NCBI RefSeq assembly: GCF_027594745.1
Contig: NZ_CP110854.1
Location: 1,052,241 to 1,116,240, forward strand
From: Saprospira grandis
GTDB taxonomy: Bacteria; Bacteroidota; Bacteroidia; Chitinophagales; Saprospiraceae
Reading direction: 5' to 3'
DNA: 64,000 nucleotides
A program made the position numbers and the translations under genes. Numbering within the stretch: position 1 is the stretch's first letter; every line of letters begins with the position of its first letter. This document shows positions 1 through 64,000 of the stretch, in pieces. The notes under the pieces were generated by a model. The model did no database searches. It saw only the letters and a list, made by a program, of their open reading frames with translations, and was not told the origin of the DNA.

Positions 1-572
1 AGCACTTTGACCCCAACCGAGACGACGAATGGGTAGCGCTACAGCCCTTGGCCACCGAGGGACAGGGCAATCCCAACCTACCCAATAGAGATCCTTATGA
101 GCTCACGCAGCTCTCTATTCCCATGGGTTTGGGGGTAAAATTTGCCGTTCATAGCCACCTCAATATTGGTTTTGAGATTGGCTTTCGCAAAACATTTACG
201 GATTACCTAGATGATGTTTCTTTGAGTTATCCCTATGATGTGACCACCACTCCCGCCACCGCCCTCTACGATCAAAACCCTTATGATGGGGGCCAATTTG
301 GCAACCTCTCGGAGCAGCAACTGATGTCTGACCGCACTTATGAGTACCTAGTGACCCAAGCTGGGGGCACCTTTGGGGCCGACTTTCCTACCCAAGATGC
401 CTATGATGCAGCAGTAGCCGAAAGAGGGGGCCAAACCACTCGTGGCGATAAGGCCCAAGACTGGTACCTCATTACGGGAATCACTATTTCTTATAACTTT
501 ATTGACAACGGTTTGGTAGGCTCTCGCAAGCGCCGCCGCAAGCGCCAAGGCTGTAAATCAGCTCGTTTCTAA
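1..572 (+). CDS. DUF6089-like outer-membrane beta-barrel protein (3' part; gene starts upstream of window)
   Basis: The frame stays open back to nt 3. The C-terminal motif ...LTQLSIPMGLGVKF...FRKTFTDYLDDVS... is paralogous to the 37404..38360 protein. Stop TAA at 570-572. Confidence 0.6.
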   Translation, partial: HFDPNRDDEWVALQPLATEGQGNPNLPNRDPYELTQLSIPMGLGVKFAVHSHLNIGFEIGFRKTFTDYLDDVSLSYPYDVTTTPATALYDQNPYDGGQFGNLSEQQLMSDRTYEYLVTQAGGTFGADFPTQDAYDAAVAERGGQTTRGDKAQDWYLITGITISYNFIDNGLVGSRKRRRKRQGCKSARF

Positions 573-595
573 GCGCAAATAAAATCTAATCAATC

Positions 596-628
596 AGCCT
601 CCTTCCTTAAGAAGGGGGCTTTTTTTTG
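596..628 (+). terminator. putative intrinsic terminator (short GC stem + T8)
   Basis: Sequence cctccttccttaagaagggggc followed by tttttttt, directly after the stop codon. Confidence 0.45.
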
Positions 629-660
629 CCTAAACTATTCTATGCCTAGCTTGTTCTAAT

Positions 661-905
661 GATCCTTTATTTTTGGGGCGTTACTCCTTTCAGTCGTCGA
701 ACTGCGGCTTGCAGCCTTGTTGTCGCCTCGCTACGCTCGTCGGCGCTACGTTTACTCCCTACGGTCGTCGAACTGGCGCCCCTATAGGGGCTGGTTGTCG
801 CAGCTCGCTCTTCGCTCGGCCCTGCGGCGGCTTTGCCGCCTTGGTCTGGCCTAACGGCCACTGCTGCACATCGCTAGGCCAGCCCGCCCCTATTGGGGTT
901 TTTTC
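661..905 (+). repeat. REP/MITE-like mosaic intergenic repeat, F orientation, long variant (copy R1)
   Basis: Shared modules ttttggggc..., tcgtcgaactgcg, cgcagctcgct(c/a)ttcgctcggccctgcg, ggtctggcct(a/g)acggccac and catcgctaggcc. Closely similar to the copy at 58895..59160. Confidence 0.8.
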
Positions 906-915
906 ACTCCAAAAA

Positions 916-2190
916 ATGCTCAATCTACCAATTATGCCTAAAAGTCGACTCTTAGAAGCGCCCAAAAGCTTGGCTGGCGCCCAATACATTCAGCTCAACA
1001 GCTCCAAAAGCATCAGCAATCGCTTATTGATTATTCAGGCGATTATGGGCCAATTGGCGCCCCCAAAAAGCTTATCTAGGGCCAAAGACAGCCAGAGCTT
1101 GGTCCGACTACTACAGCAAGAAGAGGAAGAAATACTAGATGCCGAAGATGCAGGGACCTGTTTTCGCTTTCTCACGGCCTACCTTTGTCTCAACAACAAA
1201 AAGCAAGTGCTCACGGGTTCGGCTCGGATGCTAGAGCGGCCTATTGGCCCCTTGGTAGAAGCCCTGCGTAGCTTGGGCGCCCAAATTGACTACTTGGGCC
1301 AAGAGGGCTATCCCCCCTTGCAGATTGGGGCCTCTAGTTGGAAGGACACAGAAGAAATGCCTAGCTTGCGCATAGATGGCGGCATCAGCAGCCAGTATAT
1401 TTCGGCCCTCCTGCTTATTGCCCCTGCCCTACCGCAGGGACTAAAACTGCAACTAGAGGGGGAGATCATTTCTATGCCCTACATTCAGATGACCCTAGGC
1501 CTAATGGAGCAGTTTGGCATCGACTATCTGCAGGCGGGAAAAAGCTTTTTAATTGAGCCCCAAAACTACCAAGCTCCCCAAGAAGAATTTATTGTAGAAG
1601 GCGACTGGTCCGCGGCGGCCTACTACTATGCCTTAGTGGCCTTGGCCGAGCCTGGATTTAGCCTAAAGCTAGGGCAATTGCGGGCCAACTCCTTACAGGG
1701 AGATTCCGTCATTACCGAGCTGATGCAAAACTTGGGGGTAGTCAGTACATTTTTGCCCGAGGGACAGCTAAAGCTTCAAAAAACAGCGCAGCCGCTTCCT
1801 AAGGAACTGCGCTATGATTGTCGGCACTATCCCGATTTGGCCCAAACCCTAATGGCCATAGCAGCGGGCTTAGCTATTCCCTGCCAGCTTTTTGGTCTAC
1901 AGAGTTTGCGCATCAAAGAGACCGACCGTTTGGCGGCCATGAAAAACGAGTTAGAAAAGCTAGGGGCCGTAGTAGAAATTGGAGATGACTGGATGCATAT
2001 TAAGTCGGGAGTAAAAAGGGCCCAAAAAAAGCCCTTAATTAGTAGTTACAAAGACCATCGGATGCTCATGTCCTTGGCTCCCTTATCGCTTTTGCTTGGT
2101 CCATTAAAAATGGAGCAGCCCGAAGTTGTGGCCAAATCCTATCCCGATTTTTGGAGAGATTTGGGCCAATTGGGCTTTAAAATTGGCTAA
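916..2190 (+). CDS. aroA: 3-phosphoshikimate 1-carboxyvinyltransferase (EPSP synthase)
   Basis: Motifs KSISNRLLIIQA and DAGTCFRFLTAYL, length about 424 aa. The ORF-track start at 673 lies inside the repeat, so ATG 916 (MLNLPIMPK) was chosen. Confidence 0.85.
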   Translation: MLNLPIMPKSRLLEAPKSLAGAQYIQLNSSKSISNRLLIIQAIMGQLAPPKSLSRAKDSQSLVRLLQQEEEEILDAEDAGTCFRFLTAYLCLNNKKQVLTGSARMLERPIGPLVEALRSLGAQIDYLGQEGYPPLQIGASSWKDTEEMPSLRIDGGISSQYISALLLIAPALPQGLKLQLEGEIISMPYIQMTLGLMEQFGIDYLQAGKSFLIEPQNYQAPQEEFIVEGDWSAAAYYYALVALAEPGFSLKLGQLRANSLQGDSVITELMQNLGVVSTFLPEGQLKLQKTAQPLPKELRYDCRHYPDLAQTLMAIAAGLAIPCQLFGLQSLRIKETDRLAAMKNELEKLGAVVEIGDDWMHIKSGVKRAQKKPLISSYKDHRMLMSLAPLSLLLGPLKMEQPEVVAKSYPDFWRDLGQLGFKIG

Positions 2191-2252
2191 AAGCAGTAAG
2201 TTTTGGCCTTAAACCTCTAGTTTTGGGCCTTGTACCAAGCAGTTTATAAGAG

Positions 2253-3902
2253 ATGGCCATATTTAGTCCTTATGCGGAGCTCCTCCGCAACTTGATTCCC
2301 CAACTACAGAGCAGCCTAGCGAGCTATGCCGAGGCCGAGCGGCCTATTTTGGCAGCTCTCCTTGCGCAATGGGCCAGTTTTAAGGCCCTGCCCTTATTAG
2401 AAGAAGAGGAGATGCAGCTTTTGCGGGCGCAGTGGAAAAAGGGCGCGCAGTGGGGAGAAGAATTTGAGCAACTCTCTAGTTCTCTACAGGCTGTACATCT
2501 GCAACTGGGTTTATTATTGGCCGAGCTACAGCCCTCTTTTGCCCAAAAGCTAGAACTACAAAGCAAGGGGCCGGGGCTCAACCTTTGGCCCATGCAGCTC
2601 TCTTTTTGGGCCGAGCAGCTCCTGATTTACAAAAGAGACGGCAATGCCAAAGGCTTATCGGCCTCGGGGCAACTTTTGCTGGCCTATTTGGAGCAGCCCT
2701 TAAAGCGGCTACCTATTTTTAGGCAAAAAGCCCTCTCCTATATCCTCGATAGTTTTTTGGGGCCAGCGGCTAAGCAAAGCCTACTCTTAGATTTATTTAG
2801 TGAATTGGGGCTAAAGGCCAAGCTGGCCGAAAACTACCCCTTACTATTGGGCCAACTGCTCTTCTTGCCCCTGCTTCGGGAATTATGGGACAAACAATAC
2901 GACAGCCTAGGCAAAGAGCAGATAGATGATTGGGAAGAAAGCCAATTGATTTATCATCGGGAGAAAGAGCGGCCCCTCAACCAGCTCTACTATGGGCCTT
3001 CTGCTTGTGGAAAAACCCGGGCCGCTCGTTTGGAAGCCTTGAGCATTTGCGAGGGGCTGCCTTTGGTCCAAATAGAGCAGTTATCGACGGAAGAGATAGA
3101 GCAGCGTTTGGAAGAACAGCGGCAGGCGGGGCATTTGGCCATGATTGCCTTTCATCCCGCCATGAGCTATGAAGACTTTATGGAAGGGCTAAAGCCTCAG
3201 ATGCAAGGCAAGCAACTTCATTATGTATTAGAGGAAGGCTTATTTAAGCGCTTTGCCAAAGCCGCCTTGGCCCAGCCGCTCAAGCGTTTTGTGCTTATAA
3301 TTGACGAATTGAACAGGGCCGAAGTGGGGGCGGTATTTGGGGAGCTCCTTTCTTTATTGAGTGCAGAAAACCGTTTGGGAGGAAAAGCCCCCATGCGGCT
3401 AGTTCTCCCCTACTCCAAAGCGACTTTTGCCCTGCCCGACAACCTCTATATTCTGGCCAGCATGAATGAGGGCGACCGCAGTCTACAATCCTTAGATTGG
3501 GCCTTGCGGAGGCGTTTTCATGCCATAGCGGTACGGCCAGAGCCGCAACTATTGGGTGATTGCCAAGGTGTTGATTTGGCTCGGCTACTACAGGCCCTCA
3601 ACCAGCGGATTCGTTTGTATTTTTCGGCAGCGCAAGAGATTGGGCATGGCTACCTCTTAGGGATTCGGCAATTGGAGGAATTGAACCTTTGTTTTGCGCA
3701 TCGGATTATTCCCTTATTGGAGAGCTACGCCTATGGCGACCTTCGTCTGTTGGGGCCTATTTTGGGACAAGCCTTTATAGAAAGGCGGCGCTTGGGGCAT
3801 TCCTTGGCCTTTTATGGAGCCGAGCAGCAGGAAGAGCAATTTAGTTATCATCTTCGGTCTTTTCCGCTTGCAGCAAGCGCCTACAAACAACTATATGAGT
3901 AG
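2253..3902 (+). CDS. McrB-like AAA+ GTPase-domain protein with a Leu-rich helical N-terminal domain of unknown function
   Basis: Walker A GPSACGKT, LIIDELNRAEVGAVFGELLSLL, then ILASMNEGDRSLQSLDWALRRRF (McrB signature). No McrC-like ORF is adjacent. Confidence 0.6.
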   Translation: MAIFSPYAELLRNLIPQLQSSLASYAEAERPILAALLAQWASFKALPLLEEEEMQLLRAQWKKGAQWGEEFEQLSSSLQAVHLQLGLLLAELQPSFAQKLELQSKGPGLNLWPMQLSFWAEQLLIYKRDGNAKGLSASGQLLLAYLEQPLKRLPIFRQKALSYILDSFLGPAAKQSLLLDLFSELGLKAKLAENYPLLLGQLLFLPLLRELWDKQYDSLGKEQIDDWEESQLIYHREKERPLNQLYYGPSACGKTRAARLEALSICEGLPLVQIEQLSTEEIEQRLEEQRQAGHLAMIAFHPAMSYEDFMEGLKPQMQGKQLHYVLEEGLFKRFAKAALAQPLKRFVLIIDELNRAEVGAVFGELLSLLSAENRLGGKAPMRLVLPYSKATFALPDNLYILASMNEGDRSLQSLDWALRRRFHAIAVRPEPQLLGDCQGVDLARLLQALNQRIRLYFSAAQEIGHGYLLGIRQLEELNLCFAHRIIPLLESYAYGDLRLLGPILGQAFIERRRLGHSLAFYGAEQQEEQFSYHLRSFPLAASAYKQLYE

Positions 3903-4067
3903 GTTTTAATTGTAGGGACAAGAATGCTAAGCAAAATACCTATAGATAAACATTAGGTTTTATTCGCTATAAAAACCAAAGGAGCTATCTTAAATTTGAA
4001 CTATGACCAAAGTAAATTTGGTTTTCATAGTGATAGTTTTTAGGGTTTAAGCTCTATGATAAGAGCT

Positions 4068-4104
4068 AAAGCATCAAGCTTGGGGGAGTTTGATGCTTTT
4101 TTTA
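4068..4104 (+). terminator. intrinsic terminator
   Basis: Stem aagcatcaa/ttgatgctt followed by ttttttt. Confidence 0.6.
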
Positions 4105-4109
4105 TGCCC

Positions 4110-4270
4110 CTAGGCCAAGGCTCATTAAAGGCCCGAAGGGCCTTTGGCCTAGCGATGTGCAGGGGTGGCCGAAGGCCAGACCGAAGCGCGCAGCGCTGAA
4201 GGGCCGAGCAGACCTGCGAGCCCCGAAACGTAGCGCCTGCCGCAGGCAGGAGGCCCCAAAAAACAAAAAA
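4110..4270 (-). repeat. REP/MITE-like repeat, R orientation (copy R2)
   Basis: Contains ggcctagcgatg, ggccgaaggccagacc, gggccgagcagacctgcgagcccc, ggaggccccaaaaaa. Confidence 0.8.
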
Positions 4271-4311
4271 GCCCCTACTTCATCAGTAGAGGCTATATTA
4301 TTTAGTGTTGT

Positions 4312-6114
4312 TTACTTCAGTTGGAAATCGGTCACCCGATAGCCTGGGCGGAGGGGGGAAGTTTCGATATCGGCGAAACGTTTGTGGATAGCGAAGCAGC
4401 TACTGGGCACACAGAGGAAGAGATAGGGTTGTTCTTCATGGATAATGGCTTGGGCGCGGAAATAGAGCTCCTTACGTTTTTGGGGATCGAGCGTAATGCG
4501 GATACTATCGATAATGCGGTCACATTCTTCATTTCGGAAGCCGATGCGGTTGCTGCCGCCATTTCGGTCTGAGGAAGAGTGCCAAGCCTGCTTAAGCTCG
4601 TCGAGATTGGGGCCTTGGGCCCAGGCCGAGCAGATGAGTTCGAACTCTCGGTTTTGGATATCCTTGACAAAGACGGGAAAATCGGCACTTTTGATTTTGA
4701 TTTCGATACCTAGGGCTCGGGCTTCTCCTTGGAGGAGCAGTCCAATATTTTTGCGGATATCGTTGCCTTGATTATACTTAAACTCAAGGCTTAGCTTTTC
4801 TAGTTTTCCGTTGATGCGTTTATCTAGAATTCCGTCATTATCGGAATCGGTCCAGCCGGCTTCTGTCAAGAGTTCTTTAGCTCTTTCTGGGTCATAGCTA
4901 AAGGGTTTAATCTGGTCATTATAGTGCTCCTTTTGGGGGTTGATCGGGCCGACGGTTTCGGTGGCTAGGCCTTCAAAGAGGACATCAATAATTTCTTGGC
5001 GGTTAATGATATGGGAGAGCGCTTGGCGGAGTTTTTTATCTTTTAGCTTAGGGTTGCGCAGATTGATTCCGATATAATAGTAGCCAAAAACGGGGGGCGA
5101 AGAGAGCTCAAAAAGATTTTGGAACTCTTGATCTTCTTTTAGGGCCTTAAACTTGACGGGTTTGATATTGTGTAGGACATCAATTTCCTCATTTCGGGCC
5201 ACGGTAATAGCGGTACTGGGGTCATTGACCACTTTGTGAATAATTTTTGTGGGATAAGCGACTAGCATGGGGTTTTTGGCCTCATTACCCCACCAATTTT
5301 CTTTGCGTTCGAGGATAATATGTTGGCCGTTGCTCCATTCTACAAAGCGGTAAGGGCCAGATCCGACCACTGTTTCCTTACTAAACTTGGGGCTATTAAA
5401 ATTTTGGGCAAATCGTTCGAGGTTTGCATTTTTGTTGGCGGCTTCATAATCCATCTGGTTGAGTTCGGCCAGGCTTACCTTTTTCATTAGGCCTTCGGGG
5501 TCATAGACATACTCGGGCATAATGTGCATATCGCCGGCAGATTCTTCGGCGATAAAGTAGCGTTGTTTAGAGAAGATAGTAAATTCTCTTTCGTTATTGG
5601 GGGAAATATAGATCGAGTCGATAAACTCATAATAGGGGCGTCGGCTACCCGATTCTACTAGGGGGTTTTTGATTGCTTTGATGGTAAAGAGATAATCATA
5701 GGCCGTAACGGCTTGGCCGTTATCCCATTTGGCGTCGGGTCTAATCTCGAAGTGTAGCGACATACCGCCGGCATAGGGGCCTTCTTCTAGTTCTCTGACA
5801 TCGGGCATTTTGAGGGCGAGTTGGGGCACTAATTTGAGATCTTCGGGGTGAAACTCCAACAAGCGAGAGAATATGTTGTTCTGAATATAAGTAGCTGCGG
5901 CCCCTTGAGAGGTTACAGGATTTAAGCCATCGGGGTCATCTAGTTCCCAGACCGTTACGGAAGGATCCTTCATTTTATTGCTACTTTGGCTTTCCTTTAC
6001 TTCCTGATCGGCTTCTCCGTTTGTTTCGGGAGAGGAAGGCTGGCAACTGCCAAAACATAAACTTAGCCCGAGCAGGCCTAAGATTGTTTTTTTTCTGATA
6101 TTCATATTGGTCAT
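4312..6114 (-). CDS. ABC transporter substrate-binding lipoprotein, family 5 (peptide/nickel type)
   Basis: Lipoprotein signal LGLSLCFGSC. Overall ~600-aa layout is consistent with the family-5 solute-binding proteins (OppA/DppA-like). Confidence 0.75.
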   Translation of the reverse strand: MTNMNIRKKTILGLLGLSLCFGSCQPSSPETNGEADQEVKESQSSNKMKDPSVTVWELDDPDGLNPVTSQGAAATYIQNNIFSRLLEFHPEDLKLVPQLALKMPDVRELEEGPYAGGMSLHFEIRPDAKWDNGQAVTAYDYLFTIKAIKNPLVESGSRRPYYEFIDSIYISPNNEREFTIFSKQRYFIAEESAGDMHIMPEYVYDPEGLMKKVSLAELNQMDYEAANKNANLERFAQNFNSPKFSKETVVGSGPYRFVEWSNGQHIILERKENWWGNEAKNPMLVAYPTKIIHKVVNDPSTAITVARNEEIDVLHNIKPVKFKALKEDQEFQNLFELSSPPVFGYYYIGINLRNPKLKDKKLRQALSHIINRQEIIDVLFEGLATETVGPINPQKEHYNDQIKPFSYDPERAKELLTEAGWTDSDNDGILDKRINGKLEKLSLEFKYNQGNDIRKNIGLLLQGEARALGIEIKIKSADFPVFVKDIQNREFELICSAWAQGPNLDELKQAWHSSSDRNGGSNRIGFRNEECDRIIDSIRITLDPQKRKELYFRAQAIIHEEQPYLFLCVPSSCFAIHKRFADIETSPLRPGYRVTDFQLK

Positions 6115-6174
6115 TATAGTTGTGTAAATTGAAGAAAATTGTTTGTTAACGGGGCGCTTAAAGATATAAAAATA

Positions 6175-7098
6175 ATGAGTAGAATTTTAATAACGGGAGG
6201 CAGCGGTCTCATTGGTCAAGAACTTTGTAAGCTCCTACATCAGCAGGGCTTTGAGCCAATTTTGCTCAGTCGGAATCCGACTAAAATCACGCAATGGACG
6301 GCCTTTGAGTGGGATTTGGATCGGGGCTGGGTAGATCCTCAGCTTTTTGATCAGCCGATTGACTACCTCATTCATTTGGCGGGGGCGGGCATTGCTGATG
6401 CGAGATGGAGTGATCAGCGAAAGCAATTGATCATTGACAGTCGGAGCCAAAGCCTAAAGATATTGGCCCAAGCCTTTAGGGAGGCTAGGCAAGAGCTCAA
6501 AGCCTTTATTTCGGCTTCGGCGGTAGGGATTTATGGAGATCGGGGGAATGAGGTCTTATCGGAAGAGTCGGCCATTCATAAAGAGCGAAAAGACGACTTT
6601 TTGGTGCGGAGTTGTATTGCTTGGGAAGATGCCGCCAAGGCATTTGAGGGATTAACAGCTCGGATCAGTCATCTTCGGATAGGCATTGTGCTTTCGACTC
6701 GGGGGGGCGCATTGGCCAAAATGCTCCCTTCTTATCAGTTTCATTTGGGCGCTTATTTTGGCGATGGCGAGCAATACTACCCTTGGGTACATATCAGCGA
6801 TCTTTGTCGGATGTTCTTGTTCCTCATTCAGCAGGGAAAGGCTGGCGTTTATAATGGGGTGGGGCCAGATCCCGTACAAAATAAGACAATGGCGCATATT
6901 TTAGCTAAGGCAACTGGAAAAAAATCCTTGATTCTGCCTGCTCCTCGCTTTGCGCTGCGTTTGGCCATGGGGGAAATGGCCAATGTGGTCCTTTATTCGG
7001 CCAGGGTGCTTCCTAAGCGGCTAGAAGAAGAAGGCTTTAAGCATCGGTACCGAGATTTGCAAGCGGCCTTAGTAGAGCTGATAGAAAACAAGCGTTAA
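6175..7098 (+). CDS. TIGR01777/YfcH-like NAD-dependent epimerase family protein (DUF1731)
   Basis: Starts MSRILITGGSGLIGQEL (Rossmann GxxGxxG). ATG 6175 chosen over the upstream 6139. Confidence 0.7.
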   Translation: MSRILITGGSGLIGQELCKLLHQQGFEPILLSRNPTKITQWTAFEWDLDRGWVDPQLFDQPIDYLIHLAGAGIADARWSDQRKQLIIDSRSQSLKILAQAFREARQELKAFISASAVGIYGDRGNEVLSEESAIHKERKDDFLVRSCIAWEDAAKAFEGLTARISHLRIGIVLSTRGGALAKMLPSYQFHLGAYFGDGEQYYPWVHISDLCRMFLFLIQQGKAGVYNGVGPDPVQNKTMAHILAKATGKKSLILPAPRFALRLAMGEMANVVLYSARVLPKRLEEEGFKHRYRDLQAALVELIENKR

Positions 7099-7101
7099 AC
7101 A

Positions 7102-7143
7102 AAAAGCGAGCTGTCGATAAATCGACAGCTCGCTTTGCTTTTG
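7102..7143. terminator. bidirectional intrinsic terminator between convergent genes
   Basis: Perfect 15-bp stem aagcgagctgtcgat/atcgacagctcgctt. An A-run precedes it and a T-run follows. Confidence 0.75.
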
Positions 7144-7156
7144 GTCCTTGGCCCAT

Positions 7157-8593
7157 TTACTTACGCACCTGACTGGCGTCAATGGGTAAATCTGGAGAGT
7201 AGACCATAATATCGTTGCATACTCCAGAAGACAAACGCTGGGCAAAACCATTGTACTTATTGCCCTTAAAGAGCTTATGGATACGTACATAAGTTGCTCC
7301 TGGGTTGGCGCTTTTCCCTTTGGGGTCTAGCTTGAAGGTAAAGGTTTTATCCCAGAGCTTACGCTCTTTTCTAGGGAGGTCGGCATAGTTATCTGGCTTA
7401 AACTTAAGGGTCACCACATATTCCTTATAGCCAAATAGGCTTTCCACTTCGGTGGGGCCTTCTTCTACAGAGATGACCTTGATTGTGCCCGAGATTTTCT
7501 CTTCATAGACACAGCTTTCTCTACGGATTTCGTTGGTTACCTGCTCTCGAATAGCGGCCTTACGGGCCTCTAGGGCTGCTTTTTCTGCGGCCAATTTCTC
7601 GGCTAGTTCATCTCGCAGTTCTTCTTCTTTGGCCTTAATTTCCTTACGGCGTTGCTCTTCTAATCTCTTGCGTTCTTTGGCGGCCTGTTTTTCGCGCTTA
7701 ATAGCGTTTTTCTGGTCCAATTCGGCTTGTTTGGCGGCTTCAGCCTTGGCTTTGGCGCGCTCTTCTTTTTCAATTTGCGCCCGCAAAGCGTCTAGATCCA
7801 TTTCGTCGGGGCTTTTTGCAATGCCCTCCTTTTCGCGGAGTTCGGCCTCTACTTTTTTGCGCAATTCTTCTTCAGAAGGCAAATTCAGGTCTACTTCAGG
7901 CTCTTCCTCTTTGGGATCCTCTTCCTCTTTGGGATCCTCTTCTTTTGGTCCTTCTTCCTCTTTGGGCTGTTCTTCTGGAGCAGTTTCTGGGGGACGGTTT
8001 CCGCTGGCCTGAGTGGCTGCTTCTTCGGCCATAGCAATGCCCTTGGCTTCATTTACTTCCTTCTCTTTTTTATAGAGTTTTTCGGCAGCAATTTGAATTT
8101 TATAGGCCTTGATGCTATCCTGTGCCTCAAACAAATCATTAGGGATCCCCATTGACTTATAGGTATATTGTTCACGGCAGGTTTTATCATCGGTCTGCAA
8201 AAATTCCATGGCAAATTTTTGGCCCTTATGCACATAATAGTGCTTAAGGTATTTAGGGCCAACAGGCAGGCGGTCATAGCCACTTCGCAAGAAAAAGTCA
8301 AAGCTATTCTCGCCAAAATCAGCCATTAGTTGCTGCCCTTTTTCCATGGGCGTAAATTTAAATTTCACGCTGTATTCATCATAGCCCAAAGCACTTTCTG
8401 ACTTGCTCCGCGTCTTTTCTACTTCCGTAATTTCCGCCAAGCCTTTTAGCACTTCATACTCGCAACCTTGCACGGTCCGAACTTCATTATTGTTTCTATA
8501 GCTCGCTTTTTTTGCCGACTGCGCCCAAAGTCCAGAGGTCTGAACAAGCAAGAGCAGCAAAAAACTGGCTATCCATAAGGGTGATTTTCTCAT
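7157..8593 (-). CDS. secreted hypothetical protein: two homologous Cys-containing ~110-aa domains flanking a K/E-rich (PKEEE/EEKAR) low-complexity coiled-coil region
   Basis: Signal peptide MRKSPLWIASFLLLLLVQTSGLWAQ. N-domain ...C.YEV...GYDEYSVKFKF... parallels C-domain ...CVYEE...GYKEYVVTLKFKP.... In-frame DNA tandem repeats at about 7890-7980. Confidence 0.6.
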   Translation of the reverse strand: MRKSPLWIASFLLLLLVQTSGLWAQSAKKASYRNNNEVRTVQGCEYEVLKGLAEITEVEKTRSKSESALGYDEYSVKFKFTPMEKGQQLMADFGENSFDFFLRSGYDRLPVGPKYLKHYYVHKGQKFAMEFLQTDDKTCREQYTYKSMGIPNDLFEAQDSIKAYKIQIAAEKLYKKEKEVNEAKGIAMAEEAATQASGNRPPETAPEEQPKEEEGPKEEDPKEEEDPKEEEPEVDLNLPSEEELRKKVEAELREKEGIAKSPDEMDLDALRAQIEKEERAKAKAEAAKQAELDQKNAIKREKQAAKERKRLEEQRRKEIKAKEEELRDELAEKLAAEKAALEARKAAIREQVTNEIRRESCVYEEKISGTIKVISVEEGPTEVESLFGYKEYVVTLKFKPDNYADLPRKERKLWDKTFTFKLDPKGKSANPGATYVRIHKLFKGNKYNGFAQRLSSGVCNDIMVYSPDLPIDASQVRK

Positions 8594-8744
8594 ACCAATA
8601 CATTTTATTATCCAAGTGAATCTAAACTAAAGATGCGCTAAACTTCTTCTATAAGAACAGGATGCACCACTTTTCTTTTTGGTTGTTATCTGATCCCAAA
8701 ATTACTAATTTGTAAGCATTTTATCGGCTTCAGTTATTTTTTTT

Positions 8745-8905
8745 GTTTTTTTGGGGCCTCCGCTGCGGCTTCGCCTTGCGGCGCTATGTTTCGGGGCTCG
8801 CAGGTCTGCTCGGCCCTGCGCCAAATTCGCTACGCTCATTTGGCTGGGTCTGCGGCTTCGCCGCCCCCCTCCACATCGCTAGGCCAATTGGTCCCGCCCT
8901 ACCCT
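8745..8905 (+). repeat. REP/MITE-like repeat, F orientation (copy R3)
   Basis: Modules ttttggggcctccgctgcggcttcgccttgcggcgcta...ggggctcgcaggtctgctcggccctgcg...catcgctaggcc. Confidence 0.8.
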
Positions 8906-8934
8906 ATCTTTTTTAGCTAAAATCTTCTCCGATC

Positions 8935-9702
8935 ATGTCTACTACGCCCAATTTACTTGCCGTTAGCGAATACTTTTACAGCCTTCAGGGAGAGGGCCAA
9001 ACGATGGGAGTGCCAGCCATTTTTCTCCGCCTCTCGGGCTGCAACCTCATTTGTGGGGGCAAAGGGGCCGAAAAAGACGGCCAACTGCATGATGGCGCTA
9101 GCTGGATTTGCGACACGATGGAGGTCTGGATGAAGGGCGAAAGCCTTCCCTTTGCCCAATTGCTGCAGCGCCTAGACGATGAGTTGCAATTTAGCCAGCG
9201 CCTAGCCCAGGGGGTGCATTTGGTCATTACGGGAGGAGAACCGCTCTTGCAAGATAAGCGCATTGCGGCCTTTTTGGCCTTTGTAGAAGCAGAGCGGCAA
9301 GGACTTCGTCCTATTATTGAGGTAGAAACCAATGGTTGTTTTCTGCCCTCTGCTCCCCTATTAGAAAGGGTCAGTTACTGGAATTGTTCCCCAAAACTCC
9401 AAAACTCGGGCATGCCAGCCAAAAAACGCATTGTTCCTAAGGCCCTAAAGGGCTTGGCCCAAGAATCTGGAACCATCTTTAAGTTTGTGATCGCTCAAGC
9501 TAGTGACTTTGAAGAAATACAAAGCGATTTCTTAGACAAAGGCCTCCTCAAAAAGGAGCAATTGGTCCTTATGCCCGCTGCCGATAGCCTAGCCGCCTTG
9601 CTCGAACGCAATAAAATGGTGGCCGAAATTTGTATTCGGGAGCAAATTAGAATGTGTAGCCGCCTACATGTAGAAATTTGGGACCAACTAACAGGCGTTT
9701 AA
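8935..9702 (+). CDS. queE: 7-carboxy-7-deazaguanine synthase (radical SAM)
   Basis: YFYSLQGEGQTMGVPAIFLRLSGCNLICGG matches the QueE N-terminal motif. About 255 aa. Confidence 0.75.
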   Translation: MSTTPNLLAVSEYFYSLQGEGQTMGVPAIFLRLSGCNLICGGKGAEKDGQLHDGASWICDTMEVWMKGESLPFAQLLQRLDDELQFSQRLAQGVHLVITGGEPLLQDKRIAAFLAFVEAERQGLRPIIEVETNGCFLPSAPLLERVSYWNCSPKLQNSGMPAKKRIVPKALKGLAQESGTIFKFVIAQASDFEEIQSDFLDKGLLKKEQLVLMPAADSLAALLERNKMVAEICIREQIRMCSRLHVEIWDQLTGV

Positions 9703-9707
9703 AAAAA

Positions 9708-9880
9708 AATTGGCCCAAGGCGGGTCGGCCCTTTGGCCGAAGGCCAAACGGCCTAGCGATGCGGCGGGGTGGCCGTCAGGCCAGACCAAGGAGCCGAAGG
9801 CGACGCAGGGCCGAGCAGACCTGCGAGCCCCAAAGCGTAGCGCCGCAAGGCGAAGCCGCAGCGGAGGCCCCAAAAAAATA
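9708..9880 (-). repeat. REP/MITE-like repeat, R orientation (copy R4). It is the near-exact reverse complement of R3 and lies on the other side of queE.
   Basis: The reverse complement aligns module by module with 8745..8905. Confidence 0.8.
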
Positions 9881-9918
9881 GCCTCCTAGTCATGATATCT
9901 AGCAGGCTATTTCGGTAA

Positions 9919-10827
9919 CTATTGGCCAACTCCGCCAAAATCATCGTCAAAGGTATCTCCATTGCTGGACTCATCTTGCTGTTCAAACTCTTGGCAGACC
10001 TCTGGTTTTTCGGCCAGCAGCCAGATGTCAATTCCGGCGCCCATACTGGCCCGAGAAGCGGCAGAAGGCGACTGTCGGACCACATAAGCATTCATAGTAT
10101 CGATGATATTTGGGCCATAGCTCACCGTGCCCAAATAAAAAGCATTGCCCTTAATGATAAACTCGGCTTCTGAGAAGGTTTTGCAGCTCAGGTCGGGGAC
10201 CAATTTTTTGCCGCTATCTTTTCCTTTATAGAGCTCTAGGTCTACTTTATCGCCTTGTTTGAGCTGATAGGGTTGCTTGGGTCGGCGTTCTCCCTTACTG
10301 GGGTCGGCCTCCTTAAAGATCAGGGTTTTATCTTTGGTATAAGCGGCGGCCACCGTATTTTCTCCGCCTCCATCTACATACTTCAGTTGGCCAATTTTTA
10401 GGCCGAGCGCCTTAAATTTCTTCTCGACAAAATTGAGCGGGCGGCCAATAATCTCATTATAATAAATATTGACGGGGGGAGCGCTATTGGCGTTTACGGT
10501 CAGGTAGATGCTTCGGTTGGGCTTCACTCGGCTATTGGCCTCAGGCGATTGCTTGAGGATAATGCCAGGATTTCGTTTTGCGTTATAAATCGTATCGGTA
10601 ACCACCAGGCGGAGCTTTCGGCTTTTGAGTTGTCGCTCGGCATTTTTGACCGAAAGGCCTTTAATATCGGGTACTTCAATAGACTCATTATGGCGGGTAT
10701 AAGAGGGGAGAATGAGCCAAAAGAGCAGGACAAAGCTCAGCAGCGCAATGCCAATCATCATCCCCATATTCTTGAGGAAGAGCTTAGAGCTTAGAAAATA
10801 GTATAAAAACTTAAAAAAAGATTTCAT
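9919..10827 (-). CDS. PASTA domain-containing membrane protein
   Basis: N-terminal TM helix (MMIGIALLSFVLLFWLIL). PASTA-like segments IEVPDIKGLSVKNAERQL... Confidence 0.6.
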   Translation of the reverse strand: MKSFFKFLYYFLSSKLFLKNMGMMIGIALLSFVLLFWLILPSYTRHNESIEVPDIKGLSVKNAERQLKSRKLRLVVTDTIYNAKRNPGIILKQSPEANSRVKPNRSIYLTVNANSAPPVNIYYNEIIGRPLNFVEKKFKALGLKIGQLKYVDGGGENTVAAAYTKDKTLIFKEADPSKGERRPKQPYQLKQGDKVDLELYKGKDSGKKLVPDLSCKTFSEAEFIIKGNAFYLGTVSYGPNIIDTMNAYVVRQSPSAASRASMGAGIDIWLLAEKPEVCQEFEQQDESSNGDTFDDDFGGVGQ

Positions 10828-10983
10828 GAGAATGAGGACTTAGAAGGTTTAAATCAGGCTCAAAAATAGAACTTATTTTTGGTCCAGTCCAACTTTTTTC
10901 TTCCTTGTTTATCGGCCCAAAGAATCTGCCGGCCAACCAAAGCCCTACAAAATTGTTTTAGGAAAAATACTTATCTTGGCGGC

Positions 10984-11394
10984 ATGGCAAGAATAATGGC
11001 ATTAGATTACGGAAAAAGACGCTCGGGTTTGGCCACCACCGACCCCCTACAACTGATTGCTTCTCCACTTTGTACAGTGGCCACAGAGGAGCTATATGAC
11101 TACCTTTGCAACTATTTGCAAGAAGAAGAGGTAGAGGCTTTGGTGGTGGGCCAAGTGCTCCAAAAAGATGGGCAGCCTGTCCCGCAAGAGGCCCAAATTT
11201 TGGAATTTATTGCAAAGTTGCAAAAGCGCTTTCCCAACTTAGCGGTACACCGCCAGGATGAACACTTTACCTCTCAGATGGCCAAAGAGGTCATCCGTTT
11301 TTCGGTCAAGAAAAAGAAAAAGCGCCAAGAAAAAGGCCTAGTCGACCAAGTAAGTGCCGCCATTATCTTGCAAGAATATATGGGATTTCTTTAA
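10984..11394 (+). CDS. ruvX: Holliday junction resolvase-like protein RuvX/YqgF
   Basis: MARIMALDYGKRRSGLATTD corresponds to the YqgF N-terminal motif. Internal ATG 10984 chosen (137 aa). Confidence 0.75.
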   Translation: MARIMALDYGKRRSGLATTDPLQLIASPLCTVATEELYDYLCNYLQEEEVEALVVGQVLQKDGQPVPQEAQILEFIAKLQKRFPNLAVHRQDEHFTSQMAKEVIRFSVKKKKKRQEKGLVDQVSAAIILQEYMGFL

Positions 11395-11431
11395 GAGGCT
11401 CGGCCTCCATTTGATTGATGTATACAACAGT

Positions 11432-11989
11432 ATGAAATTAGCAATTTATGCCTACGGGCATCCTGTCTTGCGCAAAGAGTGCCAAGAAATAGAAAACAAC
11501 TCTAAGGGCCTAGAAGAGCTCATCGAAAACATGTGGGAAACCATGTACCATGCAGGTGGCATGGGGATTGCAGCCCCACAGGTGGGCCAAAGCCTTCGCC
11601 TCTTTTTAGTAGATACCCTACAACTAGATGAAGAAAAAAATGGCGAAAAAGGCCTGAAAGAGGTCTTTATCAACCCCATTATTATTGAGGAAGCTGGTAA
11701 GCCTTGGACCTATGAGGAGGGCTGCCTAAGTATTCCCAATATTCACGGAAAAGTGAAGCGAAAAGCCCAAGTTCGCATCGAATACTACGACCAAAACTTT
11801 GAACTCAAAGAAAAGGTATTTGATGGCCTCAATGCTCGGGTTATCCAACATGAGTATGACCATATCGAGGGGGTGCTATTTACCGACTACCTCTCGCCAA
11901 TGAAGAAAAGAATGCTCAAAAAGCGGCTCGATAAAATTCAGACGGGCGATATCCCGCGCCGCTATAAAATGGTTTTTGCCCGCCGCTAA
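11432..11989 (+). CDS. def: peptide deformylase
   Basis: Motifs GIAAPQVG, EGCLSIP, QHEYDHIEG. Start at ATG 11432. Confidence 0.9.
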   Translation: MKLAIYAYGHPVLRKECQEIENNSKGLEELIENMWETMYHAGGMGIAAPQVGQSLRLFLVDTLQLDEEKNGEKGLKEVFINPIIIEEAGKPWTYEEGCLSIPNIHGKVKRKAQVRIEYYDQNFELKEKVFDGLNARVIQHEYDHIEGVLFTDYLSPMKKRMLKKRLDKIQTGDIPRRYKMVFARR

Positions 11990-12008
11990 TCTAAAAAACG
12001 CCTCCCCA

Positions 12009-12722
12009 ATGTTTGTACTCAGAATTGCTTGCTGCTTGTTTTTCTCTGCTCAGCTGATGGCTCAAATGCCTAGAATTACCCTCTCTAAACAGGCGCAAAC
12101 TACACAAGCCAAAGCACAAAATAATCAAGCGACCCTCAAAATGGGCCTGCTCAAATATAAAGGGGGCGGAGATTGGTACGCCAACCCCACGGCACTGCCC
12201 AATCTGGCCAGCTTTTGCAAGCAAAAACTCTATAGCAATTTCGAGCTAGATTATGCCACCGTAGATGTAGCTAGCGCCGAAATCTTTGATTACGCCTTTC
12301 TCCACATGACAGGCCACGGAAATGTCGTTTTCTCAGATGCCGAAGCCGAAAACCTCAGAACGTATCTGATCTCTGGCGGCTTTTTGCATATCGACGATAA
12401 TTATGGCATGGACCCTTTTATCCGCCCAGCCATGAAAAAGGTCTTTCCCGAACTAGATTTTGTGGAGCTGCCCTACGACCACCCTATTTATAATATGAAT
12501 TATAAGTTTAAAGGCGGTATTCCCAAAATCCATAAGCATGACGATAAACCCGCTCAGGGTTTTGCCTTGCTCTGGGAGGGCCGAGTGGTTTGCTACTATA
12601 GCTATGAAACGGATTTAGGCAATGGTTGGGAGGACCAAGAGGTCCATAACGACCCCGAAGAAAAACGCTTGCTTTCTTTGCAAATGGGGGCCAATTTGGT
12701 CCAATACGCTTTTGAGTATTAA
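12009..12722 (+). CDS. DUF4159 domain-containing protein
   Basis: YKGGGDWYANPTALPNL...HMTGHGNVVFSDAEAENLRTYLISGGFLHIDDNYG. Confidence 0.65.
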   Translation: MFVLRIACCLFFSAQLMAQMPRITLSKQAQTTQAKAQNNQATLKMGLLKYKGGGDWYANPTALPNLASFCKQKLYSNFELDYATVDVASAEIFDYAFLHMTGHGNVVFSDAEAENLRTYLISGGFLHIDDNYGMDPFIRPAMKKVFPELDFVELPYDHPIYNMNYKFKGGIPKIHKHDDKPAQGFALLWEGRVVCYYSYETDLGNGWEDQEVHNDPEEKRLLSLQMGANLVQYAFEY

Positions 12723-12732
12723 AGCCATAAAT

Positions 12733-12767
12733 TAGCTACTGGAATCTATTTCAGTAGCTTTTTTATT
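12733..12767 (+). terminator. intrinsic terminator
   Basis: Stem agctactg/cagtagct followed by ttttttatt. Confidence 0.6.
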
Positions 12768-12910
12768 TGGGGCTGCCCCGCCCTGCGGGCGGGTCGGGCT
12801 GTCTCAGGGCTCGCAGGTCTGCTCGGCCCTTCAGCGGCTTTGCCGCTTCGGTCTGGCCTTCGGCCCCCCTTGCCCATCCCTCAGCCGGGGCGCTGCGCGC
12901 CCTCTAGGTC
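12768..12910 (+). repeat. REP/MITE-like repeat, F orientation (copy R5)
   Basis: tttggggctgccccgccctgcgggcgggtcgggctg...gctcgcaggtctgctcggccc...ggtctggccttcggcc. Confidence 0.8.
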
Positions 12911-12960
12911 CAAAAAAGGGCGAGCTAGATGAATCTAGCTCGCCCTTTTGAGTTGCTTTT
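12910..12960. terminator. bidirectional intrinsic terminator (serves the minus-strand TolC-like gene)
   Basis: Stem aagggcgagctagat/tctagctcgccctt flanked by an A-run and a T-rich run. Confidence 0.7.
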
Positions 12961-12968
12961 GCCGCCAC

Positions 12969-14354
12969 TTACCAATTGCTGGCCCACTGCCAAGCTATGC
13001 GGCTCTTGATGTAGTTGTAACGCAACTTTAGGGCCTTCAATTGGGCCTCTACATATTGCTGCTGTCGAGTATTGACAATAAATATATCCGACTCGCCCAG
13101 CATAAATTTTTCTCTTTCCGCTACCACCAATCTGCGGTAATTCTCTACGAGTTCATCGGCCAATTGGGCCTGCTTTACCGCCTGCTGTAGGGCCATAAAA
13201 TAGCTTTTGAGCTTGGTCTGCAAATCTCTTTGCTTAAAGCGAACTTTAAAGTCCAGCTTCTGCTGCTTCAGCCGATTGAGGGCCAAATCACCTCGGGCGC
13301 TGCGCATCAAAATAGGATGCTCGAGCTGTACGCCCAATTTATAATACTCCAAAGGGCTCCCTTGGCCAAATTGCAGACTTTCTCCCGCCAAAAAGTTATA
13401 CTTCAACTTAATTTTGGGCAATAATTTATTGGCCTTTAAGCGCTCTTCTAGCTCCAAACCCTGCTGCTGAAAAGCATAGCTTTGTAGCTCGGGCTGCTCC
13501 TCCAAACGGGCCAAAAGCTCCTCCAAATCACTACTATCTAAGGGCGTTAGGGGCAAGGCCAAAATAGATTGAGCCAAACTGCCCAAGGGCAAACTCTTTT
13601 CTTCTAACTCTTCGCCCCAAAGATGCCGCTCTACCTTTAAGGCCGCTTGCTCACTAGCCAAACGCGCCTCCAATTGCTTGAGGCCAGCATCCTGCCACTG
13701 AATAAAGCCCTTTAAGGTGTCTATGGCCGCAATGTCTCCCTGCAAAAAACGGTCGCGCAACTGCGACAATTGTCTAGCCTGAATTTCTCGGTTTTCTTCA
13801 TAAACAGCCAAACAGGCCTGCTTGTAGGACCAGCCCCAATAGTCTGCAGAAATATCATAGAGCAATTGGTTAATTTGGGCCAATTGCTCGGCCTGATTCT
13901 GCGATTGAAGCAATTTTGCCTGCCGAATTGCATTGCGGCGCTCGTTCTGTATCAATCCATTGAGAATAGGGACCTCTACACCCAAAAAAGCCTGCCCCGC
14001 CGCTGGCAACTGATCGGCCGGATTGAGGTAGTAGCCCTCGGCCAAACGATAACCCGCCTGAAGGTTAATCCCCCAAATGCTAGGCAGTTGCAAGTAGCTT
14101 TCAAAAATATCATAATATTCCTTGCTCTTAAATTGCTTTTGGTCCCATTTGGCCATCAACTTAGGGTCTAGCCCTCCCCTAGCCTTACGCAACTCCGCCT
14201 CAGCCGTCTGCTCCAAAAGCTGAATTTGTCGACTCAAGGGATGGTAAAGCTTTGCATTTTCTATCAGGCTTTGATAACTCAGGCTGTCTTGCGCCCGAAG
14301 CGGAAAAAGCAGCAGCAAAAGGGCGGCCGCTAAAAAAAAGGATTTCAACGACAT
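12969..14354 (-). CDS. TolC-family outer-membrane efflux protein
   Basis: Signal peptide. Highly helical, Q/L-rich and about 460 aa, consistent with the two TolC repeats. Confidence 0.65.
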   Translation of the reverse strand: MSLKSFFLAAALLLLLFPLRAQDSLSYQSLIENAKLYHPLSRQIQLLEQTAEAELRKARGGLDPKLMAKWDQKQFKSKEYYDIFESYLQLPSIWGINLQAGYRLAEGYYLNPADQLPAAGQAFLGVEVPILNGLIQNERRNAIRQAKLLQSQNQAEQLAQINQLLYDISADYWGWSYKQACLAVYEENREIQARQLSQLRDRFLQGDIAAIDTLKGFIQWQDAGLKQLEARLASEQAALKVERHLWGEELEEKSLPLGSLAQSILALPLTPLDSSDLEELLARLEEQPELQSYAFQQQGLELEERLKANKLLPKIKLKYNFLAGESLQFGQGSPLEYYKLGVQLEHPILMRSARGDLALNRLKQQKLDFKVRFKQRDLQTKLKSYFMALQQAVKQAQLADELVENYRRLVVAEREKFMLGESDIFIVNTRQQQYVEAQLKALKLRYNYIKSRIAWQWASNW

Positions 14355-14356
14355 GC

Positions 14357-15760
14357 TTATTTTTTGAGCTGATTGACAGGAGCTTTCATTTTTACTTTTT
14401 CATAGTTGATTTCGTAATAATCTGGCGGGAAACCATTGAGCTGCCGCCAAACTTCATAGCCCAAATAAACATCTTTGAGCAAAATCCGAGCTTCTGCCGC
14501 TGCGCCAACCCGCAAGCCATTCGGCCAATCTTTGGCCGCATAGGGGTCCGGAATCACCAAGGCTCTAAACATAGAGTTATCACTTACGGCATTATCTACC
14601 GCATAGACCTTTCCTTTAAAGGTACCTACCGACTGGTTGGGCCAGCCCGCAAAAACAAAGGCCGGCCAACCATCAAAGGTAAAGATGACTGTTTCCCCTT
14701 TCTGAAGTAGGGGGTAATCCATTGGCCGCACATATATTTCTACAGCAGGGGGAGGCGAAAGTGGCGCCACCGCAAGCAATTGCTCCGTTTCTTTCAAGGT
14801 CTCGCCAATTCCCTTTTTATAAATCTTAGAAACAAAGCCATCCTGAGGGGCCAAGATGTAGTAAAACTGCTGCCGATTCTGATAATTGGCCTTGGTGTTT
14901 TTCAACTTGGCCACCTTTTCTTGGCTGTCAAAACCCGCCGTCAAAGCCGAAAGACGATCCGACTCCGCCTTGGCCAATTTATCGCCATAATCTGCCCGAA
15001 TGCTATTGAGCGCAATTTTAGCATTGAGGTATTCATTTTTTGATAGCTCTAGCTTATTTTCTGCCGCATTCAGCTTGGCCTCCGTTTCTTGCATTTTGTT
15101 GCGCTTAGCCTCCAGTTCGGTCAATGATTTTAGCCCCTTCTGATAAAGCGTATCGGTCCGAAAAAACTGCTTTTCTGCAATGTTTTGGGCCATTTTGGCC
15201 GCCTCCAACTTTGCACTATCCGAGGCAATCTTAAATTTGGCCTGCTTGAGCTTGTTCTCCGCCTGCTCCAACTTGAAGCCCCTCGACTCCCGCAACAAGC
15301 GAATACGCTGCGCCAAAGCCTCCGCCTTCTGCTGATAAGATACCACAGAAGAAGATTTAGCGACCAACTGCTCATCAGTCCGCTGTACTAACTCAGGGTC
15401 CATATAGGCTACCTTAATTTCCGATAAACGCACCAGCGTATCTCCCGCATGCACCGTATCGCCTTCCTGTACATACCATTGCTCAATCCGCCCCGGAATA
15501 ATAGGGTAAACCGACTGAGGCCGATCTTCTGGCCGCAAAGAAGTTACTTTTCCCTTGGCCCGTATGTTCTGCGTCCAAGGCAAAAAAGCCATAGAAAACA
15601 AGAGAATAAAGAGCGATAGTAAGGTATAGAGCAACCAACGCCTACTCTTGGGCGTACTCACCTTCTTAAAGGCAGGATATTGCTTAATCCGCTGAATAGG
15701 CAGCGAATCGCTAGGAGAAATATTGAGCATATAAGGGTTATTCTTTTTTGTAGATGGCAA
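14357..15760 (-). CDS. HlyD-family membrane fusion / type I secretion adaptor protein
   Basis: N-terminal TM helix, long coiled-coil, and a C-terminal beta domain (...VRLSEIKVAYMDPELVQ...). Stop lies 3 nt from the tolC-like start. Confidence 0.7.
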   Translation of the reverse strand: MPSTKKNNPYMLNISPSDSLPIQRIKQYPAFKKVSTPKSRRWLLYTLLSLFILLFSMAFLPWTQNIRAKGKVTSLRPEDRPQSVYPIIPGRIEQWYVQEGDTVHAGDTLVRLSEIKVAYMDPELVQRTDEQLVAKSSSVVSYQQKAEALAQRIRLLRESRGFKLEQAENKLKQAKFKIASDSAKLEAAKMAQNIAEKQFFRTDTLYQKGLKSLTELEAKRNKMQETEAKLNAAENKLELSKNEYLNAKIALNSIRADYGDKLAKAESDRLSALTAGFDSQEKVAKLKNTKANYQNRQQFYYILAPQDGFVSKIYKKGIGETLKETEQLLAVAPLSPPPAVEIYVRPMDYPLLQKGETVIFTFDGWPAFVFAGWPNQSVGTFKGKVYAVDNAVSDNSMFRALVIPDPYAAKDWPNGLRVGAAAEARILLKDVYLGYEVWRQLNGFPPDYYEINYEKVKMKAPVNQLKK

Positions 15761-15938
15761 TTGTTTGCAAACTAACTATAAATACAAAATAAGGTTGAAT
15801 TTCTATGTGGATATTAGTTTTTTTTAACAGCCTTTTCTCTGCCCGATGGCCTTAGGCTAAATTTGTGGCTTCCGCAAAAAGGCCCTATCTTTGGCAGCGA
15901 TAATTTTGATCAAAAAATCGAGAATTGCGCATTCAGCT

Positions 15939-16568
15939 ATGAAAAAACCTTATGTTATAGGGATTACCGGGGGAAGTGGCTCGGGCAAAACCACTTTTTT
16001 ATCTGCTTTAGAACAAGAATTTGGCAAAGAGCAAATTTGTATCCTTTCTGCGGACCACTACTACCGCCCCAGAGAAGAACAAAAAGCCGATGAACAGGGA
16101 GTCCTCAATTTTGACCTCCCCTCTTCTATTAATGCCGAAGAACTAGAGCGAGATGTCCGCCAGCTGATTGCAGGCCAAGATATAGAACGAGAGGAATATA
16201 CCTTCAATAATCCTTTGGTCCAACCCAAAATGCTTAAATTTAAGGCGGCGCCCATCCTTATTTTAGAGGGTATTTTTGTCTTTCATTATCCTCAAGTCGC
16301 CGACCTGATCGACCTCAAGGTCTTTCTCTACACCAGCGAGTCTACGGCCCTTTCTCGCCGAATCAAGCGGGACCGCATTGAGCGCAATTATCCCCTAGAA
16401 GATGTGCTTTACCGCTATGAGCATCATGTGATGCCCACTTACCGACAGTATATTGCGCCCATTAAGGAGCAGGCCGATTTACTCATCAATAATAACCATA
16501 AGTTTGATGCGGGTCTTCAGGTCTTTAAGGGCTTTATCAATAATTATCTGCAAGAAGTAGAGGATTAA
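15939..16568 (+). CDS. udk: uridine kinase
   Basis: MKKPYVIGITGGSGSGKTTF P-loop. Start at ATG 15939. Confidence 0.85.
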   Translation: MKKPYVIGITGGSGSGKTTFLSALEQEFGKEQICILSADHYYRPREEQKADEQGVLNFDLPSSINAEELERDVRQLIAGQDIEREEYTFNNPLVQPKMLKFKAAPILILEGIFVFHYPQVADLIDLKVFLYTSESTALSRRIKRDRIERNYPLEDVLYRYEHHVMPTYRQYIAPIKEQADLLINNNHKFDAGLQVFKGFINNYLQEVED

Positions 16569-16569
16569 G

Positions 16570-16735
16570 TTTTTTTGGGGCCTGCGGGCCCCTTTTGCCT
16601 TGCTGCGCTGCGGCAAGGGCCCGCCGGGCTGTTGCGGGGCTCGCAGGTCTGCTCGGCCCTGCAGCCGCCTGCGGCGGCTTGGGTCTGGCCTGCGGCCCCC
16701 CCTACACATCCCTAGGCCGGGGCCATTTTTTTCAG
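16570..16735 (+). repeat. REP/MITE-like repeat, F orientation (copy R6)
   Basis: ttttttggggcctgcgggcc...ggggctcgcaggtctgctcggccctgcagcc...ggtctggcctgcggcc...catccctaggcc. Confidence 0.8.
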
Positions 16736-16764
16736 GCTGCTCTTTACTCCCCAACCCTTTGCCC

Positions 16765-17979
16765 ATGTTTTCACGCCTTTTTTCTGCTCCGCCCTCGGCC
16801 TTTTCGGCTGTTAGTACCTTGATTGTCAAAGTGACTTATCGTTGCAATTTAGATTGTTTGTATTGCTATGAGAAAGTAAGCAAAACGGGCCAAGATATGT
16901 CTATTGAGCAGTTTAAAGAGCTGGTAGATTTGAGTTTGGGCCAAACTTCTTCTCCTCAACTCACTTTTCTTTTTCATGGGGGCGAGCCTACCCTCTTGCC
17001 CATTCCTTGGTATGAGGAGGGCCTAGATTATGCCTTGGCCCAGGCCAAAAAATGGGGAAAAACGGTTCATTTTGCCATGCAAAGCAATTTGGTCCGTCTA
17101 AAAGAGGAGTATATTCAGTTATTTCAGCGCTATAAGATAGCCTTGGGGGTCAGTTTGGACCAGCCCGTTTTCCTGCTAGACGACAGCCAGCGAGGAGGCG
17201 AGACCAAGGTCTTTAAGAACTTTAAACGCCTACAGGCCGCCAAGGTCAAAGCGGGGGTTTTGGCCACCATCAACAGCAGCAACTACCCCAACTTTTATAC
17301 CCTTTGCGAATGGCTGTGGAGCGAGGCCAAGCAGCGCTCTTTTAAGGCCAATGTGGTCACGCCAGTGGGGGCTGCCCATGGGCAGCCCCCACTGCAGGCC
17401 GAGCAAATTTTTATGGCCCAAAAAGCCATTATTGACTATATGATAGCGACCCAAGGACAGGCCCTCATAGAGAGTAATATTGCCTTGGAGTTGGGGCGTT
17501 ATTTTGAGCCAGAGCAGGCGCAAAGCACCCTTTGCCATGAAAAAACCTGTGGGGCGGGCCGTTCGGCCTTGGGGATTACGCCAGAGGGGCATTTATTGCC
17601 TTGTGGGCGCTTTGCTTGGAACGAGCCTGCTTACTATTTGGGCCATCTTTCTGAGCAGCGGCAAGCCAGCCGAAAAGAGAAAAAGCAATTGGCCCAAAAA
17701 ATTGCCGACTTTCATGCGCAAAAGCCAGAAAACTGGTACGATTGCGAAAGTTGTCCCGCCCAAAAAGTCTGCGGTTATGGCTGTCAGGCCTTCATTCTCC
17801 GCTCTGAGGAGCAAGCCAATCTAGACTGCCTGCCGACCAAAATGCGTTTTGCTTATTATCAGGAAAAAGAAGTGGCTTTAAAGGCTGTTTTTGACAACAT
17901 CCAAAAGCGGCAGGCGGGTCCCAGTCGCCAATTTCGGATTAAGGACCAAAACGGGCAATGGAAAAGCTACAAACTTTAG
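16765..17979 (+). CDS. radical SAM / SPASM-domain protein (anSME-like maturase family)
   Basis: YRCNLDCLYCYE (CxxxCxxC). C-terminal Cys clusters CHEKTCGAGRS...LLPCGRF and CESCPAQKVCGYGCQA. The ORF-track N-terminus lies in a repeat, so ATG 16765 was chosen. Confidence 0.7.
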   Translation: MFSRLFSAPPSAFSAVSTLIVKVTYRCNLDCLYCYEKVSKTGQDMSIEQFKELVDLSLGQTSSPQLTFLFHGGEPTLLPIPWYEEGLDYALAQAKKWGKTVHFAMQSNLVRLKEEYIQLFQRYKIALGVSLDQPVFLLDDSQRGGETKVFKNFKRLQAAKVKAGVLATINSSNYPNFYTLCEWLWSEAKQRSFKANVVTPVGAAHGQPPLQAEQIFMAQKAIIDYMIATQGQALIESNIALELGRYFEPEQAQSTLCHEKTCGAGRSALGITPEGHLLPCGRFAWNEPAYYLGHLSEQRQASRKEKKQLAQKIADFHAQKPENWYDCESCPAQKVCGYGCQAFILRSEEQANLDCLPTKMRFAYYQEKEVALKAVFDNIQKRQAGPSRQFRIKDQNGQWKSYKL

Positions 17980-17989
17980 GGGCCGAAGA

Positions 17990-18145
17990 ACAGCCTTTAG
18001 CCTGAAAAGGGGAGATGAGCGGCCCAGCGCTGCGCAGCGGTGGCCGCAGGCCAGACCCAGCGGGCGAAGCCCGCGCAGGGCCGAGCAGACCTGCGAGCCG
18101 CGGAGCATAGCGGCGGCCAGCGAAGCTGGCCGCGGGCCCCAAAAC
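17990..18145 (-). repeat. REP/MITE-like repeat, R orientation (copy R7)
   Basis: gggccgagcagacctgcgagccgcgg...gcgggccccaaaaccc. Confidence 0.8.
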
Positions 18146-18163
18146 CCACTGATTATAAAAAAA

Positions 18164-18901
18164 TTAAGCTAAGGTTAGCAAGCGTTGCTCCACAGATTTG
18201 AGCAGGCCAAAAAGCGACTGAAAATTGTCTAGATAATAATAGACCGACTGCATTTCGTGCTTATGAAAATGGTGTTTCAAAACGCTTTCGAGTACAAAGG
18301 GGCGGAACTCACAATTTTGGCCTTTATGGACCTGAATACTTTCGCCGAAAGAGGACAAAATGCCTGCCCCATAAATGGCTTGGCCCTGAGCATTTTTGCA
18401 AACGCCAAACTCGATAGTAAACCAATAGAGGCGTTCGAGAGCGGCCACGGCATCGGGCAGATGAGCGACTTGCAGGCCGATGCGGCCGAACTCCTGCATA
18501 AAGTCGGCATATTGGGCATTAAAGAGGAGCGGAATGTGGCCAAAAGTATCGTGAAACATATCGGGTTCCTCCAGATAATCGAGTTCCTCCATTTTTCGGA
18601 GCCAGGTAGAAGAGGGGAATCGGCGTTGGGCCAGCAGGGCAAAAAACTCCTCTACGGGAATCAGGCCGGGCACCAGCTCGATACTAAAATTCTGTTCTTT
18701 TTGGAGCAGGGGCGAAAGCTCTTTAAAATTGGGAATAGCTTGGCCATTTAGGGCCGATTGGGCGGCCTTTAGAGCGGGCCAGAGTTCGGGCACCGCCTTA
18801 TCTTCTAGATTTTCCCATTGGCGTTTGAACAAAAGTTGCCAAACGGCTTGATCTTCGGCTTGATAAGCCTCATAATTTTGCTGCATCATGATTTTGCGCA
18901 T
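18164..18901 (-). CDS. phhA: phenylalanine 4-monooxygenase (aromatic amino-acid hydroxylase)
   Basis: HEPDMFHDTFGHIPLL iron-binding motif. About 245 aa, typical of bacterial PhhA. Confidence 0.85.
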   Translation of the reverse strand: MRKIMMQQNYEAYQAEDQAVWQLLFKRQWENLEDKAVPELWPALKAAQSALNGQAIPNFKELSPLLQKEQNFSIELVPGLIPVEEFFALLAQRRFPSSTWLRKMEELDYLEEPDMFHDTFGHIPLLFNAQYADFMQEFGRIGLQVAHLPDAVAALERLYWFTIEFGVCKNAQGQAIYGAGILSSFGESIQVHKGQNCEFRPFVLESVLKHHFHKHEMQSVYYYLDNFQSLFGLLKSVEQRLLTLA

Positions 18902-18934
18902 AAAAAAACCCGCTTTCTGCTTAGAGAAAGCGGG
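18902..18934 (-). terminator. intrinsic terminator/attenuator hairpin ending 4 nt before the phhA start codon
   Basis: On the minus strand: cccgcuuucu-cuaagc-agaaagcggg (perfect 10-bp stem) followed by U7, then AUG of phhA. Confidence 0.6.
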
Positions 18935-18978
18935 CCGAATTAAAGTATAAATGTATCTTTAGACAGGCAATAGAACGC

Positions 18979-19035
18979 TTACTCTAGCGGAGGCAGAGCA
19001 GCATAATAATAGCGCTGTAATTGAGTTTGTTTCAT
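18979..19035 (-). promoter_or_regulatory. candidate leader peptide ORF (MKQTQLQRYYYAALPPLE, 18 aa) with three consecutive Tyr codons
   Basis: Translated by hand from the minus strand. ATG at 19035..19033 and TAA at 18981..18979. It lies 45 nt upstream of the terminator hairpin. Confidence 0.35.
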
Positions 19036-19155
19036 CTTTGATTATCTTAAGCGCTCTAAATCAAGCGTTTTAAGGAATAAGGGCAAAGAAAGCAGGCCTT
19101 TTGCGAAAATCCAAGTTTTTTATTAGTTTTTTGTCATTGAACTCAAATTAATCCT

Positions 19156-20160
19156 ATGCACACACATTATCACATTCGACTTTCACAGGATGGGCAACTT
19201 TGGGCAGAATTTTCATTGCCCGAGGAGGCGGAGGCTAGTCTTTTGCTCAACTCATTAGAAACGATCTTGGACCTTTATCGGGAAGAGGACATTCATTTTT
19301 TGTTTAATGAGCGAAAAATCACGGCGGGGCCTGCGCAAAGAGAGCAGGAGCAATCCATTTTAGAATTGAGTCTAGCAGAACTTTGGGGAGATTTGGATGA
19401 GGCCTTATTGGTTTTGAACGGGCAAATTTGGAAGCTCTACCTTTTGGACAGGGCCTTAGAAGGGCCTGCCGAGCCGCAGCTTTTGGAGTTAGGGCCACAA
19501 CTGCAGGAAGTTTGGCAGGAGCCTGCTTCTTTATTGGAAGAATTGACTAATATGTTGGAAATGGCGCCTTTGCCATTGGAGGAAGAGGAAGACGACAACC
19601 CTTATACCGTTCAGGAATTGGCTCTTTTTCAGACCCAGATGGAATTTAAGAAAATCCAGTTTCGTCAGTACAAAGCCTTGGGCGAAAGAGCCATGCAGCA
19701 GCTGCCCGAGGCCGAGTTATTTCGGCAATTTTCTGCTGATCAAAACAGCATAGCCATTATTGTGCAGCATCTTTGGGGCAACATGCGTTCTCGTTGGACC
19801 GACTTTTTGAACACGGATGGCGAGAAAGACTGGCGAAACAGAGACAATGAATTTGAGCTATACCTCAAGGACCGTAAAGCGGTGATGGACTATTGGGAAG
19901 AGGGCTGGTTATTTCTTTTCAATGCGCTAGACCAATTGGAGGCCAAAGACTGGGACCGCAACATCTACATTCGGGGCGAGGAGCATTATGTTTGGCAGGC
20001 GATCGATCGGCAACTGGCTCATTATAGTTATCATATTGGCCAGATTGTACTTTTTGCTCGCATCTTTAAACAAGATCCTTGGGAAAGTCTTTCTATTCCC
20101 AGAGGCAAATCGGCGGAATACAACCAAATGATGCGAGAGGAAAACGAAAGAGAAGACTAG
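19156..20160 (+). CDS. hypothetical protein with a C-terminal DinB/YfiT-like (DUF1572-like) four-helix domain and an acidic N-terminal extension
   Basis: C-terminal half reads QNSIAIIVQHLWGNMRSRWTDFL...WRNRDNEFE...HYSYHIGQIVLFARIFK. Confidence 0.45.
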   Translation: MHTHYHIRLSQDGQLWAEFSLPEEAEASLLLNSLETILDLYREEDIHFLFNERKITAGPAQREQEQSILELSLAELWGDLDEALLVLNGQIWKLYLLDRALEGPAEPQLLELGPQLQEVWQEPASLLEELTNMLEMAPLPLEEEEDDNPYTVQELALFQTQMEFKKIQFRQYKALGERAMQQLPEAELFRQFSADQNSIAIIVQHLWGNMRSRWTDFLNTDGEKDWRNRDNEFELYLKDRKAVMDYWEEGWLFLFNALDQLEAKDWDRNIYIRGEEHYVWQAIDRQLAHYSYHIGQIVLFARIFKQDPWESLSIPRGKSAEYNQMMREENERED

Positions 20161-20164
20161 CGTT

Positions 20165-20217
20165 TGGGCGGGCTTATTCTGAGGAAGAAAAGGCCCGCTT
20201 TGCTATGATTTTTTTTG
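20165..20217 (+). terminator. intrinsic terminator
   Basis: gggcgggc...gcccgc stem followed by tttgctatgatttttttt. Confidence 0.5.
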
Positions 20218-20359
20218 AAAAAGCTGGATATTGAGCAGTTGTAAATGAAACTAGGCTGGAGGTGGAGACTTGAGCCTAGGCCATTTTAATTAAAATGAGT
20301 GCAGTAGTTCTCTATAAATGATAAATAAAGCCTCTCTTTTACCGTAAAAAGACAGCGAA

Positions 20360-21988
20360 ATGATCGATCTGCTGAATAAACTATTGTCGCTTACTACCGA
20401 AAATGAAGTAGTAGAATTTAAGGAAGCAAGAAGGCAGTATGATAAAAACAAACTGGGAAAATACTTCTCTGCCCTAAGTAACGAAGCCAACCTAAGTGGC
20501 AAGTCTCAGGCCTGGTTAGTCTTTGGTGTAAAGAACGATAAAACTGTTATTGGTACAATAATAAACGATCATCAAATCAATGATTATAAAGCAGAAATAG
20601 CGAACCACAGTAGCCCCAATCTATCCTTTGTAAATGTACATCGGGTAAATTACCAGGGACGAGATGTTTTAATGTTTGAAATTCCTGCTGCCCCAGAAGG
20701 TACCCCAGTTTCATGGAAGGGCTTTTGGTATGGAAGAGATGGAGAAAGTTTGGGCGCTTTAAATTTAAATGAGCTGGAAAATATTCGGAATCAAAACAAA
20801 AGTTATGATTGGTCTGCCCAGATTATTGAGCAAGCGACTTTAGATGATTTGGATCCGGCAGCAATTAAGAAGGCGAGGGAAATGTTTGCGATAAAAAACC
20901 CTAAACTAAAAGAACAGATACCGACTTGGAGTGATCGCACTTTTTTAAATAAAGCCAAACTTACGATTAAAGGTCAATTAACCCATGCCGCTATTTTATT
21001 ATTGGCTAAGCCGGAGTCGGAGCACTTCATTTCTCCTGCAACAGCTAAGATATCATGGATATTAAAAGACAAAGATAATTTAGAAAAGGACTACCAACAC
21101 TTTTCTTGTCCACTCTTATTAGAAGTAGAGAACGTAAAGTCAAAGATTCGGAACTTAAAATACCGTTACATAAAAGACGGTTCCTTATTCCCTGATGAAG
21201 TTGATCAATACGACCCTTATATTATAAGAGAGGCATTAAATAATTGTATTGCGCATCAGGACTACAGCTTAGGTGGAAAAATAAACATTGTAGAAAATGA
21301 GGCAGGTGAACTCATATTCTCTAATATGGGATCATTTATTCCTGTTTCTGTAGAACAAGTAATTAAGGCAGATGCCCCTGAATCTAGATATCGCAATTCC
21401 TTTTTAGCTAATGCCATGGTTAATCTAAATATGATTGACACCATTGGTAGCGGTATTAAGCGAATGTTTGTCATTCAGAAAAACAAATACTTTCCCTTGC
21501 CTGACTATGATCTTAGCAACAATCAGGTGAAGGTAAAAATTACGGCTAAGGTGCTTGATATAAAATATGCGCGAAAAATTGCCCAGCTCCCCGAACTATC
21601 ATTAGAGGAAATTATTCTGCTAGATAAGGTAGCCAAGCAAAAACTATTAACGGATGAGGAAATTAAATCGTTAAAAGCCAAGAAACTAATCGAGGGAAGA
21701 AAGCCCAACTTTCATATTTCCTCAGAAGTAGCTAAAGCATCGGGAGATAAAGCAAGGTATATAAAGCAGAGAGGGATTGACGATAAGTTTTATGAACAAT
21801 TAATTATTCAATATTTGAATAAATTTCAAGCAGCTAGTAGCGCTGACCTTAAAAAACTACTACTCGATAAATTACCTGAAATTTTAGCTCCCAAACAGAA
21901 AGAAAATAAAATCAGAAATATGTTGCAAAAGATGAAGCGCAACTCACTAATAAAGCTAAATGAAAACCGAGAATGGCAACTCGTTTAA
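20360..21988 (+). CDS. AlbA_2 (Schlafen-like putative DNA-binding) + HATPase_c_4-like C-terminal domain protein, often annotated ATP-binding protein or transcriptional regulator
   Basis: N-terminus MIDLLNKLLSLTTENEVVEFKEARRQYDKN...FSALSNEANLSG. C-terminal GSGIKRM motif. Lies in a low-GC stretch. Confidence 0.6.
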   Translation: MIDLLNKLLSLTTENEVVEFKEARRQYDKNKLGKYFSALSNEANLSGKSQAWLVFGVKNDKTVIGTIINDHQINDYKAEIANHSSPNLSFVNVHRVNYQGRDVLMFEIPAAPEGTPVSWKGFWYGRDGESLGALNLNELENIRNQNKSYDWSAQIIEQATLDDLDPAAIKKAREMFAIKNPKLKEQIPTWSDRTFLNKAKLTIKGQLTHAAILLLAKPESEHFISPATAKISWILKDKDNLEKDYQHFSCPLLLEVENVKSKIRNLKYRYIKDGSLFPDEVDQYDPYIIREALNNCIAHQDYSLGGKINIVENEAGELIFSNMGSFIPVSVEQVIKADAPESRYRNSFLANAMVNLNMIDTIGSGIKRMFVIQKNKYFPLPDYDLSNNQVKVKITAKVLDIKYARKIAQLPELSLEEIILLDKVAKQKLLTDEEIKSLKAKKLIEGRKPNFHISSEVAKASGDKARYIKQRGIDDKFYEQLIIQYLNKFQAASSADLKKLLLDKLPEILAPKQKENKIRNMLQKMKRNSLIKLNENREWQLV

Positions 21989-22075
21989 TTTAAACGGGAT
22001 TTAAACGGGATTTAAACGGGATTTAAACGGGATTTAAACGGGATTTAAACGGGATTTAAACGGGATTTAAACGGG
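21988..22075 (+). repeat. perfect tandem direct repeat, 8 x 11 bp (ATTTAAACGGG)
   Basis: Counted directly. It begins at the last base of the preceding stop codon and is followed by about 240 bp of AT-rich DNA. Confidence 0.95.
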
Positions 22076-22323
22076 AGACTAACGTAAATACCTGAAAATC
22101 AAAAATATAAGCCTCGTTTAATTTGGTTTAAAAAAATTTAATTTAATCGAATTAGCTATTTTTAAATGGTAAAAATTTAAGCCTCAGGAATCGACTAATT
22201 AGTCAACTAATCAAAACATTTTTACACAAAGCGCTGCATTTTACTAGAAAATTAGGGTATAATCATCCGATATTTTCATATATAGGCAAAGCAAAAATCA
22301 GAACCACCAAATATCAATGATAA

Positions 22324-23130
22324 ATGTCTACTAAAAAGAAACTACATATTCCCATCTTGGCCGATATGGCTGCTGCGGGCCAAGAGCCCGAGGTCCTTTT
22401 TTGGGTAGGTTGCGCAGGCAGCTTTGACGATAGAGCCAAAAAAGTAACTGTGGCCTTTAGCAAGCTGCTTTCGGCGGCGGGGGTAGAATTTGCCATTTTG
22501 GGCAAAGAAGAAAGTTGTACTGGAGACCCCGCTCGCCGAGCTGGAAACGAGTTCATCTTTCAGATGCAAGCCATGCAAAACATCGAAACGCTCAAGATGT
22601 ATAATGTGAAGAAGATCGTGACGACTTGTCCGCACTGCTTCAACATTCTAAAAAATGAGTATCCTGTTTTGGGTCTAGAAGGGGTTGAGGTCTTGCACCA
22701 CACCCAGCTCATTCAAAGTCTATTGGCGGAGGGTAAATTGACTGTAGAAGGCGGCAGCTTTGCAGGCAAGACCCTGACTTACCATGACTCTTGCTACTTA
22801 GGTCGAGCCAATGATATTTATGAAGCGCCTAGAGCTATTTTGGAGAAAATTGATGGGCAATTGACTGAAATGCAGCGTTCTCGCTCTAAGGGACTTTGCT
22901 GCGGAGCGGGTGGAGCCCAGATGTTTAAGGAAAATGAGCCTGGTGATAAGCGAATCAATATGGAGCGGGCTGAGGAAGTCATTGCTACAGGGGCCGACTA
23001 TGTTACGGCCAACTGTCCTTTCTGCATTACTATGCTTCAGGATGGACTCAAAGCAGAAAATGACAAGCGCCAAAGTCCTATTATGGTCCTTGACCTTTCT
23101 GAAATGATTGTAGAAGCCAATAAACTGTAA
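22324..23130 (+). CDS. (Fe-S)-binding protein with two CCG (cysteine-rich) domains, heterodisulfide-reductase/LutA-like
   Basis: Motifs TCPHCFNILKNEYP, CCGAGGAQMF, ANCPFCITMLQDG. Confidence 0.65.
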   Translation: MSTKKKLHIPILADMAAAGQEPEVLFWVGCAGSFDDRAKKVTVAFSKLLSAAGVEFAILGKEESCTGDPARRAGNEFIFQMQAMQNIETLKMYNVKKIVTTCPHCFNILKNEYPVLGLEGVEVLHHTQLIQSLLAEGKLTVEGGSFAGKTLTYHDSCYLGRANDIYEAPRAILEKIDGQLTEMQRSRSKGLCCGAGGAQMFKENEPGDKRINMERAEEVIATGADYVTANCPFCITMLQDGLKAENDKRQSPIMVLDLSEMIVEANKL

Positions 23131-23135
23131 GCCTT

Positions 23136-23618
23136 ATGGCCAATTTTGATGCCTTTTCGCCCAATAGCCGACTTTGGATTTATCAGGGCCAGCGCCCTTT
23201 TACTGCAGAAGAACAGGCAGAATGGAACCCCAAACTACAAGCCTTTGCCAGTTCTTGGTTGAGCCACCAAAGACAACTTAAAGCTTGGGGCGGAATTTTG
23301 CAAGACTACTTTGTGGTCCTGATGGTTGATGAAGAGCAAGCCGATGCTAGTGGCTGTTCTATTGATAAATCTGTTGCTTTTATTAAGGAGATGGGCCAAG
23401 CTACTGGCCAAGACCTTTTTGAGCGGATGTTCTTTTTGTACCGCAATGAAGAGGGCCAAATTGAAGGCCTTCCTTCTACTGATTTTGCCGCAGCCTTTGC
23501 TGAAGGTAAAATCAAAGCGGATAGCCCCGTCTTCAATAATTTGGTCCAGACCAAGGCCGAACTAGAAAGCAAATGGGAAATTCCTCTAGAAGAGAGTTGG
23601 CATAAGAACTTTGTTTAG
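23136..23618 (+). CDS. conserved hypothetical protein, co-operonic with the CCG-domain protein
   Basis: ATG lies 6 nt after the upstream stop. No recognisable catalytic motif. Confidence 0.45.
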   Translation: MANFDAFSPNSRLWIYQGQRPFTAEEQAEWNPKLQAFASSWLSHQRQLKAWGGILQDYFVVLMVDEEQADASGCSIDKSVAFIKEMGQATGQDLFERMFFLYRNEEGQIEGLPSTDFAAAFAEGKIKADSPVFNNLVQTKAELESKWEIPLEESWHKNFV

Positions 23619-23725
23619 GGTTTGTTTAATCTTTATCTCCTAAACAAATGTGGCCTCCTCCTCTTTTAATAGAGAAGAACATTTAGAACCGAAGTGGAGC
23701 TCACTCCCTTCACAAAAAAAGAATT

Positions 23726-24283
23726 ATGGCACTTACGCCCTCCAATATGCTGCCCCTAGGCACTTCCGCTCCAGCTTTTCAACTGCCTGATACCGTTTCG
23801 GGCCAAAGAAAAAGCCTAAGCGAGCTGCAATCTGATCAAGGCACCCTCGTCTTTTTTATTTGTAATCACTGCCCTTATGTCATCCATATCTTGCCTGAGC
23901 TCAAACGCCTAGCCCAAGATTATCAGGCAAAAGGAATTAGCTTTATCGCCATTAGCTCCAATGACGTAGAGAACTATCCCGATGATTCTCCCGAAAAGAT
24001 GAAGGAACTGGCCCAAGAAGAAGGCTGGGACTTTCCCTACCTCTATGATGAGGACCAAAGCGTAGCCAAAGCCTATGATGCCGCCTGTACGCCCGATTTC
24101 TACCTCTTTGATGGGGAAGCAAAACTGGCCTACCGTGGTCGTCTAGATGACTCTCGTCCCAATAGCGGAACGCCACTAACTGGCGCAGATTTAAGAGCCG
24201 CCCTAGATGCTGTACTCGCTAAACAAGCCGTTAGCGAAACGCAATATCCTAGCGCCGGCTGTGGTATTAAATGGAAAAAATAA
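23726..24283 (+). CDS. thioredoxin-fold protein (AhpC/TSA-like thiol-disulfide oxidoreductase)
   Basis: FFICNHCPYVIHI (CxxC) within a ~185-aa thioredoxin-like fold. Confidence 0.65.
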   Translation: MALTPSNMLPLGTSAPAFQLPDTVSGQRKSLSELQSDQGTLVFFICNHCPYVIHILPELKRLAQDYQAKGISFIAISSNDVENYPDDSPEKMKELAQEEGWDFPYLYDEDQSVAKAYDAACTPDFYLFDGEAKLAYRGRLDDSRPNSGTPLTGADLRAALDAVLAKQAVSETQYPSAGCGIKWKK

Positions 24284-24287
24284 CCCT

Positions 24288-25088
24288 ATGCATCAAGCAT
24301 TTTTATGGGAAATAAAGCAGGGAGGCCAAGCGCCTCCCTCTTTTGTCTTGGGCAGTATGCACAGTACCGACCAAAGAGTATTTGGCGGGCTAGACCAATT
24401 AACTGCTTTGCTTAAAGAGGTAGAATACTTTGCCCTAGAGTTTGATAGCCAAACCCTAAATGAAGAACAACAGCTTCAACTGCATTTGGCCCAACAACTT
24501 CCCCAAGGACAACAACTCTCCGACTTGGTTTCGCCTAGTATTTGGCGCAAGCTCCAACAACTCTTTGCTCAAGAATTGGGCATGCCCTTTTTGCTGGACC
24601 AATTGGTCCATAGCCGCCCTATGCTCATTCCCCAATTCTATAACCAATGGAAAAGCGCTAAGGATTATCCTATGGCCCTAGACCATTATCTCCTGCAGTT
24701 GGCCCAAGCAGAAGAATTGCAAATTGAAAATCTAGAGACCTTTGAGGAAATGCTCTCGGTCTTTGAAAACCTGCCCCTCCCCCCTCAAATCTGGGCCCTC
24801 AAAAAATTTGTCTGTCAAAGAGGCAAGCAATGGAAGAAGTTTCAGCAAAGTCTAGACGCTTATGCCGCAGGCAATCTGCCCTACCTGCTCAAGCAACAAC
24901 AAAAGGTTTCGGGCAAAAGCAGAAGAGTCATCCTCCTCCAACGCAACCAAGCCATTTTGCCCCGTATGCAAAAACTCATAGAAAAAGGCCCCAACCTAAT
25001 GGTCCTTGGCCTCTATCATCTGATTGGCAGCCAGGGCTTGTTGCGCAGCCTCAAACAAAAAGGCTATTTAGTACGCCCTTTGTTTTAA
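24288..25088 (+). CDS. TraB/GumN family protein
   Basis: MHQAFLWEIKQGGQAPPSFVLGSMHSTD. The ORF-track start at 24207 overlaps the previous gene, so ATG 24288 was chosen. Confidence 0.6.
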   Translation: MHQAFLWEIKQGGQAPPSFVLGSMHSTDQRVFGGLDQLTALLKEVEYFALEFDSQTLNEEQQLQLHLAQQLPQGQQLSDLVSPSIWRKLQQLFAQELGMPFLLDQLVHSRPMLIPQFYNQWKSAKDYPMALDHYLLQLAQAEELQIENLETFEEMLSVFENLPLPPQIWALKKFVCQRGKQWKKFQQSLDAYAAGNLPYLLKQQQKVSGKSRRVILLQRNQAILPRMQKLIEKGPNLMVLGLYHLIGSQGLLRSLKQKGYLVRPLF

Positions 25089-25310
25089 CGCTTAAGGTAA
25101 ATTAATTTGTATATCCCAAAAGATAATATTAGTTTTGTATAAGCAGTAGTTAGTCTGCTGCCAGAAAGATCAACTTTCTTCTAAGACGAGATGAAACAAA
25201 CGATTAAGATGTGCTTTTTACTTAAAACCGTGCACAGCAGAAATCATTACTCATTAACTACCTCTAGATTATGACCATATTTTACAATTGGTAGTTTTAG
25301 CCAGAAACAG

Positions 25311-25877
25311 ATGTGTTTTATAAGTCTTGAAAAAGTTTTAAGCGGCCAGGAAAGAACCTTTTACAGCTTTAAAATCTATGAGCAGGAAGAAGTGGAAACT
25401 GATGTTGAGCAAACAGAGTTTGATAAATTTAACGAGGCTTTCGAATACTACCAGCAAGATTCTCCCCAAGAAAATAAAAAGATAAAGGAAGAGCATCAAA
25501 TCATAATTGGTACAATAGCTAAATTGGTCAACTATAAAACTTCGGCTCTATGCTCTACTTTTTTCAGGGCAGAAAGACGAGCTTCAGCGCTCCCCCCGCC
25601 CCTTAATAAAAATAAAGTCAGCAATATTTTAGTCGCCCCCAATAGTAAACTAAGACTATATTGCTATATTCTTAATGATCATATCATCATTCTCTGTGGA
25701 GGAGGAATCAAATCGGAACAACAAGCCGAAAGATGCCCTAATGTTCAGGCACATTTTTTCCTAGCCAATAGAATCGCAGAGTTTTTTGATGCAGAAAAGA
25801 AAAACCTAGGTATAGATCAGCAGAGCAAGCAATTGCCCGATGAGTGCCTCGGATATAATCAGGGTTTTACTATCTAA
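25311..25877 (+). CDS. hypothetical protein with a C-terminal RelE/HigB (Gp49-like) toxin-like region
   Basis: C-terminal ...KLRLYCYILNDHIIILCGGGIKSEQQAE... resembles the HigB/Gp49 pattern RIhYhh....hhLLHGFhKKTQKT. Low-GC context. Confidence 0.45.
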   Translation: MCFISLEKVLSGQERTFYSFKIYEQEEVETDVEQTEFDKFNEAFEYYQQDSPQENKKIKEEHQIIIGTIAKLVNYKTSALCSTFFRAERRASALPPPLNKNKVSNILVAPNSKLRLYCYILNDHIIILCGGGIKSEQQAERCPNVQAHFFLANRIAEFFDAEKKNLGIDQQSKQLPDECLGYNQGFTI

Positions 25878-25887
25878 AAAAATTATT

Positions 25888-26283
25888 ATGAGTTCCGTTT
25901 TTGATAGATATGAGAAGAATGCCCCAGCTAATGTAAAACGCTTCTTAGACCACTCTTTTTCTTTTCATACTAGGGTCTTTAGCCTATTAGAAGCTAAAGA
26001 ATGGGACCTAAATCAGTTTGCCCAAGTGCTCGGATGGTCCTTAGAAGAACTAGAAGAGGTCCTTTCCTCTCCCAATAATAATGTGGACCTAATGACTATC
26101 TCTAAATTTGAAGCCGCCCTAGATGCCGATATTATTAAGGTGCAAACAGAAAAGGAGCCTAAAATTGAGATCACAATAAAACGAACAGATCAACTCGATA
26201 AAAATGTAGTGTCTACCAAAAGAGATTTCAAAAAATATATTCTCGACAGAGACAAAACTTGTAAAAGCACGCTAATCAAATGA
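25888..26283 (+). CDS. HTH (XRE-like) domain protein, putative HigA-like antitoxin/regulator
   Basis: FSLLEAKEWDLNQFAQVLGWSLEELEEVL is HTH-like. Internal ATG 25888 chosen to remove overlap with the upstream gene. Confidence 0.45.
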   Translation: MSSVFDRYEKNAPANVKRFLDHSFSFHTRVFSLLEAKEWDLNQFAQVLGWSLEELEEVLSSPNNNVDLMTISKFEAALDADIIKVQTEKEPKIEITIKRTDQLDKNVVSTKRDFKKYILDRDKTCKSTLIK

Positions 26284-26741
26284 GCAACGCAATTATAAAC
26301 TCCTTTACCGAAGTGAATCTCGAAGCGATCAATATTGATTTTCATGATCCCCAATTAGATAGTAAGGCAATTCTGGTCGAACTAGGATTTACCCCTACTG
26401 TTAAGACGGCTACAACGGTAGAGCTTTTTATTCATATTCGATATTATATCGTCGAGGATGAAAAAAATATTAGTATCCTCCATGCCGATTTTATCAGTGA
26501 CCTCCTCTTCAATAATGAGCAACTTGATTTCCAAAAGGAGGCCTTTGTCGCCAAAGAAGATTTTGCCCCAGCTCTTCAACGAATTATTGAATTGACTAAA
26601 GGCTATTTAATGGCAAAAAACCCCTCTAAAGTACTCAATAATAGCTACCTGAAATATATTGATGGGAATGAGCTCATCCAAGATTCAGACTTTTTTATTC
26701 CCCATAAAAAACTAATTCAACTACAAAAAGACGTTGATTAA
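26280..26741 (+). CDS. hypothetical protein (third gene of the low-GC operon; ATGA start/stop overlap with the HTH gene)
   Basis: Translationally coupled 153-aa ORF with no recognisable motif. Confidence 0.45.
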   Translation: MSNAIINSFTEVNLEAINIDFHDPQLDSKAILVELGFTPTVKTATTVELFIHIRYYIVEDEKNISILHADFISDLLFNNEQLDFQKEAFVAKEDFAPALQRIIELTKGYLMAKNPSKVLNNSYLKYIDGNELIQDSDFFIPHKKLIQLQKDVD

Positions 26742-26747
26742 CGCTCC

Positions 26748-26776
26748 CCAAAGCGGCCGAAGGCCGCTTTTTTTGC
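26748..26776 (+). terminator. intrinsic terminator
   Basis: gcggccgaaggccgc hairpin followed by ttttttt. Confidence 0.7.
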
Positions 26777-26780
26777 CCCC

Positions 26781-27914
26781 CTACTCTAGCTTTTCTAAGC
26801 CCCCAAATTCTGCCTGCCCCTGGGCCAACATGGCTTTGCGAGCCGATAATTCTACTTTCTCCGATTTTTGCAAACAAGAGAAGTCCGCCGCCAAAATAGC
26901 TTGGAGCTCCGCCAAAACTTCTTCCCGACTCAACCAGTAGTGCTCCGTCAAAAAGATGTCGTCCAATAGCTTTTGCTTAAAGGGATCTAAGGCTTGATCT
27001 AAATTCAAATCGCTCTGATAAAGCGCATCCAGCCGCTCAAAAAGGGCCAAATGCTGCCCCCGACCCAATAGGCTGTATTCCCGATTTTCTTCCAACAAAG
27101 CTATGCTCCAACTCCCCAGAGAATAACCCAAACTATCCAAAGGATAGGCCGCATAAAAAAGCTCCACCAATTGATCATCTAAGCTGTCTGCCGTCTGCTC
27201 GGCCAACTTCCCCCAATATCTATAATCTCGATACAGCTGATATTCGGTTTTTGGGGCTGGCAAATAGACCAAATAACCGGGCAGTACATGCTGCAACCAA
27301 AAGAAATTGGCCAAACTATCTGCCGAACTTAAGGCCAAGGCCGCATTCACTCGCTCCTCCAAGGCCAATTCTAGGTTTTCGCCCTTTTTATACAACATCC
27401 GAAAAGCGGGTAAACTCTGAATCTCTGCCGCTTCTCGCTGATATTGCTTGACCTCCGCAGCCAACTCATCGCCAAAAAAGAAGTATAAACGCCGATCTAA
27501 CCAAAGCCGCTGCAAATCCTCCGAGGGCAGGCTGTCAAAGCTCAAACTCCCCCCAAATAACCAGCCCTTATAGCCATCCGCCGCCTCTACTTCTAGCCAG
27601 GGCTCCCTATGGTCCACCCCCTCCAAACGGATCAAACTTTCGGCCTTGCTCATCCGCCCCAAATACCGAAAACTACTGCCTTTGTGGTAGCTCCGCAAAC
27701 TTTTTGCCCCCCAATCTGGCGCCGCTTTCAACTCCCCTTCCCGGCTGCTTAGGCTCAGGCTGGCTCCTTGCCCATCCGTTGATATATACAGGCTGCTGTC
27801 TGCGGTTTTGGGCGCTTTTTCTGGCCCTTCTACCAGCGGTTTTTGGGCTTGCTCTTCGGCACAAGAAAATAACAAAAAACAGATAATCAAGGATATAGCA
27901 AAATGTATTTTCAT
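26781..27914 (-). CDS. hypothetical lipoprotein
   Basis: MKIHFAISLIICFLLFSCAEEQ lipobox. The ORF-track N-terminus lies in a repeat, so ATG at 27914 was chosen. Confidence 0.55.
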   Translation of the reverse strand: MKIHFAISLIICFLLFSCAEEQAQKPLVEGPEKAPKTADSSLYISTDGQGASLSLSSREGELKAAPDWGAKSLRSYHKGSSFRYLGRMSKAESLIRLEGVDHREPWLEVEAADGYKGWLFGGSLSFDSLPSEDLQRLWLDRRLYFFFGDELAAEVKQYQREAAEIQSLPAFRMLYKKGENLELALEERVNAALALSSADSLANFFWLQHVLPGYLVYLPAPKTEYQLYRDYRYWGKLAEQTADSLDDQLVELFYAAYPLDSLGYSLGSWSIALLEENREYSLLGRGQHLALFERLDALYQSDLNLDQALDPFKQKLLDDIFLTEHYWLSREEVLAELQAILAADFSCLQKSEKVELSARKAMLAQGQAEFGGLEKLE

Positions 27915-27916
27915 CT

Positions 27917-28085
27917 TTTTTTTATTTTGGGGCTGCCCCGCCCTGCGGGCGGGTCGGGCTGTTTCGCAGCTCGCTATTCGCTCGGCCCTGCGCAAAATTT
28001 CGCTGCGCTCATTTTGCTGGGTCTGCGGCTTCGCCGCCCTGCTGTCCATCCCTCAGCCGAGGGCCAGCCGCCAAGCGCTTTAGCC
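27917..28085 (+). repeat. REP/MITE-like repeat, F orientation, ctattcgct variant (copy R8)
   Basis: ttttggggctgccccgccctgcgggcgggtcgggctgtttcgcagctcgctattcgctcggccctgcg. Confidence 0.8.
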
Positions 28086-28139
28086 TAAATTTTTCATCAA
28101 AGAATGGCCAAACAATTAATTAGATCATTGCGAAGCAAT

Positions 28140-28275
28140 ACCATTTTGGCCTAGCGATGCGAAAGGGGGCGGCGAAGCCGCAGACCAAGGCCGTCAGGCC
28201 GCAGGGCCAAGCAGACCTGCGAGCCCTGAAGCGTAGCGCCGCAAGGCGAAGCCGAAGCGGAGGCCCCAAAACATC
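28140..28275 (-). repeat. REP/MITE-like repeat, R orientation (copy R9). With R8 it forms an inverted pair and a roughly 360 bp quasi-palindrome.
   Basis: ttggcctagcgatgcg...gggccaagcagacctgcgagccc...ggaggccccaaaac. Confidence 0.8.
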
Positions 28276-30984
28276 CTAATCCTCCTGAGAAGAAGACAAC
28301 AAACTGCTTTGCGCTTGTCGCTCTTGGCCAAAAGTCAGAATCTGCCGAATAAAATCGAAGGGCTGATACCCATTGATGGCCGTTTGGTGGAAGATGCAGG
28401 TGGCAGGCGTCATGCCGGGCAAAGAATTGACCTCAATGACCAGGGTTTCGGCTCGACCATCGGCATAAATGCGGACAAAAGCATCGATTCGGGCATAGCC
28501 CGTAACCCCCAAAATGCGGGCCGCCTGCTCTAAATCGGCCTTAATTTGGGCCGCCAAGGGCGCATATTCAAGTTCGCCAACAGCCAGACGGGCAGGGGTG
28601 ATATTTTGTCCCTCTCCTGCCAAAAACTTCTCTTCCAGCGATAAAATCTCGCCAGAAGCCAAAGTTTCAGAAGGCTCAAAAACCTCATAGCGGATGCTTC
28701 CATCGGCCTCATGATGGCAAAGTAGGCCCACCGTCACCTCCAGAAAATGCAAGGCATCTTTTTGCTCCACCAACTGCTCCAAAAGGGCATATTGCTTTTT
28801 GGGAAACTCCTCTTTGGGCAAAATGGCTAGGCGCTCTTGGGCAATTTTTGGCAAAATATCCTCTTCACGGAAAAGGGCCGCCAAAAAGGCCTCCAATTCC
28901 GCCTCATTTTTGATCTTTTTCACGGCAGAGCTACAGCCATCATCTACTGGCTTGGCAATCAGGGGCCAGCCTAGTTTTTCGCCTGCTTGCTGCAGACTTT
29001 GTTCAGGCTGGGCCAAATAATCGCTTTTGCTCAAAAGGATTTGCTCGGTCACGGGCAGGCCAGCAGCTTTCAGCTTTTGGAGACTCTGATACTTATCAAT
29101 CGTCAAAGCGGCAGAATCGGCCTCCGAACCATTAAAGGCGATGCCTCTCTTGGCCAACTCTCTTTGGAGCGCGCCATCCTCTCCGGGGCGGCCATGCAAA
29201 GCGATAAAGGCCAAGCGGGTCTCCTCGCTTAGTTCATCAAAAGAAAGCGGGCGGGGATCTAGGCGGCTGCTTCGGCCAGAAAACTGATTAGCAATATGAG
29301 CCGTTTCTTGGCGAATCTTTTGGATAATAGGATGTACCTTATAATTTAATAATTTATCGCGAATATCGTCGGCATTATCCTTTAGCAAAAGGTTGATGGG
29401 TAGCTCATAGAGCTGTTGGTCCTCGGCCTTACCCGTCAGGAAAACGGGAAAAGGCAGATAATCAGCAGAGCTGGCCAACTTCTCATAAATATTGCGGCCA
29501 CTTTCTACCGAAATATGGCGTTCGGAAGAATAACCGCCCAGAATAACCGCCACCTTTTGGAGTTCGGCAACCTCTCCTTCTAGGCGTTGCATCTCGCTTT
29601 CCAATCGGGCCAATAATTGGCCGTAATTATTGGGGCGCAAGCATTTTCGGCTGCGGGCCAAAAGCGAGCGATGAATAATAAAACTGAGAAAATGCGAGGG
29701 ATTAAGGCCAATTTCGGCCGCTTGATGGAAAAAGAAAGAAGAAGGCAGCATGCCCGAAGTCGTATTCGGGTCATTGAGAATAATGCGGCCATCGGCTTGA
29801 ATAAAGCCATCAATTCGGGCATAAACATCAAACTCCAAAAAGCGAAACAGCCGTTCGCACTCTTGGCGGATCGCTTGGATTTGGGCCTCAGGCAAATCAA
29901 TAGGCGTCAGTTTGCGAGAGAGTCCAGCCAAATACTTAGACCGATAATCAAAAAGCTCTTTACCCTTAATAATTTCTGTGGGGGGCAAAGCAATGGCTTG
30001 GCCATCCTCATCTTGAATCACGACACAGGAAAACTCTCGGCCCTCAATAAAGCCCTCTAACAAAACGCTTTCCTCTCGGTATTGGCTTTGGAGTCGGAGC
30101 TTGGGGCTATGTCCCTGCCCCAATTCCTTATCGAGTAGGGCCAATAATTGCTCGGGATGATAGAGCAACTGTTTATCTTTTTTGGGGCCTTCCACCTCTA
30201 GCGGAAAGCCGAGACCAGATCGAATATCGAGCAATTTCCGCATCCATTGAATCTGCTCCTCTCGGCTCATTTGCTGCCAGTCCTCAGCGCTAATTTCCAG
30301 GCCAAAAAAGGCATTTTCTAGGGCATCGAGAAGGTCTTCAGCCTGCTCGACAATACGCACACCGATAGAAGAACCTTGATTGGAAGGGCGGACCACCAGC
30401 GGGAACCCCATCTCTTTTTTGAGCTGCTCCAGATTGGGCAATTCGCCGCTCCAGTCTTTGGCCCAAATTTGTTGGATGGGAGGACTTTCAAAGCCGCCTG
30501 CCTGCATCATTTTCTTCTGGAAACTTTTGTCCATACCCAGGCTACTCGCTCGGATGCCAGAGCCACTATAGGGAATCCCCAAAGCTTCTAACATCCCTTG
30601 AAGTTGGCCATCTTCGCCCCATTCGCCATGCAGGCTCAGAAAAGCAAAATCGATCAATTCGGGCAATTCGCTAAAGCTAATTGGGCGGCCAATTTGGGCC
30701 AGCAACTCCTTAGACGCCTGCTTAGAAAGGCCTAGACTTTCCACATAAATCTGAAACTGATGCGGGCTAGGCGGCAAAGCCTCTACAGGGGGGTAAAAAT
30801 CTCGGATACTTCCCTTGTAGAGATATTCCCAATCGAGCAGGCAGAGTTGGCCAAAACTATCCACAAAAATAGGGATGGGCCGAAAAAGTTGTTTATTTAA
30901 ATTATCGTAGACGGTCCGGCCACCGGCAAAGGCGATTTCGCGTTCTCGAGAGGGGCCAGCCAGAAATATTCCAATGTTCAACAT
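28276..30984 (-). CDS. tandem double D-alanine--D-alanine-ligase-like ATP-grasp protein (two complete Ddl-like N+C modules in one 902-aa polypeptide)
   Basis: Module 1: MLNIGIFLAGPSREREIAFAGG... to ...ARIDGFIQADGRIILNDPNTTSGM. Module 2: VAVILGGYSSERHISVESG... to ...ARIDAFVRIYADGRAETLVIEVNSLPGMT. Confidence 0.6.
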   Translation of the reverse strand: MLNIGIFLAGPSREREIAFAGGRTVYDNLNKQLFRPIPIFVDSFGQLCLLDWEYLYKGSIRDFYPPVEALPPSPHQFQIYVESLGLSKQASKELLAQIGRPISFSELPELIDFAFLSLHGEWGEDGQLQGMLEALGIPYSGSGIRASSLGMDKSFQKKMMQAGGFESPPIQQIWAKDWSGELPNLEQLKKEMGFPLVVRPSNQGSSIGVRIVEQAEDLLDALENAFFGLEISAEDWQQMSREEQIQWMRKLLDIRSGLGFPLEVEGPKKDKQLLYHPEQLLALLDKELGQGHSPKLRLQSQYREESVLLEGFIEGREFSCVVIQDEDGQAIALPPTEIIKGKELFDYRSKYLAGLSRKLTPIDLPEAQIQAIRQECERLFRFLEFDVYARIDGFIQADGRIILNDPNTTSGMLPSSFFFHQAAEIGLNPSHFLSFIIHRSLLARSRKCLRPNNYGQLLARLESEMQRLEGEVAELQKVAVILGGYSSERHISVESGRNIYEKLASSADYLPFPVFLTGKAEDQQLYELPINLLLKDNADDIRDKLLNYKVHPIIQKIRQETAHIANQFSGRSSRLDPRPLSFDELSEETRLAFIALHGRPGEDGALQRELAKRGIAFNGSEADSAALTIDKYQSLQKLKAAGLPVTEQILLSKSDYLAQPEQSLQQAGEKLGWPLIAKPVDDGCSSAVKKIKNEAELEAFLAALFREEDILPKIAQERLAILPKEEFPKKQYALLEQLVEQKDALHFLEVTVGLLCHHEADGSIRYEVFEPSETLASGEILSLEEKFLAGEGQNITPARLAVGELEYAPLAAQIKADLEQAARILGVTGYARIDAFVRIYADGRAETLVIEVNSLPGMTPATCIFHQTAINGYQPFDFIRQILTFGQERQAQSSLLSSSQED

Positions 30985-31087
30985 AGGTGCAAGGCAGATT
31001 TATAATGATGGGCGCAAAGGTAGCAGATTTTTTAGAGAGTTGGGGTTTTAGCGAATAGAGAGTAAGCACAGGGGAGTATTTCGCCCT

Positions 31088-31122
31088 AAAATAAAAGGCC
31101 CCGACAAAATTGTCGAGGCCTA
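31088..31122 (-). terminator. intrinsic terminator for the Big_2 gene
   Basis: aggccccgacaaaattgtcgaggcct hairpin. The plus-strand A-run becomes a U-run on the minus strand. Confidence 0.6.
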
Positions 31123-31147
31123 GAACAAGCAGTTAGTTAGCTCAATA

Positions 31148-32632
31148 TTATTGTACCGTTACCGTAATAGTTTGGCTAAAGTTGCCATGACAAACAGTAA
31201 TATTTGCGGTTCCGCCGCTGAAAGAAGTGGCAGAAATTTCTCCGTTGAAATCAACATCTGCTACTTGGATATTATCTGAGCAGTAAACGATTGGCGCACC
31301 AACAATAGCGGTAGCGCCAGCATCTACTACCTCCGCAGAAATCTGGGCCGTTTGGCCAAAGCTAAGTGTCACATTAGAAGAACTATTGAGATTGAGGCCT
31401 GCCGCATTGGGGTCGGCTGTACCACAATTACAAGAAGAACCTACAGCCACAGAGAGAATACTTACGCCAGGAAACACCTCAGGATCATTAGCGTCAGCAG
31501 CAATCACAAAAGTAGACATACCAGGATTGGCTGAAGATTTTACGGTAGCCAAACCATTGTTGTCAATAGTAGCTACATCAAAAATGGGAAAGCCAAAAGT
31601 AGGAATTTGCCAGCTGACATTAGTAGTTGCTTGGGGGTTGTTAAGCACCAACTCGCCATTGCTACGCACTACATCATATTTGGTAGCGCTATATTGCTGT
31701 GTATTGCCAGCAGCTACAGAAGCATTTAGCGGATCAAGCGTAATTACTTTATTGGGGCTAACTTCTAGTTGAGCTTCGCCAACTACACCTTGGGCCATAG
31801 CATAGACCTTAGTACTTCCGATAGTTTGGGGGCTGATGTTTCCATTAGCATCAATTGTTGCAATAGAAGGATCAGCTACCGTCCAGTCAAAAGTGACTGT
31901 TTTTTCATTGCCATCCATATCATAAGCCTTGGCGGTATACTGAGCAGTTTCTGTTTTAAGGATGACTTGGCTAGCGGGACTAACCACCACACGCTGTACA
32001 GGCAACTCAATCACAGGAGGAGCCAAGACAGTAACGGGCACCTCTACAACAGGGTTACCGTCAATGCCCGAAGCCGTAACTGTAATGATACAGTTTCCAG
32101 CCCCAACAAAACTCAACTCTCCAGAAGCATTTACCGTAGCTACGGTATTATCGCTAGACTGATAGCTATAAGTGGGTGAAGAGGTCCCTAGATAAACGGC
32201 CTCCATCTGAATATTCGGGAAATCACTATCGACTAAAACAGCTGCAGGAGCCACGGCAAAAAGTGCGGGTGTTTGTATAGCCAAAGGCGCAGAACTAGTT
32301 AAGGTCGTTCCACCAACCGTTACCGAAGCCTGAATAGTGGTTGTTCCAGCTGCAGCCACTGTAACCGCCCCATTGCTAGCAATAGTGGCTACATCAGTAT
32401 TTGCACTCGACCAGCTGACATTGCTAGCTGCCGTGCGATTGCCTTCAGTATCTAGCAAAACAGCCGTATAAGTTAGGCTGCCATCCATAAGCATGGTCTG
32501 AGCACCATTTTCAATTACAAGCATTTGATTGCTAGCATCCTGATTGTCTCCATTGTTGTCTTCATCCTTCTTACAGGAGGTCAAGGCTAAAAAAAGTAGA
32601 CTAAAAAGTCCTAAATAATTTAAAATTTTCAT
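31148..32632 (-). CDS. surface lipoprotein with several bacterial Ig-like (Big_2) domains
   Basis: MKILNYLGLFSLLFLALTSCKKDED lipobox, then T/V/S-rich repeated beta domains. Confidence 0.6.
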   Translation of the reverse strand: MKILNYLGLFSLLFLALTSCKKDEDNNGDNQDASNQMLVIENGAQTMLMDGSLTYTAVLLDTEGNRTAASNVSWSSANTDVATIASNGAVTVAAAGTTTIQASVTVGGTTLTSSAPLAIQTPALFAVAPAAVLVDSDFPNIQMEAVYLGTSSPTYSYQSSDNTVATVNASGELSFVGAGNCIITVTASGIDGNPVVEVPVTVLAPPVIELPVQRVVVSPASQVILKTETAQYTAKAYDMDGNEKTVTFDWTVADPSIATIDANGNISPQTIGSTKVYAMAQGVVGEAQLEVSPNKVITLDPLNASVAAGNTQQYSATKYDVVRSNGELVLNNPQATTNVSWQIPTFGFPIFDVATIDNNGLATVKSSANPGMSTFVIAADANDPEVFPGVSILSVAVGSSCNCGTADPNAAGLNLNSSSNVTLSFGQTAQISAEVVDAGATAIVGAPIVYCSDNIQVADVDFNGEISATSFSGGTANITVCHGNFSQTITVTVQ

Positions 32633-32826
32633 CTTAAAATGTTGAATGTTAATTAAGTTGCTTGTTCCAGCCGCTGCCAAAGCCTAAAAACATGCCAAGA
32701 TGAGATTAAACAAGCATTCAAACAACAAACCAACAATTGCAAAAATTTGAAAATCAATTATATATAAAACATGAAAATTAGTTCCTTTTTCAGGAAGATT
32801 TCTTTCCTTCTTCTAAGGGTCTATTT

Positions 32827-35286
32827 CTACTTCAGCCCCAATTGCCAGCCCAAACTCAACTGAATAGAGCGCCCTTCTGCGGGTAAAATACCTGGACCAG
32901 GATAAGCCGAAGCTCTACGGCTGAAATAAGCTTTGTTCAATAGATTATTTACATTTAATCCCAAGCGCAGGGCTTTGTACTGATAACTAAAACTAGCATC
33001 CCAAACGCCATAGGCTGGAATACGGCCCAAAACCGCATTAGCCACCAGTTCCGCATTGCTGGCATCGCTAAAATGGCTGCCCGTATAAGCATATTGCAGA
33101 CTAGCTTTGTAGTTTCCTAGGTAAGCCTGTAGACCCAAGCGCCAACTAATGGGCGGCACCAGCTCCAATAGTTTGCCCTGAGCAAAGGTATTGGCCGTTT
33201 TGGTATAGCGGCCATCCAAAATGGAAAAGTTGTTAAAGAACAACAGGCCCTTATCCTCTTTGATGCTTTTAAATAAGCGCAGAATATCCCATTCTATAAG
33301 GCTTTCTAGGCCCAAAACACGAGCATTTCCAATATTAGAGCGATAAGAAATGAGCTGAATTAAGTCGGGATTTTCGGGATCGGACCGACTCGTTGAAATA
33401 TTCCCAATTCGATCTTGATAGGCCAAATAGAACAAAGAAAAATCAAAGCGGAGATGCCGCCCCCAACGGCCCCGAAAGCCTAAATCGGCATTAAAGCCAC
33501 TTTCATCCTGCAAATCGGGATCAATGACTTGATTGGGATTGACCAAACGCAAATCATTAAAGTTGATGGCCCGATAGTTCTGTGAAATATTACTGTAAAT
33601 TTCTAATTGGTCCTTGGGCCGATAACTCAAGCCAATCCCCAGCAGAAAAACAGAGCGATTGCGGCCCCGCTGCTCATAAATGGCTTCATTGCGCAAGGTA
33701 TCGGCCCCCTCCGCGCTAGGCTGTACCAGCAAGTCTTGATAATAACCATCGGCTTGGGTTTGAATATATTCATAGCGCAAACCTGGCGTAATGCTCCAGC
33801 CCTTGCCCAAACTAAAGAAGTTTTCGGCAAAAGCAGCAAAGTTAAAACTAGGAAAATTATAGTCTGAATTGAGAATGCCTTTGGCAGGCTCCAAAAAGGT
33901 AAAATCGGCTCGGCTGCCTGTGCTATCGGCATTGGCTAGGCCTTGAGCTTGGGTAGTAAAGCCTTTGTAGAGGCGAAGGCCCCCCAAAAGAACGCCCATT
34001 TTTTTGGCCCCAATCTTATAGCGGTGCATGATCCGACTTTCTTGCCCAAAGTTTTGGTATTGGCCCTTAATCAGCTGTCTTGGCCCCCCATAATCTACTC
34101 GATTGATGGCTTCTAAATTGCCCAAAGATTGACGACCTGCAAAAAGCGCAAACTGCCGAAAATTAAGCTTGGTATTTTTGGCCAATCGATAATTGATATC
34201 TAAAGCCGTAATGGCCCAATCTACCCGAAACCAATTGCGGGGACGCTTAGCTTGTCGGGGATTTTGCCGAAACTCTAAATCGGTCAAGCCGCCAGGCTGC
34301 TGTGCCAGATAAGACATATAGGTTTGCTCCAAAGACAAGCTTAGCTTTTCGGTCCACTGATAATGCAAACCCAAATAGGCCGTATGCTGCTCAAAAGCAG
34401 AGTTTGGCCGCCAGCCATCGCCTCTTTTATATTGATGAAAAGCATAATAACGCAGCTTCCCTTTTTGGCCCTCCAAGCTATTAAAGCTAGCATAAAAGCC
34501 AAAAGAACCGCCCGTTTGTTGGCCCCTCCAAAGCAATTTATAATCCTTATTTCCCCGCTTCATTCTAAAGTTGAGCAAGCCGCCAAACTGCGTTCCATAC
34601 TGCAAGGAAGCGGCGCCCCGAATCAACTCAATCCCTTCTAGGGCCAAAACAGGAGGCGTATAATAAGACTCTGGATAACCCAAAGCATCGGCACTAATAT
34701 CATAGCCATTTTGGCGAGTGTTGAAGTTGGAACTGCGGTTGGGGCTTAGGCCGCGGCCGCCAATATTGAGCTGAATCCCCGAATTGTCATTCTCCCAAAT
34801 GTTTAAGCCTGCAATTTTTGCATAGACCTGCCGGCTGTTATTGGCGGCCAAATTGCCCTGCAACTTACTCGCCTTGATGATAGAGGACTTTTTGGCGGCC
34901 CCGATCAGCATTTTGTCCCAATCTACGGCCCGAAATTGCTGCAAGCCATAATTCCCCTCTTCGGCCTGCACATAAACCGTGGGGCCCTGCCCGCCCAAAG
35001 GCTGCAAAACCACTTGCAAAACCGTATCTATAGGCAGTTGCAGCACTAAAGAGCGGCCCTGAAACCCCTCTGCATAAACATCCAGTTGATAGGGGCCAGC
35101 GGCCAAACTATCAAAGCGAAAAAAGCCCTGGGCATCGCTTTTGCTCAGGGTCGTTTTTTGGACCAAAAACAGCTCGGCCCCAGCAATGGCTTGGCCCAAA
35201 CTATCTGTTAATTGGCCCTGAAGAGCCGATTGCGCTCCCGCCAAAACAGGGAGCAAAAAGAAAAAGAGATAGCCATAAAGTCGCAT
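32827..35286 (-). CDS. TonB-dependent outer-membrane receptor with an N-terminal carboxypeptidase-regulatory-like domain
   Basis: Signal peptide, CarbopepD_reg-like N-terminus, and a ~820-aa barrel with an aromatic C-terminus. Confidence 0.8.
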   Translation of the reverse strand: MRLYGYLFFFLLPVLAGAQSALQGQLTDSLGQAIAGAELFLVQKTTLSKSDAQGFFRFDSLAAGPYQLDVYAEGFQGRSLVLQLPIDTVLQVVLQPLGGQGPTVYVQAEEGNYGLQQFRAVDWDKMLIGAAKKSSIIKASKLQGNLAANNSRQVYAKIAGLNIWENDNSGIQLNIGGRGLSPNRSSNFNTRQNGYDISADALGYPESYYTPPVLALEGIELIRGAASLQYGTQFGGLLNFRMKRGNKDYKLLWRGQQTGGSFGFYASFNSLEGQKGKLRYYAFHQYKRGDGWRPNSAFEQHTAYLGLHYQWTEKLSLSLEQTYMSYLAQQPGGLTDLEFRQNPRQAKRPRNWFRVDWAITALDINYRLAKNTKLNFRQFALFAGRQSLGNLEAINRVDYGGPRQLIKGQYQNFGQESRIMHRYKIGAKKMGVLLGGLRLYKGFTTQAQGLANADSTGSRADFTFLEPAKGILNSDYNFPSFNFAAFAENFFSLGKGWSITPGLRYEYIQTQADGYYQDLLVQPSAEGADTLRNEAIYEQRGRNRSVFLLGIGLSYRPKDQLEIYSNISQNYRAINFNDLRLVNPNQVIDPDLQDESGFNADLGFRGRWGRHLRFDFSLFYLAYQDRIGNISTSRSDPENPDLIQLISYRSNIGNARVLGLESLIEWDILRLFKSIKEDKGLLFFNNFSILDGRYTKTANTFAQGKLLELVPPISWRLGLQAYLGNYKASLQYAYTGSHFSDASNAELVANAVLGRIPAYGVWDASFSYQYKALRLGLNVNNLLNKAYFSRRASAYPGPGILPAEGRSIQLSLGWQLGLK

Positions 35287-35349
35287 AAACTCCTTTTGTT
35301 TTAAATTAAACGTACTGAAGTAATAAATAGAAGTCTGCCTAGGATGTTG

Positions 35350-35510
35350 ATTTTTTGGGGCTGCCCCTGCGGCCTACGGCCTTGGGTCGGGCTGTGTCGC
35401 AGCTCGCTATTCGCTCGGCCCTGCGCTTTTTCACTACGTTCAAAAGCTGGGTCTGGCCTTCGGCCACTGCTGTCCATCCCTCAGCCTGCGGGCCTTCGGC
35501 CCTTTTTGGC
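35350..35510 (+). repeat. REP/MITE-like repeat, F orientation, ctattcgct variant (copy R10)
   Basis: gtgtcgcagctcgctattcgctcggccctgcg...ggtctggccttcggccac. Confidence 0.8.
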
Positions 35511-35589
35511 TGCAGGTTTAAACCTACAGCCACAATGGTATTGCTCCGCAATGCTAGATGAATGAGGGCTAAAGCCCTCTTAAAATTAA

Positions 35590-35758
35590 GGGCCGAAGAA
35601 AATGGCCAAAAGAGAAAAAGACCGTTGAGCGGCTTAGCGCTGCGGAGCGGGTGGCCCGAAGGGCCAGACCAAGGCGGCTTGCCGCCGCAGGGCCGAGCAG
35701 ACCTGCGAGCCCCGCAGCATAGCGCCCCGCCGCCTGCGGCGGCGGGGAAGCCCCAAAT
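35590..35758 (-). repeat. REP/MITE-like repeat, R orientation (copy R11). Forms an inverted pair with R10.
   Basis: gggccgagcagacctgcgagccccgcagcatagcgcc...gaagccccaaattag. Confidence 0.8.
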
Positions 35759-37122
35759 TAGTCCCTATTAAAAGGAAGCAACCAACTGGGACTACTAAAA
35801 AGATCAGCTTTTTCTTGGGCCAAATTGACCTGAGGATCTACCAAGCGCTGGCTAGGGCGGCCATTGAGGCTAACCTGAGCGTCTAGATAAACCTCTGGGT
35901 TTTGATAGCCTTCTTCTGTTTGGTAATAATTGGCCAAATAATGGGCAAACTGCAAAAGCATATCAGGTTGATAGGCCATCATCAGCTCCTGTTTTTCATT
36001 GAGATGGTCCAGATTATTGACCCAGCTCATTTTGCCCGTTTGGCCATCGACTACCTTAAATTGGGCGTAGCCCCTTTTCTCGACCAGCATGACCATCCAA
36101 GAAAAGCGGAAGCCCTGTTCCTGCCAAAGGACATTACCTGCATAGAGATGATGTCGCAGCGGAAAAAGCGCCTGAAAAAGCAGAAAAGACAGCAAAAAAT
36201 AGCGTTGAAAAGGGGGAAGAACGAGCTCTAGTTTTAATTTAGACAAAGTCAAATTAAAATTTTTAGCAAAGGTAGTAATTATTTTTTCATGAAAACGGCT
36301 AGAGAAAAAAATTGTCGTGCAGGCCATCATCAGGTAGGGAAAAATGCCGATATAGAAGAGGGCGGCGGTGGCTAGGTGGAAGCAAATGACAAAAAAGTAG
36401 GCATATTTTCGGCTTTTGGACCAAAGGAGAAAAAAGCCAATACTGAGATCGAAGGCGGCGCCAAAATAGGCAAAAATGGGGGGCAGCCAGCTCTTGCAGA
36501 GGAGAGGGCCAAAGATTGGAAAATCGGATAGTTGGCCCAGCCAGATGCGCAGAGGTTGGGCTAAAACGAGCCAATCGCTTTGCAACTTGGCCAAGCCGGC
36601 AAAAAAATAGACCAGCACAAAAAGCAGTCGGGGCGTCCAGATATATAGAGCGGGAACCTTGACCAAAGCCACCGAGATCGGATAATCTAGAGAAAAGGCG
36701 CGATGAGCGGGCAGGATCCAAAGCAGCAGGGCCAGCAAAGCGACCAGGTAGTAATGATTGAGATAATGCGTCAGGTCCAAAAGCTCTACATAAGTAAAGC
36801 AAGCAAAAAAAGTCCCGGCAGAAAGTTTATATTTATAGCCTAGGGCGATACCAAGGCCCGCGGCGGCCATCAAAAAAAAGCAGGCATAAAGGGCTGTTGC
36901 GGGCAATTCGGGCAGCCAATGCGTACCCCAAAGGCGGAAGGCAAACTGGGGTTGGATATAGAACTTATCGACCCAGCCGAGCAGCAGCATCCGGAGAGAG
37001 AGCCAGCAAGCGATCAGGCCAAAAATGATTCTGAGGCTAATGAGGGGGGCGATACTTTTGGGTTGGTCTAAAGCGAGCATAAGGATGAATTTTATGGGCG
37101 CAAAGGTAGACAATAGGAGCAA
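35758..37122 (-). CDS. HTTM (vitamin K-dependent gamma-carboxylase-like) domain integral membrane protein
   Basis: N-terminal ...LRIIFGLIACWLSLRML...YIQPQFAFRLWG...ELLDLTHYLNHYYLVALLALLL...FSLD matches HTTM signature positions. Multi-pass TM. Confidence 0.6.
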   Translation of the reverse strand: MLLLSTFAPIKFILMLALDQPKSIAPLISLRIIFGLIACWLSLRMLLLGWVDKFYIQPQFAFRLWGTHWLPELPATALYACFFLMAAAGLGIALGYKYKLSAGTFFACFTYVELLDLTHYLNHYYLVALLALLLWILPAHRAFSLDYPISVALVKVPALYIWTPRLLFVLVYFFAGLAKLQSDWLVLAQPLRIWLGQLSDFPIFGPLLCKSWLPPIFAYFGAAFDLSIGFFLLWSKSRKYAYFFVICFHLATAALFYIGIFPYLMMACTTIFFSSRFHEKIITTFAKNFNLTLSKLKLELVLPPFQRYFLLSFLLFQALFPLRHHLYAGNVLWQEQGFRFSWMVMLVEKRGYAQFKVVDGQTGKMSWVNNLDHLNEKQELMMAYQPDMLLQFAHYLANYYQTEEGYQNPEVYLDAQVSLNGRPSQRLVDPQVNLAQEKADLFSSPSWLLPFNRD

Positions 37123-37403
37123 AAAAATGCTTGGGCCTAAAAAAAGAGAAAGAAAGCTCTATCTTATCTACTGAAAATAGAGAAAGCGCAATATTTCGCA
37201 ATCCGTGAAATACTAGGAGCGCTTTTATTGGCGTTTTCCATAAGATCGAGGGCATCTCCCTCAGATCTTTAAGATAAAATTAACATATTTGATTTTTTCT
37301 TTTTAAAGTCAAGAGAGCCGACAAAAGTTGGTATCTTGAGCCGTACAGATGAACCACAAGACAAAACATTACCATTTCTTCACCTCTACATACTGTTAGT
37401 AGC

Positions 37404-38360
37404 ATGCGCATAGGACTACTTAGCTTTTGTTTGCTGTTTAGCTTTGGGCTATTAAAAGCTCAAGCTGGTTATCAGCCCCCTTTTCCTTATGAAATTGGTC
37501 TTCAGATTGGGACCTCTCAATTTTTGGGTGACCTTGGTGGGCAAAGTGAGGCTGGTCGCCCATTTATTCGGGACACCGATCTCAAGGCGATTCGCCCTTT
37601 AATTGGCGCTTTTGGGCGTTGGAATATTGGCCCTTATTTTTCTGCACGTGCAGATTTGAACTACCTTCAATTGGCGGGAGATGATGCGCTTGCGGGTAGT
37701 GGATTTAGTGGCGAGACACGTTCAGAGGACCAAGCTTGGTATCGTTACTACCGTAACTTGAGTTTCCGTTCGCATGTATTTGAGGCCTCTATTGCGGGGG
37801 AATTGATTCCCTACAACTTTGAGTTGGGTGGAGGTTACCAGAGCTATAGTGTGATTTCTCCTTATGGATTTATTGGGGTAGGAATTTTCCACTTTAATCC
37901 TCAGGCGCAGTATGATGGGCAGTGGGTAGACCTACAGCCTTTGTCTACAGAGGGCCAAGGTTTGGTAGATGGTCGCACGCCTTATAGTCTTACTCAATTT
38001 AATGTGCCTTTGGGCTTTGGCGTAAAATGGAATTACAACGATCAGTGGGCGCTTTCTTTTGAGGTAAACCACCGATTGACCTTTACGGATTACATTGATG
38101 ATGTTTCTGTAGACTATGTTGATCCGCAGGTCTTTTATGATAACTTTGCGCCTGAGCAAGCGGCCCTATCTGCTGCTATGGCTCGCCGCTCTGTAGAGAT
38201 TGATCCGGGTATGGTCAATGGCTATGTATCGGCTCCGGGTGAGCAAAGAGGAGACCCCAAAGATAATGACTCTTATTATACGATTACCCTTCGTTTTAGC
38301 TACTTCTTTGATGCTAACTCTTTGGGTGGTGGTCGTCGTTATGGTTGTCCCGTTTGGTAG
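37404..38360 (+). CDS. DUF6089-like outer-membrane beta-barrel protein (paralog of the gene at 1..572)
   Basis: Signal peptide MRIGLLSFCLLFSFGLLKAQ. Shares ...LTQFNVPLGFGVKWNY...HRLTFTDYIDDVSVDYVDPQ... with gene 1. Confidence 0.6.
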   Translation: MRIGLLSFCLLFSFGLLKAQAGYQPPFPYEIGLQIGTSQFLGDLGGQSEAGRPFIRDTDLKAIRPLIGAFGRWNIGPYFSARADLNYLQLAGDDALAGSGFSGETRSEDQAWYRYYRNLSFRSHVFEASIAGELIPYNFELGGGYQSYSVISPYGFIGVGIFHFNPQAQYDGQWVDLQPLSTEGQGLVDGRTPYSLTQFNVPLGFGVKWNYNDQWALSFEVNHRLTFTDYIDDVSVDYVDPQVFYDNFAPEQAALSAAMARRSVEIDPGMVNGYVSAPGEQRGDPKDNDSYYTITLRFSYFFDANSLGGGRRYGCPVW

Positions 38361-38390
38361 ACTAAAGCCAACGATGAATTGAAATAGAAA

Positions 38391-38430
38391 AGCTGAGTAG
38401 GTGAACGCCTGCTCGGCTTTTTTTGTGCTC
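38391..38430 (+). terminator. putative intrinsic terminator
   Basis: gctgagtagg...cctgctcggc imperfect stem followed by ttttttt. Confidence 0.45.
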
Positions 38431-38533
38431 AACTCGGTATAACTTTTCCTAAAAACAAAGCAAATTTGGGCCTTTTTCCGAGAGCGCAGTAATGCGCAAA
38501 AATGGCGGATAAGTCCTTAATAGATAGGCTAAA

Positions 38534-38566
38534 ACAAAAAAAGCAGCTAGTTTTCACTAGCTGCTT
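38534..38566 (-). terminator. intrinsic terminator immediately 3' of tRNA-Arg
   Basis: gcagctagt/actagctgc stem. The plus-strand A7 run becomes U7 on the minus strand. Confidence 0.6.
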
Positions 38567-38569
38567 TTG

Positions 38570-38643
38570 TGACCCCAGCAGGACTCGAACCTGCAACCGT
38601 CTGCTTAGAAGGCAGATGCTCTATCCAGTTGAGCTATGGAGCC
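38570..38643 (-). tRNA. tRNA-Arg (anticodon TCT)
   Basis: Folded by hand into a cloverleaf: acceptor ggctcca/tggggtc (two G-U pairs), D-arm gctc-aactggata-gagc, anticodon arm tctgc-cuUCUaa-gcaga, T-arm gcagg-ttcgagt-cctgc, discriminator A. CCA is not encoded. Confidence 0.8.
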
Positions 38644-38704
38644 AACTGCAGCGCAAATATGGCAACTTTTAATCAATTGGCCAAATATTTCACCTATTTT
38701 TTTG

Positions 38705-38872
38705 AGCAAAGCCCCTCCCCCAGGCCCTATTGGCCCAGCGCTGCGGAGGGGTGGCCGAAGGCCAGACCAAAGCCGCCAAAGGCGGCTGCAGGGCCGAACA
38801 GCCCTGTGAGCCCCGCAGCATAGCGGCGGCCGACCGAGGCGAAGCCGAGCCGGCCGCGGGCCCCAAAATAAT
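38705..38872 (-). repeat. REP/MITE-like repeat, R orientation (copy R12)
   Basis: gggccgaacagccctgtgagccccgcagcatagcggcggcc...gcgggccccaaaataatt. Confidence 0.75.
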
Positions 38873-39417
38873 TATCGAACAGAAGAACGAAATACCTGCT
38901 GACCGTACTCCCAGAGAAATTTGAAGACCAAGAAAAAAAGGAAAAACGAAAGCCCAATTTGCCAAAGCTTTTGAAAAGGAAGGACCATTTTGTGCATGAG
39001 CAAAAGGAGGAGCCCCAGAGCCAAAGCAGCCGTGATGAGCAGTTCGTAGAGCTCGCCAAACCAAGGCAAGGCCTTCATTTTTAGGCCTTTTTTTCGGAGA
39101 ATCATAAATACAATGACCGCCGAAATTAAGGGTAAATAATAGACGCTAAAACTTAGTTCTAATAGATTTTTTTGGTTCATCATGATGCTGTAGAGCCAAA
39201 AAACCCCAGAAATAAGGGCCGGAATAGCCGTCCCATAAACCAGCAAAGAATACATATAACCATAGGCGCTAGAAGCTGGCGATGGCCCCGAAATAATATT
39301 GAGCAATAAAGCCATAAATGGCAACAGCAAAAAGTAAAAGAAAAGGGCCACGGGGTCCTGATGAAGCAAGGCAATGAGTTCTTCGATCTGCATAATTTTG
39401 GGAATGGATTTTGGCAA
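38872..39417 (-). CDS. hypothetical integral membrane protein (about 4 TM helices)
   Basis: Hydrophobic segments FYFLLLPFMALLLNII, LLVYGTAIPALISGVFWLY, LISAVIVFMIL, LITAALALGLLLLL. An alternative ATG at 39393 is possible. Confidence 0.5.
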   Translation of the reverse strand: MPKSIPKIMQIEELIALLHQDPVALFFYFLLLPFMALLLNIISGPSPASSAYGYMYSLLVYGTAIPALISGVFWLYSIMMNQKNLLELSFSVYYLPLISAVIVFMILRKKGLKMKALPWFGELYELLITAALALGLLLLLMHKMVLPFQKLWQIGLSFFLFFLVFKFLWEYGQQVFRSSVR

Positions 39418-39496
39418 TACAATACTGGATTTTAAATCTAGGAATAAATCATTACTTTTGTAAACTTCCGCAGACGGAACTTAAAACTACTACAAA

Positions 39497-39952
39497 ATGA
39501 AATCCTTAGCACTAGTATTCAGCTTTCTACTCGCAGGCTTAGGCAGCGGCCTTTTGGCCCAAAACCCTTCTGATGGCCTCCACTTTTGGAAAGTCCTGAG
39601 CAAAGTGAAGTATAAATCAAAAATTGATATCGAAAGCGGGACCCTGATCTATACGCCAGTTTTTAATAGAAGCATCAAAAAACTAGATGGCAAAGAGATC
39701 GTCCTCAAAGGTTATGTGATTCCCGCCGACCTTAGCGGAGGCCGCATGACCCTCTCGGCCTTCCCCTATAGCTCTTGCTTTTTTTGTGGAGGCGCCGGCC
39801 CCGAATCCGTTATCGAAATCGATGCAAAAACGCCCATTATCTATCGGATAGATAAACCAATCACGCTCAAAGGAAAACTCAAACTCAATAGCGAAGACCC
39901 CCTCCGCCTGATGTATATCCTCAAGGAAGCTGATTACTACGAAGGCAGTTAA
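39497..39952 (+). CDS. secreted hypothetical protein
   Basis: Signal peptide MKSLALVFSFLLAGLGSGLLAQ. 151 aa. Confidence 0.5.
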   Translation: MKSLALVFSFLLAGLGSGLLAQNPSDGLHFWKVLSKVKYKSKIDIESGTLIYTPVFNRSIKKLDGKEIVLKGYVIPADLSGGRMTLSAFPYSSCFFCGGAGPESVIEIDAKTPIIYRIDKPITLKGKLKLNSEDPLRLMYILKEADYYEGS

Positions 39953-39975
39953 TGCCCGAAAAATATTAGATTGTT

Positions 39976-40977
39976 ATGACTCAAATTTCGCGCATTCTGG
40001 GCGAACGCAGCGGCTCTGAAAAAGGGCCGCTCTTGCTTATTCTCACCCAGGTCCATGGCAACGAACCCGCCGGCTATTACGCAGTTCAAGAACTCTTTCA
40101 ACGCATTGACCAAGAGTACCAAAATAAAGCAGATTTTGACTACCGAGGCCGAATTGTCGCCCTGCGGGGGAATCTGGCCGCTATTGCCTCCGGCCAACGA
40201 TTTATCGATGAAGATTTTAACCGCATCTGGACCGATGAACGGGTGAAACAAATCCAAAATAGCCCCCTAGACCAACTCAAATCTCAGGAGGAAAGAGAGC
40301 TCAAAGGACTACTGGAAACTATTCAGGCCCTAATGGACCAACATCCAGATGAACAGGTCGTTTTACTCGACCTGCATACCACCACGGCCAAGGGCGGCAT
40401 GTTCCTCATCCCCTCTACCGACGATAATTCTAGGGCCCTGGGCCTCAATATCCACGCCCCGCTCCTACACGGTTTTCTCGATGGCCTAGAAGGGACTATC
40501 CTGCACTATTTTCGCCAGAAAAATTTTCCCAAACATCAACTCACCTCAATCTGCTTCGAGGCCGGCCAACACGATAGCCTCTCTTCTGTAGGCCATGCCG
40601 TTTCCGCCATCATCCAATGCTTTACCGCTATGGGGGGCTTCTATGCCGCAGATATCGAAATGAAACACGAACTCCGCCTGAGCGAAGAAAATCAAGGACT
40701 GCCCAAAGAAGGCCGCCTAGCCTACTGCCACCGCATCCATCAAGGCGATAACTTTAAAATGCGCAGCGATAAAATTTATCGCAATTTTGACCCCATTTAT
40801 AAAGGAGAATTGCTGGCCGAAGATAAAAATGGCCCCATCTACTCCCCCCTCGATGGCCTCATCCTCATGCCGCTCTACCAAAAACAAGGCAATGACGGCT
40901 TCTTTATCATTGAAGACCTAGACCTCTCTGCCCCCAAATTGGGCCGAAAAATTCCAAAAACTATTCTCAACGCCTAA
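39976..40977 (+). CDS. succinylglutamate desuccinylase/aspartoacylase (AstE/AspA) family zinc hydrolase
   Basis: LLLILTQVHGNEPAGYYAV metal-binding H-x-x-E motif with later conserved His/Glu. Confidence 0.55.
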   Translation: MTQISRILGERSGSEKGPLLLILTQVHGNEPAGYYAVQELFQRIDQEYQNKADFDYRGRIVALRGNLAAIASGQRFIDEDFNRIWTDERVKQIQNSPLDQLKSQEERELKGLLETIQALMDQHPDEQVVLLDLHTTTAKGGMFLIPSTDDNSRALGLNIHAPLLHGFLDGLEGTILHYFRQKNFPKHQLTSICFEAGQHDSLSSVGHAVSAIIQCFTAMGGFYAADIEMKHELRLSEENQGLPKEGRLAYCHRIHQGDNFKMRSDKIYRNFDPIYKGELLAEDKNGPIYSPLDGLILMPLYQKQGNDGFFIIEDLDLSAPKLGRKIPKTILNA

Positions 40978-41064
40978 CTGCCGCAAGTTTAACCCCAGAA
41001 AAGAACTATTTTGATTTAGTCTTGTTAACTTTGCGCCTCTAAGAGGAAAAAACTAATCCTGCCG

Positions 41065-41230
41065 ATCTTTTGGGGCCTCAGCTGCGCTGCGCTTGCTGCG
41101 CTACGTTTCGGGGCTCGCAAGCCTGCTCGGCCCTGCGCTGCCAAAGGCAGCTTGGTCTGGCCTGACGGCCACCCCTACACATCGCTAGGCCATCTGGCCT
41201 GACGGCCAAGGCGGCTGCGCCGCCTATCCA
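41065..41230 (+). repeat. REP/MITE-like repeat, F orientation (copy R13)
   Basis: ttttggggcctcagctgcgctgcg...ggggctcgcaagcctgctcggccctgcg...ggtctggcctgacggccac...catcgctaggcc. Confidence 0.8.
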
Positions 41231-41264
41231 TTCATACCACAAAAAATATTTGATCCGCTACAAT

Positions 41265-41603
41265 ATGGCTATCGTAAAATTTATTTTTGAAGATCCCAAT
41301 ATTCCCCCCAAGGAACTAGAAGCCAGCCTAGGCGATAATATCTCCGAATTGGCTGATGATAACGACATTCATATCAACCATAACTGTGGCCGCGTCTGCG
41401 CCTGTAGTACCTGCCACGTCTATATTGAAGAAGGCGAAGATAGCCTTCCCGAAATCTCGGACCGAGAAGAGGACTTTATTGATAGAGCCCTAGATCCACG
41501 CATCGAGTCTAGACTCGCCTGCCAGTGCATTATCCAAGAAGATGATGCCGTTATCGAGGTCTTGGTCCCCGACCAAGCCCGCATTATTGGACATGAACAC
41601 TAA
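41265..41603 (+). CDS. fdx: 2Fe-2S ferredoxin, adrenodoxin/ISC Fdx type
   Basis: Motifs CGRVCACSTCHV and ACQC (four Cys ligands). Start at ATG 41265. Confidence 0.75.
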   Translation: MAIVKFIFEDPNIPPKELEASLGDNISELADDNDIHINHNCGRVCACSTCHVYIEEGEDSLPEISDREEDFIDRALDPRIESRLACQCIIQEDDAVIEVLVPDQARIIGHEH

Positions 41604-41614
41604 ATTGAGATATC

Positions 41615-41854
41615 ATGAGTTTTGAACTTGACCTTCCTATCCATTGGACCGATTATGAAGATATCGCCATGGGCCTTTATGATAAATTTGGAGACGATTT
41701 TACCGAGTCTAAAATTTATCGCATCCGCTTTACAGACCTCATCGAATGGGTGCTGGACCTGCCCAACTTTGTGGGCAAACGCGAAGATTGTAATGAGGGC
41801 CACCTCGAGCAAATTCAAGCAAAATGGGTCTACGAATGGAGAGATAACCAATAA
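41615..41854 (+). CDS. iscX: Fe-S cluster assembly protein IscX (YfhJ-like)
   Basis: WTDYEDIAMGLYDKFGDDFTESKIYRIRFTDLIEWVLDLPNF is the IscX signature. It sits directly after fdx. Confidence 0.7.
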   Translation: MSFELDLPIHWTDYEDIAMGLYDKFGDDFTESKIYRIRFTDLIEWVLDLPNFVGKREDCNEGHLEQIQAKWVYEWRDNQ

Positions 41855-41931
41855 AATAAAAAAGGCTACAGCTATTCGCTGTGGCCTTTTCTGCCCATTT
41901 AGCACTCCTCTGATTGATAAAAAATACAATT

Positions 41932-42930
41932 ATGGATAAACGCATTCCAGTAACTATTATTACGGGCTTTTTGGGCAGCGGAAAAACGACCCTGCTCAAC
42001 GAACTCATCCAACGCTATCCCGAGAAAAAGCTCGCCATTATTGAAAATGAATTTGGCGAATTAGGCATCGACCAAGATTTGGTGGTCCGTGGAGAAGACC
42101 AAATCTTTGAACTCTCTAATGGCTGTATTTGCTGCAGCCTCAATGATGAATTGGTCGATACCCTGGCCAAACTCCTCAATGGAAATTACGAATTTGACCA
42201 GCTCGTTATTGAAACCACTGGCATAGCCGAACCCGATGCTATCGCCGCCGCCTTTGTGGCCGATGCCTCGGTCCAAGCCTATTTTCAACTAGATGCGGTC
42301 ATCTGCCTAGCCGATGCCCAATATACCCTAGACAGCCTAGCAGAAAGAGAAGAAGCCAAACGCCAACTCGCCTTTGCCGACCTCATTTTGCTCAATAAAA
42401 AGTCTAGCGTTTCCGCAGAACAATTGGAACAAACCAAAGCAGGCCTCAAAAAGCTCAACCCCCTAGCCGAAATCATTGAGGCCGATTATGGCAAAACAGA
42501 ACGCAATCTTTTGGACCTACAAGCCTATGCTTTTGCTACGGTAGAAGAAAAACTCAAGGCCCAACATCAACCCAAAGCTTGCAGCCATGGCAGCCATCAT
42601 CACCATCATCATGAGCAAGGCGAATTAGTGACGCATAGCTTTATTTTTGACCAGCCCTTTGACCTGCTCAAGCTTCGGCATTGGCTGCAAGTACTGCTCA
42701 TGCTACAAGGAGAAGGCATTTATCGAGTGAAGGGCGTCCTTTGGGTGCAATGGCAGGATAAAAAAATGGTCCTGCAATCGGTCCGAAAATCTTTTGCCCT
42801 CCAATTGGGCGAGGACTGGCCCGAAGGCAAACCCCGCCAAAGCCGAATTGTCTTTATTGGCAAAAATCTACGCAAGGATATTCTAGAGAAAAGCCTCAAA
42901 CAATTGCTGGCCCTAGAAACTAGCTTTTAA
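41932..42930 (+). CDS. COG0523 (CobW/ZigA-like) GTPase metallochaperone with an internal poly-His tract
   Basis: P-loop GFLGSGKTTLLNEL, GCICCS metal motif, ETTGIAEP, and SHGSHHHHHHEQG. An alternative start at 41914 is possible. Confidence 0.75.
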   Translation: MDKRIPVTIITGFLGSGKTTLLNELIQRYPEKKLAIIENEFGELGIDQDLVVRGEDQIFELSNGCICCSLNDELVDTLAKLLNGNYEFDQLVIETTGIAEPDAIAAAFVADASVQAYFQLDAVICLADAQYTLDSLAEREEAKRQLAFADLILLNKKSSVSAEQLEQTKAGLKKLNPLAEIIEADYGKTERNLLDLQAYAFATVEEKLKAQHQPKACSHGSHHHHHHEQGELVTHSFIFDQPFDLLKLRHWLQVLLMLQGEGIYRVKGVLWVQWQDKKMVLQSVRKSFALQLGEDWPEGKPRQSRIVFIGKNLRKDILEKSLKQLLALETSF

Positions 42931-42954
42931 ATAGAAAAGGCCCAGAACTCGATG

Positions 42955-43200
42955 TTCTGGGCCTTTCTTTTGGATGGAGCAGGGCGCGAAGCGCCCGCAG
43001 GCTGAGCTGCCGAAGCAGGGCCGCCGAAGGCGGCAGACCAAAGCGCTGAAAGCGCTGCAGGGCCGAGCAAACCTGCGAGCTGCGAAGGGAGCGACCCGAC
43101 CGATAATTCATGAGGGTTTTAACCCTCATTTTGTAGCGCTTCGCAAAGCGATACCGCTTTGCGCTGGGTTTCAAGCCGGCGGAGGGGCAGCCCCAAAAAA
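42955..43200 (-). repeat. composite repeat: REP-like module (R orientation) plus a hairpin-rich PAL module (copy R14)
   Basis: gggccgagcaaacctgcgagctgcg followed by atgagggttttaaccctcat and cgcaaagcgataccgctttgcg palindromes, ending ggcagccccaaaaaaag. Confidence 0.8.
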
Positions 43201-43205
43201 AGATC

Positions 43206-44594
43206 CTAAGCCTCCTTCATCGCACGGAAATGCTCATAGAAATAAGGCAAGGTTTCGATCCCTTTGAAGTAATTAAATACCCCAAAATGCTCATTGGGCG
43301 AGTGAATGGCGTCGGTGTCTAGACCAAAGCCCATCATGACCGTTTTGGCGCCTAAAATCTCCTCAAAAAGAGCCACAATCGGAATACTTCCGCCCGCTCT
43401 GAGGGGAATGGGCCGCTTGCCAAAGGTTTGCTCATAGGCCTTGGCCGCCGCCTGAAACTCAATGCCATCGGTGGGCGTCAAAACAGGCTCTCCACCATGA
43501 TGAGGAGTCACCACCACCTTGACCGAAGCAGGCGCAAGGGCCTCAAAATGCTTTTTAAATAGGGCCGTGATTTGCTCAGAACTTTGGTTGGGCACCAAAC
43601 GCATAGAAATTTTGGCATAGGCTTTTGAAGGCAAAACCGTTTTGGCTCCTTCACCAATATAACCGCCCCAAATACCGTTCACATCAAGGGTTGGGCGAAT
43701 AGAAGCCCGCTCCATAGTCGAGAATCCAGCCTCTCCAGCCACCTCATCAATGCCCAATTTAGCCTTATAATCAGCCAAATCGAAAGGCGCCTTGGCCATA
43801 GCCTCCCGCTCTTCCGCAGAGACCTCCAAAACATCATCATAAAAGCCCTCTACCGTAATTCGGCCCTCCTCATCTTGCAAAGAAGCAATCATTTTAGCCA
43901 AAATATTGATAGGATTAGCCACAGCGCCCCCATAAGTGCCCGAATGCAAATCGCGATTTGGACCCGTCACTTCCACTTCCACATAGCTCAATCCACGCAA
44001 ACCAGAAGTCATAGAAGGACTCTCATTGCCCAACATAGAAGTATCGGAAATCAGGATGACATCACAGGCCAAACGCTCCTGATTTTCACGCATAAAAGGA
44101 CCCAAATTTGGCGAACCAACTTCCTCTTCGCCCTCTAGCATAAACTTGATATTGCAATACATTTTTTGCTCCCGCATCATGTACTCAAACGCCTTGACAT
44201 GCATGTACATCTGCCCCTTATCATCACAGGCTCCACGGGCAAAAATAGCCCCCTCAGGATGACGGTCAGTGGTCTTAATAATGGGCTCAAAAGGTCCAGA
44301 TTCCCAAAGCTCAATGGGGTCGGGCGGCTGCACATCATAATGGCCATAGACCAAAACCGTAGGCCAGCTGGGGTCCATAATTTTCTCGGCATAAACAATG
44401 GGATGGCCCGCTGTGGGACAAATTTCCACGCTATCCACTCCCGCCTCTAAGAGCTTGATTTTCAAAAACTCCGCAGCCGAAAGCATATCTTTTTTATATG
44501 CAGAATCGGCACTCACTGAAGGAATCCGCAAAAGAGCCATCAACTCCTCTAACAAACGGTCCTTATCCTTTTCAATAAATTGTTTTACAGACAT
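43206..44594 (-). CDS. M20-family metallopeptidase (dipeptidase, PepV/Sapep-like)
   Basis: Motifs HYDVQP, GACDDKGQ and EGEEEVGS. The N-terminal extension in the ORF track lies inside a repeat, so ATG 44594 was chosen. Confidence 0.75.
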   Translation of the reverse strand: MSVKQFIEKDKDRLLEELMALLRIPSVSADSAYKKDMLSAAEFLKIKLLEAGVDSVEICPTAGHPIVYAEKIMDPSWPTVLVYGHYDVQPPDPIELWESGPFEPIIKTTDRHPEGAIFARGACDDKGQMYMHVKAFEYMMREQKMYCNIKFMLEGEEEVGSPNLGPFMRENQERLACDVILISDTSMLGNESPSMTSGLRGLSYVEVEVTGPNRDLHSGTYGGAVANPINILAKMIASLQDEEGRITVEGFYDDVLEVSAEEREAMAKAPFDLADYKAKLGIDEVAGEAGFSTMERASIRPTLDVNGIWGGYIGEGAKTVLPSKAYAKISMRLVPNQSSEQITALFKKHFEALAPASVKVVVTPHHGGEPVLTPTDGIEFQAAAKAYEQTFGKRPIPLRAGGSIPIVALFEEILGAKTVMMGFGLDTDAIHSPNEHFGVFNYFKGIETLPYFYEHFRAMKEA

Positions 44595-44614
44595 AAGTTG
44601 TTGTTGTTTTTCTA

Positions 44615-44870
44615 TTTTTTTTGGGGCTGCCCCTTCCGCCGGGTTAAAACCCAGCGCAAAGCGGTATCGCTTTGCGAAGCAATACAAAATGAGGGTTAAA
44701 ACCCTCATGAATTATCGGTCGGGTCGGGCTGTGTCGCAGCTCGCTGATCGCTCGGCCCTGCGCTTTTTCGCTACGCTCAAAAGCTAGGTCTGGCCTTCGG
44801 CCACTGCTGTCCATCCCTCAGCCTGCGGGCGCTTCGCGCCCTGTCCCCTGCAATTGGACCAATTAGGCCT
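44615..44870 (+). repeat. composite repeat: PAL module plus REP-like module, F orientation (copy R15). It is an inverted copy of R14 on the other side of the M20 gene.
   Basis: cccagcgcaaagcggtatcgctttgcgaagc...aatgagggttaaaaccctcatgaattatcggtcgggtcgggctgtgtcgcagctcgctgatcgctcggccctgcg. Confidence 0.8.
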
Positions 44871-45762
44871 TCACAAAGACAATATTATCCGAGTCTTCCC
44901 CCTTCCGCTGAAGGTAATCTTCTACCGAGCTATTTAGCCGCTCCAAATGGCCCGACGAGCAGATAATATGGGGAAAATAAGCCAGCTCCGCCAAAAGTGA
45001 TTGGGCCGCCAAATGCGGAGCATTATCGCGGCTAGCGGCCAAATACTCCATAGCAATTTTGGGCGAATGAGCGCTCAAAAACGCCTTGGCCCCAGCCAAA
45101 ACCTCATATTCGGCCCCTTCCACATCAATTTTAATTAATTTGGGCCGAAAAGCGCTGGGCTGCAGGTAATCATCTAGGCAAACGGCCTCAATATCGTGCA
45201 CCTTGGGCGGGTCTTGGGCAAACCAATCTTCGCCTTCAAACTGCTCTAAATGTAGGCTGTTATACTCAGAATGTTTGTTGCTAAACTCATAAAATTTTAG
45301 GATAGCCGCTTTTTGGGCCACTGCCTTATTATTCGGCTTCAGTTGAGGAAGCTCGGTGGCATTTTGGGCCAAAATTCTAAAGGTGGTCGAGGCCGCCTCA
45401 AAGGCTTGTACCTGGCCCTTGGGCCCCACCAAATGAGCGGCCAGCAGACTAAAGTAGCCATAATGCGCCCCTATATCCAAAAACTGATCTTCGGCCTTTA
45501 GCTCTTGGATGAGCCAACGAGCTAGGCGAATTTCAGAATCATGCGTTTTTCCTCCCGTCAGATAAATATCCAAACTAGCGGGCAGCAGCAACTGCATCTT
45601 TTGGCCCCAGAAGGTATCGGCTTGCACCGCCCATTCTCCCTTTGGAAAAAGCCGTCTGCGCAATTGGGCCAAAATATAGCCCAAAGGACGTTTTTGCAGG
45701 CGTTTCCATTTGCTAGCTTGGGCCAAATTGGCCACTTCTTGCAATTGTTCTAGAATGTTCAT
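44863..45762 (-). CDS. FkbM-family methyltransferase
   Basis: DIGAHYGYFSLLAAHLVGPKGQVQAFE is a SAM-MTase FkbM motif. Start at ATG 45762. Confidence 0.65.
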   Translation of the reverse strand: MNILEQLQEVANLAQASKWKRLQKRPLGYILAQLRRRLFPKGEWAVQADTFWGQKMQLLLPASLDIYLTGGKTHDSEIRLARWLIQELKAEDQFLDIGAHYGYFSLLAAHLVGPKGQVQAFEAASTTFRILAQNATELPQLKPNNKAVAQKAAILKFYEFSNKHSEYNSLHLEQFEGEDWFAQDPPKVHDIEAVCLDDYLQPSAFRPKLIKIDVEGAEYEVLAGAKAFLSAHSPKIAMEYLAASRDNAPHLAAQSLLAELAYFPHIICSSGHLERLNSSVEDYLQRKGEDSDNIVFVKA

Positions 45763-45766
45763 TGCG

Positions 45767-46162
45767 CTATTTCTCTTGGGGGTAAGCAGCAAAGGCAGAA
45801 ATCTCGACCCGTACATCCTTGGGCAGACGGCTCACTTGCACGGCCTCTCTAGCCGGAGGCGCAATGCCTTCAAAATAGCTAGCATAAACCTCATTGATGG
45901 CCGCATAATCATTCATATCCTTCATGAAGATGCTACATTTTACGAGCTGTTCTGGACCAAGACCAGCTTCGGCCAGTACCGCCAGCATATTATTCATTAC
46001 CTGTTTGGTCTCCTCTTGGATCGTTCCATGCACCTTAAGTTCTTGAGTAGCGGGATCAATCGCAATTTGGCCAGAAAGAAACAAAAAGCCATTGGCCGCA
46101 ACGGCTTGGCTATAGGGGCCCACTGCCGCAGGCGCTTGATCGGTATGGATAATTTTTTTCAT
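45767..46162 (-). CDS. RidA/YjgF family reactive-intermediate deaminase
   Basis: MKKIIHTDQAPAAVGPYSQAVAANGFLFLSGQI. Start at ATG 46162. Confidence 0.8.
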   Translation of the reverse strand: MKKIIHTDQAPAAVGPYSQAVAANGFLFLSGQIAIDPATQELKVHGTIQEETKQVMNNMLAVLAEAGLGPEQLVKCSIFMKDMNDYAAINEVYASYFEGIAPPAREAVQVSRLPKDVRVEISAFAAYPQEK

Positions 46163-46274
46163 TTTCTTAGTTATCATTGGTAGAAGCGAAAGATAAGGAA
46201 GTTGAGGCAAGCTGCAAAAGTTTTTGGTCCAGATAGGCGGCAAAGCCGCCTGCGAGCGAAGACTTGGCTCAATA

Positions 46275-46395
46275 GGCTTTTTTCGCTAGGTTAAAACCCA
46301 GCGCAACAAAGGTATCGCTTTGCGATGACTTATAAATGAGGGTTGAAACCCTCATGAATTTAGCGGCCGCCCCAAATTGAAGGGCGGCCGCGGGC
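46275..46395 (+). repeat. PAL-module repeat copy with a short REP tail (copy R16)
   Basis: cccagcgcaacaaaggtatcgctttgcgatgac...aatgagggttgaaaccctcatgaatt...gcgggccccaaagc. Confidence 0.7.
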
Positions 46396-46403
46396 CCCAA
46401 AGC

Positions 46404-46436
46404 AAAAAAAAGAGGACCGTAGTCCTCCCTTTTCTT
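46404..46436. terminator. bidirectional intrinsic terminator
   Basis: A8 run, then gaggaccgtagtcctc hairpin, then ccttttctt. Confidence 0.65.
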
Positions 46437-48306
46437 ATCTAATTTGTGGTTCGAGCCAGCGTTTGAAACGCTTTTCCTGTTCCTCCGTCATCTTCTCTTT
46501 AATCTTGAAGACATGTTTTTTCATCATTTTGATTTTGGCGATTTCGGTCTCCAAAGTCATTTCCTTGTAATTGCCTTCGCCATCGGGGCGGAGAATGCGA
46601 ATTTCTAGCGGGTCGCCTACTTTGAGGCCCTGCATATAGGCAAATAGGATAGCCGAAGCAGTTTTGGGCGTAAAGCTTTTATCGTTCCAAGACAGGATCA
46701 CATCGCCATTTTTGAGGCCCATATATTTGCTCCCAAACTCATCGAGTTTTTCGGCTTTGGCCATATAAAAACGGCCAAGTGTATCGGTGCGGAGAGCGCC
46801 ATTTTCTAGCCCGCCTAGGGGAGACATTTCTAGCACAGGGGCCTCCTTAAAGTACTCTACGCCATAAGGCTCTAGAAACTTATTATAATCCAGCATTTCA
46901 GTACCTTCCACATACTTATCAAAGAACTTTTGGAGCTGCGGAAAGCCTGTAATTTCGATAATTTTATCGTAGAGCTCTACATCTTGGAAAGGATTATCTT
47001 GGCCATAATAGGCAGAGAGATCGCGAAGGAGCATCGTTAGATCGTATTGTCCTTCCGAGAGGCGAATCAGTTCTAGGTCAAAGCACATAGCCGTTAGTGC
47101 CCCCTTATAATAGATATTATTGTATTGGCTATTAAAGCCTTTTTCGAGGCACTTCTTACTCATTTCGGCTAGGGGAATACCCGCCTTATAGCGAGTAGAA
47201 GTTTGCACCTTTTCGCAGAGTTTGTCCATAAACTCCTCCTGTGTTTTCAGGCCATAGCGGCACTGCATATGGTGGGCCATATACTCCACCACCCCTTCAT
47301 ACAGCCAAAGATGCTTAGACATTTTGGGGTTCATATAATTAAAATTGTAAATCTCCTCTGATTGGATATAGAGAGGCGTTACAATATGGAAAAACTCATG
47401 AGAGGCAATGTTTACCACCAGCTCGCCAATGCGATCTACTTTTTCCTCGGCTAGGCAGAACATAGAAGAGCGGGGATGCTCTAGGGCACCAATAGAGCCC
47501 GAGGGGTAGCCATTGGGCGAAAGGTAGATCAGAAAATGGTAGCGATCTACGGGAAGCATATTGCCCAAATATTTATTTTGGGCCTCTAGCATAGGGCGGA
47601 TTTTATCGGCAATATCTTTAGCCGTTGCCTTTTTATTGGGCGAGTAGACCGAAATTTGGATATCTCCATAGCCCAATTTAAAATTGACCGTATCGGGATT
47701 ACTGTAGAGAATGGGCGCATCGACTAGGTCGCCATAATCAGATGCGCGAAAAATATCGGTATCAAAATCGCCACCCGTTCTGCGCAAAGACGTACTGGCA
47801 TAAAAATCATTGGGGCGATTGAAGGTCAGTTCAAACTTAAGTTTCTCTTTATCCTCAAAAAAGCCAAAGAGTCCGTTATTATTGATAAAAAAGACCTTAC
47901 CTGCCTCAAAGTTGGTACAGGCGGGCTCAAAGAGGGGCTCTTTTAGTTTGGCATCCCAGATATCTTCTACCAGATAGGTAATTTTTTCTAGGCGTTTGGC
48001 TTTTTTGATTTTCCAGGTATTCTTATCAATACGATTCACCTTGAGTTTTTTGCCTCGGCTATCAAAGGCTTCTAGGTTATTGATAAACTGGCCGTAATCA
48101 TGAATTTCGTAAGTTCCGGGAATGATTCGGGGAAAGTAGAAAGTCACCTCATCTTTGGGGACCGAACTAGGCACCTGCAGGCTTACCTTTACTTGGTCCG
48201 CAATGACTTCATTGAGGTCTACTTCGTACTTATAAATATCATCATCTTGCGCCATTAGGCCCAGACTCCCAAAAAAGAGCAATAGGGCAGTAAAGAGCTT
48301 GTTCAT
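46435..48306 (-). CDS. M61-family glycyl aminopeptidase with a C-terminal PDZ domain
   Basis: Signal peptide. HEFFHIVTP (HExxH) with EGVVEYMAH. PDZ-like region GLKNGDVILSWNDKSF. Confidence 0.75.
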   Translation of the reverse strand: MNKLFTALLLFFGSLGLMAQDDDIYKYEVDLNEVIADQVKVSLQVPSSVPKDEVTFYFPRIIPGTYEIHDYGQFINNLEAFDSRGKKLKVNRIDKNTWKIKKAKRLEKITYLVEDIWDAKLKEPLFEPACTNFEAGKVFFINNNGLFGFFEDKEKLKFELTFNRPNDFYASTSLRRTGGDFDTDIFRASDYGDLVDAPILYSNPDTVNFKLGYGDIQISVYSPNKKATAKDIADKIRPMLEAQNKYLGNMLPVDRYHFLIYLSPNGYPSGSIGALEHPRSSMFCLAEEKVDRIGELVVNIASHEFFHIVTPLYIQSEEIYNFNYMNPKMSKHLWLYEGVVEYMAHHMQCRYGLKTQEEFMDKLCEKVQTSTRYKAGIPLAEMSKKCLEKGFNSQYNNIYYKGALTAMCFDLELIRLSEGQYDLTMLLRDLSAYYGQDNPFQDVELYDKIIEITGFPQLQKFFDKYVEGTEMLDYNKFLEPYGVEYFKEAPVLEMSPLGGLENGALRTDTLGRFYMAKAEKLDEFGSKYMGLKNGDVILSWNDKSFTPKTASAILFAYMQGLKVGDPLEIRILRPDGEGNYKEMTLETEIAKIKMMKKHVFKIKEKMTEEQEKRFKRWLEPQIR

Positions 48307-48511
48307 AAAAATTTGTTTTTAGTGAATGGAGCATCCATTCAGACAAAATTAGGTATGTTATAGGTCTGTTAATAGAGGAGATAAGAAGTCAAATAAAATA
48401 CTAAAACTGGGCTATATCTCTTGGCTTTTTCGCCTAAAGCTTTAGTTTTTTAGACTGAGTTAGGTTCCTCTTCTTTTAGCTAGGCAATTAATAAACCAAA
48501 ATTAACCGCAT

Positions 48512-49315
48512 TTAGGACAAAAGCGCCAAGCGTTTAAAGAGGAAGTAGAGGTTGAGGTTGAGTTCGGCCTGAACGTCAAAGACTTGCCCATTAATGTATA
48601 AAATCTGTTTTTTCAGTTGCAGCTCGGCTTGTAGGCTAAAGCGGGCGCTACGGCCTTGGCTCATTGATTGCCGCCAATATAGGCCTTTGGGCGTAAGAAT
48701 AAACCCTCTGCGGCCCAATTGTCGCATAGAGGGGTCTAAAAAGAAGAGAAGTTCTTCTTGGCCTAGGGCCGAAAAGAATTTTCGGCCAGCTGTTTTCAGT
48801 TTTTTGGGCCAATCTATGGCCTGCCAACTATGAGCATAGGGCAATTTATCGCTTTGTAGGTAATTGGCGATTAATGTCCTGAGGTTACAGCTTTCGCCTC
48901 TTTGCATTTGTTGGTAGCTCTGTAGGCTTTGAGGCAGGGCTTGGGGCAGCTGCTCTCGACCTTCTTGCAAAAAGTAGGCTTCGGCCCAAGTTCTAAACTG
49001 CCAATCTATTTCTTCACTAATGGCCCGAAGTTCTTCTTGCTGGCTGGGGTCTTGTTGCTCTATCCAGTAGGCCAATTGCAAGAGGCGCTCTTCTAAATAG
49101 CGTAGCCGAAAGCCATCTTCTTGGCCCAAATCCACGGCCTTTAGGCCCAAATCCCGCCCTTCTTGCTGCATATATAAGAAAAAGGCCCCTTTGAGCTGCT
49201 GAGGCAGCCGGGCCAAATCTCTAAAATCTATGGGCCATTGCATGCCCCCGCAGAGTGAACAAAAACGACTGCGGGCGGGCAATTCGGCCTGACAATGTAT
49301 GCAGCTTTGCGCCAT
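48512..49315 (-). CDS. hypothetical protein with an N-terminal zinc-ribbon (CxxC...CxxC)
   Basis: MAQSCIHCQAELPARSRFCSLCGG. Last gene of a three-gene minus-strand operon. Confidence 0.5.
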   Translation of the reverse strand: MAQSCIHCQAELPARSRFCSLCGGMQWPIDFRDLARLPQQLKGAFFLYMQQEGRDLGLKAVDLGQEDGFRLRYLEERLLQLAYWIEQQDPSQQEELRAISEEIDWQFRTWAEAYFLQEGREQLPQALPQSLQSYQQMQRGESCNLRTLIANYLQSDKLPYAHSWQAIDWPKKLKTAGRKFFSALGQEELLFFLDPSMRQLGRRGFILTPKGLYWRQSMSQGRSARFSLQAELQLKKQILYINGQVFDVQAELNLNLYFLFKRLALLS

Positions 49316-49323
49316 AATTCTCT

Positions 49324-49887
49324 TTAGGGCATTTTAGCAATAGCCTGCTGTAGGTCCTCATATCCTTTTTTGAGGTGCAGGTCTTCGGTTAAATGTTCGG
49401 CCAAAAATTGGGCGTATTCTTCGGCCTTGGGTTTTTCGCCTCGATAATAAGCAATATGGGCCAAATTGAGGTAAGACATGGCTTTTTCGGCCTTTCTGCG
49501 CATCCCCAAATCAATGGCTTGCAACAATTGCTGCTCGCCTTTTTCCAAAAGCGCAAAGCGCTCTTTTTGGTCCAGCCCTTTTTCTTGGCTCTTATAAATG
49601 GCGATTAGGCCCTGACAAAAAAAGTAGTAGGCCCGATGAGAAGCCAATAACCAATCAACTTTATGCGTGGCCGCCAAGTACTTTTCTGCCTGCTCTATTT
49701 TGCCCGCTTTCAAAGCAAAAAGCGCCCCATTGATATGACCAAATAGAAAATAACCCAAAAGCAGCAAAATGGCAAATCCCCAACTCAAAATACTCACAGT
49801 AGGCCCAAAATCTAATAGCATGGCCACAATCCCCGCCGCAAATAGCGAGAAGATGAGGATAAAACGCAATCTCGGATTAAAAAACAT
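49324..49887 (-). CDS. small membrane protein (2 TM) with a TPR-like soluble domain
   Basis: Two N-terminal hydrophobic helices followed by helical repeats. Paralogous to the next gene upstream. Confidence 0.5.
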   Translation of the reverse strand: MFFNPRLRFILIFSLFAAGIVAMLLDFGPTVSILSWGFAILLLLGYFLFGHINGALFALKAGKIEQAEKYLAATHKVDWLLASHRAYYFFCQGLIAIYKSQEKGLDQKERFALLEKGEQQLLQAIDLGMRRKAEKAMSYLNLAHIAYYRGEKPKAEEYAQFLAEHLTEDLHLKKGYEDLQQAIAKMP

Positions 49888-49897
49888 ATACTTTATT

Positions 49898-50554
49898 TTA
49901 TCGGCGTTTTCCTCCTCTTTTCATATAGCCTTGCATCTGCCCTTTCATGCCACCACGTCCGCCTTTCATGGCCTGCCGCTGCATCTGATGCTGCCCTTTC
50001 AACATCAAATCAATCTCTTTGATGTTCTCTTTGACCTGCGGATTGTTGATGTTCAATTTCTTGGCCGTCTCCAAGTACTCTTTCATTTTCATCACATAAG
50101 GGCGACGTTGCGTTTCCGTGGTCATTTTTTGCGCATACATGCCCTGCACATTAATGAGCTGTAAATAAAGCATCCCCCGAATATCATCAGGTAGGTCCAA
50201 TTTCATGGCCTTATTGGCCAATTTTTCACACTTTTTGGTCTCGCCTTTCTGCAATGCCAAACCCGAACGAATGAAGTAGTACATCCCATGATAACCAAAT
50301 TGCAACCACTCTGGCTTAAACGTATAGGCCAACACTTTTTCGGCCCCCTCGGTATCGCCAATCTGCATTTTCATGGCCGCCGCATTTACGGTACCAATCA
50401 AAAAGTGCTTGACCAACAAAACAATAACGACCAACAAAGGCATCCAAGCCCAGGCAAAACCCACTGTCGGCCAAAGCCCTAGGGTCAAGGCCAAACAGGC
50501 AAAAAACAAAATTAGCTGTCGCTGAAAAGTGAAAAATTGAATGAAGGATAACAT
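49898..50554 (-). CDS. small membrane protein (2 TM) with a TPR-like domain and a G/K/M-rich tail (paralog of 49324..49887)
   Basis: ...WMPLLVVIVLLVKHFLIGTVNAAAMKMQIGDTEGAEKVLAYTFKPEWL... aligns with ...FAILLLLGYFLFGHINGALFALKAGKIEQAEKYLAATHKVDWL.... Start at ATG 50554. Confidence 0.5.
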   Translation of the reverse strand: MLSFIQFFTFQRQLILFFACLALTLGLWPTVGFAWAWMPLLVVIVLLVKHFLIGTVNAAAMKMQIGDTEGAEKVLAYTFKPEWLQFGYHGMYYFIRSGLALQKGETKKCEKLANKAMKLDLPDDIRGMLYLQLINVQGMYAQKMTTETQRRPYVMKMKEYLETAKKLNINNPQVKENIKEIDLMLKGQHQMQRQAMKGGRGGMKGQMQGYMKRGGKRR

Positions 50555-50654
50555 ATTTCTCGTTTTACTATTTTCGTTAAGTGCCGCAAAGATACGAAAG
50601 CTTGGGCGCAGGACTGCTTTTTTTTTATTTTTTTGTCTGCTCCCCATTTTATAA

Positions 50655-50905
50655 CTTTATTTTGATCTAGTTTTGGGGCTGCCCCTTCCGCTAGGTTGAA
50701 ACCCAGCGCAAAGCGGTATCGCTTTGCGAAGCTACACAAAATGAGGGTTGAAACCCTCATGAATTATCGGTCGGGTCGGGCTGTGTCGTGGCTCGCAGGT
50801 CTGCTCGGCCCTGCAGTTTTTTCGCTACGCTCAAAAACTTGGGTCTGCGGCTGCGCCGCACCACTTTCCATCCCTCAGCCTGCGGGCGCTTCGCGCCCTG
50901 CTAAA
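50655..50905 (+). repeat. composite PAL + REP repeat, F orientation (copy R17)
   Basis: Near-identical to R15. Includes ggctcgcaggtctgctcggccctgcag. Confidence 0.8.
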
Positions 50906-50940
50906 CGCAAATTATCTCCTTTTGGACCAAATTTCCATTT

Positions 50941-51657
50941 ATGCTCAAACAAATTGAAGGCCTAGTGCTGCGCACGGTAGATTATAGCGAGAGTAGCGTC
51001 ATCTGCGATCTATTTAGCCGAGAACTGGGCCGCCGCTCTTATATGGTGCATGGCGTCCGCAAGCCCAAAGCCAAAATTACCAAGGCCCTTTTGCGGCCCA
51101 TGTCTTGGGTAGAATTAGTGGTTTACCATAATGAGGAGCGAGACCTCAATAAGGTTAAGGAGATTCGGCCTAGTTACATCTACCAAATCATTCCCTTTGA
51201 TATTGCCCGCTCTAATATGGCCCTTTTTATGGTGGAGCTGGCCCAAAGAGGCCTACAAGAAGAGGGACCACAAGAGGAGCTTTATAATTTTTTGTGGGTT
51301 TACTTTAATCAGTTGGACCAAAAAGAGAGTCCCGCCTGGGCCAATTTACATCTGCATTTTATGGTCCATTTTGCGGCAGAATTGGGCTTTTGCCCCAGCC
51401 CTAGCTCCGCCCCCATTTTTGATTATAAAGAGGGAGAATTTGTACAAGAAAAACCCTTGCACCCCTATCATTTTGATGAAGAAAGCAGCCAGATTTTGGA
51501 CCAACTCCTGCGTTTGAGTCGGCATCAATTGGCAGCGCTAAAGCTCAACCGCATCAAGCGGCAACATTTTATTGAGCAAATGATTTTATTTTATCGCTAT
51601 CATTTGCCCAATTTTCAGCTCAAAAGTTGGGAGGTCCTCAAACAGATTATGGGCTAA
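50941..51657 (+). CDS. recO: DNA repair protein RecO
   Basis: MLKQIEGLVLRTVDYSESSVICDLFSRELGRRSYMVHGVRKPK is the RecO N-terminal OB-fold signature. Confidence 0.8.
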   Translation: MLKQIEGLVLRTVDYSESSVICDLFSRELGRRSYMVHGVRKPKAKITKALLRPMSWVELVVYHNEERDLNKVKEIRPSYIYQIIPFDIARSNMALFMVELAQRGLQEEGPQEELYNFLWVYFNQLDQKESPAWANLHLHFMVHFAAELGFCPSPSSAPIFDYKEGEFVQEKPLHPYHFDEESSQILDQLLRLSRHQLAALKLNRIKRQHFIEQMILFYRYHLPNFQLKSWEVLKQIMG

Positions 51658-51669
51658 ATTGCGTTTTAG

Positions 51670-51818
51670 CTCGAGGCCCGAAGGGCCTCTTTTTTGGCCT
51701 AGCGATGCGGCGGGGTGGCCCGAAGGGCCAGACCAAGGAGCCGCAGGCGACGAAGGGCCGAGCAAGCCTGCGAGCCCCAAAGCGTAGCGCCCGCCGAAGG
51801 CGGGAGGCCCCAAAACAG
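51670..51818 (-). repeat. REP/MITE-like repeat, R orientation (copy R18)
   Basis: ggcctagcgatgcggcggggtggcccgaagggccagacc...gggccgagcaagcctgcgagcccc...gggaggccccaaaac. Confidence 0.8.
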
Positions 51819-52574
51819 TTAATGTCCCCTTTTTTCCATAAGGATCACATAGCGCATAAATACGCCCCAGGCCAGTAATTTGCAGACGATAAAGCCCACT
51901 TTGCCGTCGCGGAAACCCTGTTGAATGATGTAGTGCTTGAAGAAGCGGAAAGCGGGTTTGAGGTAGAGGTGGAAAAAGCCCACTTTGGGGGTTTTGCTAG
52001 CATAATCGCCGGCGGACCAATGGGCGTAGCGCTCCATTTTGGCCATAAAATGGCGCATACTTTTGAAGGTATAGTGCAAAAGGCGGCCCTTTAGCCAAGC
52101 GACTTTTCCCTTAGTGATAATTTCGGCATGCACCTCTTTTTCTTCATAGCGGCAAAGGTCGCGTTTAAAAAAGCGGATGACGGCATCATTTTGCCAGCCT
52201 GAAAAGCGGACCGCCTGTCCCATAAAATGGTTATCGCGGCCCATCCAGTAGGCAATAGGTCCTTGGGGGTCTTCGGCTTGGCTCATAATGGCCTTAATTT
52301 CGGCGACTAGATTTTCGCTAGGGCGTTCATCGGCATCTAGCAGCAGGATCCATTCATTTTTGGCTTGGGGAATCGCCCAATTTTTCTGGCTAGCCGAATT
52401 GCCATATTCTCTTTGAATAATTCGGGCGCCGGCTTTTTGGGCCAGGGCCAGGGTATCGTCCGTACTAAAAGAATCGACGACCAGCAGCTCATCGGCCCAG
52501 CTGACCAAAGGCAATAACTCTCGGAGATTATCGGCTTCGTTGAAAGTGGGAATCAGTACAGTAAGCGGGCGCAT
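51819..52574 (-). CDS. glycosyltransferase family 2 protein
   Basis: VLIPTFNEADNLRELL...VVDSFSTDDT...LLDADE (DxD). Confidence 0.75.
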   Translation of the reverse strand: MRPLTVLIPTFNEADNLRELLPLVSWADELLVVDSFSTDDTLALAQKAGARIIQREYGNSASQKNWAIPQAKNEWILLLDADERPSENLVAEIKAIMSQAEDPQGPIAYWMGRDNHFMGQAVRFSGWQNDAVIRFFKRDLCRYEEKEVHAEIITKGKVAWLKGRLLHYTFKSMRHFMAKMERYAHWSAGDYASKTPKVGFFHLYLKPAFRFFKHYIIQQGFRDGKVGFIVCKLLAWGVFMRYVILMEKRGH

Positions 52575-52576
52575 AA

Positions 52577-53449
52577 TTAGATGATTTTATAATTTTGGTA
52601 CTCGCCTACTCTTTTTCCCGTCATATTTTCGATTGTTCTAGAGAGGCGTTCTTTGAGAGAGAGTTTTGGGGGATTGGGCGAGAACTCCCAATTTAGGCGT
52701 TTGAGGCGTTGCTCCATCACTTTGGGGGCGGTCCCTTCAAAGCGTTTTACCGAATCAATTTCGGAATAATCGTATTCTCCTTCCTTTTGCATATTCTTCT
52801 CGATCCATTCATCGGAATGCCAGAATCGGTTAGAAGAAAGGCGTTTTTGGACCTGTTTTTCGGGGGGGCGCACCCAGCCGTAGTGATAAATATCGGCGGG
52901 GATGAGTTTGACCTTTAGCTTTTCGTCCTCTTTGGTTCTGAAGCCTTGAGCATCTTTATAGGAGCGAATATTTTTATCATTTCGGACCACTCGGATTTCT
53001 CGGCGGTACCATTTTCGGGAGTCGGCCACATAATCGTAGGAGCCCCAAAAATGTTGATAATTGAAGAGTAGGCCTTGCACCTCTTTATCGTTTAGGTATT
53101 GTTCCATGGCTTGGCGGACCGTAGGGATAAACTTTTCGTGAAGCACCTCATCGCCTTGGAGGTAGAACACCCAATCGCTATCGGGGCTAACGGCATCTAG
53201 GGCTTTATTGGTTTCTACGGCTAGGACCTTCCCGCCTTCGCGCAGGCTATCATCCCAGACCGAGGGAATAATTTTGAGTTTGGGGTCCTTAATTTGGGCC
53301 AAGAGCTCCTCGGTCCCATCTTCTGAGTTGCCAAAGAGAAGGATAAACTCATCGCAGAGCGGGAGGATGGATTGGATAGCTTCGAGGATGGGGTAATCAA
53401 ATTTAACCGCATTTCTGACGAAGCTGATGCCAGTAACTTTCATAAACAT
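52577..53449 (-). CDS. glycosyltransferase family 2-like protein
   Basis: GISFVRNAVKFDYPILEAIQSILPLCDEFILLFGNSEDGTEELL. Tail-to-head with the preceding GT2 gene. Confidence 0.6.
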   Translation of the reverse strand: MFMKVTGISFVRNAVKFDYPILEAIQSILPLCDEFILLFGNSEDGTEELLAQIKDPKLKIIPSVWDDSLREGGKVLAVETNKALDAVSPDSDWVFYLQGDEVLHEKFIPTVRQAMEQYLNDKEVQGLLFNYQHFWGSYDYVADSRKWYRREIRVVRNDKNIRSYKDAQGFRTKEDEKLKVKLIPADIYHYGWVRPPEKQVQKRLSSNRFWHSDEWIEKNMQKEGEYDYSEIDSVKRFEGTAPKVMEQRLKRLNWEFSPNPPKLSLKERLSRTIENMTGKRVGEYQNYKII

Positions 53450-53484
53450 TAGGATTAGATGGGTCCTTTAATGGGGCAAAGGTA

Positions 53485-53532
53485 CAAAAAAAAGACCTCT
53501 AATAGCAGTTGCTAGAAGAGGTCTTTTGTATT
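53485..53532. terminator. bidirectional intrinsic terminator (ends the infB operon)
   Basis: A8 run, then agacctct...agaggtct hairpin, then tttgtatt. Confidence 0.7.
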
Positions 53533-53547
53533 ATTGAGTCAAGCGGC

Positions 53548-56500
53548 TTAGAGCGTTTGCTTCACTTCTTTGATTTCGTAAACTTCGATTTCGTCGCCTT
53601 CACGGATACCGTCGAAATTGCGGATGGTTAGACCACATTCGAAGCCATTTTTAACTTCGGGGACACTATCCTTAAAGCGTTTGAGTGAGCTGAGTTCGCC
53701 ATGTTGTCCTTCCTTTTTGGGGAAGATCACGATACCGTCGCGGATCACTCGGATATAGCTATTGCGGGTTACTTTACCAGATTGCACCATACAACCGGCA
53801 ACTTTACCCACCTTAGAAATGCTAAATACGGTTTGGATAGCTACAGAACCAATAGTTTCTTCTACTTGCTTGGGTTCTAGCATACCTTCTAGGGCAGACT
53901 TTACTTCCTCGATAGCATCGTAGATAATAGAATAGGTCTTAATTTCCACTCCTTCTTGTTCAGATAGGCGGCGAGCAGATGGGTTGGGGCGCACTTGGAA
54001 GCCGATAATAATGGCATCTGAAGCGGCGGCAAGGTTTACATCAGACTCTGTAATTTGACCTACAGCTTTATAGATAATATTGGTTTGAATTTGCTCGGTA
54101 GAAAGTTTGAGCAAAGAATCAGAAAGTGCTTCTACAGAACCGTCCATATCTCCTTTCACGATCAAGTTCAACTCTTGGAAGTTACCCACTTTGAGTCGGC
54201 GCGTAATATCGTCTAGAGTAATACGGCGGGTAGCACGAATCTGTTGCTGGCGGATAATTTGGCCGCGTTTGTTGGCCAATTCTTTCACCTTACGTTCAGA
54301 CTCTAGTACCTGAAGCTTCTCCCCTGCTTGAGGGGCGCCATCGAGGCCAAGAACGAGAACGGGAGTAGAAGGTCCGGCCTTTTTCACTCGTTTACCTCTT
54401 TCGTCGAACATGGCTTTCACACGGCCATGATATTGGCCCGCGATAATAGGATCTCCGATAGCGAGTGTACCAGTTTGCACCAATACTTTGGCTACATATC
54501 CGCGGCCTTTTTCTAGAGAGGCTTCGAGGATAGCACCAATAGCTCGGCGGCTAGGATTAGCTTTAAGTTCTAGCATTTCAGACTCCAACAAGATTTTCTC
54601 TAGGAGTAAATCTACATTGAGGCCTTTTTTGGCTGAGATATCTTGACTTTGGTAAGTACCGCCCCATTCTTCAACGAGGAGGTTCATAGAGGCCAATTCT
54701 TGTTTAATTTTCTCGGGTTGTGCGCCTTCCTTATCAATCTTGTTAATAGCGAAGATGATAGGTACTTCGGCAGCTTGGGCGTGACTAATCGCCTCTTTAG
54801 TTTGAGGCATGATGTTATCATCTGCGGCGATGATAATTACAGCCACATCGGTTACTTTTGCACCACGGGCACGCATAGCGGTAAAGGCTTCGTGACCAGG
54901 AGTATCAAGGAAAGTAATGCTTCCCATATCCTTCACCTTCACTTCATAGGCACCAATATGCTGAGTAATACCTCCGGCCTCACCTTCGGCAACATTAGCC
55001 TTACGGATGCGGTCCAAGAGTGATGTTTTACCGTGGTCTACGTGACCCATTACGGTAACGATTGGAGAGCGGGGTTTGAGATCTGCGGGATCGTCTTCTT
55101 CCTCCTCCTCTTCGATATCGACTTGATCTTCGGCAGAGATAAACTCTACTTCATAGTCATATTCTGTAGCGATCAGTTCGATAATTTCTGCATCTAGACG
55201 TTGGTTAATCGAAACGAACTGTCCAATTTGCATACACATCATGATGATATCGGCGGGAGTGACATTGAGCAGGCCGGCCAATTCAGATACAGAGATAAAC
55301 TCTGTCACCTGTAGTACCTGGGGCTCTTCCATCTCTTCTTCCATACGTTGACGCATGGCTTCCTTCTTCTCATCACGAGAGGCACGAGTAGAACGGCGTC
55401 CTCCTTTTTTGCCTCCACCATGCAGGCGTTGCATGGTTTGTTTTAGTTTATCGTCTACCTCCTTATCAGAGATTTCGCGGCGTTTACCTTTCTTCTTCCG
55501 CTTCTTATTGCTATTAGACGATTGGCGATCATTAGATCCTCCACGATTGTCGTTAGATTTACCACGATTATCGTTTTGGGCTTGATTGGTTGAGATCTTG
55601 GTGCGCTTACGTTTTGTTCTATCGTTATTGGCATCCTTTTTCTCCTCCTTCTTCTCTCCGCCTTTTTTGGCCTCTTGTTTTTCCTGAGGCTTTTTATCGT
55701 CGGTACCGCCAATTTTCTTGCGGTTACGTTTCTTTTTGCGTTTGCGGCGTGGGTCTTCAATATTGATCTTACCTAAGATCTTGAGCCCTTTAAGTTGGGG
55801 AGCCTCCATTTTGATATCGACTCCTTCCTTTTTCTTTTCAGTAGTTGCTTCTGGCTGTTCTTTGGTTTTCTGTTCCGTTTTCTCAGCCACAACTTGTTTT
55901 TCTTCTACCACTTTTGGTGATTTGGTTTCTTCCTTTTTAGGCGTCTCCTGCTTAGGCTCTTCCTTAGCTTTGGGGGCTTCTTCCTTTTTGGGAGTTTCTT
56001 TCACCTCCTGTTTGGTTTGTTCCTCCTGCTTAGGTTTAGGCTCTTCTTTTTTGGGCGCCTCTTCTTTCTTGGCAGTAGTTTTCTTGCCTCCTTTACGGCG
56101 GCCAGAGCGAGACTGCTCATCTAAGTTGATTTTGCCCAAAATTTTCGGCCCTTTAGGCATATTAGAAACCACTTCATCATCTTTGGTTTCCTCCTTTTTC
56201 TCAGAAAGCTCGCTTTGCTTTACAACGGGAGTCTCTTCTTTGGGTGTAGTAATTTCAACTTTCTTAACCGGCTTTGCTTCTTGCTTAGCCTTGGCCAATT
56301 GGCGCTCTTTTTCCTTCTTTCTTTTCTCCTCCTCCTTCTTTTCCTTCTCTAAGCGGCTGCCAATAGTAATCTTGTCCGCCTCTTCCTTAATGGCGGCAGA
56401 TTTGTTGAAACGGGCCAACAACTTATCGTACATTTCGTCTGAAACCTTGGCTGTGGGGCGGTTGACCACCTCATATCCATTATCGTTCAGATACTCAACG

Positions 56501-56556
56501 ATAGTGTTTGTTCCAATATTTAGCTCGGCAGCTACTTTTACTAACCTTTTTGACAT
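53548..56556 (-). CDS. infB: translation initiation factor IF-2
   Basis: N-terminus [25 protein letters not shown]-rich linker, G-domain [16 protein letters not shown] and DTPGHEAF. Confidence 0.95.
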
Positions 56557-56779
56557 TCCGTGTATTTAGCTAATTGCGTAAAAATCGTGATTTTAAAAAA
56601 TCGGTACAAATATAGTCAATATATTTGAGAGCATTCCCATAACATTAGGAAAAATGCCTTTTGGCCCCTTCTTTATTCATAGAAAAGCCTAGGGCCCTTG
56701 CTTTTCTTATCTTGAATTTCGTCTTCTGATACCTGCTTTTTCTCTAGCGAGAAGGGGCGATATGGGCTAGCTTTCAGCT

Positions 56780-56827
56780 AAAAAAGGCCTAAGTACAAGA
56801 TGTTTTTTATTACGCCCCTACTTAGGC
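56780..56827 (-). terminator. hairpin + U-run between nusA and infB (possible internal attenuator or partial terminator)
   Basis: ggcctaagta/tacttaggcc 10-bp stem with a 22-nt loop, followed by U6 on the minus strand. Confidence 0.4.
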
Positions 56828-56846
56828 CCCTAAACGTTAGCAGTAA

Positions 56847-58163
56847 TTATTCTGCGCTATCTTCCTCACTACTCTCCTCTTCGGCTTCTTCTTCAACAGG
56901 ATCGGGCAAATCTTTGCCTCCATCGTCAAATTCTGCTTTGAGGACCACAATGATTTCCTTAATGGTCTCCTCTTCCAAGTCTGTCCGACGCAAGAGCTCA
57001 TCCAAACTTAGATTGAGTACATTTCTGGCGGTATCACAACCAATATTCTTCAGTTCATCAATGACCCAATCTTCAATCTCATCTCTAAACTCGTCGAGCT
57101 CTACATCAAAGTCGGCATCTGTATCAAAGGCGCCTTCTCTAAAGACGTCAATGTTGTAATCTACTAAACGGCTAGCCAATTTGATATTGACGCCCTTCTT
57201 ACCAATCGCCTTAGAAATTTCAGCCGCTTCCAAAAAGACAGAAGCTTTGCGATTATCCAAGTCCAATTCTACCGAACTGATCCGCGCTGGCGTCAATGCC
57301 CGCTGAATCAATAAGGCTTCATTGCTAGTATAATTGATAATGTCTATGTTTTCGTTCCGCAATTCCCGAACAATTCCGTGAATTCTAGAACCTTTCATCC
57401 CTACACAGGCCCCAACAGGGTCAATTCGCTCGTCATAAGACTCTACCGCTACCTTGGCTCTATCGCCAGGCGCACGAACAATCTTACGCACTGTAATCAA
57501 TCCATCCTCAATCTCAGGTACCTCCTGCTCGAGCAAACGCTCCAAAAAGCTGCTGGCCGTACGAGAAAGAATGACCATGGGGTTGTTGTTTTTGTTCTCT
57601 ACTCGGTCCACTACAGCCCGAACCATATCTCCCTTACGGAAATAATCGCCGCGAATAGTTTCCGATTTAGGCAACATCAACTCCGCTCCAGTAGCCTCAT
57701 CCACAATCACAAATTCCCGCTTCAAGGTCTGTGCTACTTCTCCAAAAATAAGGTCCCCAATCCGGTCGGCATACATCTGATATACCTTGTCCTTCTCTAG
57801 TTCCAAAATTCTTGAAATTAAGGTCTGACGAGCCGCCATGATCGCACGACGACCAAAATCAGCTACGCCCACTTTTTCATAACACTCTTCGCCTACCTCA
57901 TAGTCCTCCTCAATCTTTACCGCATCGCTAATCGCAATATGATAACGATCATCCTCTACCTCGCCATCGGGAACGATCTCGCGCTTGCGCCAAATCTCTA
58001 AATCCCCCTCAATGGTGCTCACAATGATGTCAAAGTTATCATCGGCCCCATACTTTTTGCGAATAAGGGTTCTGAATACATCCTCGAGCACCCGCACCAT
58101 AGTTGGGCGATCAATGCTCTTCATATTTTTAAACTCCGAAAAGGAATCAATCAAATTGATCAT
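56847..58163 (-). CDS. nusA: transcription termination/antitermination factor NusA
   Basis: N-terminus MINLIDSFSEFKNMKSIDRPTMVRVLEDVF, then S1/KH regions and an acidic C-terminus. Confidence 0.9.
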   Translation of the reverse strand: MINLIDSFSEFKNMKSIDRPTMVRVLEDVFRTLIRKKYGADDNFDIIVSTIEGDLEIWRKREIVPDGEVEDDRYHIAISDAVKIEEDYEVGEECYEKVGVADFGRRAIMAARQTLISRILELEKDKVYQMYADRIGDLIFGEVAQTLKREFVIVDEATGAELMLPKSETIRGDYFRKGDMVRAVVDRVENKNNNPMVILSRTASSFLERLLEQEVPEIEDGLITVRKIVRAPGDRAKVAVESYDERIDPVGACVGMKGSRIHGIVRELRNENIDIINYTSNEALLIQRALTPARISSVELDLDNRKASVFLEAAEISKAIGKKGVNIKLASRLVDYNIDVFREGAFDTDADFDVELDEFRDEIEDWVIDELKNIGCDTARNVLNLSLDELLRRTDLEEETIKEIIVVLKAEFDDGGKDLPDPVEEEAEEESSEEDSAE

Positions 58164-58179
58164 ACCTTGTGTATAATTT

Positions 58180-58668
58180 TTAAAATGTAATCTTAACTAG
58201 CGCTTTCTTAATACACTCAAAGGGAATCTCCTGACGCATCTCGACCAACTCTTTCTTTTTCCGCCCCTCCAATTTCACTTTCTCACTATAAGTCAATACA
58301 ATATGCTCCTCCGTCACTTCTTCTAACTTCCCCTTCGCATGCTTGTGCTCTCCCTCAATCTCTACCGATAACTCCCGCCCTATGTTCTTCACATACTGAC
58401 GATGTAGCTTCAACGGACGATCTAGGCCCGGAGAGGACACATCCAAGGTGTATTTCTCTCCCAACCAACCATTCTCCTCTATCTGAGCTTCCAAATGACG
58501 ACTCAATCGCGCACAATCTCCAAAATTGACCCCATTGTCGCTGTCAATAAAAACCTGCACTTTGTTCTCGCCCTTATACTCAATCTCTACCAGAAATAAA
58601 GCCTCTCGACCCTCTTCTGCAAAATAAGCCGTTATCAAATCGGCTAGCTTTTCCGTAATTGTTGGCAT
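58180..58668 (-). CDS. rimP: ribosome maturation factor RimP
   Basis: Conserved position upstream of nusA-infB. About 160 aa, with a YVKNIGRELSVE-type motif. Confidence 0.8.
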   Translation of the reverse strand: MPTITEKLADLITAYFAEEGREALFLVEIEYKGENKVQVFIDSDNGVNFGDCARLSRHLEAQIEENGWLGEKYTLDVSSPGLDRPLKLHRQYVKNIGRELSVEIEGEHKHAKGKLEEVTEEHIVLTYSEKVKLEGRKKKELVEMRQEIPFECIKKALVKITF

Positions 58669-58894
58669 CTGACTTCTTTATAATAAAAAGAGGGAACGTT
58701 TTCACGGTTCCCTCGCTCAATGCGTTTTGCTGCCACAAATATAAGCATTTATCTTTAGCTTTTTGGACTTTCTCCAGATTTGTTAGCCCAGCCCCCATTT
58801 TTTCCAGCTCCTCTCCCCTCTTTTCTGCTGCCTCAATTTCTACTGTTTTGGGGCCGAGCAGCAAAGATGATCTAAAGGTTTTCTTCTCTTTATA

Positions 58895-59160
58895 TTGCTT
58901 ACTGTTTTTTTGGGGCCTCCCGCCTGCGGCGGGCGGTTACTCCCTTCGGTCGTCGAACTGCGAACTAAAGTTCTTGTTGTCGTTCCGCAGCTCGCTGCTA
59001 TTTTGGGGCCTCCGCCTCCCTTCGGTCGTCGGCGCTACGTTCCGCAGCTCGCTATTCGCTCGGCCCTTCGCCAGCTTCGCTGGCTCGGTCTGGCCTGACG
59101 GCCACTGCTGCACATCGCTAGGCCTGCGGCCCTTCGGGCCTGTAGGACGAAAAAGTTCTA
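58895..59160 (+). repeat. REP/MITE-like repeat, F orientation, long variant (copy R19, similar to R1)
   Basis: tcggtcgtcgaactgcgaact..., cgcagctcgctattcgctcggccc, ggtctggcctgacggccactgctgcacatcgctaggcc. Confidence 0.8.
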
Positions 59161-59166
59161 TTGTCT

Positions 59167-59754
59167 TCAAAAGAAAGAAGGACTTTCACCTTTTGTTTCT
59201 TTCCTTTTTAGGCCATTATCTCCCCCACTCCCCCCATAACAGAGGCAATTTTCATGCTCTGGATAGTCTTTTAGCTTAGGGTGCTTAAACTCCCCCAACT
59301 TTTGTAGGCCAATTTTTTTCATGACTTGCTCGGACTTTTGGTTGTCTAGGGTGCAAACGGCAATGAGCTGCTCTATTTCTAGCTCCTCAAAGGCAAATTC
59401 CAGACATTTTTTGGCCCCTTCTGTCGCAAAGCCCTGCCCCCAGGCCGCTTTTTTCAAGCGCCAGCCAATATCTACCGCAGGCGTGTAGGCGCTCTCATAA
59501 TCCTGATAGGCCAAGCCGATGAAGCCTATAAATTCTCCGCTCTCTAAAATGTCAGTGGCAAAATAGCAGTAGCCATATTTCTCCTGATGCGCCTGTAGCC
59601 GCCGCAGAAAGGCCGCCGTTTCTTCTTCTGTTAGTGGACTAGGAAAATGTTCCATGACCTCTATATCGGCATTCATTTTTGCAAATTCAGGCAGGTCGAC
59701 GGCGGTCCAAGCACGAAAGCCCAAGCGGGCAGAGCGAAAAAGGTAGTTTTTCAT
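59167..59754 (-). CDS. GNAT family N-acetyltransferase (RimJ/RimL-like)
   Basis: GFRAWTAVDLPEFAKMNADIEVMEHF...IGWRLKKAAWGQGFATEGAKKCLEFAFEEL. Start at ATG 59754. Confidence 0.7.
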   Translation of the reverse strand: MKNYLFRSARLGFRAWTAVDLPEFAKMNADIEVMEHFPSPLTEEETAAFLRRLQAHQEKYGYCYFATDILESGEFIGFIGLAYQDYESAYTPAVDIGWRLKKAAWGQGFATEGAKKCLEFAFEELEIEQLIAVCTLDNQKSEQVMKKIGLQKLGEFKHPKLKDYPEHENCLCYGGSGGDNGLKRKETKGESPSFF

Positions 59755-60083
59755 GTTGACTGTTTTTGTTGGTCCAAGATAGGGTTTATAATTTTGTGTC
59801 GGCCCCCTTTTCTGCGCCATAGGGGCTTCTAAATTTTATGGTAAATATATAGTTATAGTCGGGAGAAAGCTGGTTATAGCCATGGGCTAAAGCCCATGGT
59901 TGCTGGGCTATGCAAAGAGCGGGCTAAAGCCCTTCTTTGCTGCTGGGGCTTGGGCTCATTTTATTGTTTAGTGAATAGCGTTAGGAGTAGAAAAGCGAAC
60001 AAGGACTTTAGTCCGTCAGTTCGCTCAGTCAATAACCCTGGGCTTCAGCCTAGGGCGCTAAGGAAGGGGGACTGTTTAAAATT

Positions 60084-60527
60084 TTGTGTATGCGCCTTTC
60101 TTGCGGCCTAGGGACAAGCCCTGAACAGTTTCGTGAACTGGTTCGGTGCGGAGGTGAACCAGTTCGGTCTGGAGGTGAACTAGTTCGGTCTGGAGGTGAA
60201 CCAGTTCGGTCTGGAGGTGAACCAGTTCGGTCTGGAGGTGAACCAGTTCAGTCTGGAGGTGAACCAGTTCGGTCTGGAGGTGAACCAGTTCAGTCTGGAG
60301 GTGAACCAGTTCGGTCTGGAGGTGAACCAGTTCGGTCTGGAGGTGAACCAGTTCAGTCTGGAGGTGAACTGGTTCGGTGCGGAGGTGAACCAGTTCGGTC
60401 TGGAGGTGAATCAGTTCGGTCTGGAGGTGAACCAGTTCGGTCTGGAGGTGAACTAGTTCGGTCTGGAGGTGAACCAGTTCGGTCTGGAGGTGAACCAGTT
60501 CAGTCTGGAGGTGAACCAGTTCGGTAA
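60084..60527 (+). CDS. possible repeat-protein ORF (about 19 x GGEPVRS heptads). Coding status uncertain.
   Basis: ATG-initiated, stop TAA at 60525-60527 inside a terminator-like hairpin. Two of three forward frames stay open trivially because the unit is 21 bp. Confidence 0.25.
   Translation: MCMRLSCGLGTSPEQFRELVRCGGEPVRSGGELVRSGGEPVRSGGEPVRSGGEPVQSGGEPVRSGGEPVQSGGEPVRSGGEPVRSGGEPVQSGGELVRCGGEPVRSGGESVRSGGEPVRSGGELVRSGGEPVRSGGEPVQSGGEPVR
60121..60527 (+). repeat. tandem direct repeat, about 19 x 21 bp (GGAGGTGAACCAGTTCGGTCT) with point variants (cag/cgg, tct/tgc, cca/cta/tca)
   Basis: Read directly. The period is constant at 21 bp throughout. Confidence 0.9.
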
Positions 60528-60558
60528 AATACCGAACTTTTGCCCTTTTTGATTTTAT
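60518..60558 (+). terminator. intrinsic terminator-like hairpin at the end of the 21-bp repeat tract
   Basis: agttcggta-aaa-taccgaact followed by tttgccctttttgatttt. Confidence 0.55.
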
Positions 60559-60889
60559 TACATTATTTTCATTTTTAACAACTCCCTAACATTTGGGGGC
60601 AAAATTCTATTCCTGCAGCCTAAAAGCCCCTACTTTAGACAAAGGAGCTATTTGGTTTTTTAGGTCCTGCAGCTTTTAAGGGGCAGTATTATCCATAGTT
60701 TACCCCATAGCAAGAAGGGAGGCATACTAAACCCAATAAAATGGGCCGAAGGTTAAAACCTTCGGCCCATAACTAGAGGAAAACAGAGCGATTTAAGGCT
60801 AAAAGCCTTAACTCAATGCGGGTTTTACCCCTCATTTTATAAAAACATTGCGGAGCAATACCCTATTTGCTGCGGGTTTCAGCCCGCAG

Positions 60890-61030
60890 TTATGGCCGAA
60901 GGCCAAACGGCCTAGCGATGCGGCGGGGTGGCCGAAGGCCAGACCGAGGCGGCAAAGCCGCCGAAGGGCCGAGCAGACCTGCGAGCCCCAAAGCGTAGCG
61001 CCCGCCGAAGGCGGGAGGCCCCAAAAAAAA
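60890..61030 (-). repeat. REP/MITE-like repeat, R orientation (copy R20)
   Basis: ggcctagcgatgcggcggggtggccgaaggccagacc...gggccgagcagacctgcgagcccc...gggaggccccaaaaaaaa. Confidence 0.8.
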
Positions 61031-61088
61031 CAAAAAAGGAGCAGTAAAAAATTACTCCTCCTTTTGCTATGCTATTGTGCCCAAGCCA

Positions 61089-61910
61089 TTAGATAAAGAG
61101 GTCGGGCATAGGTTTTTGGTTGTTATCTACAGCATATTGGCTAAGGTCCTGGATGCCTTCAAACATCAAGACTTCATCATCGAGGAAGAAGTTGCCCGTG
61201 CATTCTGCGGCGGGGCGTTGCAAGATAAAATAAGCGGCATCGGCCACCACTTTGGGCGTACGGCTCTGTTGTACCATAGCCTCTCCGCCTAAAAGATTGC
61301 GCACGGCAGCCGTGGCAATAGTGGTTCTGGGCCAAAGGGCATTCACGCCAATTTTGTAATCCTTAAACTCCTCCGACATGCCCAAAACGCACATACTCAT
61401 GCCGTATTTGGTCATGGTATAGGCCACATGATTAGCGAACCATTTGGGGTCCATATTCAAGGGTGGCGAAAGGTTGAGGATATGGCCATTTTCTGACTTT
61501 TTGAGATGGGGCAAGCAAGTTTTGCTGACCAAAAAGGTCCCTCTCACATTTACAGAGTGCATCAAATCATAGCGCTTGAGGCTAGTGTGCTCCGTGGGCG
61601 TAAGGCTAATTGCGCTAGCGTTGTTGATAAGGATATCGATGCCACCAAACTCGGCCACCGCCTTATCTACGGCTTCTTGGACCAGCTCCTCGCTGCGTAC
61701 ATCTAGGAAAACCGCCAGGCCTTTTCCGCCAGCAGCCGTCATTTCTTCGGCGGCGGTATAAATGGTTCCCTCTAATTTGGGATGGGGTTCTGTGGTTTTG
61801 GCTGCCACCACAATATTGGCGCCCTCTTGGGCCAATCGAAGGCCAATTGCTTTGCCGATTCCGCGGCTACCGCCTGTAATAAAGACAGTTTTATTCTTAA
61901 AATAACTCAT
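61089..61910 (-). CDS. SDR-family short-chain dehydrogenase/reductase
   Basis: TVFITGGSRGIGKAIGLRLAQEGANIVVAAKT, with Y/K catalytic residues (YTMTKYG). Start at ATG 61910. Confidence 0.8.
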   Translation of the reverse strand: MSYFKNKTVFITGGSRGIGKAIGLRLAQEGANIVVAAKTTEPHPKLEGTIYTAAEEMTAAGGKGLAVFLDVRSEELVQEAVDKAVAEFGGIDILINNASAISLTPTEHTSLKRYDLMHSVNVRGTFLVSKTCLPHLKKSENGHILNLSPPLNMDPKWFANHVAYTMTKYGMSMCVLGMSEEFKDYKIGVNALWPRTTIATAAVRNLLGGEAMVQQSRTPKVVADAAYFILQRPAAECTGNFFLDDEVLMFEGIQDLSQYAVDNNQKPMPDLFI

Positions 61911-61945
61911 CAGGATTGATTTTTTGGTGTTGCTCTTAGCGAGCG

Positions 61946-61960
61946 GCTTGAAATTGACCA
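61946..61960 (-). promoter_or_regulatory. weak candidate sigma-54 (-24/-12) promoter upstream of the SDR gene
   Basis: Minus strand reads tGGtcaatttcaaGCc (GG-N10-GC spacing) about 40 nt upstream of the ATG. It lies next to a sigma-54 activator gene. Only a partial match to TGGCAC-N5-TTGC. Confidence 0.2.
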
Positions 61961-62004
61961 TTTTTTGTCAGTTCACAAAATATTAGTTGGCCTTTTTCTC
62001 TGCG

Positions 62005-63547
62005 CTAAGACAAGTCCAAATACTTGCGTATGGTGTTAATGGCCACCCCTAGCACCCGAGCCGTTGCCGTTTGGTTGCCCTGCATGCGTTCATAGACCAT
62101 TTTGATATGCTGCGCCTTGACATCCTCTAGGCGAAGGCTATCGAGAAAAAGCTGCTGCATCAGGTGCAATCTTTTGGGGAAATCTTGGCGAGTCACCTCC
62201 TCTAGGCCCAAAACATAGAAGCGTTCCACCAGACTTTCTAGCTCTCGGATATTTCCGGGAAAGCGATAATTGAGCAGCTCCTTATAGGCTTTCTTTTCAA
62301 ACTGAATTGGTTTTTGGCGGCAATAAAGCTGTCGTTTTTGCTCTACAAAATGCTTGAGGTAGAGCTCCTTGGCGGCTTGTCCCTGCTCGTCTAGGCTGGG
62401 CAGTTCGAGCTCAGCAATGGCGAGGCGATAATAGAGGTCCCAGCGAAATTTACCGGCCTGACAAAGCTGCACCAAATCCTGATTGGTGGCCACAATAATG
62501 CGCACATCTACCTTTCTAATTTGCTGCCCAATGGGGGCAATTTCTCCAGACTGCAAAACCCTCAAGAGCGTTTGCTGCATCTGGGGGGAAATATCGCCAA
62601 TTTCATCTAGGAAAATGCTGCCCTTATCGGCCTGCTCAAAATAGCCTTTATGCTCTTGGCTGGCGCCAGTAAAAGAGCCTTTGGCATGGCCAAAGAGGCG
62701 AGACTCCAGCAGAGAGTCGGAAAAAGCGGCACAATTGACCGCAATAAATGGCTGCTTGGATCGGGGTGATTTATTATGGATAAACTGGGCCAATAATTCT
62801 TTGCCACTTCCACTAGCCCCCTGAATAATAATCGTTCCTCTTTCGGCCTGCGCCACCTTAAAGGCCTGATTATAGACCCGCTCTAGGGCGGGGCTCAGCA
62901 GCACATGATCTTCGGGCAATTGGCTGCGGCTCATCTCTTGGCGGCTGCGGCCTTCTTTTAAGATGAAAGAGCCCAGCTCGGTGGCCCGTTCAATATTGAG
63001 AAACTTTCGACGGGGTTGTTGTTCGGGACTATCTTGGCTTTTGGTGGTTTGCAACAGGCAGGTCCGTAGACCCAGTTGCTGATGCAGCATAAACCAAACC
63101 ACCGACATGGCGGAGGTGCCCGGAGAGAAAAAGAGATCAATTTGATAATCCCTATGCTCAAACAATACCGGCTCTACCTTGGCCTTAATGGGGGCAAAAT
63201 CTATAATTTCCTCTTCGCTTAGGCCCATATATCGGCCCTCAATTTGATGGCTGGGAAAATCTCGTCTCAGCGTATTGAGCAGAAACTCAAAGGCCGTATT
63301 TTCTTGGGCCTTAGAACAGAGGATGATGTGCTTTTCATAGCCCTCACTTTCCGAAAAAAAGTATTGGTGGAGCTCATAGTTGGGCCCAAACTTATTGATT
63401 TGTGAACGTTTTTCTTCTCGCTCAAAATCAGAAAGGGGGGCCCACCAAGAAATAACGACCTTGGGTTGCATACCGCAGTGTTTAAACAATTGAATGGGTT
63501 GAAATTGATGGTTCAGATAGCTGATGAACCGGCTGTTTTCTGTCATT
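62005..63547 (-). CDS. sigma-54-dependent transcriptional activator (bEBP) with a non-receiver N-terminal domain and a C-terminal Fis-type HTH
   Basis: IIIQGASGSGKELLAQFIH (Walker A), ESRLFGHAKGSFTGA (GAFTGA-like), C-terminal ARVLGVAINTIRKYL. Start taken as ATG (MTENSRF) near 63545-63547. The ORF-track upstream extension uses TTG, and its boundary is off by 1 nt by my count. Confidence 0.75.
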
Positions 63548-63678
63548 TGTGTTGGTTTTGCTTTAGGAGGGGCAAAACGAACTAAAAAACAGACCAAGCT
63601 ATAATTCCCTGATAAACAAGCTCCTTTAAAACAGAAGCTTCATCAAAAAATGATGGCAGCTATCAAAAACTGATGACT

Positions 63679-64000
63679 TTATTCTCTAATGATACGGAAT
63701 TTCATCCAAATATCTTCCTGAGGGCGGCCATATTGGTCTTTGGCTTGGGCCGCAATACTATCAATAATATCGAGGCCTTCATAAACCCGCCCAAAAACGG
63801 AGTAATTCATATCGAGCTGCGGGCTGCCCCCTAAATACTTATAGCGCATTCTGTTTTCGGGACTATAGACCATATTGTACTTGCGCTCATTTTGGTCCAA
63901 TTGCTCCATTCGAACTTGGCTACCCTGTACAATATAAAACTGGCTAGCGGAGGACTTTTTTTCGGGGTTGAGCTCATCACTTTGTCGAGCGGCAGCCAAA
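63679..64000 (-). CDS. cyclophilin-type peptidyl-prolyl cis-trans isomerase (3' part; start lies beyond the window end)
   Basis: SQFYIVQGSQ...YSVFGRVYEGLDIIDSIA are cyclophilin C-terminal motifs. The ORF is open to the window edge. Confidence 0.65.
   Translation of the reverse strand, partial: LAAARQSDELNPEKKSSASQFYIVQGSQVRMEQLDQNERKYNMVYSPENRMRYKYLGGSPQLDMNYSVFGRVYEGLDIIDSIAAQAKDQYGRPQEDIWMKFRIIRE

What the first reader, a model, noticed from the sequence alone, without database searches (positions are those of the whole stretch)
59821..61088. 1.27-kb gene-free region containing a 21-bp x ~19 tandem repeat (heptad ORF GGEPVRS) that ends in a terminator
The intergenic gap between the GNAT and SDR genes is unusually long for this window. 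It holds: (i) a hairpin-rich leader (ccatgggctaaagcccatgg, gcgggctaaagccc); (ii) an ATG at 60084 opening a 147-aa ORF that runs through about 19 tandem 21-bp units (GGAGGTGAACCAGTTCGGTCT with cag/cgg and tct/tgc variants, giving GGEPV[RQ]S heptads); (iii) a stop codon embedded in a terminator hairpin (agttcggta-aaa-taccgaact + T-run); (iv) further perfect hairpins (gggccgaagg-ttaaaa-ccttcggccc, ctgcgggtttcagcccgcag) before repeat R20. This is either a small repetitive protein of unknown function, a structured ncRNA, or a length-variable contingency tract. The frame openness alone is not evidence of coding, because the period is 21 bp.
Basis: seen in the sequence. Interest (0 to 1): 0.55.

Follow-up and report, generated by a model that had tools for sequence, protein, structure and literature searches.

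The report
Strain-variable 21-bp minisatellite in Saprospira
The 19-copy 21-bp repeat is real, but it is most likely a non-coding, strain-variable minisatellite from a small dispersed repeat-element family in Saprospira, much like the 'BrickBuilt' element of Porphyromonas, and the 147-aa reading frame looks like a by-product.

Summary
There are 18.7 to 19 head-to-tail copies of GGAGGTGAACCAGTTCGGTCT at 60129-60527, an open frame, a hairpin plus T-run at the 3' end, and several other perfect hairpins. The window is Saprospira grandis.

At the same SDR-GNAT locus, three other Saprospira genomes have no repeat at all. One metagenomic strain has the conserved AT-rich flank ('F', about 50-60 nt) plus one copy of a different 21-bp unit. 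Another strain has F plus at least 6.6 copies of that unit. At a second locus, the finished CCB-QB6 genome has F plus one full unit, while a relative has at least 8. A third locus is also polymorphic. All six F copies found in 233 kb are followed by at least one 21-bp unit.

Nothing supports coding. Relatives have an in-frame TGA and no start codon. The alternative unit has stops in all three forward frames. All within-array variants are non-synonymous. There is no true homologue.

The 'terminator' hairpin is a window-specific junction between F and an array that is inverted relative to the other loci.

The closest known kind is BrickBuilt, a leader/tail MITE carrying a 23-nt minisatellite. 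There is no sequence homology to it, and terminal inverted repeats were not demonstrated. Interest is moderate.

The parts
59784..59826 (+). Module M2, a diverged second copy of the M motif. It contains the only perfect Bacteroidetes-type -7 box (TAATTTTG, 59789-59796) in the region, with TTG 17 and 20 nt upstream, pointing towards the array.
   Evidence: nhmmer M profile E=8e-15; promoter-motif scan
59827..60073 (.). 'ins2', a roughly 250-bp filler with REP-like hairpins (59880-59899 CCATGGGCTAAAGCCCATGG; 59919-59932). Part of it is also present in strain L131, which has only a single unit (no array), and part in DSM 2844, which has no repeat, so it is independent of the array.
60074..60116 (+). 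Module M1 (GTTTAAAATTTTGTGTATGCGCCTTTCTTGCGGCCTAGGGACA). It is 100% identical to the sequence just upstream of GNAT in strain Lewin, which has no array. It supplies the ORF's ATG (60090). An M copy also lies next to the array locus in L127.
60117..60149 (+). Decayed edge of the array: the remnant CCTGAACAGTTTC plus the first, divergent unit (TTTCGTGAACTGGTTCGGTGC, 8 differences from consensus).
60129..60527 (+). Tandem array of 19 units of 21 bp, consensus GGAGGTGAACCAGTTCGGTCT, with a palindromic core GAACnnGTTC. Unit order is A B C B B D B D B B D | E B F B C B D G, i.e. two blocks that each begin with the same rare variant.
60090..60527 (+). Open reading frame, 145 aa from the ATG (147 aa from TTG at 60084), (GGEPV[RQ]S)n. 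Judged an incidental by-product of the repeat.
60518..60551 (+). Junction hairpin AGTTCGGTA-AAA-TACCGAACT followed by TTTTGCCCTTTTTG. It looks like an intrinsic terminator on the plus strand. It is formed where the F-proximal unit fragment meets the oppositely oriented array, and this structure is absent from the other loci.
60531..60600 (-). Leader-like flank F, AT-rich (…GTTAGGGAGTTGTTAAAAATGAAAATAATGTAATAAAATCAAAAAGGGCAAAAGTTCGGT). Copies occur next to 21-bp units at every locus of the family.
   Evidence: nhmmer F profile E=1.7e-18; six copies in 233 kb, all followed by at least one unit
60601..60908 (.). Strain-specific filler with hairpins at 60741-60770 (13-bp stem plus U-run, terminator-like on the minus strand), 60793-60811 and 60870-60889. 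No counterpart in the other strains or loci.
60909..61031 (.). GC-rich dispersed element (GGCCGAAGGCC-type hairpins, ending GGCCCCAAAAAA). It is conserved at this position in all strains, and related copies occur elsewhere in the window.
61032..61061 (-). Intrinsic terminator of the SDR gene (hairpin plus U-run), conserved in all strains. It makes read-through from SDR into the array unlikely.

Best explanation
The tract is a non-coding minisatellite (VNTR) that belongs to a small dispersed, intergenic repeat-element family of the genus Saprospira. Each element has a conserved AT-rich leader-like flank (F, about 50-60 nt, ending …AAAGTTNGGTCTGG), followed directly by one to at least 19 spacer-less 21-bp units. 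It is usually accompanied by a second short module (M).

Shown: the family exists at three or more loci. Both presence and copy number differ between closely related strains. Two different unit sequences with the same period occupy the same F-adjacent position. No reading frame is conserved.

Inferred: arrays grow and shrink by slipped-strand mispairing and, once several units exist, by unequal recombination. The two-block higher-order pattern in the window shows that a multi-unit block was duplicated. In the window, the array is inverted relative to F. The simplest history is a fold-back or head-to-head rearrangement whose long palindrome was trimmed, leaving the 9-bp hairpin that now resembles a terminator.

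Inferred and weaker: the plus strand may be transcribed from the Bacteroidetes-type promoter in module M2 through the array to that hairpin, giving a non-coding antisense RNA of about 750 nt. Any effect on the cell would be on neighbouring transcription, not through a protein.
For: (1) Strain-specific at this locus. Lewin, DSM 2844 and CCB-QB6 have a 434-568-bp SDR-GNAT gap with no unit and no F.

(2) Allelic series at the same locus. L131 has F plus exactly one 21-bp unit V (GTAGGTCTGGCTGCTAGCTGA) and then M. L001, whose SDR protein is identical to the window's, has F plus at least 6.6 V units running off the contig end.

(3) Second locus. The finished CCB-QB6 genome has a terminator hairpin, F, one full U unit, one decayed unit and a tail. 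The relative L125+L126 has at least 8 units between the same genes.

(4) Third locus. L127 has M-F-array upstream of a DUF4249 gene, while L138 and L139 have a GC-rich element there instead.

(5) The F profile finds six copies in 233 kb, and each is followed by at least one unit.

(6) Not coding. L125 and L127 have an in-frame TGA and no start codon before the GGELVRS frame. V has stops in all three forward frames. All five variant types in the window are non-synonymous in the plus frame. Codon usage is uninformative, 0.85 vs 0.90. There was no hit in the word-indexed search of 5.8 billion proteins. The exhaustive search returns only unrelated proteins carrying their own heptad minisatellites.

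(7) Short-read assemblies break at the element.

(8) The unit order ABCBBDBDBBD|EBFBCBDG indicates a block duplication.

(9) A precedent of the same anatomy exists in another Bacteroidetes: BrickBuilt (PMC4596501).
Against: No whole Saprospira genome could be scanned, so the copy number per genome and the true ends of the element are unknown. Terminal inverted repeats or target duplications that would prove mobility were not found. Modules M and F occur in different orders and orientations at the four loci, which a simple mobile-element model does not explain. No expression data are available. Two different units sharing exactly a 21-bp period and the anchor GTTNGGTCTGG could hint at a constraint, such as a protein ruler or two helical turns, rather than neutral slippage. 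The unit carries a perfect Shine-Dalgarno octamer (GGAGGTGA) 18 times, and that octamer occurs nowhere else on the plus strand of the window. This may or may not be a coincidence.
Confidence: 0.7

Rival explanations
1. Functional non-coding array. The 21-bp units would be binding sites for a dimeric DNA-binding protein (palindromic core GAACnnGTTC, period of two helical turns; LytTR-type regulators bind 9-bp direct repeats 21 bp apart). Alternatively, the plus-strand RNA would act as a multivalent sponge carrying 18 copies of GGAGGUGA, which is complementary to the 16S rRNA 3' tail.
For: The half-sites GAAC/GTTC are nearly invariant while the central dinucleotide varies (CA, TG, TA) within and between loci. 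The period is 21 bp for two unrelated unit sequences at the same F boundary. GGAGGTGA occurs 18 times in the array and 0 times elsewhere on the plus strand in 64 kb. A plus-strand promoter-like box and a terminator-like hairpin bracket the array. The LytTR consensus and its spacing are recalled from the literature and were not tested.
Against: The array is absent from three of four complete genomes at this locus, and copy number ranges from 1 to 19, so dosage is not conserved. The alternative unit V has neither the GAACnnGTTC core nor GGAGG. Conservation of F and the unit matches background genome divergence. The array RNA folds no better than shuffles (z = -0.07). There is no Rfam match.
Confidence: 0.15
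2. A small repetitive protein of 145 aa, (GGEPV[RQ]S)n, translated from the ATG at 60090.
For: There is an ATG, an open frame of 145 codons, and a stop at the hairpin. AT-rich sequence precedes the ATG, and a promoter-like box lies upstream. Proteins with SGGEPV- or SGGEPL-type heptads do exist elsewhere.
Against: The ATG belongs to module M, which is identical in strain Lewin, where it opens only a 25-codon unrelated frame (read directly from the sequence). In L125 and L127 the same frame is preceded by TGA and has no start codon. The allelic V array has stops in all forward frames. All variants are non-synonymous. CCA is the rarest Pro codon here (0.11). The exact product is not on record as a called gene. 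Pfam hits are below threshold. The exhaustive hits align only to the repeat and are unrelated multidomain proteins.
Confidence: 0.07
3. A minus-strand coiled-coil protein (LVHLQTE)n. Leu occupies heptad positions a and d, and the commonest DNA variants are synonymous in this frame.
For: The frame is open for about 165 codons. The G-to-A change (4 units) and the C-to-T change (2 units) fall on third codon positions and are silent. Pfam coiled-coil models give hits.
Against: There is no ATG, GTG or TTG upstream of or within the frame. Two minus-strand terminators lie upstream. In relatives the same frame reads TEPVHLQ or TEAVHLQ, with a helix-breaking Pro, and carries a stop in L126. There is no homologue. 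Only about five independent variant types exist, so the synonymous pattern is not statistically meaningful.
Confidence: 0.02
4. An iteron-type replication origin or partition centromere of an integrated plasmid- or phage-like element, i.e. an AT-rich block next to roughly 21-bp direct repeats.
For: The anatomy resembles iteron origins: an AT-rich F next to phased direct repeats with a period of two helical turns.
Against: There is no rep, par or integrase gene nearby. The neighbours are SDR, GNAT, rimP-nusA-infB and a sigma-54 activator in all strains. There is no similarity to any plasmid or phage record or viral contig. The family sits at several chromosomal intergenic sites, next to ordinary genes.
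Confidence: 0.03

Closest known systems
BrickBuilt, a MITE-embedded 23-nt minisatellite of Porphyromonas gingivalis (Klein et al. 2015, Mob DNA 6:18; PMC4596501)
   Same: Both are in Bacteroidetes hosts. Both have tandem units of about 21-23 nt with no spacers and a conserved non-repetitive 'leader' beside the array. Both are exclusively intergenic, with several dispersed copies. Repeat number runs from 1 to about 20 and differs between strains and loci. Some copies lack one flank. Both break short-read assemblies, and gene callers predict spurious ORFs in them. Both have promoter-like elements inside the flanks.
   Different: There is no sequence similarity (BrickBuilt unit AGAYCATARTATCCTCTCRTRTG, 23 nt, vs GGAGGTGAACCAGTTCGGTCT, 21 nt). 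BrickBuilt has IS5-like terminal inverted repeats, and none was demonstrated here. In Saprospira, two unrelated unit sequences occupy the same leader boundary, the modules occur in several orders and orientations, and in the window the array is inverted relative to the leader.
MIRU / VNTR loci of Mycobacterium tuberculosis
   Same: A dispersed family of intergenic minisatellites whose copy number varies between strains.
   Different: MIRU units are about 50-100 bp and are often placed between genes of an operon, with small overlapping ORFs. No common leader flank is described for them.
CRISPR array
   Same: An AT-rich leader-like flank abutting an array of short repeats with a partly palindromic core. 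The distal units are decayed.
   Different: The units are contiguous, with no spacers at all. No cas genes are in the neighbourhood, and the period of 21 bp is the whole unit.
Iteron clusters of plasmid origins
   Same: Direct repeats of about 17-22 bp, phased at two helical turns, next to an AT-rich stretch.
   Different: There is no Rep gene, the location is chromosomal and multi-locus, there are 19 copies, it is dispensable between strains, and it matches no plasmid record.

Membership tests
BrickBuilt-type element (leader/tail MITE carrying a minisatellite) | Spacer-less tandem repeat of about 20-odd nt | tested here: met
   Period 21, 18.7 copies, no spacers
BrickBuilt-type element (leader/tail MITE carrying a minisatellite) | Conserved non-repetitive leader flank shared by copies at different loci | tested here: met
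   F profile: six copies (window, L125, L141, L127, L131, L001), E from 1e-12 to 1e-19, each abutting units
BrickBuilt-type element (leader/tail MITE carrying a minisatellite) | Conserved tail flank on the other side | tested here: inconclusive
   Module M accompanies arrays in the window, L127 and L131, and an M-like tail occurs in L126 and L141. Its order and orientation differ at each locus, and solo M copies exist in Lewin, DSM 2844 and CCB-QB6.
BrickBuilt-type element (leader/tail MITE carrying a minisatellite) | Multiple dispersed, exclusively intergenic copies | tested here: met
   Three distinct intergenic loci (SDR-GNAT; 220-aa gene-Haem_bd; upstream of DUF4249). The genome-wide count could not be obtained.
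BrickBuilt-type element (leader/tail MITE carrying a minisatellite) | Repeat number varies between loci and strains, including single-unit copies | tested here: met
   0 / 1 / at least 6.6 / 19 units at locus 1; 1-2 vs at least 8 at locus 2
BrickBuilt-type element (leader/tail MITE carrying a minisatellite) | Terminal inverted repeats matching a resident IS family | tested here: not met
   The termini of the IS5-family IS of DSM 2844 were compared with F, M and the element. The best match was 12/13 nt, reached by 1% of shuffles before correcting for 10 comparisons. No inverted M pair was supported. Only one IS was available for testing.
BrickBuilt-type element (leader/tail MITE carrying a minisatellite) | Target-site duplication at filled vs empty sites | tested here: inconclusive
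   The sequence around the insertion differs wholesale between strains (a mosaic of small repeats), so no clean filled/empty junction could be defined.
BrickBuilt-type element (leader/tail MITE carrying a minisatellite) | Sequence homology to BrickBuilt itself | tested here: not met
   Unit, length and flanks are unrelated to the published consensus (one search compared). This is the same kind of element, not the same family.
CRISPR array | Repeats separated by unique spacers | tested here: not met
   The units are contiguous.
CRISPR array | cas genes nearby | tested here: not met
   The Pfam labels of the neighbouring genes in three genomes show none.
Protein-coding tandem-repeat gene | Start codon, frame and stop conserved in relatives; real homologues | tested here: not met
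Phase-variable contingency locus | A change in repeat number shifts a reading frame or the spacing within a promoter | tested here: not met
   The unit length of 21 is a multiple of 3. The tract is not inside a conserved gene or between -33 and -7 elements.
Iteron replication origin / centromere | Cognate rep or par gene adjacent; relatives on plasmids or phages | tested here: not met
Rho-independent terminator (for the 60518-60551 hairpin) | GC-containing stem followed by a U-run | tested here: met
   9-bp stem, 3-nt loop, then UUUUGCCCUUUUUG; -18.2 kcal/mol, z = -3.5. The simple scanner did not call it because there are only 4 T in the first 8 bases.
Rho-independent terminator (for the 60518-60551 hairpin) | Conserved at the equivalent position in related elements | tested here: not met
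   L125, L127, L141, L131 and L001 have F joined directly to the units, without the inverted arm.
Known RNA family (Rfam 15) | A match reaching the family's gathering score | tested here: not met
   The best hit was 29 bits against a threshold of 60.

The most novel reading that the evidence does not exclude
The F-leader plus 21-bp arrays are not junk but a functional module. The fixed 21-bp period, shared by two unrelated unit sequences at the same leader boundary, would reflect a protein or structural ruler. The U-type array, carrying 18 perfect anti-16S (Shine-Dalgarno) octamers in an organism whose phylum largely does not use SD-led initiation, would be expressed from the M promoter as a multivalent RNA that engages the 16S 3' tail or an RNA-binding protein, with strain-variable valency.
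Probability: 0.08. Interest if true: 0.75.

Novelty: new member of a known kind. Interest (0 to 1): 0.38.

Why it matters
First, it removes a false gene. A 145-147-aa 'hypothetical repetitive protein' here would be an annotation artefact.

Second, it documents a second, sequence-unrelated example in Bacteroidetes of a leader-associated, spacer-less minisatellite element, the only close precedent found being BrickBuilt in Porphyromonas. That suggests this architecture is recurrent, not a one-off.

Third, the loci are hypervariable between Saprospira strains, so they could serve as typing markers. They also explain why short-read assemblies of these genomes fragment at such sites.

Fourth, the allelic series of 0, 1, at least 6.6 and 19 units at one locus, with two unit types and one inverted array, is a compact natural system for studying how bacterial minisatellites are born, expand and rearrange.

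Tried and rejected
(1) The genome-contig scan with GGAGGTGAACNNGTTCNGT was too loose. Absence or presence in other genomes therefore cannot be concluded from it.

(2) Exact-protein look-ups of the ORF (both starts), the long SDR ORF and the GNAT ORF found nothing.

(3) Word-indexed homologue searches with both open frames gave no hit.

(4) A third homologue search, on the DUF4249 neighbour of L127, listed no named S. grandis orthologue. The cluster look-up later showed that orthologues do exist.

(5) An 'M3' inverted copy of M that would make M a terminal inverted repeat was suggested by eye but not supported by the profile search.

(6) The idea that F and the unit are more conserved than coding DNA was rejected after calibration. 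The genomes are 86-98% identical and F paralogues are 67-87% identical.

(7) A viral-contig hit to the F/unit junction was a chance match inside a GC-rich phage gene.

(8) Searches of plasmids and phages found no match.

(9) Homology between the U and V units is not significant: 11/21, reached by 31% of shuffles.

(10) Codon usage does not discriminate between the frames.

(11) The more distant relative L140 has nothing related.

(12) The literature search found no description of these repeats in Saprospira.
Full report

Yes. Tandem Repeats Finder reports one outstanding array in the window: 60133-60525, period 21, 18.7 copies, 93% matches, score 681. In register there are 19 units from 60129 to 60527 with consensus GGAGGTGAACCAGTTCGGTCT. 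The 21-mer, allowing up to 3 mismatches, occurs 17 times. All 17 are inside the array, and none is expected by chance.

The ORF exists at 60084-60527, 147 aa. However, 60084 is TTG and the ATG is at 60090. The stop TAA (60525-60527) lies in the hairpin AGTTCGGTA-AAA-TACCGAACT (60518-60538), which is followed by TTTTGCCCTTTTTG. That stretch folds at -18.2 kcal/mol, z = -3.5.

With a 21-bp period, openness means nothing, and a second frame on the minus strand (TELVHLQ, Leu at heptad positions a and d) is also open through the whole array. That frame has no ATG, GTG or TTG.

**2. Organism and context**

The window's RimP, NusA and SDR proteins are identical to WBM75461-75465 of Saprospira grandis, on a 4,250,550-bp contig. 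The array lies between an SDR oxidoreductase gene (61089-61910, minus strand) and a GNAT acetyltransferase gene, upstream of rimP-nusA-infB.

The SDR gene has its own conserved hairpin plus U-run terminator at 61032-61061. A second strong minus-strand hairpin plus U-run sits at 60741-60770. Read-through from SDR into the array is therefore unlikely.

**3. Comparison with other strains at the same locus**

The orthologous loci of S. grandis str. Lewin (L128), DSM 2844 (L130) and Saprospira sp. CCB-QB6 (L134) have an SDR-GNAT gap of only 568, 492 and 434 bp. They contain no copy of the unit. About 800 bp, window 60117-60908, is specific to the window strain.

A 43-bp motif that I call M (window 60074-60116) abuts the array and contributes the ORF's ATG. 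It is 100% identical to the sequence just upstream of GNAT in Lewin, where there is no array. The window has a second, diverged M copy at 59784-59826, with a 250-bp filler between the two.

**4. The array belongs to a family with a conserved flank**

A metagenome-wide scan for two consecutive units found only three contigs, all from one sample, each with the repeat at a contig end. All three carry the same unit, differing at the central dinucleotide (CTGG, CTAG, CTGC).

L125 and L127 also carry, directly beside the units, an AT-rich stretch of about 50-60 nt, here called F: …TTGTTAAAAATGRAAATAATGTAAYAAAATSAAAAAGGGCAAAAGTTCGGT. The same stretch flanks the window's array at 60531-60600.

These are different loci from the window's. 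L127 adjoins a DUF4249 gene about 4 kb from sequence homologous to window 930-5751. L125 and L126 are the two sides of one locus, between a 220-aa gene and a Haem_bd gene, as the finished CCB-QB6 genome shows.

A profile of F finds six copies in the 233 kb of Saprospira DNA I hold. Every one is immediately followed by at least one 21-bp unit.

**5. Copy number and even unit sequence vary between close relatives**

- Locus 1 (SDR-GNAT). Metagenomic scaffold L131 has F followed by exactly one 21-bp unit of a different sequence, V = GTAGGTCTGGCTGCTAGCTGA, and then M. Contig L001, whose SDR protein is identical to the window's, has the same F followed by at least 6.6 tandem V units running off the contig end.
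- The states at this one locus are therefore: nothing; F plus 1 V; F plus at least 6.6 V; and F plus 19 U.
- U and V share the period (21) and the F-adjacent anchor GTTNGGTCTGG. They are otherwise not significantly similar: 11/21, a score reached by 31% of shuffles.
- Locus 2. CCB-QB6 has terminator hairpin, F, one full U, one decayed unit and a tail. The L125/L126 organism, about 90% identical to CCB-QB6, has at least 8 units.
- Locus 3. L127 has M-F-array, while L138 and L139 have a GC-rich dispersed element at that place.

**6. Orientation and the 'terminator'**

In L125, L127, L141, L131 and L001 the units run F-to-GGAGGTGAAC… (or the V equivalent). In the window the array has the opposite orientation relative to F.

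The junction reads …GGGCAAAAGTTCGGT | ATTTT | ACCGAACTGGTTCACCTCC… on the F strand. The 'terminator' hairpin is exactly this junction. One arm is the unit fragment that always follows F, and the other arm is the first unit of the inverted array.

The hairpin is therefore specific to the window. It is not a conserved design feature, although on the plus strand it would probably terminate transcription.

I infer a fold-back or head-to-head rearrangement whose long palindrome was trimmed. This is not shown.

**7. Coding potential**

Several lines argue against the plus-strand ORF:

- In L125 and L127 the GGELVRS frame is preceded by an in-frame TGA and has no start codon.
- V has stops in all three forward frames.
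- All five variant types within the window's array are non-synonymous in the plus frame: P to L, R to Q, P to S, and P to L together with S to C.
- Codon usage does not favour it. The geometric-mean RSCU is 0.85, against 0.90 for the minus frame, and CCA is the rarest Pro codon.
- The product is not on record as a called gene.
- The word-indexed search of 5.8 billion proteins found nothing.
- Pfam and PDB gave only sub-threshold, compositional hits.
- The exhaustive HMMER search did return 1558 hits. The best are unrelated, mostly large multidomain proteins carrying their own heptad minisatellites (TAEPVHT, IDTEPVR, SGGDPVD, SGGEPVA, DSGGEPL). They align only to the repeat. This is periodic convergence, not homology.

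The minus-strand coiled-coil-like frame has silent variants. But it has no start codon, it lies behind two terminators, it has no homologue, and it acquires Pro or a stop in relatives.

**8. Other tests**

- No Rfam family approaches its threshold.
- The start of the array folds no better than shuffles, z = -0.07.
- There is no similarity to plasmids, phages or viral contigs. One viral hit was a chance match in a phage gene.
- The only perfect Bacteroidetes-type -7 box (TAnnTTTG; the consensus is recalled from the literature) in 59700-61100 on either strand is in module M2 at 59789. It is on the plus strand, has TTG 17 and 20 nt upstream, and points at the array. Other M copies carry the same box or a version one base off. 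A plus-strand transcript running from M through the array to the junction hairpin is therefore plausible but untested.
- The unit order ABCBBDBDBBD|EBFBCBDG shows two blocks that begin with the same rare variant. A multi-unit block was duplicated, which indicates unequal recombination.
- Calibration: these genomes are 86-98% identical in alignable DNA, and F paralogues are 67-87% identical. Conservation of F and the unit is therefore unremarkable.

**9. Comparison with what is known**

The literature search found no description of these repeats in Saprospira. It did find a close precedent in another Bacteroidetes: BrickBuilt of Porphyromonas gingivalis (PMC4596501).

BrickBuilt is a 23-nt tandem repeat without spacers. 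It is flanked by conserved 'leader' and 'tail' segments and has 19 copies, all intergenic, with 1 to 22.8 repeats. Copy number differs between strains. Some copies lack a flank. It disrupts assemblies, gene callers predict spurious ORFs in it, and it has bidirectional promoter activity. Its terminal inverted repeats resemble those of IS5-family elements.

The Saprospira element shares the anatomy and the behaviour. It does not share the sequence (unit AGAYCATARTATCCTCTCRTRTG vs GGAGGTGAACCAGTTCGGTCT).

I tested for terminal inverted repeats using the only IS available, an IS5-family element present in two copies near this locus in DSM 2844. No significant match to F, M or the units was found. 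Target duplications could not be assessed, because the surrounding sequence is a strain-specific mosaic.

So this works like a BrickBuilt-type element, but MITE status is unproven. It is not a CRISPR array (no spacers, no cas genes). It is not an iteron origin (no rep gene, no plasmid relatives, multi-locus and dispensable). It is not a contingency switch (the period is a multiple of 3).

**10. Verdict**

The tract is a real, striking repeat, but most probably a non-coding, hypervariable minisatellite of a genus-restricted dispersed element family. The ORF is incidental. The terminator-like hairpin is a rearrangement scar that may nevertheless terminate a plus-strand non-coding transcript.

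Residual oddities keep a functional reading alive at roughly 10-15%:

- the identical 21-bp period of two unrelated units at one leader boundary;
- the palindromic core with a free central dinucleotide;
- the 18 perfect GGAGGTGA octamers, absent from the rest of the plus strand of the window.

Novelty: a new member of a known kind. Interest: moderate.

Noticed in passing
window 60129-60527 (each unit): Every U unit contains GGAGGTGA, the full Shine-Dalgarno consensus. Its complement, TCACCTCC, equals the 16S rRNA 3' tail, and from memory GGAGGTGAaCCAG matches the universal 1541R primer region at 12 of 13 positions. The octamer occurs 18 times in the array, 0 times elsewhere on the plus strand and 3 times on the minus strand of the 64-kb window. 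The alternative unit V lacks it.
   Followed up: partly
window 21988-22076: A perfect 11-bp x 8.1 tandem repeat (ATTTAAACGGG, 100% matches) in an AT-rich, apparently intergenic stretch. It is flanked on both sides by CGTTTAATTT-like sequence. Its function is unknown.
   Followed up: no
It recurs in many intergenic regions and sits where short-read contigs end. At the DUF4249 locus it occupies the place where L127 has the M-F-array element.
   Followed up: partly
L130 11897-12746 and 13979-14807 (S. grandis DSM 2844): Two copies, 90% identical, of an IS5-family insertion sequence (DUF4096/DDE_Tnp_1), plus PT-HINT and other genes, lie between GNAT and rimP in DSM 2844 only. The GNAT-rimP interval is a second strain-variable hotspot next to the array locus; CCB-QB6 has a DUF6575 gene there.
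   Followed up: partly
window 60129-60527, minus strand: The minus frame reads (LVHLQTE)n, a textbook leucine-zipper heptad. The two commonest DNA variants are silent in it, yet it has no start codon and gains Pro or a stop in relatives. This is probably a coincidence of the unit sequence.
   Followed up: yes
L141 2045-2968 (CCB-QB6): A LytTR-domain regulator gene lies about 8 kb from the minimal F+U element. From memory, LytTR proteins bind 9-bp direct repeats ([TA][AC][CA]GTTN[AG][TG]) spaced 12 bp apart, which gives a 21-bp period. The F-proximal AAAGTTCGG fits 9 of 9 positions and the internal CCAGTTCGG fits 8 of 9. This is a lead only.
   Followed up: no
window 930-5751 vs L127 4420-9238: The region around a McrB-like AAA_5 gene (window 2253-3902) is only about 76% identical between relatives whose other shared DNA is about 86-90% identical. 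It is a fast-evolving, defence-like neighbourhood.
   Followed up: no
window about 60686-60694: TTATCCATA matches the DnaA-box consensus TTATCCACA at 8 of 9 positions, and it lies in the strain-specific filler next to F. About 14 such near-matches are expected by chance in 64 kb, so this is not significant.
   Followed up: partly
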